This document shows, in pieces, positions 1 to 27,554 of a stretch of DNA of 27,554 nt. Position 1 is the first letter of the stretch. Every line of letters starts with the position of its first letter. Source of the DNA: Dehalococcoidia bacterium. Its GTDB lineage: Bacteria > Chloroflexota > Dehalococcoidia > GIF9 > AB-539-J10. Position numbers and translations under genes: made by a program. The notes under the pieces were generated by a model that was not told the DNA's origin, did no database searches, and saw only the letters and a list, made by a program, of their open reading frames with translations. The stretch spans positions 1-27,554 of the forward strand of contig JAGMBH010000148.1 in assembly GCA_023129815.1 (NCBI GenBank), given 5' to 3'.

Positions 1-1785
1 ATCACTACGAATTGTCGTTTGCCCTATATCTGTCAAAAGCACCCAACGAATTGCCTTGGCTCTAGTCTTCTTGTCTAGCTCCATGGCTTTGGTTACTTCA
101 GAGATTGCTTCGCGGAGTTCATCCTGGTGAGCCGAAGCTCTGAACGGAGTGAAGAGGAGATTCTTCGGGCGCTTCTCTCCCTCAGAATGACATCCTTTTC
201 TGTCATTGCGAGGAGCTTTAGCGACGAAGCAATCTCCAAAAATTCCCTCCCATCGGGTGGGTAAACCGAATTTCCGTAACAGTGATTGCTGTCGCTCAAC
301 TATATCCGAGGATAAAAGACCTAATCTCTGGCTGAGTTTAGCAGCCCCCACCATGCCAATAGCCACTGCCTCACCGTGGAGGAAACGCTTGTATTCAGTG
401 GCTGCTTCCAAGCCATGGGCAATGGTATGCCCATAGTTCAAGATGATGCGTCTTCCCCGTTCCTTCTCATCTTCACTAACAATCTGAGCCTTGATAGCAG
501 CGCTACGGATGATAGCTTGGGTAACTGCATTCGGCTCCAGCTTTATTAGTTTATCAGCATTAGCCTCCAAGAATTCAAAAAATTCTTTGTCCAGAGTCAA
601 GCCATATTTAATAACCTCAGCCCACCCCGAGATTAACTCACGGTCAGGTAAAGTATTAAGCGTGTGGACATCAGCTAAAACAAAGCTAGGCTGATAGAAA
701 GCACCGATAAGATTTTTTCCTTGAGGGTGGTTGACACCTACTTTGCCTCCGATGCTGGCATCAACCATGGCTACTAGACTGGTTGGCAGCGGTATCCAGG
801 GCATTCCTCGTAAAAAAGTGGCCGCGACAAAGCCAGCCAAGTCGCCTACCATGCCACCCCCTAAGGCAATGAGCATATCATCCCTCTCCACTCGTTGCTC
901 CACCAAGAAGTCATAAATCTTAATGGCAGAATTGATATTCTTAGTTTCTTCGCCTGGCGGCACTACCAAGGAGTTAACGGCAAAGCCAGCATCCTGTAAG
1001 ACTTTCTCAACTTTGTGTCCGTAAATGGAGAACACAGTTTCATCGCTAATTATGCTCACTACCCCAGATAAACCAATCTCTTTTATCTTTTCCCCAAGCT
1101 TTTCCAACAGACCATAGCCAACAAAAACAGGATAGCTTTGAGTAGCCGTTTTCACCCAGCAAGCAACGTCCTTATTAGCCTTTAGCTGCGAGCCTAATTT
1201 CCTCTCCCTTGACGGGAGAGGATTAAGGTGAGGGTGATGAGCGGAGCGAAGCAGTCGCCACGCCCTTATCACCTCTTCAGCCACCTGGCTAAGGCTTAAT
1301 CTATCGGTATGAATCGTCCAGTCAACGTTGGCATAGTAGGGCTGCCGGGAAGCTTTAAGCTGCCTGATGCGCTCCAGGGGATTGTTGGTAGCCAGGAGAG
1401 GGCGAACTTCAGTCCCACAGCCATAGGTAGCATTTTGGAATAAGCGTTGATAAATTGTCTCCGGTTTAGCTTCAAGACAAATGATTAAACCGCTTTGGGC
1501 AAGCAATTTATAGTTTTGAGGGTCAACGATAGCACCACCACCAATAGCTATAACTGTTTGTCTCTGCTGGCAACCTTTTCTGATTACTTCCCGCTCAAGC
1601 TCCCTGAACCGGCCCTCCCCATCTTGCTGAAAAATCTCATCAATTGATTTGCCCGCTAACTTAACTATTTCATCATCGGTATCAATGAAATTCCAATTTA
1701 GCCTCCGGGCTACTTCTTTAGCCACCAGTGATTTACCGGTGGCAGAAAAACCAGTGATAATGATGTTAGCCACTTGCCTGCTCAT
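1..1785 (-). CDS. aroK-aroB: Bifunctional shikimate kinase / 3-dehydroquinate synthase fusion; 3' end runs off the window
   Basis: Translated by hand; no stop from 1785 to 1. N-terminal Walker A GFSATGKS and IAIGGGAIV (AroK), then GGGMVGDLAGF, DASIGGKVGVN, LNYGHTIAHGLE and LHGEAVAIGM (AroB). ATGA overlap with the aroC stop. Absent from the ORF track because its stop lies outside the window. Confidence 0.95.
   Translation of the reverse strand, partial: MSRQVANIIITGFSATGKSLVAKEVARRLNWNFIDTDDEIVKLAGKSIDEIFQQDGEGRFRELEREVIRKGCQQRQTVIAIGGGAIVDPQNYKLLAQSGLIICLEAKPETIYQRLFQNATYGCGTEVRPLLATNNPLERIRQLKASRQPYYANVDWTIHTDRLSLSQVAEEVIRAWRLLRSAHHPHLNPLPSRERKLGSQLKANKDVACWVKTATQSYPVFVGYGLLEKLGEKIKEIGLSGVVSIISDETVFSIYGHKVEKVLQDAGFAVNSLVVPPGEETKNINSAIKIYDFLVEQRVERDDMLIALGGGMVGDLAGFVAATFLRGMPWIPLPTSLVAMVDASIGGKVGVNHPQGKNLIGAFYQPSFVLADVHTLNTLPDRELISGWAEVIKYGLTLDKEFFEFLEANADKLIKLEPNAVTQAIIRSAAIKAQIVSEDEKERGRRIILNYGHTIAHGLEAATEYKRFLHGEAVAIGMVGAAKLSQRLGLLSSDIVERQQSLLRKFGLPTRWEGIFGDCFVAKAPRNDRKGCHSEGEKRPKNLLFTPFRASAHQDELREAISEVTKAMELDKKTRAKAIRWVLLTDIGQTTIRSD
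101..236. repeat. Composite palindromic repeat inserted in-frame in the AroB domain
   Basis: Bounded by a perfect 12-bp inverted repeat (GAGATTGCTTCG at 101, CGAAGCAATCTC ending at 236). Contains GAGATTCTTCG..CTCAGAATGAC and GTCATTGCGAGGAGC..GACGAAGCAATCTC modules. Reads as ..GDCFVAKAPRNDRKGCHSEGEKRPKNLLFTPFRASAHQDELREAIS.. in AroB. Confidence 0.9.
1201..1256. repeat. Hairpin repeat plus partial GCGAGCGGAGCGAAGCAATC-type module in the AroK-AroB linker
   Basis: CCTCTCCC-TTGAC-GGGAGAGG perfect 8-bp stem at 1201-1221, followed by ATTAAGGTGAGGGTGA and GAGCGGAGCGAAGCAGTC, which matches the module at 2481-2510. Confidence 0.7.
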
Positions 1786-3008
1786 CTCCATAAAGAGATA
1801 TGACTTATGTAGTTATGATAATTCGCCAGGGTTTCCTTTAGGTTATCCCCGCCGAATTTCTCCAGGCAGGCATCGGCAAGAACGATAGCCAGCATTGCTT
1901 CGCCAATTACCCCCGCCGCAGGAACAATACAAATGTCACTGCGCTCATAGTGGGCTTTGGCTATCTCACCGCTGCGAAGGTCTATAGATGGCAATGGCTT
2001 AGCTAAAGTGGCAATAGGCTTGACTGCCGCCCTGACTATTATGTCTTCGCCATTGCTTATGCCACCTTCGATGCCACCGGCATAGTTGGTGGCATGGCGC
2101 CAGGGGAGCGATTGCTTCGTCGCTGACGCTCCTCGCAATGACGAGGAAGGAGAGTCCCGCGCAATGACAGATGGAGGATTGGGTTCAATAACATCATGAG
2201 CCTGCGAGCCTTTGATTTTAGCTAGAGTAAATCCAGCACCAATCTCCACTCCTTTCACGGCATTGATGCTCATTATCGCCTGGGCAATTCTGCCATCAAG
2301 GCGGCGCTCCCAGCTAACGTGGCTGCCTAAGCCAACAGGTACCCCAGTGGCGATTAGCTCAAAAACGCCTCCCAAGGTATCTCCCTCAGCTTTGGCTCTA
2401 TCAATGGCGGCTATCATTTCCTTTTCTGCCTTGGCGTCAACACAGCGGAGCAGGGAAGTCTCAACCTGCTGCCAATTTATAGAGATTGCTTCGCTCCGCT
2501 CGCAATGGCATGTCCCAATAGCTATAGTATGGCTATGAATAGCAATGCCAAATTCTTCCAGAAATCTTTTGGCGATAGCCCCGGCAGCTACCCTGACAGC
2601 AGTCTCCCGGGCGCTGGCTCTTTCCATTACAGGTCTGATGTCTTTCAGGCTATATTTAGTCACTCCAGCTAAATCAGCATGTCCCGGGCGAGGACGGGTT
2701 ACAGGCTCAGCCTCCTTCTCCACAGGAGTGATGCTCATCGCTTCCTGCCAGTTTTGCCAATCTCGGTTAGGGATAAAGAGAGCGATGGGGCTGCCCATAG
2801 TGAGTCCATAGCGAACTCCTGAGATGATTTCTACTTTGTCTTGTTCTATTTCCATGCGGGGACCACGCCCATAGCCTTGCTGGCGACGCTTGAGTTCTTT
2901 ATTGATATATTCCGCTTCCAAGGGAAGGTCGGCTACCATCCCTTCAATTATGGCTACCAATCCCTTCCCGTGGGATTCTCCAGCGGTGATAAAGCGAAAT
3001 TGTCCCAT
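1782..3008 (-). CDS. aroC: Chorismate synthase carrying two repeat-derived insertions
   Basis: TAGESHG, RRQQGYGRG, RPRPGHADL, RASARETA, GGIEGGISNG and RSDICIVPAAGVIGEAM motifs. Confidence 0.97.
   Translation of the reverse strand: MGQFRFITAGESHGKGLVAIIEGMVADLPLEAEYINKELKRRQQGYGRGPRMEIEQDKVEIISGVRYGLTMGSPIALFIPNRDWQNWQEAMSITPVEKEAEPVTRPRPGHADLAGVTKYSLKDIRPVMERASARETAVRVAAGAIAKRFLEEFGIAIHSHTIAIGTCHCERSEAISINWQQVETSLLRCVDAKAEKEMIAAIDRAKAEGDTLGGVFELIATGVPVGLGSHVSWERRLDGRIAQAIMSINAVKGVEIGAGFTLAKIKGSQAHDVIEPNPPSVIARDSPSSSLRGASATKQSLPWRHATNYAGGIEGGISNGEDIIVRAAVKPIATLAKPLPSIDLRSGEIAKAHYERSDICIVPAAGVIGEAMLAIVLADACLEKFGGDNLKETLANYHNYISHISLWR
2110..2168. repeat. Palindromic repeat module plus a partial copy, in-frame in aroC
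   Basis: GATTGCTTCGTCGCTGACGCTCCTCGCAATGAC (2110-2142), nearly the reverse complement of 202-236, followed by a second GCAATGAC. Encodes VIARDSPSSSLRGASATKQS. Confidence 0.88.
2481..2510. repeat. Minimal 30-bp repeat module in-frame in aroC
   Basis: AGAGATTGCTTCGCTCCGCTCGCAATGGCA; encodes CHCERSEAIS. Confidence 0.85.
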
Positions 3009-3026
3009 TAGCTTCCTTCACCCCTT

Positions 3027-3099
3027 GTCATTCTGAGGGAGAGAAGCGACCGAAAAATCTCCTCTTCACTCTGTTCAGAATGACATTGCTCAGAATGAC
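3027..3099. repeat. Intergenic copy of the palindromic repeat between sppA and aroC
   Basis: GTCATTCTGAGGGAGAGAAGCGACCGAAAAATCTCCTCTTCACTCTGTTCAGA is near-identical over about 50 bp to the reverse complement of the aroB insert; ends in tandem CAGAATGAC. Confidence 0.9.
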
Positions 3100-3131
3100 A
3101 AAAACCGAAGTTGCCAAACAATCTTGTCCCA

Positions 3132-4061
3132 TTAGCTTTGATGCAGATATTGAGGCTCAGGATAAGTACGGCTTAAAGTCTGCAACAGGACTATATCCTG
3201 CCCACTTAATCCCAATAATCTCATCTGGATGGCATAAACTAAGCCATCCAGATTAATTCCTAGAAGCGACTCTAATAAGGACTTACTCGGGGGTTCGTAG
3301 TACTCTATTTTTGGAGTGGTAATACCGGCTAGCTCTGCCGCCAAATCTATGGCGGTATCCAACCCACCTAGTTCGTCAACTAACCCTAACTCTTTAGCTT
3401 CAACGCCAGTGTAAAGTTGCCCCGTAGCTAAACTCCTTACCTTCTCTTTGCTCAACCCCCTACCTTCAGCCACTACCGCAACAAATTGCTCATAATAGTC
3501 ATCCACCAGTTGTTGCATGATTTCCTTTTCTTCCGGTGTTAGCTCCCTCAAACCGGCATACATATCTTTATACTTCCCACCTTTGAAGGTTTGCATCTCG
3601 ATTCCCAGTTTGTCGTAGAGTCCTTTAACATTCGGTATCTGGGAGATAACCCCGATGCTTCCTGTCAGTGTGCCTGGAAGGGCTACAATCTTGTCAGCTT
3701 CAGCCGAGATATAATAGCCTCCCGAGGCAGCCTGGCTGCCCATGCTGACCACAATAGGTTTTGTCTGCTTGACTTTTTCTATCTCCTTTAGAATTTCCTG
3801 GCAAGGCGCTACCACACCACCAGGGCTCTCTATGTGAAGAACAATCGCCCTCACGGCAATATCCTTCTCTGCCCTACCCAGTTGTTCCCGCACCAACCCA
3901 GGAGTGATAGTAGGACCAAAAAGGAGGGAACCGCCTTCAGATGTAATAGCCCCACTGAGAGTAATCACGGCAATTTTATCCCCTACCGGAATGCAGCTAG
4001 TAGGAATCAACATCGCCACTAGCAATAACATAGCCAAGCCAATGATTGTTACCTTTTTCAT
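3132..4061 (-). CDS. sppA: Signal peptide peptidase SppA (36K type, S49)
   Basis: IESPGG, SMGSQAASGGYYIS, TGSIGV, KGGKYKD and GLVDELGG motifs; N-terminal hydrophobic signal ending in PTSC (possible lipobox). Confidence 0.93.
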   Translation of the reverse strand: MKKVTIIGLAMLLLVAMLIPTSCIPVGDKIAVITLSGAITSEGGSLLFGPTITPGLVREQLGRAEKDIAVRAIVLHIESPGGVVAPCQEILKEIEKVKQTKPIVVSMGSQAASGGYYISAEADKIVALPGTLTGSIGVISQIPNVKGLYDKLGIEMQTFKGGKYKDMYAGLRELTPEEKEIMQQLVDDYYEQFVAVVAEGRGLSKEKVRSLATGQLYTGVEAKELGLVDELGGLDTAIDLAAELAGITTPKIEYYEPPSKSLLESLLGINLDGLVYAIQMRLLGLSGQDIVLLQTLSRTYPEPQYLHQS

Positions 4062-4930
4062 CTTTCTCCTCCTATTACTTCCCTCGCCCTTTTAAGCATT
4101 ATGTCAACTGGCGGTTCTCTTCCCGTCCATAATTCAAACGAGGCTGCTCCTTGATATACTAGCATAGCTAATCCGTTAAGTGTATTGGCCCCTGCCTTTT
4201 GTGCTAGCTGCAATAAAGGCGTTGGACAAGGGTTATATACTAGATCATAGACCAAGATACCTCGCGGAATCACCTCAAGACTCAAAGGTGATTTCCCCTC
4301 TTGAGGACTGTATTTCATTCCCATAGTGGTGCAGTTGACTATTAGCTCGCAGCGGCTAAAAGTTTTACCCAAATTTAGCGCTTGCCAAGGCAGAGTAGTG
4401 ACCTCGGTTTTCAGCCCAATTTCAACCATGTAGCTCTTCAGGCTGTCAGCCAATGCCCTAGCTCGCGCCGGAGTTCGATTAACAATAATGAGCGAACTTG
4501 CTTTCTCCTGCACCAAAGCAAAGCACACTGCCCTGGCAACTCCACCAGCGCCTAAGATTACCACTTGCTTACCCTGAGGCTCAAAGTGTCCCTCCTTATG
4601 CAACGCCTGGAGAAAGCCATGAGCGTCAGTATTAAAACCCAAAAGCTTATCATCTCTTCTAACGATGGTATTGACCGCGCCAATCAAATTTGCCAGGTCA
4701 TCAATCCCGTCCAACAAAGGCAAAACTGCTTCTTTATAGGGAACTGTTACATTAGCTCCCAGCTTTCGAGGCTCTCTTAATTTAGCTATTATAGCTTCAA
4801 GTTTCTGTGGGCCAGTTTCCCAGGCTTCATAGCGAATATCAAGGTGGTAGTAATCCAAAGCCGCCTGCTGGAAATATGGGGAGATGGAATGCTTTAAGGG
4901 ATAGCCGATGAGGCCGATGAACTTTGGCAT
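4058..4930 (-). CDS. aroE: Shikimate dehydrogenase
   Basis: GYPLKHSISP, GANVTVPYK, GAVNTI, NTDAHGF, GAGGVAR and GLAMLVYQGAASFELW motifs. Confidence 0.97.
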   Translation of the reverse strand: MPKFIGLIGYPLKHSISPYFQQAALDYYHLDIRYEAWETGPQKLEAIIAKLREPRKLGANVTVPYKEAVLPLLDGIDDLANLIGAVNTIVRRDDKLLGFNTDAHGFLQALHKEGHFEPQGKQVVILGAGGVARAVCFALVQEKASSLIIVNRTPARARALADSLKSYMVEIGLKTEVTTLPWQALNLGKTFSRCELIVNCTTMGMKYSPQEGKSPLSLEVIPRGILVYDLVYNPCPTPLLQLAQKAGANTLNGLAMLVYQGAASFELWTGREPPVDIMLKRAREVIGGER

Positions 4931-5601
4931 TAACTAGATTCTTCGCGGAGTTTACCCTGAGTGAGATTCTTCGGTCGCTTCTCTCCCTCAGAATGACAAG
5001 AGGCGAAGGGCTCAGAATGACAACTGTCAAGAAATCCCTGAAGAATAAAGGCAGCAGCCAAGGCATCCCGGTGTTCATTCCTTTTATTCCTCTTGGTGCC
5101 AGCCTTAACCATCAATTTCTCAACAGCTACAGTGGAGAACCTCTCATCCCATAGTTGTATGTCAACTGAGGTAAGACGAGATTGCTTCGCTGCCCCTGCG
5201 CGGAGTTCACCCTGGGCAAGATTCTTCGGCCGCTGCCCCTTCGCTTTGCTCAGGGCTTCGGCTAACCCCTCAGAATGACAATCCCCTTTTGTCACTCTGA
5301 GTCCTGACGATAGGAAGGAACTGAAGGGCTCAGGGCTTCGGCTGGCAATGCTATTTCGAAGTTTCTCGACAAAAGCAGTTACTTTATCAGCCTGCAGTCC
5401 CAAACTACCACTTAAGGAGCGAGGCAGACCAACTACGATACGTTCTATCCTATGCTGCTCCACAAGTTTGATAATATCACCTATAGTTGCCTCTTCGCTT
5501 TGGCTAACAATCGCAGTTAGAGGGACAGCCAGAAGACCTTCAGAGTCACTTATGGACACTCCTGTCCTTTTATCTCCAATATCTAATCCTAGGGTGCGCA
5601 T
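4930..5601 (-). CDS. ruvX: YqgF/RuvX family nuclease (pre-16S rRNA maturation) with a large internal insertion and a C-terminal extension
   Basis: Start set at MRTLGLDIGDKRTG (5601), just after the alaS stop. VVGLP, WDERFST and DALAAAFILQGFLD motifs are intact. 223 aa versus about 140 aa typical for the family. Confidence 0.93.
   Translation of the reverse strand: MRTLGLDIGDKRTGVSISDSEGLLAVPLTAIVSQSEEATIGDIIKLVEQHRIERIVVGLPRSLSGSLGLQADKVTAFVEKLRNSIASRSPEPFSSFLSSGLRVTKGDCHSEGLAEALSKAKGQRPKNLAQGELRAGAAKQSRLTSVDIQLWDERFSTVAVEKLMVKAGTKRNKRNEHRDALAAAFILQGFLDSCHSEPFASCHSEGEKRPKNLTQGKLREESS
4936..5022. repeat. Palindromic repeat forming the RuvX C-terminal extension
   Basis: AGATTCTTCGCGGAGTTTACCCTGAG..GAGATTCTTCGGTCGCTTCTCTCCCTCAGAATGACA..CTCAGAATGACA; encodes CHSEPFASCHSEGEKRPKNLTQGKLREES. 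Confidence 0.9.
5178..5351. repeat. Nested composite repeat of about 174 bp, in-frame inside ruvX
   Basis: GAGATTGCTTCGC, GCGGAGTTCACCCTG, AGATTCTTCGG, CCTTCGCTTTGCTCAGGGCTTCGGCT and CTCAGAATGACA modules shared with the other copies. About 58 aa between VEKLR and TSVDIQLWDER. Confidence 0.88.
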
Positions 5602-5602
5602 A

Positions 5603-8257
5603 TTAGACCTGACGAGCTCGCTTAGCTTGGCTGGCAACGATGCTTTTAACCAGATTCAAAGCTTCATCAACCTTAGCGGCGTCTTTACCGCCTGCTTGCG
5701 CCATGGTTGCTTTGCCTCCCCCACCACCACCAGTCACTTCAGCCACCTGCTTAACAATGTCACCAGCATGGAATCCTTTGGCTACTAAATCAGGAGTAAC
5801 CATAGCCAGAAAATTGGGCTTGCCATTATAAATGGTAGCTAAAACTACTATGGCACTCTTTAGTTTGTCCCGCAATATATCGCCCATCTCTCTGAGAATA
5901 GGCATAGTTAACGACGGCACCTTAGCAGACAGGATAGTTACACCATTAACCTGCTGTGTCTGCTCCAGCAGGCAATCTGCTATCCTCCGTGATAATTCCC
6001 TCTCTAATGAAAGAGAATGCTTGCGTTCTTTTTCCAGTTCACTAACAAGTGCTTTTACCTTACTGTCAACCTCTTCGGGTGAGCTCCCTGTCTCCTTGGC
6101 CACACCTTGCAAAGTAGCAAGATGCTTCTCAACCAAGGATTCAGCTCCACTCCCGGTCACCGCTTCAATGCGCCGCAGACCAGTGCCAATGCTGCTTTCG
6201 CCCGTTATAAGGAAAAAACCGATCTCCCCGGTTGATTTAACATGTGTGCCGCCGCACAGCTCCTTGCTTATTGCTGGCTCACCGACTTCAACCACTCGGA
6301 CCTGCTCCCCATATTTCTCTTCAAACAAGGCGATAGCACCTTCAGCAGTAGCTTGCTTATATGGGACGATTTTTGCCTTCACCCATAAGTTCTGGCGTAT
6401 CCTCTCATTAACCCTTCTTTCAATCTGTGTAAGTTGCTCCTCAGTTATTGCTGCTCGCCAGGAGAAGTCAAACCTGAGCCTATCTGGCTCTACTAGTGAA
6501 CCCCTCTGAGAAACGCGGTGGCTCAATATTTGCCTTAGAGCGCCTTGGAGAAGGTGGGTAGCGGTATGGTTGCGAGCAACATCCAGACGACGGGCTATAT
6601 CCACTCTAGCTTCTACCTCGTCACCAACAGAAATCTCGCCTTCTATTACTTTTCCTGAACTGATATCAGGCCCAAAAGTATCAGTTACAATAACTTTACC
6701 GCGATCGCTGATTATCCTACCAGTGTCACCAACTTGCCCACCCATCTCAGCATAAAAAGGCGTTTCAGAAAGAAGGATTATTAACTCCTGCCCTTGTTTC
6801 GCTCGATCAACAAGATTGCGGTTGATGAGCAGGGCTTTTATTTCACTCCTACACGTCAATGTTTCATAACCAACAAATTTAGCTCCAGGCAGTTCAGCTA
6901 ATTTCTCAGGCCTTTGTACTCCCTTTTCAGTAATTAGGACTTTATCAATAGCTATTGCTCCTCCGGCCGCCCTGGCTCTCTCCCGCTGTTTTTCCATCTC
7001 AGCCTGGAAACCCTCCCAATCTATGGAAAGCTCCTTTTCTTTAGCAATCTCTGCGGTTAATTCCTGTGGAAAACCAAAGGTGTCGTGAAGTTTGAATACT
7101 TCTTCCCCCTGTAGCCATTCTCTTCCTTGTTCCAAAGCTTCATTGATTAGTCTTTCCACTAGATTAAGCCCGCTGTCTAGGGTATTGATGAACCTCTCCT
7201 CTTCCGCCTTGGTTACCTCTTTAATCAAGTCTCGGTTGCTTACCAGTTCAGGATATATATCACCCATTTGAGAAATGACTACCTCAGCAATTTGACTAAG
7301 GAAAGGCTTATCTAAACCCAGCCTTCTAGCAAAAAGAGAGGCGCGACGCAACACTCGCCGTAAAACATAGCCTCTACCTTCATTGGAGGGCAAAACACCG
7401 TCAGCAATGAGAAAGGGAATACCACGACCATGCTCAGCAATAATTCTAATAGCTCGGTCATCACTATCACTCTTACCACAACATTTGCCTGTTAATCGGC
7501 AAATCCTTTGAATGAGGGGTAAGAAAAGATCTGTCTCATAGACTGAATATTTGCCTTGCATAACCACTGCAGTCCTTTCCAAACCCATTCCAGTATCAAT
7601 ATTCGGTTTAGGCAGAGGAGTACGCTTACCATCAGGACTCTGGTCATATTGAGTAAATACCAGATTCCAGATTTCAGAGAAGCGACCACAGTCACAATTA
7701 GGTTTACATTCCGGCCTACCACAACCAGCCTCCACTCCTAAATCGTAATGGATTTCGCTGCATGGCCCGCAAGGCCCCGAATCACCGGCCGGACCCCAGA
7801 AATTATCCTCCTCCCCAAAGCGCAATATTTTCTCAGCCGGAATTCCTACTTTCCGCCAATAGTTAAAAGCTTCATCATCGTCAAGGTAAACAGTTGCCCA
7901 TAGCCGCTCTTTCGGTAATTTTAAGTACTCAGTAACAAATTCCCAAGCCCAAGCAATGGCCTCTCTTTTGAAATAGTCACCAATACTGAAATTCCCCAGC
8001 ATCTCGAAGAAAGTAAGATGTTTGGTATCGCCAACAGAAGCTATATCAGTATTACGGAAACATTTTTGGCAAGAAACCAGCCGTGGACTGGGAGGCTTCT
8101 CCAATCCCAAAAAGTAAGGCTTAAATTGCGCCATGCCAGCAGTAGTCAATAATAGGGTAGGATCTCCACGAGGAATCAAGGATGAACCAGGGATGATCTT
8201 ATGACCCCTATCTTCGAAGAACCTCAGAAAAAACTGCCTAAGTTCATCACCAGTCAT
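5603..8257 (-). CDS. alaS: Alanine--tRNA ligase
   Basis: TTAGMAQFKP, HLTFFEMLGNFS, IDTGMGLER, editing motifs HTATHLL and ELCGGTH, C-terminal GGGGGK..MAQAGG. Confidence 0.99.
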   Translation of the reverse strand: MTGDELRQFFLRFFEDRGHKIIPGSSLIPRGDPTLLLTTAGMAQFKPYFLGLEKPPSPRLVSCQKCFRNTDIASVGDTKHLTFFEMLGNFSIGDYFKREAIAWAWEFVTEYLKLPKERLWATVYLDDDEAFNYWRKVGIPAEKILRFGEEDNFWGPAGDSGPCGPCSEIHYDLGVEAGCGRPECKPNCDCGRFSEIWNLVFTQYDQSPDGKRTPLPKPNIDTGMGLERTAVVMQGKYSVYETDLFLPLIQRICRLTGKCCGKSDSDDRAIRIIAEHGRGIPFLIADGVLPSNEGRGYVLRRVLRRASLFARRLGLDKPFLSQIAEVVISQMGDIYPELVSNRDLIKEVTKAEEERFINTLDSGLNLVERLINEALEQGREWLQGEEVFKLHDTFGFPQELTAEIAKEKELSIDWEGFQAEMEKQRERARAAGGAIAIDKVLITEKGVQRPEKLAELPGAKFVGYETLTCRSEIKALLINRNLVDRAKQGQELIILLSETPFYAEMGGQVGDTGRIISDRGKVIVTDTFGPDISSGKVIEGEISVGDEVEARVDIARRLDVARNHTATHLLQGALRQILSHRVSQRGSLVEPDRLRFDFSWRAAITEEQLTQIERRVNERIRQNLWVKAKIVPYKQATAEGAIALFEEKYGEQVRVVEVGEPAISKELCGGTHVKSTGEIGFFLITGESSIGTGLRRIEAVTGSGAESLVEKHLATLQGVAKETGSSPEEVDSKVKALVSELEKERKHSLSLERELSRRIADCLLEQTQQVNGVTILSAKVPSLTMPILREMGDILRDKLKSAIVVLATIYNGKPNFLAMVTPDLVAKGFHAGDIVKQVAEVTGGGGGGKATMAQAGGKDAAKVDEALNLVKSIVASQAKRARQV

Positions 8258-8386
8258 TTGTCATTACCCTTTCTGTTTCGGGAAAATATTAGCTTAGCTA
8301 TCAATTGAGTCTCAATATCAGGTATGTTAGCATAGATGCTAATTTGAAACAAAGCCAGTGCATGTGACTAATAGGTAAAATAAACA

Positions 8387-9253
8387 ATGCAGCATGTAGA
8401 AATAGTTGATTGGCTTGGCACTCATGGCATCCGTGTCCTTGCTATCGTTATTATTGCCGTTGTTTTACGCTACTTGCTTCGCCGTTTTGTGCCTTTACTG
8501 ATTGAGAGGTCTATCTCCCGGCAAATGAAAAAGCGACCCAAGGGAGAAATGAAAAAGAGAGCTGATACTCTATCCTCAGTTTTTGTTAATACAGGCACAA
8601 TCATTATCGTCATTTTTGCCATTTTCACCATGCTACCTGAGTTTGGAGTGAATATCGCCGCAATGTTAGCCGGACTGGGCATTGTGGGCATCGCTATTGG
8701 TTTTGGTGCCCAAAGTTTAATCAAGGACTTGCTTGCTGGTATCTTTATCTTACTAGAAGACCAATACAGAGTGGGCGATGTAGTTAATGTTGCTGGCATT
8801 GGTGGTTTAGTTGAGGAAATAGGGTTACGTCGCACTATCCTCAGAGATTTAGACGGCATAGTTCATTCCGTTCCCAATAGCGAAATTAAAGTAGCCAGCA
8901 ATTTTACCAAGGGATATTCCAGGGTGAATCTAAATATCTCAGTAGCCTATGGAGAAGACCTTGACCATGTTATTGAAGTCATAAATAGAGTCTGTAAGGA
9001 AATGGCTGAGGATTCCAAATGGAGTGCAGACTTCGTGAGTACACCAAAGGTGCTCAGGGTAGATAAGTTGGGGGATTCAGGCATTGACATTAAAATACTG
9101 GGAGATACCAAACCATTACGCCAGTGGGATGTAATGGGAGAATTACGCCTTCGAATTAAAAGGACTTTTGATAAGGAAGGGATTGAAATTCCTTGGCCGC
9201 ATACTAAGGTCTACTTTGGCAACAAACCTCCCAGAATAGAAAAGGGCAGCTAG
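8387..9253 (+). CDS. mscS: Small-conductance mechanosensitive channel (MscS/YbiO-like)
   Basis: Three TM-like segments, AGLGIVGIAIGFGAQSLIKD, QYRVGDVV, GLVEEIGLRRT and GIEIPWP. Confidence 0.93.
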   Translation: MQHVEIVDWLGTHGIRVLAIVIIAVVLRYLLRRFVPLLIERSISRQMKKRPKGEMKKRADTLSSVFVNTGTIIIVIFAIFTMLPEFGVNIAAMLAGLGIVGIAIGFGAQSLIKDLLAGIFILLEDQYRVGDVVNVAGIGGLVEEIGLRRTILRDLDGIVHSVPNSEIKVASNFTKGYSRVNLNISVAYGEDLDHVIEVINRVCKEMAEDSKWSADFVSTPKVLRVDKLGDSGIDIKILGDTKPLRQWDVMGELRLRIKRTFDKEGIEIPWPHTKVYFGNKPPRIEKGS

Positions 9254-9290
9254 CATCGAAGAACTCCCCGGATACGAAGGCTGAGCCATC

Positions 9291-10295
9291 TTAAACTCGG
9301 GAGGTAGCAAGCTCAGCCACTAAAAGTTCCAGGGCTAATTGGTCATTGTATTTGCCAGTTTTTATGGCTAGATCAGTTTCCAAAAGCTTATCATAAGCTC
9401 GTTTTATGTGCTCAAAATCATATAGTTTGGCCTGACTGAGTGTTTTATCCAGAGCATAATTTGCGGTTAAGCCTAATTTATCTTGAATTTGCTGTCGGGA
9501 CAATCCCGAACCCAACTCTCTAGCTTGTGCTATTAAACGGAACTGCCTGGTAATCATGGCTAGGATGTAAGTCGCTGCGATACCTTCCTGATAGAGCCGG
9601 TGTAGCATCCGCTGGGCTATTTGGGTTTGACCTTCGACGATGGCATCCACCAAGGCAAAGATGTTAGTCTCCTGTGCATAGCTTACCAGTTGTCTAACAT
9701 CGTCTTCACCAATAGGACGTCCTTGGGTATAGAGAAGCAACTTCAAGAGCTCATTGTTCATCGCCCATAAGTTTCCACCTATAAGTTCAGCGAGCAAACT
9801 CACAGCATCTGAGGTGATGCTGCCACCCTCTTCACTTACTCGCTGTTGTATCCAAGCGGCTAACCCCCTACCTCGCAGCAGAGGAAAAGTCTTCACTTTA
9901 GCCAATGACGAAAGCTTCCTTAACAAAGGGTTATGACTACTTATTCTGCTATCATCAACTAGCACTAGCATGGTGGTTGGTGCCATTTGCTTAATATAAG
10001 AGACCAAACCTTCCCCTAGTTCGTTTTCGGATTTAGTGACGGCACGTTTACTAAATCGCTGCTTGCCTGGCTTCGGCTCAAACCTCTTCAGTAAGCCATC
10101 GACTATAACCAAACGATATGGAGACAAGAAAGGAGCAACAGTACAATTGTCCTGAAGCTCGCTTAAGGTTAAATGCTGGCCATCCAGCTTAGTAGTATTA
10201 ACTGCCAGCATTTGTGGGTCGCCTAAGTCAGTTTTAATCCTCTCTAAAGCTCGATTGAGGGAGAAATCATCCTGACCATAAAGAATATAAAACAT
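9291..10295 (-). CDS. holA: DNA polymerase III delta subunit
   Basis: YILYGQDDF start, PFLSPYRLVIV, NELLKLLLY, IFALVDAI and DLAIKTG. Confidence 0.92.
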   Translation of the reverse strand: MFYILYGQDDFSLNRALERIKTDLGDPQMLAVNTTKLDGQHLTLSELQDNCTVAPFLSPYRLVIVDGLLKRFEPKPGKQRFSKRAVTKSENELGEGLVSYIKQMAPTTMLVLVDDSRISSHNPLLRKLSSLAKVKTFPLLRGRGLAAWIQQRVSEEGGSITSDAVSLLAELIGGNLWAMNNELLKLLLYTQGRPIGEDDVRQLVSYAQETNIFALVDAIVEGQTQIAQRMLHRLYQEGIAATYILAMITRQFRLIAQARELGSGLSRQQIQDKLGLTANYALDKTLSQAKLYDFEHIKRAYDKLLETDLAIKTGKYNDQLALELLVAELATSRV

Positions 10296-10365
10296 CCTTT
10301 GCTATTCTATCACAGGGCAAACTCCCTTGGGGGAAGCTAAGGCATAAATGTGGTAAAATATAAAT

Positions 10366-11457
10366 ATGAAAATTGCTATCATCGGGCTACCAAAGAGCGG
10401 CAAAACAACAGTTTTTAATGCTTTAACCAAAGGCAAAGCTGAAGTTGCCGCTTATTCCCCTTCTCTGACCCCGAATATAGGTGTGGCTAAAGTGCCTGAC
10501 TCACGATTATCAGCACTAGAAAATATATTCCATCCTAAAAAAACAGTTCCGGCTGAAGTAAGCTACACAGACATCGCCGGCTCACCTAAAGCTTTTAGCA
10601 ACAAGGAGGAAATAGGAGGAGGACTTTTGAGCTATCTGACTACTGCTGATGCCCTGCTCCAAGTAGTTCGAGCTTTCGAAGACGGAAAAATACCCCATCC
10701 TGAGGGAAGCGTAGACCCTAAGAGAGATATAGCTACCTTAGATTTAGAACTCGCCTTTTCCGACCTAGCCATCATTGAAAGAAAGCTGGGTAAGCTGGAG
10801 GTAACTTTAAAAGGAGCTAAAGCATCGGAACGCGGATTATACTTAAAAGAACAACTTCTGCTGCAGAAAATTAAGACAGCACTAGAAAAAGATATGCCCA
10901 TCAGAGAGCAAGGCTTAGCTAAAGATGAACTCAAAATACTGTCTACTTACCAATTTCTCACTGCTAAACCGATGCTGGTCGTCCTTAACATTGGGGAGGA
11001 GCAAATACCCCGAGCTTCGCAATTGGAGGCTGAGATAAGGTCACTTTATCCCCAATTTGCTGTAGTAGCTCTATGTGGCAAGCTGGAGATGGAGTTAGGT
11101 CAGCTCAGCAACGCTGAGGCTGAGGAATTCCGTGAAGCCATGGGGCTAACTACACCAGCGCTTGACTGGGTTATCAACCTTTCTTACCGCCTTCTAGGGC
11201 TAATTTCCTTCTTCACCACGGCTTCTGCTGAGTTAAAAGCCTGGACTATCCCTAGGGGCATCACAGCACCAAAGGCAGCAGGAAAAGTCCACTCTGATAT
11301 GGAAAGAGGGTTTATCCGCGCTGAGGTAATTAGCTATAGTGATTTGGAGAGATGTGGCAATTTAGCTGAGGCACGGAAAAGGGGGTTGCTTAAAATGGAG
11401 GGTAAGAATTACGTCGTCCAGGATGGCGACGTAATTACCTTTCTATTTAATGTTTAA
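10366..11457 (+). CDS. ychF: Redox-regulated Obg-like ATPase YchF
   Basis: IIGLPKSGKTT P-loop, DIAG, QVVRAF, AAGKVHSDMERGFIRAE and EGKNYVVQDGDVITFLFNV. Confidence 0.97.
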   Translation: MKIAIIGLPKSGKTTVFNALTKGKAEVAAYSPSLTPNIGVAKVPDSRLSALENIFHPKKTVPAEVSYTDIAGSPKAFSNKEEIGGGLLSYLTTADALLQVVRAFEDGKIPHPEGSVDPKRDIATLDLELAFSDLAIIERKLGKLEVTLKGAKASERGLYLKEQLLLQKIKTALEKDMPIREQGLAKDELKILSTYQFLTAKPMLVVLNIGEEQIPRASQLEAEIRSLYPQFAVVALCGKLEMELGQLSNAEAEEFREAMGLTTPALDWVINLSYRLLGLISFFTTASAELKAWTIPRGITAPKAAGKVHSDMERGFIRAEVISYSDLERCGNLAEARKRGLLKMEGKNYVVQDGDVITFLFNV

Positions 11458-11530
11458 ATAGATTAAGAGACCCTCATACATTATCCAGGTTGAATAACTT
11501 ACCTCCTCTGAATTTAAGGTAGTGCTCAAA

Positions 11531-11689
11531 GTGGAAAAGCGTGATTACTACCAAATTCTAGGGATAGGAAGAGACGCTAGTGAGGAAAAGATTGAGAGAG
11601 CTTATAAAAGGCGTGCCTTAAAATACCATCCCGACAGGAACCCAAATGACCCAAAAGCTAATGAGCAGATGAAGGAAATAAACGATTAG
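11531..11689 (+). pseudogene. Truncated DnaJ-type J-domain (52 aa)
   Basis: Hand translation from GTG: [55 protein letters not shown] motif intact; stops before the usual AYEVLSD segment and helix IV. Confidence 0.75.
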
Positions 11690-11737
11690 TCCGAAGATAC
11701 AAATAGATACTTTGTCTCTCATCACTTCACCTGCCTT

Positions 11738-11995
11738 TTAGTATCCAGCACACTTTTTACAGCAAGGAATAGGTGGGGAATATCTCCTATTCATTACAAG
11801 CTCATCTATTGGCTTTTTCTTACCACATAAGCGACAGAGGAATCGAGGCTGCCTCAATTTCTGAATCCTTGTTGCTTCACTGTGATTTCGCAAAATACCA
11901 AGTCTCTTTAACCTGCCAGCTATAATTCCTACAGGAATACCTGACATAAGCAAGGCTGCTACCATTATTAGCACTAAAAGCAATAGTTTCTTCAT
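11738..11995 (-). CDS. Hypothetical protein with an N-terminal hydrophobic segment and a C-terminal CxxC..CCxxC putative zinc finger
   Basis: ORF track; ATGA overlap with the upstream ORF; CRLC and CCKKC. Confidence 0.6.
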   Translation of the reverse strand: MKKLLLLVLIMVAALLMSGIPVGIIAGRLKRLGILRNHSEATRIQKLRQPRFLCRLCGKKKPIDELVMNRRYSPPIPCCKKCAGY

Positions 11996-12201
11996 TCTTC
12001 CACCAATCTGTGTTTCTTCACCAGCTTTTCAAAAAAAGCATTGGCTTCCTTATAAATATAAAAGTCTTTGCTGGACAGTATATCTCCTGTCTCTTCTGAC
12101 TCAACCTTGACACAGAAAAAACCAAGAGCATCAGAGCTCAACTTTAGCTTTATTGGTGTGTCCTTATCAAGTTGCCCAACAGCAGTCCTAATCTTTTTCA
12201 C
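11992..12201 (-). CDS. Hypothetical protein (69 aa)
   Basis: GTG start with GAGGGGG SD; overlaps both neighbours. Confidence 0.55.
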   Translation of the reverse strand: MKKIRTAVGQLDKDTPIKLKLSSDALGFFCVKVESEETGDILSSKDFYIYKEANAFFEKLVKKHRLVEE

Positions 12202-12391
12202 TTCCCCCCTCTACTTTCTCTAGCTCTTTAGCATGAAAATACTCGTTGTTCATAGATACCATTGAGGGAAATTTTACATGGTAAGGATATTTCCCATGAT
12301 GACGTATATCAATTATTACTCCAGTCTTATCAAAGTAAAGGGGTATTCTAGGACTCACTACCTTTACTTTATCTTCTATCTCAAGCTTCAT
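12188..12391 (-). CDS. Hypothetical protein with a KOW/SH3-like pattern
   Basis: Strong SD AAGGGAGG; pattern KVKV..P....KTGVIIDI.....YPYHVKF...F...ELEKV. Confidence 0.6.
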   Translation of the reverse strand: MKLEIEDKVKVVSPRIPLYFDKTGVIIDIRHHGKYPYHVKFPSMVSMNNEYFHAKELEKVEGGSEKD

Positions 12392-12457
12392 TTTATTATC
12401 CTCCCTTCATTACCATTCAGTCTTTCTTGAAAGCTAATTTCCCATAGTCACCACCTC

Positions 12458-12748
12458 CTATGTTGTTAATTCCACTTTACGGGAGTTTTTATCAAACCAA
12501 CCTTCATAGAGTATTAAATCCGGGTGCTCATCGAGTGCAGCCCAATTTTCGACTTTAATTCCCTTCTCTATTGCCTGAACTTCACTGAAAATCCTAAAAT
12601 TGAAAGATTTATCAGTTTTAGATTTCAATCTCTGCTGCACTACAGCTTTGAGATGCCAGACCCAATCTGGGTCTTCCTTTTTCTCCGTCACTAGATACGA
12701 CCCTACTGGGTCTGGTATGTTTTTCGGTTTTTCAGTTTTCCAAAACAT
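12458..12748 (-). CDS. Conserved hypothetical protein, paralog of 20278-20622
   Basis: Shares MFWK, PD.VG..LV.E.K..PDWVW.LK.VV and L.E.PDLILYEGWFDK.S.KV with the second copy. Confidence 0.85.
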   Translation of the reverse strand: MFWKTEKPKNIPDPVGSYLVTEKKEDPDWVWHLKAVVQQRLKSKTDKSFNFRIFSEVQAIEKGIKVENWAALDEHPDLILYEGWFDKNSRKVELTT

Positions 12749-12855
12749 TTTAGCCCCCTATTATTGGTTTTCCCCCAACGCCAATTTTTCATAAGCATCA
12801 CCTCCTTTGGCTCATGGCTTTCTCATCAACGCTGTAGGTAGACAGAATAATTTGA

Positions 12856-13254
12856 CTATCTCGAAATGTAGAATAGGAAGCTACCTTCAGCTATAACCGT
12901 GTTATCTTCAAGGGTAAGCACTCCCTTAGCCTCCACTAATCTTTTTGTTATTTTGATAACCCAACCAGAGGCTTGAATTGGTTCCCCTATGGGTGCTACA
13001 TGTTTAAACTTTACTTCACTCTTGATGGTAGCGCCAACATTAATTCCGTGGTAGAGAATACTATAACCAGTTACCACATCGAGGAGGGTATAGAGGATGC
13101 CGCCATGAGTAGCATTTTTGCAGCCTTGGTGAAATTCGCCTGGGGTAAACTCTGCCCTAACCTTTTCTCCATCATAAACAGGTTTCAGCTTCAGCCCTAT
13201 AGGATTATCTTCGCCGCACCCAAAGGAAAGTCCAGTTGGGAATTCAACGTCCAT
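12856..13254 (-). CDS. PaaI/hotdog-fold thioesterase
   Basis: Start moved to MDVEF (GGAGGA SD). FGCGEDNPIGL, HQG..NATHGGILYTLLD and PIGE motifs. Confidence 0.88.
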   Translation of the reverse strand: MDVEFPTGLSFGCGEDNPIGLKLKPVYDGEKVRAEFTPGEFHQGCKNATHGGILYTLLDVVTGYSILYHGINVGATIKSEVKFKHVAPIGEPIQASGWVIKITKRLVEAKGVLTLEDNTVIAEGSFLFYISR

Positions 13255-13374
13255 TATGATTCCTCCCATGTTACTGCCTAAAGTGGGCAACCAGAACCCC
13301 GAGCTACACCACCATTTTAACCCGCCTAAAATCGCCACTCAGGGAGAGTCCTTTTTTCTGCTTGTCTAACATCC

Positions 13375-13596
13375 TTAATACTCAATAACGGCTATCTTTT
13401 CTCCAGTTTTAACTATCTGCTCTGGTGAAACTGCTACTTCTATGACCGAGCCTTTTACTGGAGACAATATAGGGTTTTCCATCTTCATGGCCTCTATAGT
13501 GCAAATTACTCCGCCTTCCTCAACAGTATTACCGACAGTAACATTGACTTGCAATATTTTCCCAGGTAGCGGTGCTTCAATTACCTCTTGTGCCAT
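13375..13596 (-). CDS. Stand-alone biotin carboxyl carrier protein
   Basis: APLPGKI and the EAMKMEN biotinylation motif; SD AAGGAGG. Confidence 0.92.
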   Translation of the reverse strand: MAQEVIEAPLPGKILQVNVTVGNTVEEGGVICTIEAMKMENPILSPVKGSVIEVAVSPEQIVKTGEKIAVIEY

Positions 13597-13679
13597 TTCT
13601 ACATAGCCTCCTTAACTAGTGACTTCATTACAATTTTTTAATCCACCACTCATCTCTTACCTATGTTTACTCATACATA

Positions 13680-13757
13680 TCACCTCTTCTCCAGTAGTAT
13701 CAGCAGTGTCGTGACGAATACTGCTATGAATATCACCAAGAGCAACATCTCAGGCAT
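13680..13757 (-). CDS. Putative 25-aa single-TM peptide MPEMLLLVIFIAVFVTTLLILLEKR
   Basis: Hand translation. Start overlaps the stop of 13750-13965 (ATGCCTGA). About 18 hydrophobic residues with a basic C-terminus. Confidence 0.45.
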   Translation of the reverse strand: MPEMLLLVIFIAVFVTTLLILLEKR

Positions 13758-13965
13758 CACCTACAAGAATGCTGCTACTAGTCTTTTCCTCCCGATTGAC
13801 TTGCTCCTGTGCGAAACAGAAGAGATTGTATAGCCGCTGATACCGGCTCGGCTCCTCATTTTTCAAGAATTCTTCAAAAGAAATAGGATAATCTTCAGAG
13901 GCATATTGGACCCATTTATGGGCCAGTGTATGCAGGTCTTCAAATATTCTTACTCCCTTAATCAT
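13750..13965 (-). CDS. Hypothetical protein (71 aa)
   Basis: SD AGGAG; co-oriented with neighbours; no recognisable family. Confidence 0.55.
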   Translation of the reverse strand: MIKGVRIFEDLHTLAHKWVQYASEDYPISFEEFLKNEEPSRYQRLYNLFCFAQEQVNREEKTSSSILVGDA

Positions 13966-14007
13966 TTTTCTCCTAGTAAGGTGTGATTATTTTATGTTTC
14001 ATCTTCT

Positions 14008-14122
14008 TGGTGGGATGCCACTTGCCCGATTACGCCAAGGGCAGCATACGGGAGGGTGTATTCCCTTTTCCAGGGAGTAGCGGAACCTTGGAGCCCTTGT
14101 TTTTCCCTGGCAGAGCCCACCA
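14008..14122 (-). ncRNA. Candidate structured RNA or 3' UTR element, unassigned
   Basis: Ends pair (TGGTGGG/CCCACCA and TGCCA/TGGCA); internal stems CCAGGGA/TCCCTGG and TGCCC/GGGCA. Not matched to any known family. Confidence 0.35.
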
Positions 14123-14133
14123 TTGCCTGACCT

Positions 14134-15348
14134 TCAGAGTTTAGCTACTTCGGTTTGGGCTTGGGCTTCTTTTGCATACTTCTCACCTCCTTTCTTGATT
14201 ATTGTTGGGCAACCAGGAGCCCGATTAAATATAGTTTGTTTGGGTTCTTTAACCCTAGCTCTCAAATCTTCCGTAACTTCACAATATACTTGCAAGGTTT
14301 GTTCCGCGGTATGCTCCCAGGTAAATCTAGCTGCTCTTTTAAACCCTTTGTTAATAAGGGATTTTCTAAGCTCTTGATTCGTCAAAACTCCACGTATAGC
14401 TGTCGCTATCCCTTCAATATCATTTGGCTCAACTTGTATAGCTGCCTCACCAGCTATTTCAGGTAGTGAAGAGCGATTTGATACTATCACCGGGCATCCA
14501 CAAGCCATTGCTTCAAGTGGTGGGAAGCCAAAGCCTTCATAGAAGGAAGGTAAGATAAAGCACTCGGCATTAGAGTAGTAAACAGGTAATTCTTCTTCAG
14601 CAACATAATCAGTGAAAATAATATCGGTTGAGATTTCTAGCTCAATAATTACTTGTAGGGTATGCTTCCTGAACTCTGCCTCTGAACCTCCAGCCTTACC
14701 CACCTTTACCAACTTTAAGTTCTTAAATCTACTCTCACTCTTTAGTCTGCTAAAGGCTTTAAGCAAGCCAGCGAAATTCTTCCTAGGATGTTCTGAACCA
14801 ACAAAGAGGAGATAAGGATAGTCTGTGAATCGGCGTGAGGTCGGTTTGAACAATTGGTGGTCTACACCCTCATACACTACGGAGATGCGCTCCTCTGGTA
14901 TCCCTAAATGCTTAATTAGATCGTCTTTTGTTGTTTGGGATACGGCAATTATTCTGGTTGCTTTCTTTATCCCTCTGTAGTCCAGAGAAAGGTAGAGCTT
15001 ATCCCTGAGATTGGGGCGGTGGATAAAGGTGCCATATCCCTTAAGGTCGAAATACCTTATTAGGTCGTGGACAGTGATAATGTAAGGCACTCGAAGGAAA
15101 ACACCATAGCGCCCCAGATGTTGGTTAGGTAAGTGAACTGTGTTGGCTGATCTGTTCAGCGTCCTGACAAACTGCCAGTCTTGCCATAGAGCTTTCACAG
15201 CTTTAGGTGAAAAGAACGAAATATTGAATAACTCAGCTACCTGTTGATAAATATCGGAATAGATTTTAGGGACATCCAATTTTTCAGCGAGCTTCTGGGA
15301 GTAAAGGTCTTGCGACCCTTTGCCTATAGTCACCACTAACGTTACCAC
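14134..15348 (-). CDS. Glycosyltransferase family 4 (MtfB/mannosyltransferase-like)
   Basis: ITVHDL, AVSQTTKDDL, FVGSEHPRKN and EGFGFPPLEAMACGCPVI. GTG start at 15348 with GGGAGG SD overlapping the GT2 stop. Confidence 0.93.
   Translation of the reverse strand: MVTLVVTIGKGSQDLYSQKLAEKLDVPKIYSDIYQQVAELFNISFFSPKAVKALWQDWQFVRTLNRSANTVHLPNQHLGRYGVFLRVPYIITVHDLIRYFDLKGYGTFIHRPNLRDKLYLSLDYRGIKKATRIIAVSQTTKDDLIKHLGIPEERISVVYEGVDHQLFKPTSRRFTDYPYLLFVGSEHPRKNFAGLLKAFSRLKSESRFKNLKLVKVGKAGGSEAEFRKHTLQVIIELEISTDIIFTDYVAEEELPVYYSNAECFILPSFYEGFGFPPLEAMACGCPVIVSNRSSLPEIAGEAAIQVEPNDIEGIATAIRGVLTNQELRKSLINKGFKRAARFTWEHTAEQTLQVYCEVTEDLRARVKEPKQTIFNRAPGCPTIIKKGGEKYAKEAQAQTEVAKL
14145..14177 (-). CDS. Lys/Pro micropeptide MQKKPKPKPK
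   Basis: AAAGGAGGTGA-N5-ATG; nested out of frame in the GT4 3' tail; near-identical peptide at 21963-21995. Confidence 0.65.
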   Translation of the reverse strand: MQKKPKPKPK

Positions 15349-16196
15349 TTCAGCCTCCCTGATAGGTAGCCTGCCCTCTGAGCCATCTTGGTAAACAAAA
15401 GCAAAACAAAGGAGCGGACCCATAGGTCTTTAAATTTAAAGATGCCCTCTCTAAATCCTTTATCCCTTCCACGTACTAACTTGCGGTAATAGCCGTCTTT
15501 AAGAAGCCCTCGGAGACTTCTGCCGTATCTAAAATTTATCCTCCAGGTTTTTATTAGGCCATGCTCTTTGTGGTAGACAGAGGCAGGCAAAATTCCTACC
15601 TTAGAGGATACTTTATGCGCTTCGAAATAGATGATGGCATGGTCGTGATGAATGACAACAGGAATTATCTCTCTGGGGATTGCCCGGAAAGCCTTTTCTA
15701 AAATCTCTCGCTTAAAAAACCTCGGCAACAAATTTCCCTCCAATGGGTCAAAATTTGGTTGAAGATGAATTAGCCTTCTATCTGCTTCGTAAAGCCTCTC
15801 GAAAAAACTTCTTGGTTTATAAGAGAGTTCCTCGAGAGCCAACATATCGTAGCTATCCATCATAAGTAGCGCTCGTTCTACAGCGGTAGGCTCCAAAATC
15901 TGGTCGGAATCAAGGAGAAGGATGAAATCAGCTTGGGATTGGAGAAATCCCGCATACCTTGCCCCAAGAAGCTTTCCTTCATAAGAGATAAATTTGGCGC
16001 TAAAGCTTCCTATAATGTCCTTCGTTTGATCAGTGGATTTGCTATCCACGACCAGAGTCTCTATATTGGAATAGCTTTGGTCCTTCACTGAAGCGAGGCA
16101 ATCGCCGATGACATCCTCGGAATTCATGGTAGGGATAATTACTGAAACCAGAGGTTTGTCCTCCCTCAAGTTTTCTTTCCTTCCTCTCCTTAACAC
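15342..16196 (-). CDS. Glycosyltransferase family 2
   Basis: LVSVIIPTMN, VVDSKSTDQT and the DxD motif LLLDSD. Confidence 0.92.
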   Translation of the reverse strand: MLRRGRKENLREDKPLVSVIIPTMNSEDVIGDCLASVKDQSYSNIETLVVDSKSTDQTKDIIGSFSAKFISYEGKLLGARYAGFLQSQADFILLLDSDQILEPTAVERALLMMDSYDMLALEELSYKPRSFFERLYEADRRLIHLQPNFDPLEGNLLPRFFKREILEKAFRAIPREIIPVVIHHDHAIIYFEAHKVSSKVGILPASVYHKEHGLIKTWRINFRYGRSLRGLLKDGYYRKLVRGRDKGFREGIFKFKDLWVRSFVLLLFTKMAQRAGYLSGRLKW

Positions 16197-17239
16197 TAAA
16201 GTGATTCAAAGAGTTCTATAAACCTTTGGGCTACTCCTCTTGCCGATTTCTCAGCCATAAATTTCTCCACTGCCTCTTGATCTGCCTTCCTCCCCTCAAA
16301 TACTTGAGCTAAAACCTCTTTTAGTTCATCAAGGTCTTTATATTTCAAAACTTCCTCCCCTAAATCCTCTGTATACCTTCCCTCTAACATGATGATGGGG
16401 CATCCGGAGCCTAAACAGAGATACACTGTGCTGGGGACAACAATATTGAAGCTTTGCTTGTAAAGCAGCAATGCATCTGAAGCGTGTAAGTAGTCATAAA
16501 GCTCCTCAACTGTCGCCCCTCCTTCCCTTATCTGAATGAAGCTATATCTATCCTGAGCTTTATCTAATAGCTCTGACCTTCCTTCAGCGGCAAGAACCAA
16601 ATATAGCAGGGGGTATTCCTGGTTTAAGTTTTCAAGAGGTAGAAGTGTAGGGAAGTGTTGATGAATGACAATGCCATAACTAAAGACAATTTTCTTATCC
16701 TGAGGTAGACCTAGTTTTTCTCTAGCTTGCCTTTTGTCGCCAGGTTTCAAGGGATGGCAGGGATAAGGAATAATATGAATCCTATCTGGAGGAAACTTCC
16801 TAATAAGCTCCCTTTGATAGCGCTCATCGAAGCAGCCAATAGCATCGAAATCGAATTGGTAGAACTCAGGGTAAGGCGGTAAATAGCCTTCATGGATGAC
16901 CAGGATTGTCTTTGCCTTAGCTTTTATCTGGGGCCAAATCTCAAGTAGCTTATCCATAGGCATAAGCTCAAGGTTTTGAATAATGAAGATGTCACAGCCT
17001 GACTCAAGACAAACTTCCTTATTGAGTGACGAAGGCTTAAGGCCCTTAACAGGCTCTCTATCTACGGTGTAGCAGCGGGTGACATATGATTCATCCTTAT
17101 CAGTTATCACATTTTCATCGTTAGCTGGGGCAAAGACCTTAAGCTCATGCCCCGTCTTCACCCATTCCCTACCCACAAGCTCAGCATGCACTGCTACCCC
17201 ACAGGCAGCATTCCATGGGCTCATCATCGCTATTTTCAT
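16196..17239 (-). CDS. Atypical GT-B (GT4-like) glycosyltransferase, paralog B
   Basis: MKIAMMSPWN..GVAVHAELVG; AREKLGLP; DALLL..CLGSGCPII; ends AQRFIELFESL. Confidence 0.82.
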   Translation of the reverse strand: MKIAMMSPWNAACGVAVHAELVGREWVKTGHELKVFAPANDENVITDKDESYVTRCYTVDREPVKGLKPSSLNKEVCLESGCDIFIIQNLELMPMDKLLEIWPQIKAKAKTILVIHEGYLPPYPEFYQFDFDAIGCFDERYQRELIRKFPPDRIHIIPYPCHPLKPGDKRQAREKLGLPQDKKIVFSYGIVIHQHFPTLLPLENLNQEYPLLYLVLAAEGRSELLDKAQDRYSFIQIREGGATVEELYDYLHASDALLLYKQSFNIVVPSTVYLCLGSGCPIIMLEGRYTEDLGEEVLKYKDLDELKEVLAQVFEGRKADQEAVEKFMAEKSARGVAQRFIELFESL

Positions 17240-17408
17240 TTTTCCCCCTTGTGTAAGCTTCGAGAAGCCTCCTTTTGCCTTCGCTCAAACCTTAGCCACA
17301 ATAGTATTCATGAACTAGCATAGTTATCCTCTATTTCTCAGGTTAAAAGGAACAAAATACCCTTTTACTTCAAACAGAAGCTGTTTATGGTTTTTACTTC
17401 CCTTTCCG

Positions 17409-17495
17409 CTACTTCTTCTTTGAAGGCTTTGGCATGGACGCTGGCTTTGCTGCCCCAGCCTTCCCCTTCTTCCTTTTCTTCTCTTTTTTATCCAT
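17409..17495 (-). CDS. Basic micropeptide MDKKEKKRKKGKAGAAKPASMPKPSKKK
   Basis: AGGAGG SD overlapping the upstream GT stop; similar to 20148-20246. Confidence 0.65.
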   Translation of the reverse strand: MDKKEKKRKKGKAGAAKPASMPKPSKKK

Positions 17496-17503
17496 CTCCC
17501 CTC

Positions 17504-18544
17504 CTAAAGCGACTCAAAAAGCTCTATAAATCTTTGGGCAATCTTCTCCGCTGAATTTGCCTCGCAATACCTTTTCGCAGCTCTCCTCTTTTCTTCGACT
17601 TCTCCAGAACCTTGAAATATGTTCCTAAGCCCTTGTTTGAACTCTTCCATATCTCTATACTTGAAGACCTCCTCATGGATGAAATCAAAGAAGTTGGAAT
17701 CCCTGACCAAGATAGGGCAGCCTGAGCCAAGGCATAAATGAATTGTACTTGAGAGGACAGCAGCGCCGGGGATAGAATGTTTGCCAAAGATCGTCACATC
17801 AGCAGCGTGGAGGTAATCGTAAATCTTTGGGTGCTCCAAGACCTCTTTTCTTATCTCGCAATCCAGCCCTTCAAAGCCAAACACTCTCTGCGCCCCGCTT
17901 ATTATTACAAGCTTTATGGGATATTCATGACTTAGTTCTTTGAGTGCCTCCACTGTCTCGTGGTCATTTATATGGCGCCACTTCTGGCCGAAAACAAAGA
18001 TGAGCTTCTTATCTAAGGGCAGGGCTAATTTTTTCCTCGTCTCTTCCTTACCATTTGATAGCCAGCGGTGACAAGGGAAGGGAATAATATGAATTTTATC
18101 CTCAGGATATACTTGCTTGAGGAAATCCTTATACCTTGAGTCAAAGCAGACAATGGCATCCCAATCGAATTGAAAAAAGGAGGGGTCATCTGGTAACCTC
18201 GATGCATGAACAACAAGAATAGTCTTTGCTTTCCTATGGATATGCGGGAAGATCTTCGCCAGCTTATCCTTGGGAAGCATGCCTAGGTCCTGGACAACGA
18301 AGAAATCGTAATCTTCTTTAAGAAAAGGGATAGGGTTGAGATAATTCGTTCTTCCCGGCGTCCCAAAGCACCGAGTAACATATTCCTGATCTACTCCAAT
18401 AAGGGAGGCACCGTGGAAATCATCCTCAAGGAAGGAGAAGACCTTAAGCTCATGTCCTGCCTTAACCCACTCCTCTCCAACAAGCTCAGCATGGATAGAA
18501 ACCCCAGAGGTTTGATTCCAAGCGCTCATCATTGCTATCCTCAT
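17504..18544 (-). CDS. Atypical GT-B (GT4-like) glycosyltransferase, paralog A
   Basis: MRIAMMSAWN..GVSIHAELVG; ADVTIF..CLGSGCPIL; ends AQRFIELFESL. Confidence 0.82.
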   Translation of the reverse strand: MRIAMMSAWNQTSGVSIHAELVGEEWVKAGHELKVFSFLEDDFHGASLIGVDQEYVTRCFGTPGRTNYLNPIPFLKEDYDFFVVQDLGMLPKDKLAKIFPHIHRKAKTILVVHASRLPDDPSFFQFDWDAIVCFDSRYKDFLKQVYPEDKIHIIPFPCHRWLSNGKEETRKKLALPLDKKLIFVFGQKWRHINDHETVEALKELSHEYPIKLVIISGAQRVFGFEGLDCEIRKEVLEHPKIYDYLHAADVTIFGKHSIPGAAVLSSTIHLCLGSGCPILVRDSNFFDFIHEEVFKYRDMEEFKQGLRNIFQGSGEVEEKRRAAKRYCEANSAEKIAQRFIELFESL

Positions 18545-18559
18545 CGCTAACCTCGTATC

Positions 18560-18724
18560 CTAAGGCTTCATTTGGAAAGTAAAGGCAGTCGGGACTTTCC
18601 TCACCGCAGCTCCGCACTTCGGACACTTCTCAATTGGTTTATCAGCTAATGTTTGCTTTACCTCGAAGCCGTCTTTGCAGTATTCACATCCTTTATCTAA
18701 TGCCTTGTAAATATAAGTTGGCAT
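18560..18724 (-). CDS. FmdB-family zinc-ribbon protein
   Basis: MPTYIY..CEYC...FEV.Q.....P...CPKCG; SD AAGGGAGG. Confidence 0.88.
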   Translation of the reverse strand: MPTYIYKALDKGCEYCKDGFEVKQTLADKPIEKCPKCGAAVRKVPTAFTFQMKP

Positions 18725-20045
18725 CTTTTCCTCCCTTCCTAGCAATTCTTACTTCGAGAAACTCATCTGTCATTTGGGATTCCAGAGCTTCTAGTCCATT
18801 GACTTTCAGCATAGCGATCAGGTCAACAACCAAAGTGGACCAACCAAAATCTGTGGCACCGTAACCTTCCCCAGTCCAACGATTGTAGAACTCCCTAAAG
18901 CCAGCTCTCGATACAAGTTCACAGGTTCTTTTTATAAGCTCGCAGGCTATCTCTTTGTAGCCGTGTTTTAAAAGTCCCTGAACAATAAACCAGTTCGTGT
19001 TAATCCAAGTTGGCCCTCTCCAAAGGTAATCTTGCCCTTTATAAATTGGGTCAAAGGAGTGTTCGCTTCTCGCCACTGAAGGAATTGGATAGGGGAGCCA
19101 GAATTCCTCAGGATTGAGTAAATGCCGCGTAATTAGATTATCTACCTTATCCCCTTCAATGTTGTCCAGAATTAACGGCATCAAGGATATGACCGTGACA
19201 ACCATTACTGGCATCTCTTTCTTGTTCTTGGTGTTTAGGTTGTAAAAACATCCATCGTGATAGCACTTATCAATAATGGCCTTCTCCACACGGTCAGCCA
19301 AAAGCTTAAACCTTACATTCTCCTCTCGATTTCCCATTACTCGGTAAAGTTCAGATAAAACCCTAAGCCCTTGGGCATAGATGCTATTTACCAGAACATC
19401 CTCCACGTCAAATAGGTCTAAGTCTATTATCTTTTCCAGTCCATATTTTGCTTCGGCATAGCGAAGGTCTAGTGCTCTTGCCGCCCAGTGCGGATTTTCT
19501 GGGAAGCCCAAAGCGGGGGTATAAGCGGGAGAGTGGTCTAGCCCCGATTCCCAAGGGGCAATGATGGAAATCAGACCATCATTATCAAAATCTCTGTTCT
19601 GTAACCAAAGGTAATATCTCCTGAGGTGGGGTAAAGTTTGCCTCAAAAACTCGATGTCTCCGCAGCGGTTAAAAATCGCCTTAACTGCCTGCGCTATCAC
19701 CGGTGGCTGAATATAGGACGAGTGATGATATGGAGGCTTGCCTTGTAGGAAAGTCCAGTAGGACGCACTTTCTCTATCGCCCCAGAAAATTATGTGGGGG
19801 ATAAAGCCATCGCTATGTTGTGCTGAAAGCAGATTCAAGAGCTCCTGTTTTGCCAGATTTATATCGAAATGAGTTAGGACAATGGCGTGAAAACAAGAAT
19901 CCCAAAACCACTGAAAAGGATAGAATTCAACCGAAGGGCAGACATAACTGTAACCGGTACCATTCCAGTGGACTGCGCCCTCTTTACGATTTTTCCATAG
20001 GATAGTTCTTGCCTCATTCCTAATTCTTGTGTATCTGTCTTCCAT
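18693..20045 (-). CDS. GH63/MGH1-like (alpha/alpha)6 glycoside hydrolase (mannosyl-/glucosylglycerate hydrolase-like)
   Basis: YPFQWFWDSCFH, QPPVIAQA, PWESGLDHSP, LWRGPTWINTNW, FREFYN..TGEG.GA.DFGWS. Confidence 0.85.
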   Translation of the reverse strand: MEDRYTRIRNEARTILWKNRKEGAVHWNGTGYSYVCPSVEFYPFQWFWDSCFHAIVLTHFDINLAKQELLNLLSAQHSDGFIPHIIFWGDRESASYWTFLQGKPPYHHSSYIQPPVIAQAVKAIFNRCGDIEFLRQTLPHLRRYYLWLQNRDFDNDGLISIIAPWESGLDHSPAYTPALGFPENPHWAARALDLRYAEAKYGLEKIIDLDLFDVEDVLVNSIYAQGLRVLSELYRVMGNREENVRFKLLADRVEKAIIDKCYHDGCFYNLNTKNKKEMPVMVVTVISLMPLILDNIEGDKVDNLITRHLLNPEEFWLPYPIPSVARSEHSFDPIYKGQDYLWRGPTWINTNWFIVQGLLKHGYKEIACELIKRTCELVSRAGFREFYNRWTGEGYGATDFGWSTLVVDLIAMLKVNGLEALESQMTDEFLEVRIARKGGKDANLYLQGIR

Positions 20046-20147
20046 CTAAAAATCCCCCTACGCAGTATTTTGAGCCAGACTTCCCCCTCTGGGACGTTTG
20101 TCCCCTATGTGAGACACTTGTGTAAAGTTGCCTTCCTGTTGCCCTGG

Positions 20148-20246
20148 TCACCCCTTCGAAGGCTTTGCTGGTCGCGGTGGAGAAGCTTGTTTTGCCGCCC
20201 TAGCCTCTTGCCTTTGCTTCTTTTCCTTCTTTTGTATTTTAGCCAT
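20148..20246 (-). CDS. Basic micropeptide MAKIQKKEKKQRQEARAAKQASPPRPAKPSKG
   Basis: Moderate SD (GAAGGG); shares KKEKK..A.AAK.AS.P..KPSK with 17409-17495. Confidence 0.6.
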   Translation of the reverse strand: MAKIQKKEKKQRQEARAAKQASPPRPAKPSKG

Positions 20247-20277
20247 TCTTGTCCCTTCACTCGTAGACTGGATTCTC

Positions 20278-20622
20278 TTACGTTCCCTGTTTCTCTTCTA
20301 TCTGCACCTTCATGGACTTCTTATCAAACCAGCCCTCGTAGAGTATCAAATCAGGGTACTCATTAAGAGAGCTATAGTCCTTAACGGCTACCTTTTTTGC
20401 TGCTGCCTGAGCCTCATCAAAAACTCTGACATCGAAAGCGTCTTTGCCTTCCTCTGGCCTCTTACGCACCACACCCTTAAGCTTCCACACCCAGTCTGGA
20501 TTCTGCTTGAGCTCCACCACCAGATGCCTCCCCACCAAATCTGGTATCTCCTTTAGTCCCGGTAGTTTCTCGACCTCTGGCTTCGATGGCTCCTTTGTCA
20601 CTGGCTTCTTTTTCCAAAACAT
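20278..20622 (-). CDS. Conserved hypothetical protein, paralog of 12458-12748
   Basis: SD GAGGAGG; PDWVWKLKGVV and PDLILYEGWFDK. Confidence 0.87.
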   Translation of the reverse strand: MFWKKKPVTKEPSKPEVEKLPGLKEIPDLVGRHLVVELKQNPDWVWKLKGVVRKRPEEGKDAFDVRVFDEAQAAAKKVAVKDYSSLNEYPDLILYEGWFDKKSMKVQIEEKQGT

Positions 20623-20655
20623 TTTTGCCCTCCTCGTTACTATCTCCTTGACGTG

Positions 20656-20712
20656 TTACCTCCCACGGGGCTTGGGCTTCCCACTAGGCTTGGGCTTTGG
20701 TTTCTTTGCCAT
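20656..20712 (-). CDS. Lys/Pro micropeptide MAKKPKPKPSGKPKPRGR
   Basis: GAGGAGGTGA-N5-ATG; fits the gap between two genes; KKPKPKP core matches 14145-14177 with synonymous differences. Confidence 0.7.
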   Translation of the reverse strand: MAKKPKPKPSGKPKPRGR

Positions 20713-20731
20713 TTTGGTCACCTCCTCATCT

Positions 20732-21442
20732 TTAATGACTTTGACATTCTTCTTTCATCGAGCAAACTAGGCATTTTTTCTTGCGGCAGTAGTTCTTGCC
20801 TAGTCTCACCAGGGCAGCTTCCAAATCCGAGAACCTTGCTCCACCCTGCTCGCTTGTCTCCCACATCGCTTTCAGGTTCTCCAAAGCCACCACCGCATCA
20901 CTTGCCCAGACTAAGCTCAGGTTTCTTGCCGCCACGAGTGCAGGCTCCGAGAGCGGCAGCTCCACCTTATCCCAGATGTCCCTCAACTCCCTCAAAAATA
21001 TGTTGACTGTAACCGGGCCGATGCCTTTTCCCAGACTCCGAAGTTTCTTTTCCAAATCCCTTCCATCCTTGGCAAAGAAATGCAGCCGATTTAGATCGCC
21101 CCCGTATTTTTCCTTTACAGTTCGCGTTACCTCTAGGAGCTTGGTGGCAGTCTTGAAGTCATACCTTACATACCCACCCCGGTCGAGAATGTCCACCAGG
21201 CCCTGCCAACCAGTTTCCAAGACGGCCTCGGGGGAGAGCACATTTGCCTTTTCAAACTCCTTGTAGGTGTTTATAGCGATGCTCTCGCCAATTCTGGCAC
21301 CGAACAACACCGAGGCCAGGAACCACTTAAAGACCTCATCTGATTCCATACTGGCGAGGTTGATGCCCAAAGCCGGCGAGTACGCACTACCCAGTTCCTT
21401 CACCAGCTTTATGCATAGACCTTGCTGTGTTATCTCGCTCAT
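20732..21442 (-). CDS. HhH-GPD/Endonuclease III-fold protein with a C-terminal 4-Cys cluster
   Basis: FKWFLASVLFGARI, GGYVRYD, HhH-like GKGIGPVTVNIFL and C-x4-C-x2-C-x5-C. Start set at MSEIT. Confidence 0.72.
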   Translation of the reverse strand: MSEITQQGLCIKLVKELGSAYSPALGINLASMESDEVFKWFLASVLFGARIGESIAINTYKEFEKANVLSPEAVLETGWQGLVDILDRGGYVRYDFKTATKLLEVTRTVKEKYGGDLNRLHFFAKDGRDLEKKLRSLGKGIGPVTVNIFLRELRDIWDKVELPLSEPALVAARNLSLVWASDAVVALENLKAMWETSEQGGARFSDLEAALVRLGKNYCRKKKCLVCSMKEECQSH

Positions 21443-21474
21443 ACTCACAGCGCCCCCTGAAGTTTTGCAGAGTC

Positions 21475-21852
21475 TCATTGTAGTTTCCGGTGTTGCTTGG
21501 AGCTGGCTTTTGCCTTCAGTATCTTAGGTCTTACTTTCTTCATTACTATGATGGGTATTGCATATATTGGCAGCCCAAGCGCTAATGTTTTTGGCATACC
21601 TAGATGGGGCAGTAACCATATGGTTAGAGCGGCATAGCAGGCAAACGCCGGCAGAAACAAAAGGGAACCCTTTGTGTATGCAATGCTGGTGCCTACCCCT
21701 CCGTTCCGGTACATCAAGAGAACATTTAGAAGAAACAGCACTGGCAGGCTGGCCACAAAAGCCGCCAGCATACCGTTACCCCGGCTGCCAATATAAGCCA
21801 CCGCTGTGACCACCGTTCCACCGATTAAAAAATAAAGCAAATAATGCCACAT
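21475..21852 (-). CDS. Small multi-TM membrane protein (DUF3147/GlpM-like)
   Basis: YFLIGGTVVTAV, AAFVASLP; about four hydrophobic segments. Confidence 0.7.
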   Translation of the reverse strand: MWHYLLYFLIGGTVVTAVAYIGSRGNGMLAAFVASLPVLFLLNVLLMYRNGGVGTSIAYTKGSLLFLPAFACYAALTIWLLPHLGMPKTLALGLPIYAIPIIVMKKVRPKILKAKASSKQHRKLQ

Positions 21853-21890
21853 AGTCTGTTAAATCCTTCCTTGACTCATAATACCCAGGT

Positions 21891-21949
21891 CTTTGGCGGG
21901 CGGAGGATACGCTTCACACCTTGTGATAGTGTTCCCCCGTCCACCAAAG
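21891..21949 (-). other. Long imperfect hairpin just downstream of micropeptide MQKKGKPKPK
   Basis: Arms CTTTGGTGGACGGGGG / CCTCCGCCCGCCAAAG pair at 15 of 16 positions including G-U; inner ACAC/GTGT stem; no poly-U tail. Confidence 0.6.
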
Positions 21950-21962
21950 CTCTCTTTCCTTC

Positions 21963-21995
21963 CTACTTTGGCTTGGGTTTGCCCTTCTTTTGCAT
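21963..21995 (-). CDS. Lys/Pro micropeptide MQKKGKPKPK, first ORF of the leftward unit
   Basis: AAAGGAGG SD; 9/10 aa identical to 14145-14177, with three synonymous codon differences. Confidence 0.68.
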   Translation of the reverse strand: MQKKGKPKPK

Positions 21996-22071
21996 TTTGC
22001 CTCGCCTCCTTTACTAAGAACACCTGGTTCCTTTATTCACTACATAGTTTAAGCAGCCTGTGTTAAAATAA

Positions 22072-22122
22072 CCTTAGAAATTAGTTGCAGTTTCATTAGA
22101 AAAACCTTAGATTTTCCTTAGA
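22072..22122. promoter_or_regulatory. Direct-repeat array C(C/A)TTAGA, putative OmpR-family operator
   Basis: Units at 22072, 22094, 22105 and 22116 (spacing 22, 11, 11 bp) in the divergent region before the kinase gene. Confidence 0.65.
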
Positions 22123-22141
22123 ATTTTCGTTCGTTGGTACC

Positions 22142-23731
22142 ATGGCGAAAAGAGGTAAAGGCTCAAAGTCCGGAAAGGTGGTCAGGCTGGAGAAGATTGA
22201 ACCGTGGGCTGCTCCCTCTGGGGAAACAGATTTTCAGGCCAAGCTGCTGGCCATCCTCAGCAGTACAGTAGACATCTTGGGCGGTAATGCCGGGATAGTT
22301 GCTCTATGGAATGAGAAGGAGAGGCATTTCATTGAAGAGACAAGTTATGGTCTGAATTCTAGAGGCGTAGAACGACTACGCCCCCTACTTAAGGAAGCTA
22401 TTCCCGATCTTGCCACTAGCAAGCAGAGTTTCGACCGGCTCTCCCAACTTTCTCCTGGCCTTCGCGTTCCGGCAACCCCAACAGACCAGGTGCAGGATCC
22501 TATCATTGCCCTGCCGCTTCAGATCGCAGGAAAGATGATTGGGCTGATATACGTGTTTCGCCCCCATTTGGCAGAGCCCTTCAGCAGCAGTGACCAGCGT
22601 GTACTGTCCGCTTTTGCCGACCAAGTAGCCATCTCACTACAAAATGCTCACCTGGCATCCCAGCTTGCCCAAGAACGATACAAGGTTGAGTCGATTCTGG
22701 AAAGCAGCGCCGATGGAATCATAACCATCGACATGGAACGACGCATACTTTCCTTCAATGCTAGCATGGAGAGGCTTACCGGCTGGAAAAGAGAGGAGGC
22801 AGTCAGAAGCTATTGCTTTGAAGTATTAAGGTTAAGGGATAGTCAGGGGGCAGATCTTTGCCAAACCAGGTGCCCCATTGCTAAAGGTACTAAGGGCTTC
22901 TCTAGTCTCGACGGCATCATCACTACCAAGGATGGTCAAAATGTTGATGTGGGCATGAATTACTCTATAGTCCGTTCGCCTAGCGGGAGTCTTTTGACCA
23001 CGGTGGTAAACATTCGGGACATCACTCGCCTTCGCCAAATTGAGAGCCTGAGGTCTGCACTGCTTGCCACTGTTTCGCATGAACTCCAGACTCCTATTTC
23101 GATTATTAAGGCCTACGCCAGCATCTTGGCACGCTCTGATGCCCAGTGGAGTCAGCAAACTATTAGGGATAAACTACAGGCTATTGAGGAGGAGAGTGAC
23201 CGCTTGAGCGAGCTGGTAAGCAAACTCCTTTATACCTCTCGGCTTGAGGTTGGGGATTTGTCATTAAATAAACTCCTGCTGGACTTACCTAAAGAAGCGC
23301 ATAAAGTGTCAAAGAGATTTGTTGGACTAACAGAAATCCATAAAGTGGAGGCCGATTTTCCACCTGAGTTCCCACCTGTTCTCGCCGACCCAGAAAAAAT
23401 AGGAGAGGTGCTCACAAATCTTGTCGAGAATGCCACAAAGTTCTCGCCCCAAGGTGGAACAATCACCATCAAAGGCGAGACCTCAGGGAACGAGATCTCA
23501 GTCACAGTTGTTGATGAAGGAATTGGCATTGCACTACGAGACCAAGAGCGAATCTTCGAGCGCTTCTATAGAGTGAAGGATAGCTTGGCCAGGCCAACTC
23601 AGGGCACAGGGCTTGGGCTCTACATTTGCAAAACCATTATTGAAGCTCACGGAGGTCGAATCGGGGTAGAAAGTGAGCTGGGAAAGGGTTCTCACTTCAC
23701 TTTTACTCTGCCTATGGGCGAACAAGAATAG
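22142..23731 (+). CDS. Cytoplasmic GAF-PAS sensor histidine kinase
   Basis: GAF ([16 protein letters not shown]), PAS ([11 protein letters not shown]), His[25 protein letters not shown] and GTGLGL; no clear TM segment. Confidence 0.95.
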
Positions 23732-23763
23732 AGATTGAAGATGGCAAGGAATTGAGGCTGCGT

Positions 23764-24483
23764 ATGACGGAACCTAGAAGAAAACAAGATAAGACGATTC
23801 TAGTTGTGGATGACGAACCACGCATCATCGAAGCGGTGGCCATGAATCTGGAACTAGAGGGTTACCAGGTCTCCGGTACCTCTAACGGCTACGAGGCGTT
23901 GAAGAAGCTGACTGAAGAATTGCCCGAACTAGTTATCCTCGATGTCATGATGCCGGAGATGGATGGTTTTGAGACCCTAAAAAAGATTCGCGAGGTCTCC
24001 ACCGTGCCAGTGATTATGCTCACTGTGAAGGGCGAAGAAATTGATAAGGTAAAGGGGCTTGACCTAGGCGCCGATGACTATGTTACCAAGCCTTTCAGCC
24101 CAAAGGAGCTTGTCTCACGGGTAAAAGCGGTATTGCGCCGTGTTGAAATGCCTAGCCCTGTGCCAAAGAGCGAAATACATGTGGACGATAATCTCTCCAT
24201 CGACTTCAGTCGGTATAAGGTCATAGTCAAAGGTAAAGAGGTCCACCTCAGGCCTACTGAATATCGACTTTTGTACCATCTGGTGAGCAATGCTGGCCGT
24301 GTCCTTACCCATGAGACCCTGTTAAGAAAAGTCTGGGGTTATGAATACCGAGATGAAGACCACTATCTGTGGCTCTACATTACCTATCTGCGCCAGAAGA
24401 TTGAGGAGGATCCCAAGCACCCGAAATATATCTTGGGTGAACGAGGAATAGGCTACCGGTTCAAGGAATTTGGAAAGGAGTAG
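23764..24483 (+). CDS. OmpR/PhoB-family response regulator (KdpE-like)
   Basis: [21 protein letters not shown], w[20 protein letters not shown]...RGIGY. Start set at MTEPR. Confidence 0.96.
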
Positions 24484-24632
24484 TTCTACTAGACAAGTTA
24501 GTCAGCTTTGAACAGGAAAATGGGTAACCTGAAGCTATAGAGAAATAATTGTGGTATGTTATCCTTCTGATCCCAAGCCCGTTCTTTGCTTGCACCAAGC
24601 GCTAAAGGAACTACTCTTTGAAGGCCCGTTAG

Positions 24633-24779
24633 CCTGACCTACATTCAGCAAACTACATCAAGAAAGAGAGAGTGGGAAGGAAAAATCGGTATGAGGTAAA
24701 TCATGAAAAGCCACTGCGCCATCCCGTTAAGAAGGACAAGACTGTAAGCAATCTCTTGGCTGAACTTACCATTCAATAA
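24633..24779 (+). pseudogene. C-terminal remnant of a MarR-like winged-HTH regulator
   Basis: PDLHSANYIKKERVGRKNRYEVNHEKPLRHPVKKDKTVSNLLAELTIQ*; resembles the DLxxAGYI.RERVGRRNRY..PLRHP pattern. In-frame TAG at 24630 and no start. Confidence 0.6.
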
Positions 24780-24785
24780 TTTTTC

Positions 24786-25697
24786 TCAGACCGGCTTTCC
24801 AGGAAGCTTCCCTGTAGCCACTCCAATAACCTTATCGGCGGCGCCGTAGTAAAGTATCAATGTATCTTCAAAGACAGCTGCTCCACAGGAAAACACCACA
24901 TTTGGAGCAGTGCCCGAGAGTTCGTAATCTTCTACCGGCTCAAGGATAGGCTCACTACACCTATCAAGGACAATTTCAGGATGATCTTTGTCTAATAAGG
25001 CACACCCAAGACGATATGTCCATGTTTTAGCCTCAACGCCGTGATAAATTAGAAGCCATCCTTCCTCAAGTTCGATTGGAGGCCCGGCTACCCCTACCTT
25101 GGCATCATCCCAGTGGAAAGGACGTGTCTTCAGGATCTCTTTATGCTCATACCAATGAATTCTATCATATGAAAAGGAGAGCCATATATTCTCTGCCATG
25201 GTCATAGGACGATGTAATAGCACCAATCTCCCGTCAAGTTTTCTTGGGAAATAAGTGGCGTTTCTATTGTGAATTCCAATCATTATCGGCAAGATAAGCC
25301 TGTGCCTGCTCCATGCCCATTTAGCCTCCTTAAAATCGTTCAAGGATATATGGGCTTCGCACACACGCGCCCAATCCTTCTCCTTCCCGGCATAAAGCAT
25401 AAAGACCCTATCCTCGATAATAACTAGCCTCGGATCCTCCACTCCGTTGGGCTCAAACCATTCCACCGACATGAATACCGGATATGGCAACCTTTCCTCC
25501 ACCTCATCTATATTTTTTAGTCTGACATAACCGAGGCGTGCAATACCATCCTCACCATGAGCAGTATATATAAGGTGTATTTTATCTCCTAGCTGCAGGA
25601 CAGCTGCATTAGACACAAGTCTGTTCTCCCACCACCTCTCGGTAGAACATAAGATTGGGTTCTTTTCGCTCCTCGTGAGTTTAATATCAATTCCCAC
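24786..25697 (-). CDS. GH130/PH1107-like glycosidase or phosphorylase
   Basis: KNPIL, GVEDPRL, LLHRP, WLLIYHGV, YRLGCALLD and PNVVFSCG; SD GGGAGGT. Confidence 0.88.
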   Translation of the reverse strand: MGIDIKLTRSEKNPILCSTERWWENRLVSNAAVLQLGDKIHLIYTAHGEDGIARLGYVRLKNIDEVEERLPYPVFMSVEWFEPNGVEDPRLVIIEDRVFMLYAGKEKDWARVCEAHISLNDFKEAKWAWSRHRLILPIMIGIHNRNATYFPRKLDGRLVLLHRPMTMAENIWLSFSYDRIHWYEHKEILKTRPFHWDDAKVGVAGPPIELEEGWLLIYHGVEAKTWTYRLGCALLDKDHPEIVLDRCSEPILEPVEDYELSGTAPNVVFSCGAAVFEDTLILYYGAADKVIGVATGKLPGKPV

Positions 25698-25725
25698 TTT
25701 GACCTCCCGAAAACAAATCTTAGCC

Positions 25726-27554
25726 CTAAAGTTTAAGCTTTAAGGTTACTATCTCAAAGGGCTTAACTTCTAACCGCAACTTATTACCATCTGCCTTGAG
25801 CTCATATAGCTCCCGCTCGAGCAAGTCGACAACCGCAGCCCGCTTAATCATCCTAAATAGCTCAAGCTCGGCCACAGTAGCTTCTCCGATCGTTTCAAAG
25901 AACCTTAAGACTACTTCATCACTATCCTCAGCCTTTTTAAGCGCTGAGAGGATAAGGTTATCGGGGGAAAGTTTTAAGAAGGAGAATTCTTCCGGGAGTT
26001 CTCCTTGGGAGTTTGTTTGAATACAATAGGGCAGGTGGTGGAAATCCTGAGCTTGCTTATACATTTTAGCTTGCCTCCAATCACCCTCATGAGGCTGAAG
26101 GGCATATTCAAAGAGGTAAGGTCTAAGCTCTAGGGCATCCGGGGTAGGAACTAGGGGGCCAGCTATTCCATCAGCGGAAAGCCCATAGACACTTCTCAAA
26201 AGCCTGATGAAGACGGCGCCTTTCATTATCATAGCTGCCGGCAACCCTTTGTTCATAAAGGTTATCCCTCTTATTCCATTGCTCAGGTCAAACCAGCTGA
26301 GGAAATTAGGTATTCCTGAAGGCTTAAATCCTTCTTCCCTGCTGGTGAAGTATTCTGTAGGCTCAGGAACAACCCCAAATTGTGTCTCCCGGAAATAGAC
26401 CTTCCTCTCCATCCCCGTATCAAACTTAACACTGAGCCTTATGTTAGGATATTTATTCTCAATCTTAGTGATGAACTCAATTCGGGGGAGGTCTCGGAAA
26501 ACTATAACCTCTTTATGGATATCCAGCGTTTTATATTTATAAAGCATGGGGGGAAACCTTTCCTTTAACCTATAAGGCCAAGTGAGGCAATAATACTCAT
26601 CCTCGAAAATTATCTTCGCCTGCAAAACTCCCTTCTCTATCCTGAAGTTCTTGGGTTTAAAACTTCCGTATTTAAGCCCCTCTCCAGATTCGCTCTTTAT
26701 AAGATCAGCAAATCTAGAGCGGTGATAGTAAAGGTCACCTATCTCATCATCGATAAAGATTTCATTTCCCCTAACCAAAAGTTCGCCTTCTTTATCTGAG
26801 ACCTCGATTATGCCGGTCTCCTTATTCACAGCCACTTTATAGAACGGAGTTTCTACGATTTCCCCTTCAACCTTTATCCCACCTTCGGCTTGCCATGCCT
26901 TCGGCTCACAATGACACGGGGGCGGGGTTAGTTTATACATCTTGTAACCCAAAGGTGGGAGGTCACAGGTAAAGCCTATTTTTGCTCCTTCAATCTTATC
27001 TTCTTCACTTTTCCCTATCTCTATAACCTCACTCTCTACCTCTTTTTTTTCCTTTATCCCCGGGACACCCTCATATCCTTGGGGCAATTTTAGCTCAGCT
27101 TCACCCCAATTCCGCATTCTCCAGGGCAAGGGATTGAATGCCAAGAGCGCTTCACCACCAGTGCCAACCTTTCCGGCGATATAAGACAAGGATTGATTTA
27201 AGCTATGGGTAAGTTTTGCTTTAAGGGAGGAGCAAATCTCTTTTACCTCTTCATAAATCTCATCCACCCCACAGCCAGTGACGATGTCATGGAAAGCGAT
27301 AAAAAGGATATTTTCCCAGGCCTCATGCAGTTCAGAAGTGGGATAGTCAGCGCCGAGCAGCCAAGCGATGGTAGCAAATTCCTCTGCAGCCATAAGTAAG
27401 CCTTCGCATTCCCTAGAGCTTTGCACTATCCATAGTCGGCTGGTGCAAACCTGTGGAAATACATCTACAAGCTCATTGTCATATAGTTCCCCTTCCACAA
27501 CCTCGAACTTCTTTTTAGTCTGCTCCAGCGCCTGGAAAAATTCCTTGGGGGTGA
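25726..27554 (-). CDS. GH38 alpha-mannosidase; 5' part lies beyond the window
   Basis: Frame stays open to the window edge (TPKEFFQALEQTKKKFEVVEGELY). AFHDIVTGCG, FNPLPW, ETQFG, NKGLPA and SALKKAED..VVLRFFE. Confidence 0.92.
   Translation of the reverse strand, partial: TPKEFFQALEQTKKKFEVVEGELYDNELVDVFPQVCTSRLWIVQSSRECEGLLMAAEEFATIAWLLGADYPTSELHEAWENILFIAFHDIVTGCGVDEIYEEVKEICSSLKAKLTHSLNQSLSYIAGKVGTGGEALLAFNPLPWRMRNWGEAELKLPQGYEGVPGIKEKKEVESEVIEIGKSEEDKIEGAKIGFTCDLPPLGYKMYKLTPPPCHCEPKAWQAEGGIKVEGEIVETPFYKVAVNKETGIIEVSDKEGELLVRGNEIFIDDEIGDLYYHRSRFADLIKSESGEGLKYGSFKPKNFRIEKGVLQAKIIFEDEYYCLTWPYRLKERFPPMLYKYKTLDIHKEVIVFRDLPRIEFITKIENKYPNIRLSVKFDTGMERKVYFRETQFGVVPEPTEYFTSREEGFKPSGIPNFLSWFDLSNGIRGITFMNKGLPAAMIMKGAVFIRLLRSVYGLSADGIAGPLVPTPDALELRPYLFEYALQPHEGDWRQAKMYKQAQDFHHLPYCIQTNSQGELPEEFSFLKLSPDNLILSALKKAEDSDEVVLRFFETIGEATVAELELFRMIKRAAVVDLLERELYELKADGNKLRLEVKPFEIVTLKLKL
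26891..26916. repeat. Degenerate repeat module inside the GH38 gene
   Basis: Minus strand TGTCATTGTGAGCCGAAGGCATGGCA, encoding CHCEPKAW; shares the TGTCATTG-GAG start with the copies at 201 and 2481-2510. Confidence 0.5.

Follow-up and report, generated by a model that had tools for sequence, protein, structure and literature searches.

What are the related palindromic modules that lie in frame within the genes for AroK-AroB, AroC and RuvX of a Dehalococcoidia bacterium, and how did they come to reside there? An earlier note on the window—the whole stretch of 27,554 nucleotides analysed here—had recognised seven such sites between positions 101 and 5351, six of them in frame within the three genes, and compared them with the Rickettsia palindromic elements (RPEs). 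All seven were found at those places (Table 1), together with an eighth, degenerate copy far downstream. The sites are probably copies of a non-autonomous DNA hairpin repeat present throughout the genome, a second family being represented by a single copy. The assumption of a single related family holds for most of the sites, whereas the linker copy belongs mainly to an unrelated family, designated here as family ii.

Table 1 Repeat sites in the window and their composition
Site	Position	Strand	Composition
AroB C-terminal domain insert	101-236	-	Fusion residues ~518-562, 45 aa; composite of a tail module (101-158) ending CGAAGCAATCTC, a sense B-type hairpin (159-191) and an antisense A-type hairpin (202-234)
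AroK-AroB linker insert	1187-1256	-	Family-ii element with hairpin CCTCTCCC/GGGAGAGG at 1201-1221, plus GGTGAGGGTGA; truncated A-type piece
Truncated A-type piece of the linker	1238-1256	+	Antisense
AroC site 2	2108-2170	-	Complete A-type hairpin (2110-2142) and extra degenerate head (2158-2168)
AroC site 1	2482-2509	-	Short A-type hairpin with degenerate head (GCCATTGCGAG)
aroC/S49-peptidase spacer copy	3026-3099	+	B-type hairpin, degenerate tail, then two reversed half heads
RuvX C-terminal tail	4936-5024	-	Residues 195-223, 29 aa; 89-nt composite: half head, B-type hairpin (4965-4997), CTCAGGGTAAACTCCGCGAAGAATCT tail
RuvX internal insert	5180-5351	-	Residues ~83-138, 56 aa; mosaic including a B-type hairpin with a type-C hairpin in its loop; A-type tail at the end
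Eighth, degenerate copy	~26875-26915	-	GTCATTGTGAG..., inside a GH38 alpha-mannosidase-like gene

Repeat sites and their host proteins

All the host frames are open, and Pfam domains were recovered in all three proteins, i.e. Chorismate_synt in its full length in AroC, RuvX in two stretches, and SKI along with both DHQ synthase domains in AroK-AroB. The peptides pointed out in the earlier note are present as well: CHSEGEKRPKNL is common to AroB and RuvX, and CHCERSEAIS and VIAR..ATKQS both occur in AroC. AroC site 2, read as SVIARDSPSSSLRGASATKQS, makes the protein ~16 residues longer than most of its orthologues, whereas site 1, which gives CHCERSEAIS, lengthens it by just ~2 residues net. 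The repeat in the RuvX tail is read through as far as the TAATG overlap with aroE.

Several of these sites have close copies elsewhere. The 92-nt unit at 101-192 of the AroB insert recurs on contig C174 with 92% identity, and 54 nt of the spacer copy match positions 139-192 in inverted orientation (94%). The composite of the RuvX tail has six further copies in the genome (91-93% over 74-89 nt), and those of the linker family-ii element are 92-100% identical; the latter element (1187-1256) has a DNA fold z of -3.6. The high local density noticed previously is real, the positions 1-5351 containing 9 head words versus 0.89 expected (P = 4e-7). Local copying was rejected as its source, since for most sites the closest counterparts are located on different contigs.

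With regard to protein structure, the AlphaFold model of RuvX predicts an intact core (pLDDT 80-90) surrounded by two probably disordered inserts, both with pLDDT below 50. In the alignment with B. subtilis YrrK (1VHX), the internal RuvX insert faces a gap of 3 residues; AroC site 2 falls into an alignment gap to the solved Aquifex AroC structure (1Q1L), and the loop of AroC site 1 varies in length in comparison with the same structure. The idea that the repeat builds new protein sequence stands as far as the extra residues are concerned; these are, however, only predicted disordered loops and tails changing at a rate like that of third codon positions, with no gain of function indicated.

Repeat unit and its distribution

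In the whole 1.16 Mb genome (G000), 79 occurrences of the head word GTCATTGCGAG and 97 of GTCATTCTGAG were counted, with less than one expected. The unit of the main family, 25-33 nt long, consists of (T/C)GTC, ATTGC or ATTCT, GA, a small GC-closed hairpin—frequently GCGAAGC—then GA, the matching arm and CTC. Its stem is formed by five Watson-Crick pairs followed by a tandem G.A mismatch and 2-4 further pairs, the loop being mostly of 3 nt. The arms of 10-11 nt pair as ATTGC/GCAAT and ATTCT/AGAAT, and the type of the head covaries with that of the tail, both in this genome (49:3 and 76:2) and in other taxa (101:0 and 62:0). The inner stems contain 1.3-1.7 nested pairs versus 0.35-0.40 in shuffled sequences. 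Nearest-neighbour fold energies, calculated as DNA or RNA for single units as well as composites, were no better than those of shuffles (z from -0.5 to +0.9); the case for the hairpin thus rests on the covariation and on the stability of G.A pairs and d(GCGAAGC), which is textbook knowledge, and no thermodynamic support is claimed.

Of the 84 copies in this genome, 75 have T and 7 have C directly before GTC; in other taxa the two are nearly balanced (80 and 77, respectively, of 168 copies). The tail of the G000 copies is CTC, the two bases after AATC being TC in 60 of 84 cases; copies from Bradyrhizobium, Solimonas and other Proteobacteria end with AATC-CAG. Perfect-stem GTCA hairpins of the main family were not found in G000. 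Close neighbours are rare there, with only 4 pairs within 60 nt among the 84 copies, and inverted doublets are frequent among loci from other taxa. Composites of ~90 nt also move as blocks, reappearing on other contigs with 90-93% identity. Rfam contained nothing matching any part of the window (E up to 1), and full-text literature searches with the DNA words and the encoded peptides returned nothing relevant. The view of the repeat as lineage-specific has to be abandoned: the main family has a patchy distribution within the phylum, where 75 of 301 genomes carry it, and it is also present in many other phyla, with its outer arms conserved across them.

Concerning their location, 56 of the 91 complete hairpins in G000 are intergenic and 30 intragenic, a strong intergenic excess in a genome that is 85% coding (P = 1e-24). 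The intergenic copies have no bias with respect to the orientation of the upstream gene (19:15), and the intragenic ones are mostly in sense (25 sense, 5 antisense); of the sense B-type intragenic copies, 10 of 11 are read in one of two open frames. These preferences fit selection acting on a translated peptide. Each of the 20 host ORFs tested proved to be a conserved housekeeping gene, among them those for PolA, Mfd, SecA, RNase J and L13. No gene split by an out-of-frame copy was found in the genome; the two tightest candidates turned out to be separate genes.

Orthologues, same-genus genomes and the origin of the inserts

The same-genus set comprises four genomes, i.e. the source genome G000, G003, G004 and G001, and every repeat site is polymorphic among them. 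The 45-residue AroB insert is in none of the other three: G003 and G001 have an empty site, and G004 carries just a short A-type copy. The linker contains antisense B-type modules instead in G004 and G001. AroC site 1 is 10 residues longer in G003 and has a 78-nt nested expansion in G004, and the aroC/S49 spacer contains a family-ii element in G003 and nothing in G004. At the internal RuvX site, G001 has only a 26-nt A-like hairpin, and G003 lacks a 27-nt nested piece. One same-genus genome lacks the two RuvX inserts (56 and 29 residues), as do all the relatives further away; the RuvX of relatives terminates at FILQGFLDS plus a few residues. Most members of the family have an A-type copy at the RuvX loop. 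In other genera, the AroB, RuvX and linker loops also carry copies, in different frames. On both sides of each insert, the flanking sequence is collinear with that of the orthologous genes. The extra residues are absent from the orthologues or different in them, which, along with the mostly intergenic position of the modules elsewhere and the lack of split genes, bears out the RPE-like in-frame residence. Nesting is likewise evident from the sister genomes, in which expansion has occurred between the head and the tail of an older copy.

The picture that emerges is that the repeat would spread as DNA by transposition-like copying, landing or being copied mainly between genes and often at or inside resident copies. 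The intragenic survivors would be those that keep the frame, mostly in sense and in hydrophilic frames, within length-tolerant surface loops, linkers and C-termini, where they would be translated as disordered peptide.

It is possible, if doubtful, that no transposase inserts anything, and that gene conversion or template switching swaps and expands copies at long-occupied sites, the head and tail serving as homology. Different members at the same site in sister species, expansions exactly between the conserved head and tail, the A-type copy that most of the family has at the RuvX loop and the lack of a transposase linked to the repeat would all be accounted for in this way. A few native codons are often replaced at the insert sites rather than cleanly interrupted, an observation compatible with gene conversion and transposition alike; no clean filled/empty junction was seen among the few junctions examined, nor any target-site duplication at the AroB filled/empty sites. 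The empty AroB site in G003 and G001, as well as the copies in different frames in other genera, indicates, however, that arrivals at naive sites do occur. Moreover, arms of 10-11 nt are short for homologous recombination, and the patchy spread across phyla needs a route into new genomes.

A function for which the intragenic copies would be retained, be it an mRNA or DNA structure pacing translation or transcription, or a useful peptide containing Cys and His, seems improbable. The orientation and frame preferences, the conservation of the outer arms across phyla and the long retention of the A-type peptide at the RuvX loop could be taken in its favour, but most copies are intergenic and unoriented, their content changes from one species of the genus to another, and the orthologues work without the inserts, which are predicted to be disordered and have unremarkable fold energies. 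The aligned repeat columns are also no more conserved than their flanks (identity 0.91, 0.87 and 0.70 versus 0.93, 0.91 and 0.88), changing about as fast as third codon positions.

An origin of the inserts in collapsed or misjoined repeats of a fragmented metagenome bin is very unlikely. The bin consists of 176 contigs, the Logan contigs of source-like public runs end in the repeats, breaking at every one of them—so independent confirmation is only partial—with word depth there reaching up to thousands, and the AroB composite, unique to G000, lies 100 nt from the contig end; no independent contig bridges it, its internal order resting on one assembly. Against this stand the collinear flanks and open frames at every insert, the RuvX inserts and AroC site 2 found at 95-97% protein identity in the separately assembled G003 and G004, and one contig (X1 record 4) that spans AroC site 1 with zero differences.

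Candidate mobilisers and related repeat systems

No transposase linked to the main family was found. The earlier note had proposed looking for an associated nuclease or transposase of the GIY-YIG, DUF559 or RAYT type. The RAYT and DUF559 proteins were rejected as mobilisers, each being flanked by other repeats: family ii flanks both DUF559 genes, and the sole Y1_Tnp (RAYT) gene has GTAG-tagged REPs, with 28 copies that are all intergenic, on both sides. The only GIY-YIG hit in G000 is within a 609-residue ORF, which is presumably UvrC. As for a carrier gene between inverted copies, none was found, just three ordinary genes with copies in the same orientation. That the hairpins are REPINs mobilised by the resident RAYT is hardly credible: this one Y1_Tnp gene and the many inverted doublets in other taxa would speak for it, but the main family has neither a GTAG head nor more than the few close pairs mentioned above, and the Y1_Tnp hit is absent from 9 of 14 hairpin-rich genomes of the class, including near-complete ones such as G075 (89 copies) and G009 (78 copies). 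We infer that the enzyme moving the repeat is different from the resident RAYT.

By the features described for it, the main family resembles the super-family of CGTC/TGTC-tagged REPs, the CGTC REPs (Di Nocera, De Gregorio and Rocco 2013, PMC3733652), which includes Neisseria dRS3 as well as Rickettsia RPE-4 and RPE-6. In the account given there, four families are described and no dedicated transposase is known; the unpaired CGTC head is often changed to TGTC or CCTC, the stem of 8-9 bp starts with two A.T positions and closes a loop of 4-5 nt (variable in CGTC-1 of Bradyrhizobium), the short unpaired tail has the consensus CCA, and head-to-head dimers prevail. Copies within ORFs are also reported, whether alone, in groups or as two in one gene, DNA repair genes being frequent hosts (PMC3733652). 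The repeat studied here shares the unpaired CGTC/TGTC head, the A.T opening of the stem (ATT...AAT), the lack of a dedicated transposase and the residence inside ORFs, and its pattern also has hits in Bradyrhizobium, the host of CGTC-1. It differs in the imperfect stem with G.A, which departs from the 8-9 bp, in the mostly 3-nt loop and in the rarity of head-to-head dimers in G000. The tail is again short and unpaired and agrees in part, being CCA(G) in the proteobacterial copies and CTC in those of G000.

The RPEs are known to lie in frame in unrelated housekeeping genes, giving family-specific peptides at places compatible with the fold (Ogata et al. 2000 and 2002, summarised in PMC10969869); the classic RPE-1 type is ~150 bp long and is described as restricted to Rickettsia. 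The palindromic repeats found here behave likewise in functional housekeeping ORFs, although, unlike RPE-1, they are units of 25-33 nt or composites of ~90 nt found in many phyla, and the bacterium that carries them here lives free in sediment and belongs to another phylum. The sequence link to RPEs is the placement of RPE-4 and RPE-6 among the CGTC REPs (PMC3733652). The REP/REPIN-RAYT systems also consist of short, mostly extragenic hairpins in tens to hundreds of copies with a patchy occurrence, but the main family has no GTAG head and flanks no RAYT, the resident one having its own REPs. QMITE1, the in-frame MITE of Coxiella burnetii, is reportedly also a non-autonomous repeat forming in-frame fusions with host ORFs; terminal inverted repeats derived from an IS element and a target-site duplication, by which MITEs are defined, were not seen here at the few junctions examined.

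Tentatively, the GTCATTSYGAG...CGAAG(C)AATC hairpin might represent one horizontally spreading pan-bacterial mobile family, a G.A-mismatch branch of the CGTC REPs, moved by a non-RAYT activity that prefers resident hairpins and recognises the conserved head and tail once the single-stranded DNA has folded. If so, both the nesting and the recurrence of copies in the same protein loops of different lineages would be explained.

The Rickettsia-like in-frame behaviour of repeats is already known; here it is found in a repeat family of many phyla. For the host enzymes themselves no new biology is indicated. The conservation of arms of 10-11 nt across phyla with no linked transposase restates the question posed by the CGTC REPs in 2013, i.e. 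what moves them. The four same-genus genomes, polymorphic at all sites, offer a compact set for following the arrival, nesting and tolerance of repeats in protein loops. In uncultured Chloroflexota, the repeats account for strange inserts of low complexity in essential enzymes and, as contigs break at them, for part of the fragmentation of such bins.

Repeat sites in the window and the main repeat family

All seven repeat sites that the earlier note had claimed near the start of the window were found where it had placed them, and the peptides it had quoted proved correct. Among their host genes, AroC matched the Pfam chorismate synthase profile in full and AroK-AroB matched shikimate kinase and both DHQ synthase domains, while RuvX was matched in two stretches with the insert between them.

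Features of the window and of other loci (every gene in window 1-8257 lies on the minus strand; G000 is the genome of the window)
Feature	Position	Strand	Remark
AroK-AroB fusion	window 1-8257	minus	runs off contig end
AroC	window 1-8257	minus	
S49 peptidase	window 1-8257	minus	
AroE	window 1-8257	minus	
RuvX	window 1-8257	minus	
AlaS	window 1-8257	minus	
Degenerate main-family member (GTCATTGTGAG CCGAAGG...)	window 26875-26915	minus	in frame within a GH38 alpha-mannosidase-like gene, outside the range of the finding
DUF559 genes	G000 C139:3339-3665 and C11:613-933 (L021, L022)		flanks CCTCTCCC-N-GGGAGAGG, GGTGAGGGTGA, CTCCCTCCC-N-GGGAGGGAG
Sole Y1_Tnp (RAYT-like) gene	G000 C114:7080-7373 (L024:1405-1800)	minus	bracketed by GTAG-tagged REPs
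O-antigen-ligase-like ORF, Patescibacteria MAG	L092:3691-5265		C-terminus ...SLRGSLATKQS...IASLPSVARNDRQF

The main family—a GTCATT-headed hairpin repeat—is real and genome-wide, its head words GTCATTGCGAG and GTCATTCTGAG occurring 79 and 97 times, with fewer than one expected, in the bin G000 (1.16 Mb, 176 contigs, 82% complete; the window is contig C55). The unit, its structure read by eye, has a (T/C)GTC head followed by a 5-bp arm, which is either ATTGC or ATTCT, or CCCT in a third variant. After GA comes a small hairpin closed by GC (frequently GCGAAGC, in some copies with an extra GG/CC step), and a second GA, the matching arm and a CTC tail complete the unit. Tandem G.A pairs and d(GCGAAGC) are stable. 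Heads ending in TGC go with tails GAAGCAAT (49:3) and those ending in TCT with GAAGAAT (76:2) in G000, the association being 101:0 and 62:0 among 168 copies from other taxa, in which 95 distinct inner sequences, many with compensatory changes, were seen. The inner segments hold 1.3-1.7 nested pairs versus 0.35-0.40 in shuffles. Since the nearest-neighbour fold energies of the family, as DNA or RNA, were no better than those of shuffled sequence, its hairpin rests on covariation. The units travel as composites, too: the 89-nt RuvX tail composite has six further copies (91-93% identity), and a 92-nt AroB piece has a 92% match on contig C174.

By the ORF-based gene calls made here (1194 genes, 85% of the genome), 56 of the 91 complete simple hairpins in G000 are intergenic—an excess with P = 1e-24—with 30 intragenic and five at gene edges. 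The intergenic copies show no orientation bias, 19 pointing the same way as the upstream gene and 15 the other way; the intragenic ones are 25 sense versus 5 antisense (P = 3e-4), and of the sense B-type copies ten are in the CHSE... frame and one is in the other open frame. Selection on a translated peptide, acting on a DNA element without preferred orientation, would yield this pattern of orientation and frame. The host ORFs tested were conserved housekeeping genes in 20 of 20 cases, including adenine deaminase, TilS, PurH, Mfd, PGI, aminotransferases, SecA, CarA, PolA, a MiaB-like enzyme, HypD, RNase J, DapF, L13 and IspD. Concerning genes possibly split by a repeat, the two likeliest intergenic copies were checked and both sit between separate genes.

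Inserts compared with relatives

The inserts are additions to their host genes, with ages from young to old; aligned with orthologs, those of AroB, RuvX and AroC site 2 are extra, being missing or different in relatives. The 45-aa AroB composite is not present in the same-genus genomes G003 and G001, in which the empty site is LPVSFSGLSLAEVV; in a third one, G004, the site holds a short A-type copy, and in three further genomes (G010, G013 and G015) the loop of this insert is occupied by copies in other frames. RuvX has 209-223 aa in G000, G003 and G004 versus 137-168 aa in relatives, and its internal loop in G001 holds a 26-nt A-like hairpin only. Most genomes of the family have the 9-aa peptide of that hairpin (SLRAKRSNL-like) at this loop, and RuvX of order-level outgroups lacks it, which makes it an old resident, expanded later. 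AroC gains about 16 aa at site 2 and a net of only about 2 aa at site 1, both sites varying among the four same-genus genomes.

The DNA alignment of these four genomes showed all sites to be polymorphic, with a few native codons often replaced, no target-site duplication visible at the examined sites and conservation of the repeat columns no higher than that of the flanks. It also bore out the nested re-insertion proposed earlier, new modules being found within older copies, enclosed by the head and tail of these. Examples are a 27-nt type-C hairpin, which the B-type loop of RuvX contains in G000 and G004 and lacks in G003, and a 78-nt expansion at AroC site 1 of G004. One site can hold different repeat families in sister species. 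AroE of G003 and G004 (opposite window position about 4420) contains an antisense B-type-like hairpin that lengthens it in frame by 15 nt and is not present in G000 or G001. Between aroC and aroK-aroB, G001 has about 560 extra bases (L003/L181; alignment columns 4031-4616), with a small ORF that we take to resemble a HicB-type antitoxin.

That the inserts might be assembly chimeras was checked. Cold-seep and marine-sediment metagenomes hold the window, and Logan contigs stop at the repeats, where word depth climbs to thousands. One such contig spans AroC site 1 exactly, and the separately assembled G003 and G004 back the inserts of RuvX and of AroC site 2; the AroB composite is bridged by no Logan contig, and one run has a joint skipping 114-259 that looks like an empty-site allele. 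In G000, many contigs have a repeat copy no more than about 1 kb from their end; much of the fragmentation seen in this bin and in its relatives is probably due to the repeats.

When AroC and RuvX are aligned with solved structures (1Q1L and 1VHX, respectively), their inserts coincide with gaps or with loops of variable length, and in an AlphaFold2 model of RuvX based on 16 sequences residues 92-141 and 198-223, in the regions of the inserts, have pLDDT below 50 versus 80-90 in the core.

Other repeat families and candidate movers

The modules had been regarded as one family, which holds for most sites, but the element in the AroK-AroB linker is a member of a second one, family ii (CCTCTCCC-N-GGGAGAGG plus GGTGAGGGTGA; DNA fold z = -3.6). 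Family ii has 27 copies, nine of them intragenic, and a variant adds 10 more, about a third lying inside genes. Its hairpins flank both DUF559 (Vsr-like endonuclease) genes on each side. The GTAG-type REPs around the Y1 transposase gene (stems such as CGAGGC..GCCTCG and GTGGGGC..GCCCCAC) form a third family and are intergenic in 28 of 28 genome copies, unlike the main family and family ii. No nuclease or transposase linked to the main family, as the earlier note had envisaged, was found: a mover was not found among the resident Y1_Tnp or DUF559 genes, and inverted GTCATT copies in G000 enclose no carrier gene. Of 14 hairpin-rich genomes in the class, nine had no match to Y1_Tnp, among them G075 (100% complete, with 89 hairpin copies) and G009 (with 78).

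Distribution and relation to CGTC-tagged REPs

The repeat is not special to this lineage, being patchy across the phylum and present in many other phyla. Of 301 genomes sampled from the phylum, 75 contain its pattern, with up to 451 copies, the reversed control pattern being almost never found there; of three further genomes from the family of G000, one has 78 copies and two have none. In an exact-pattern scan of species genomes, the matches listed include Bradyrhizobium, Pedobacter, Flavobacterium, Nitrospirae, Acidobacteria, Patescibacteria, Cyanobacteria, Omnitrophota and others. The Patescibacteria ORF in the table stays open across an inverted doublet of the main-family hairpin at its C-terminus, which, judged from its sequence, appears to be the same in-frame behaviour in a distant phylum.

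Di Nocera, De Gregorio and Rocco 2013 (PMC3733652) describe CGTC-tagged REPs that include RPE-4, RPE-6 and dRS3, are without a dedicated transposase and occur within ORFs, even twice per gene. The main family fits the definition given there by its CGTC or TGTC head, and its proteobacterial copies end in CCAG, whereas its imperfect stem with G.A mismatches, 3-nt loop and CTC tail differ from the stem and loop described there; because of this misfit it is filed as a CGTC-like relative and not as a proven member. With the corrections on family ii and lineage, the observation of in-frame repeats in housekeeping genes is confirmed and its Rickettsia-like (RPE-like) interpretation is supported. In-frame REPs have already been published, and the main family adds to this known phenomenon.

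Follow-up and report, generated by a model that had tools for sequence, protein, structure and literature searches.

Five minus-strand micro-ORFs in the window, the whole 27,554-nucleotide stretch of Dehalococcoidia DNA analyzed here, are very probably translated genes under peptide-level selection. They belong to two previously undescribed micropeptide families, class A and class B, for which the literature and databases yielded no paper and no family. In the reading that we favor, with a probability of roughly 45%, they are genuine, efficiently translated genes whose products would act in trans as disordered polycations of a kinase-linked accessory island for stress and compatible solutes.

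All five micro-ORFs of the initial annotation were re-read exactly. Three belong to class A: u1 (21963..21995; MQKKGKPKPK), with the SD sequence GGAGG at 22005-22009; u2 (20656..20712; MAKKPKPKPSGKPKPRGR), an 18-aa form located between an HhH-like gene and p114; and u5 (14145..14177; MQKKPKPKPK), which shares the 3′ end of the GT4 ORF and is read in a different frame. The class B genes are u3 (20148..20246; 32 aa), with the p114 stop 32 nt upstream, and u4 (17409..17495; 28 aa), with the GTa stop 8 nt upstream and GTb 170 nt downstream. A full GGAGGTGA-N5-ATG signal, claimed for two of the ORFs, is indeed present at u2 and u5, and codon comparison of u1 with u5 bears out the four reported differences, three of them synonymous. 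When SD strength was expressed as pairing energy to an assumed 16S 3′ tail and ranked among 783 long ORFs of the genome, u5 was found in the top 0.1%, u2 in the top 0.4%, u1 in the top 3% and u4 in the top 20%, and u3 was close to the median; the SD sites of its orthologues are better than its own. We also scanned the 1.16-Mb assembly for ATG-started ORFs of 8-45 codons. Only 9 of 17,745 passed a Lys/Pro composition filter, which u3 narrowly fails, and 5 of these 9 have an SD-like upstream match. SD-led Lys/Pro ORFs are not equally common genome-wide: four of the five lie inside the 8-kb stretch that carries u1 to u5, the fifth being an 8-residue ORF on another contig, a clustering far beyond chance.

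The two subtypes recognized in the initial annotation recur as class A and class B across related Dehalococcoidia MAGs and metagenome contigs. Class A peptides read M-Q-K...(KP)n-K over 10-16 aa and were found in nine copies, and the 18-aa form, MAKK(P/S)KPKP.GKPKP, in three. Class B peptides (23-45 aa, 11 copies) consist of M[ADG]KK, a Lys-rich stretch and AAK...KPSKK. MQK...PKPK-stop is in frame in all orthologues of u1 (G014, G012, L029, L032 and L082), and the orthologues of u2 encode MAKKPKPKPGGKPKPGGK in G014 and MAKKSKPKPGGKPKPSGK in L082. Relatives of u3 occur in L060, L064, L084 and L082, u3 has a profile match at E 5.8e-10, and the u4 slot is occupied likewise in L047, L053, L055, L056 and L069. 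L091 encodes the class A peptide MQKRPGAPKPGAPKPK, with an SD and MQK start identical to those of u5 and of the G015 gene. Both classes are found in uncultured sediment Dehalococcoidia, and class B peptides are almost absent from 202 reference genomes of the order. The family is patchy, the start codons of u1 and u2 are lost in G017, and the four same-genus genomes yielded nothing; these observations count against the favored reading.

Despite the range in length (10-16 residues in class A, 23-45 in class B), the motifs at both ends of the peptides remain in frame. The selection on the peptide that had been claimed was borne out by a dN/dS-type check, in which synonymous greatly exceeded non-synonymous change in both classes. 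Values of pS and pN were 0.76 and 0.09 for pooled class A, 0.49 and 0.08 for u2, 0.40 and 0.15 for u3, and 0.54 and 0.21 for u4, figures that come from non-independent pairs of short low-complexity repeats and depend on the alignment. Variable columns in class A amount to 5, 5 and 11 of 13 at codon positions 1, 2 and 3, and the C-terminal residues are the best-conserved portion of each peptide. The in-frame terminal motifs and the excess of synonymous change thus argue for translated genes, and the alignments show conservation of the peptides at the amino-acid level. That the ORFs are instead nonfunctional, arising by chance in A/C- or purine-rich spacers or as CCN-AAR slippage repeats without a product, is barely credible: although they are of low complexity, are lost in G017 and are flanked by noncoding DNA about as conserved as themselves among close relatives, start, SD, frame and stop are retained in nine class A copies with third positions nearly saturated, the class B C-terminal motif survives GT divergence to 43%, and the ORFs cluster at a single locus.

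The comparison shows u1 as a compact unit in which a conserved control region is followed by a strong SD, the ORF and a conserved hairpin. The putative control region (21996..22141), with conserved TCTAAGG direct repeats, is nearly invariant between G000 and G014 and recognizable in L082 and G017. A hairpin of about 26 pairs (21891..21949, minus strand) follows 13-18 nt past the u1 stop. In its alignment, 89.7% of cells are paired, compared with 44-52% when the partners are slid, and five pairs are preserved through changes on both sides; we place it on the sense strand because many of its pairs are G-U. Across the control region, u1 is divergent from genes identified with Pfam as a GAF/PAS histidine kinase (22142-23731, plus strand) and an OmpR-type response regulator (23752-24483, plus strand), and u1-type genes always show this divergence from the kinase gene (G014, G017, L029, L032 and L082). 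The adjoining two-component system would probably turn on the u1 unit, with the hairpin probably acting as a 3′ stabilizer or leaky stop for a short transcript. With its very short ORF, conserved stem-loop and possible stand-alone transcript, u1 resembles SgrT/SgrS, SpfP/Spot 42, SR1P and MgtL/MgtP, but the peptide sequence is unrelated, and the u1 unit showed neither a base-pairing target nor an attenuator alternative.

By analogy with enterobacterial MgrB, SafA or PmrD, u1 might be a small feedback partner of the two-component system. It is invariably divergent from the kinase gene, with a conserved control region bearing repeats in between, an arrangement that would suit such a role; we nevertheless regard the role as highly improbable. 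No kinase gene adjoins the class A copies u2, u5, G015 and L091, and G012 retains the peptide gene and hairpin even though its kinase gene no longer encodes the sensor domains. A MgrB-like connector is not supported by these positions, nor by the peptide, which has no hydrophobic segment: Met1 is the sole hydrophobic residue of the 10-mers, which are therefore not membrane peptides, unlike MgrB.

Class A genes are able to stand alone, as seen in G015 and G012. In G015, the gene ends with an intrinsic terminator of its own, 28 nt past the stop, and the u1-type ORF and hairpin of G012 are followed only by a convergent gene. The L091 gene is divergent from a MarR gene, with the next gene 390 nt off. 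Within the window, u5 lies within the last ~20 codons of the GT4 ORF at a recombination junction: homology with GT4 genes elsewhere ends just upstream of the u5 SD, the GT4 3′ end is without u5 in three relatives, and u5 shows a 79% DNA match to the stand-alone G015 gene. Directly 3′ of u5 lies a conserved structured-RNA-like element (14002..14124, minus strand), which may or may not belong with it; a second copy is found on contig C121 and further copies in five related genomes, and a search of Rfam returned no match.

The stand-alone units bear on the possible, though on balance unlikely, alternative that the ORFs are cis-acting translated leaders or inter-cistronic ORFs, in which translation of, or stalling on, a polybasic or Pro-rich nascent chain, perhaps in response to ionic strength or to the supply of Lys/Pro-tRNA, would govern mRNA stability, the access of Rho or expression of the following gene. 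Polybasic nascent chains could conceivably serve as ionic-strength sensors for compatible-solute genes. Several features would agree with this: u1 opens its unit and is followed by the conserved hairpin and then the membrane-protein gene (an order kept in 5 of 6 loci), u2 precedes a p114-type (MFWK-type) gene by 33 nt in all three loci, the ORFs have very strong SD sites, conservation is highest at the C-terminus, as in arrest peptides, and the neighboring genes suggest an osmotic theme. However, the G015 unit ends in its own terminator and G012 has no downstream gene, the hairpin lacks a U-tract and showed no alternative pairing involving the u1 ORF, downstream genes bear their own SD sites and change from locus to locus, and the spacers past class B genes are variable and swapped between strains. 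Both the stand-alone units and the varying spacing to the following gene thus weaken the suggestion of translational control cassettes. An attenuator or arrest leader is likewise not favored, as the ORF is not directly upstream of a regulated gene in all members. The order of u1, hairpin and membrane-protein gene and the spacing of u2 suit a leader role as well as they suit one in trans.

The micropeptide genes are housed in a variable accessory island between holA/ychF and the kinase and regulator genes. The island also gathers small stress-type proteins (the p114 family, an RRM protein and an FmdB zinc ribbon), together with genes whose products turn over glycosides or compatible solutes in the cytoplasm. 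All on the minus strand, its context genes in the window encode a 125-aa membrane protein (21475-21852), a 248-aa Cys-rich HhH-like protein (20732-21478) and p114 (20278-20622), followed by a glycoside block (14134..20045; Pfam, NCBIfam) of GH63/MGH1-like hydrolase, FmdB Zn-ribbon, GTa, GTb, GT2 and GT4. The neighbors described in the initial annotation were confirmed, as GT4-type and GT2 transferases and a GH63/MGH1-like hydrolase; the HhH-fold label found no sequence match in Pfam or the PDB, and some homologues of this protein are annotated by JGI as "endonuclease III". The p114 family has at least 227 metagenomic homologues, with no Pfam domain or solved-fold match. A stress context is suggested by the genes beside p114-family members, which encode RRM proteins, HSP20, sigma-54 activators and lysine 2,3-aminomutase, and by the presence of enzymes of the GH63/glucosylglycerate-hydrolase-like and GH130 types.

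That the micropeptides are a family spaced through a glycosylation operon holds for u4, always behind a GTa-type gene, and does not hold for class A or the u3-type genes. Class B genes follow GTa, p114 or RRM at 8-40 nt, but 72-180 nt separate them from the next gene. The u4-type gene begins 8-37 nt past the GTa-type stop in 6/6 loci, even in L055, with a GT of only 43% identity; u3-type genes come after p114-family or RRM genes, and G014 has u1 and u2 with the whole GT/GH block missing. Co-inheritance with a modifying enzyme is accordingly seen for u4 with GTa and not for class A or the u3-type genes. The view of the peptides as RiPP-like substrates is not supported: an invariant Ser, Thr or Cys is missing from class A (u1 and u5, the 10-mers, contain none of the three), the peptides show no leader/core layout, the unit has no protease, transporter/exporter or immunity gene, and GT2 scores 23 bits against SunS, far below the cut-off of 350. 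A glycopeptide of the glycocin, SunS type likewise finds no support.

The nearest surviving form of that idea is that class B peptides, chiefly u4, partner the adjacent GT-B enzyme as acceptor (Ser in a Pro/Lys context), as activating or anchoring subunit, or as counter-ion for an anionic product. The tight GTa-u4 synteny suggests an enzyme rather than nucleic acids as the partner of u4, of the 202 genomes of the order only 2 have the GTa family, with GTb likewise almost absent, as class B is, and none of the class B members lacks Ser. We still consider this partnership distinctly unlikely. Chance alone would place one Ser or more in ~25 residues, and none of the Ser positions is invariant (in L055, KPAMKK replaces the KPSKKK of the others). 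In addition, u3-type genes trail p114 or RRM genes, a GT homologue in G044 is without such a micro-ORF, and class A is found without GTs.

The favored reading, in which the peptides act in trans, draws on the stand-alone units and on the position of class B genes, close behind the preceding gene and farther from the next. Short, extended and disordered, such polycations would bind to something anionic, with RNA, the ribosome or DNA as the likeliest candidates. The histone H1 C-terminal domain, Pseudomonas AlgP (AlgR3) and PhaF, and mycobacterial HupB carry long Lys/Ala/Pro-repeat polycationic tails on folded domains. Our peptides share with these tails the K, A, P and S composition, the expected disorder and the strong positive charge, reading as Lys/Ala/Pro-rich, highly basic disordered sequences, and class B segments such as GKAGAAKPASMPKPSKKK resemble one or two H1/AlgP-type repeats. 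In contrast, they are free-standing peptides of 10-45 residues with their own SD, and no sequence homology to such tails was detected. H1-like nucleic-acid-binding polycations, as proposed initially, would fit both the composition and the stand-alone units. Thx, bS22 and bL37 are very small basic ribosomal or ribosome-associated peptides, similar in size (24-33 aa), high Lys/Arg content, strong translation signals and MAK-type N-termini. Here, however, an accessory island carries several paralogues of patchy distribution, in contrast to core ribosomal genes, and the 10-mers do not approach that length; a small ribosomal protein of this kind found no support, with six class B peptides matching nothing in Pfam or NCBIfam and one (L060) no PDB chain at E up to 10.

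Oncocin, Bac7 and apidaecin are proline-rich antimicrobial peptides that bind in the ribosomal exit tunnel; they carry Arg-Pro (PRP) motifs, have at least 18 residues and are made and secreted by animals. The alternation of a basic residue with proline and the extended conformation are alike, a resemblance only, whereas the peptides described here have Lys-Pro and no signal peptide and are the bacterium's own product. By this analogy it is conceivable, if quite improbable, that the cell uses its (Lys-Pro)n peptides to modulate translation: made under control of the adjacent two-component system, they would insert into rRNA, for instance within the exit tunnel. If so, they would throttle or protect ribosomes under osmotic or starvation stress, as a self-made, reversible "hibernation peptide".

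The five minus-strand micro-ORFs listed in the initial annotation, u1 (21963-21995), u2 (20656-20712), u3 (20148-20246), u4 (17409-17495) and u5 (14145-14177), all read in the sequence exactly as stated, and the full Shine–Dalgarno (SD) arrangement reported for two of them, GGAGGTGA-N5-ATG, is present in u2 and u5. The SD of u1 is AAAGGAGG, nine bases before the ATG. With an assumed 16S 3' tail, SD pairing energies were ranked against a crude background of 783 long ORFs drawn from the window's own assembly, each read from its first ATG; u5 falls in the top 0.1%, u2 in the top 0.4%, u1 in the top 3% and u4 in the top fifth, while u3 lies at about the median. The window corresponds to contig C55 in a MAG of 1.16 Mb and 82% completeness. 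A Lys/Pro filter retains just nine of the 17,745 ATG-started ORFs with 8-45 codons in this assembly; five of the nine have an SD-like upstream match, and four of these five lie within this 8-kb stretch, the fifth being an 8-residue ORF on a different contig. SD-led Lys/Pro ORFs are largely confined to this stretch, and their clustering is far from chance.

The peptides form two classes. Class A comprises the M-Q-K...(KP)n-K peptides (u1, u5) and an 18-aa MAKK form (u2); class B comprises M[ADG]KK...AAK...KPSKK peptides (u3, u4). Nine class A copies were found in related genomes and metagenome contigs, namely MQKKGKPKPK, MQKKPKPKPK, MQKGKPTPKPK, MQKGKPAPKPKPK, MQKKPKPGGPKPK, MQKGKPGPGKPKPK, MQKSKPKPKPK, MQKGKPKPRPK and MQKRPGAPKPGAPKPK, together with three copies of the 18-aa form, MAKK[PS]KPKP[SG]GKPKP.G. 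Eleven copies represent class B, six of the u4 type and five of the u3 type (MDKKGKKEKRKDKAAAAKPSKKK, MGKKKKKGKAKVAKPASVPKPAMKK and MAKKTSREKKKKKQKGKKEIRQEARAAKEASPPQPSKPSKK among them). In each family the N- and C-terminal motifs stay in one frame despite differing lengths, so that the indels between them are multiples of three. Pooled Nei-Gojobori values of pS and pN, which derive from short, low-complexity sequences and from pairs that are not independent, are 0.76 and 0.09 for class A, 0.49 and 0.08 for u2, 0.54 and 0.21 for the u4 type, and 0.40 and 0.15 for the u3 type. Across 13 codon columns of class A, the third position varies in 11 and the first and second in five each. In the closest relatives, the non-coding flanks are about as conserved as the ORFs. 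Judged from these comparisons over the whole set of copies, the ORFs behave as translated genes whose peptides are under purifying selection, in line with the earlier claim of peptide-level selection; that the ORFs are non-functional is hardly credible. They were also considered as frameshifted parts of neighboring genes, a possibility rejected on their own SD and stop and their separate conservation.

Along the minus strand, the divergent genes for a GAF/PAS histidine kinase and an OmpR-type response regulator (22142-24483, plus strand) are followed by u1, genes for a 125-aa membrane protein and a 248-aa Cys-rich protein, u2, p114 (20278-20622, an MFWK-type small protein), u3, a GH63/MGH1-like hydrolase, an FmdB zinc ribbon, the glycosyltransferase gene GTa, u4, the further glycosyltransferase genes GTb, GT2 and GT4, u5 and several small genes, with ychF and holA beyond. 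The related genome G014 has the kinase, u1, the membrane and Cys-rich proteins, u2 and an MFWK-type gene, then directly ychF, and is without the whole glycosyltransferase/glycoside hydrolase (GT/GH) block. In G015, p114 paralogues and ychF flank a class A gene that has its own terminator (hairpin and U-tract, 28 nt past the stop); G012 has the u1 orthologue with its hairpin and nothing behind them except a convergent gene; and at locus L091, in the interval from holA to ychF, a class A gene and a MarR gene are divergently arranged. In the window, u5 sits exactly at the break of homology with other GT4 genes, and no u5-like ORF occurs at three related GT4 loci. Because of the arrangements at these four loci and the break at u5, class A is not tied to glycosyltransferases; its genes can be autonomous. 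The glycosylation operon in which the initial annotation had placed all five ORFs therefore holds for u4, which follows GTa, and not for class A, which occurs without GT/GH genes, or for the u3 type, which accompanies p114 or RRM genes.

Several further features of these loci were observed. DNA homology to L056 and L050 ends just before the u5 SD, which implies a recombination junction at 14134-14200; across this interval the GT4 ORF is about 20 codons longer than homologous GT4 genes and crosses the u5 SD and ORF in another frame. In MAG CG2_30_46_19 (L032:1411-1551, 2322-2700) the island is decaying: the next gene after the Cys-rich one is a 47-residue GH63 remnant, and the gene for the membrane protein is disrupted, with the u1 orthologue intact. 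G017 offers two examples of loss, a u1 slot that still reads ...KFKPKPKRRAKPE... without start codon or hairpin (L021:4800-4900) and a u2 slot that retains AAGGAGGTGACAAAA without ATG (L021:5680-5720). At L029:990-1165, an unrelated 58-aa ORF (MAVKIGEVQAKLS...) stands behind the same SD (AAGGAGGTGACTAAAA) in place of the Lys/Pro peptide of the u2 slot. In G015 (L020:6834-6880), ychF starts 6-7 nt past a TATAGT/TATATA box and has no SD, and so may be translated from a leaderless mRNA.

The 146 bp that separate u1 from the kinase gene hardly vary between genera and contain TCTAAGG direct repeats. The kinase gene of G012 has lost its sensor domains, and it is highly improbable that the peptides act as kinase connectors. 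A hairpin of about 26 pairs, 13-18 bases past the u1 stop, is kept in six loci, with 89.7% of cells paired compared with 44-52% in slid controls. Five pairs still pair after changes on both sides, and the covariation score was attained by seven of 500 shuffles. The many G-U pairs place the hairpin on the sense RNA; a DNA-level palindrome was ruled out, as these pairs form on the sense strand only. The hairpin has no U-tract; on a short transcript of u1 it probably works as a 3' stabilizer or leaky stop. The interval 11000-23000 had no Rfam match at E up to 1, a simple terminator scan of the minus strand returned nothing useful, and a tRNA/tmRNA scan found none.

Near u5, a conserved, structured-RNA-like element of about 120 nt (14002-14124, minus strand) reads GGTGGGCTCTGCCAGGGAA ... 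CCTCCCGT ... GCCCTTGGCGTAATCGGGCAAGTGGCATCCCACC, with a variable insert. The genome of the window, G000, has a second copy (C121:13357-13446), and others occur in G001, G007 (two), G011 (two), G018 and G039; some finish in a closing helix and T-run. The element has no Rfam match and is a candidate riboswitch or sRNA. Downstream of the second copy, at about 13250-13290 of C121 (minus strand), there is a strong SD (AAGGAGGTGGTG) ahead of a minimal ORF that reads ATG-AAA-TAA.

Class B is arranged in its own way. A u4-type ORF lies 8-37 nt behind a GTa-type gene in all six loci containing that region, including L055, though its GT is only about 43% identical; the G044 GT, 45% identical, has no u4-type ORF. 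The synteny of u4 with GTa would favor class B as a substrate or partner of the GT, a role we regard as decidedly unlikely. The u3-type genes trail a p114-family gene in the window and L084, and the gene for an RRM RNA-binding protein in L082 and, as a truncated copy, L064. Class B genes lie close to the preceding gene and 72-180 nt from the next, and strain variants on other metagenome contigs have different spacers behind u3 and u4. The layout is that of trailing cistrons rather than leaders; that the micro-ORFs are cis-acting leaders or arrest peptides is unlikely. The RRM genes immediately upstream of u3-type micro-ORFs are single-domain (L082:4495-4755, L064:342-644). At the micro-ORF borders (17239-17408, 20045-20157 and 18545), modules are joined differently in other cold-seep and marine-sediment metagenomes; in one variant, about 13 nt separate the 3' end of a u3-like ORF from the start of GTa or GTb.

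The neighbor p114 and its paralogue o96 (12458-12748) belong to one large uncharacterized family (P0001-P0120) whose members begin with MFWKKK and have a disordered linker plus an alpha/beta domain some 80 aa long. Over 227 metagenomic proteins belong to the p114 family, which lacks any Pfam domain; the predicted p114 fold (pLDDT 77) matched no solved structure, only unnamed AlphaFold clusters, and no fusion of p114 to a Lys/Pro tail was seen. Elsewhere, family members often lie beside sigma-54 activators, HSP20, PilZ and lysine 2,3-aminomutase, the last together with ATP-grasp enzymes; a GT4 and an RRM protein are further neighbors. The sugar enzymes of the window resemble glucosyl-/mannosylglycerate hydrolases and beta-1,2-mannobiose phosphorylases, all below curated cut-offs. 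The locus can be pictured as a variable accessory island, beside a two-component system, in which small stress-type proteins are combined with putative genes for compatible-solute or oligosaccharide turnover.

A strict class A pattern, which misses longer variants such as that of L091, matched seven contigs when searched in one genome per species (185,579 species). Five are Dehalococcoidia MAGs, and the remaining pair (Puia, Victivallis) are probable chance matches. Among the 202 genomes of the order it matched only four, two of them through putative one-mismatch matches. A class B profile recovered both window copies (E about 1e-10) and had no match in the remaining 201 species genomes of the order; the class B pattern occurred in none beyond G000 among 119 genomes, and the other class B loci came from metagenome contigs fetched via GTb and p114 relatives. 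Metagenomes of cold seeps and marine sediments, produced by several studies, contain near-identical DNA. At E up to 10, six class B peptides matched nothing in Pfam or NCBIfam and one (L060) matched no PDB chain, an ESM Atlas search scored at chance level only, and in the literature on lysine-rich, Lys-Pro and Dehalococcoidia small proteins we found no description of such bacterial peptides. Both micropeptide families are undescribed and narrowly distributed.

The micropeptides are very basic and, as read from their sequences, have no hydrophobic residues, which rules out membrane or type I toxin peptides. We tentatively propose, with a probability of about 45%, that the peptides are short disordered polycations working in trans, which would associate with an anionic partner (RNA, ribosomes or DNA being the likeliest) within a regulated stress response. 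From general knowledge and without sequence similarity, class B has a composition like that of one or two repeat units from the tails of histone H1 or AlgP-type proteins, both classes resemble Thx, bS22 and bL37 in size and charge, and the Lys-Pro alternation recalls Arg-Pro antimicrobial peptides. The initial annotation had also suggested substrates of a RiPP-like glycosylation system; this reading fails because there is no conserved acceptor residue, no leader/core organization and no processing or export genes. Of that first interpretation, the reality of the ORFs and the selection on the peptides stand; the tie of class A to glycosyltransferases and the RiPP reading do not.

Genes of 10-30 codons escape annotation pipelines. 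In abundant, uncultured subsurface bacteria of cold-seep and marine sediments, selection at the peptide level has very probably conserved two families of such genes, and a free 10-residue (Lys-Pro)n peptide with one of the highest-ranked ribosome-binding sites of its genome has no described bacterial counterpart. The finding corrects the tempting reading as peptide glycosylation, and the sequences provide precise targets for peptidomics, synthetic-peptide binding and reporter tests. Binding to RNA, ribosomes or DNA, if true, would make these peptides a new kind of minimal stress effector; action in cis, if true, would make them a new class of polybasic leader.
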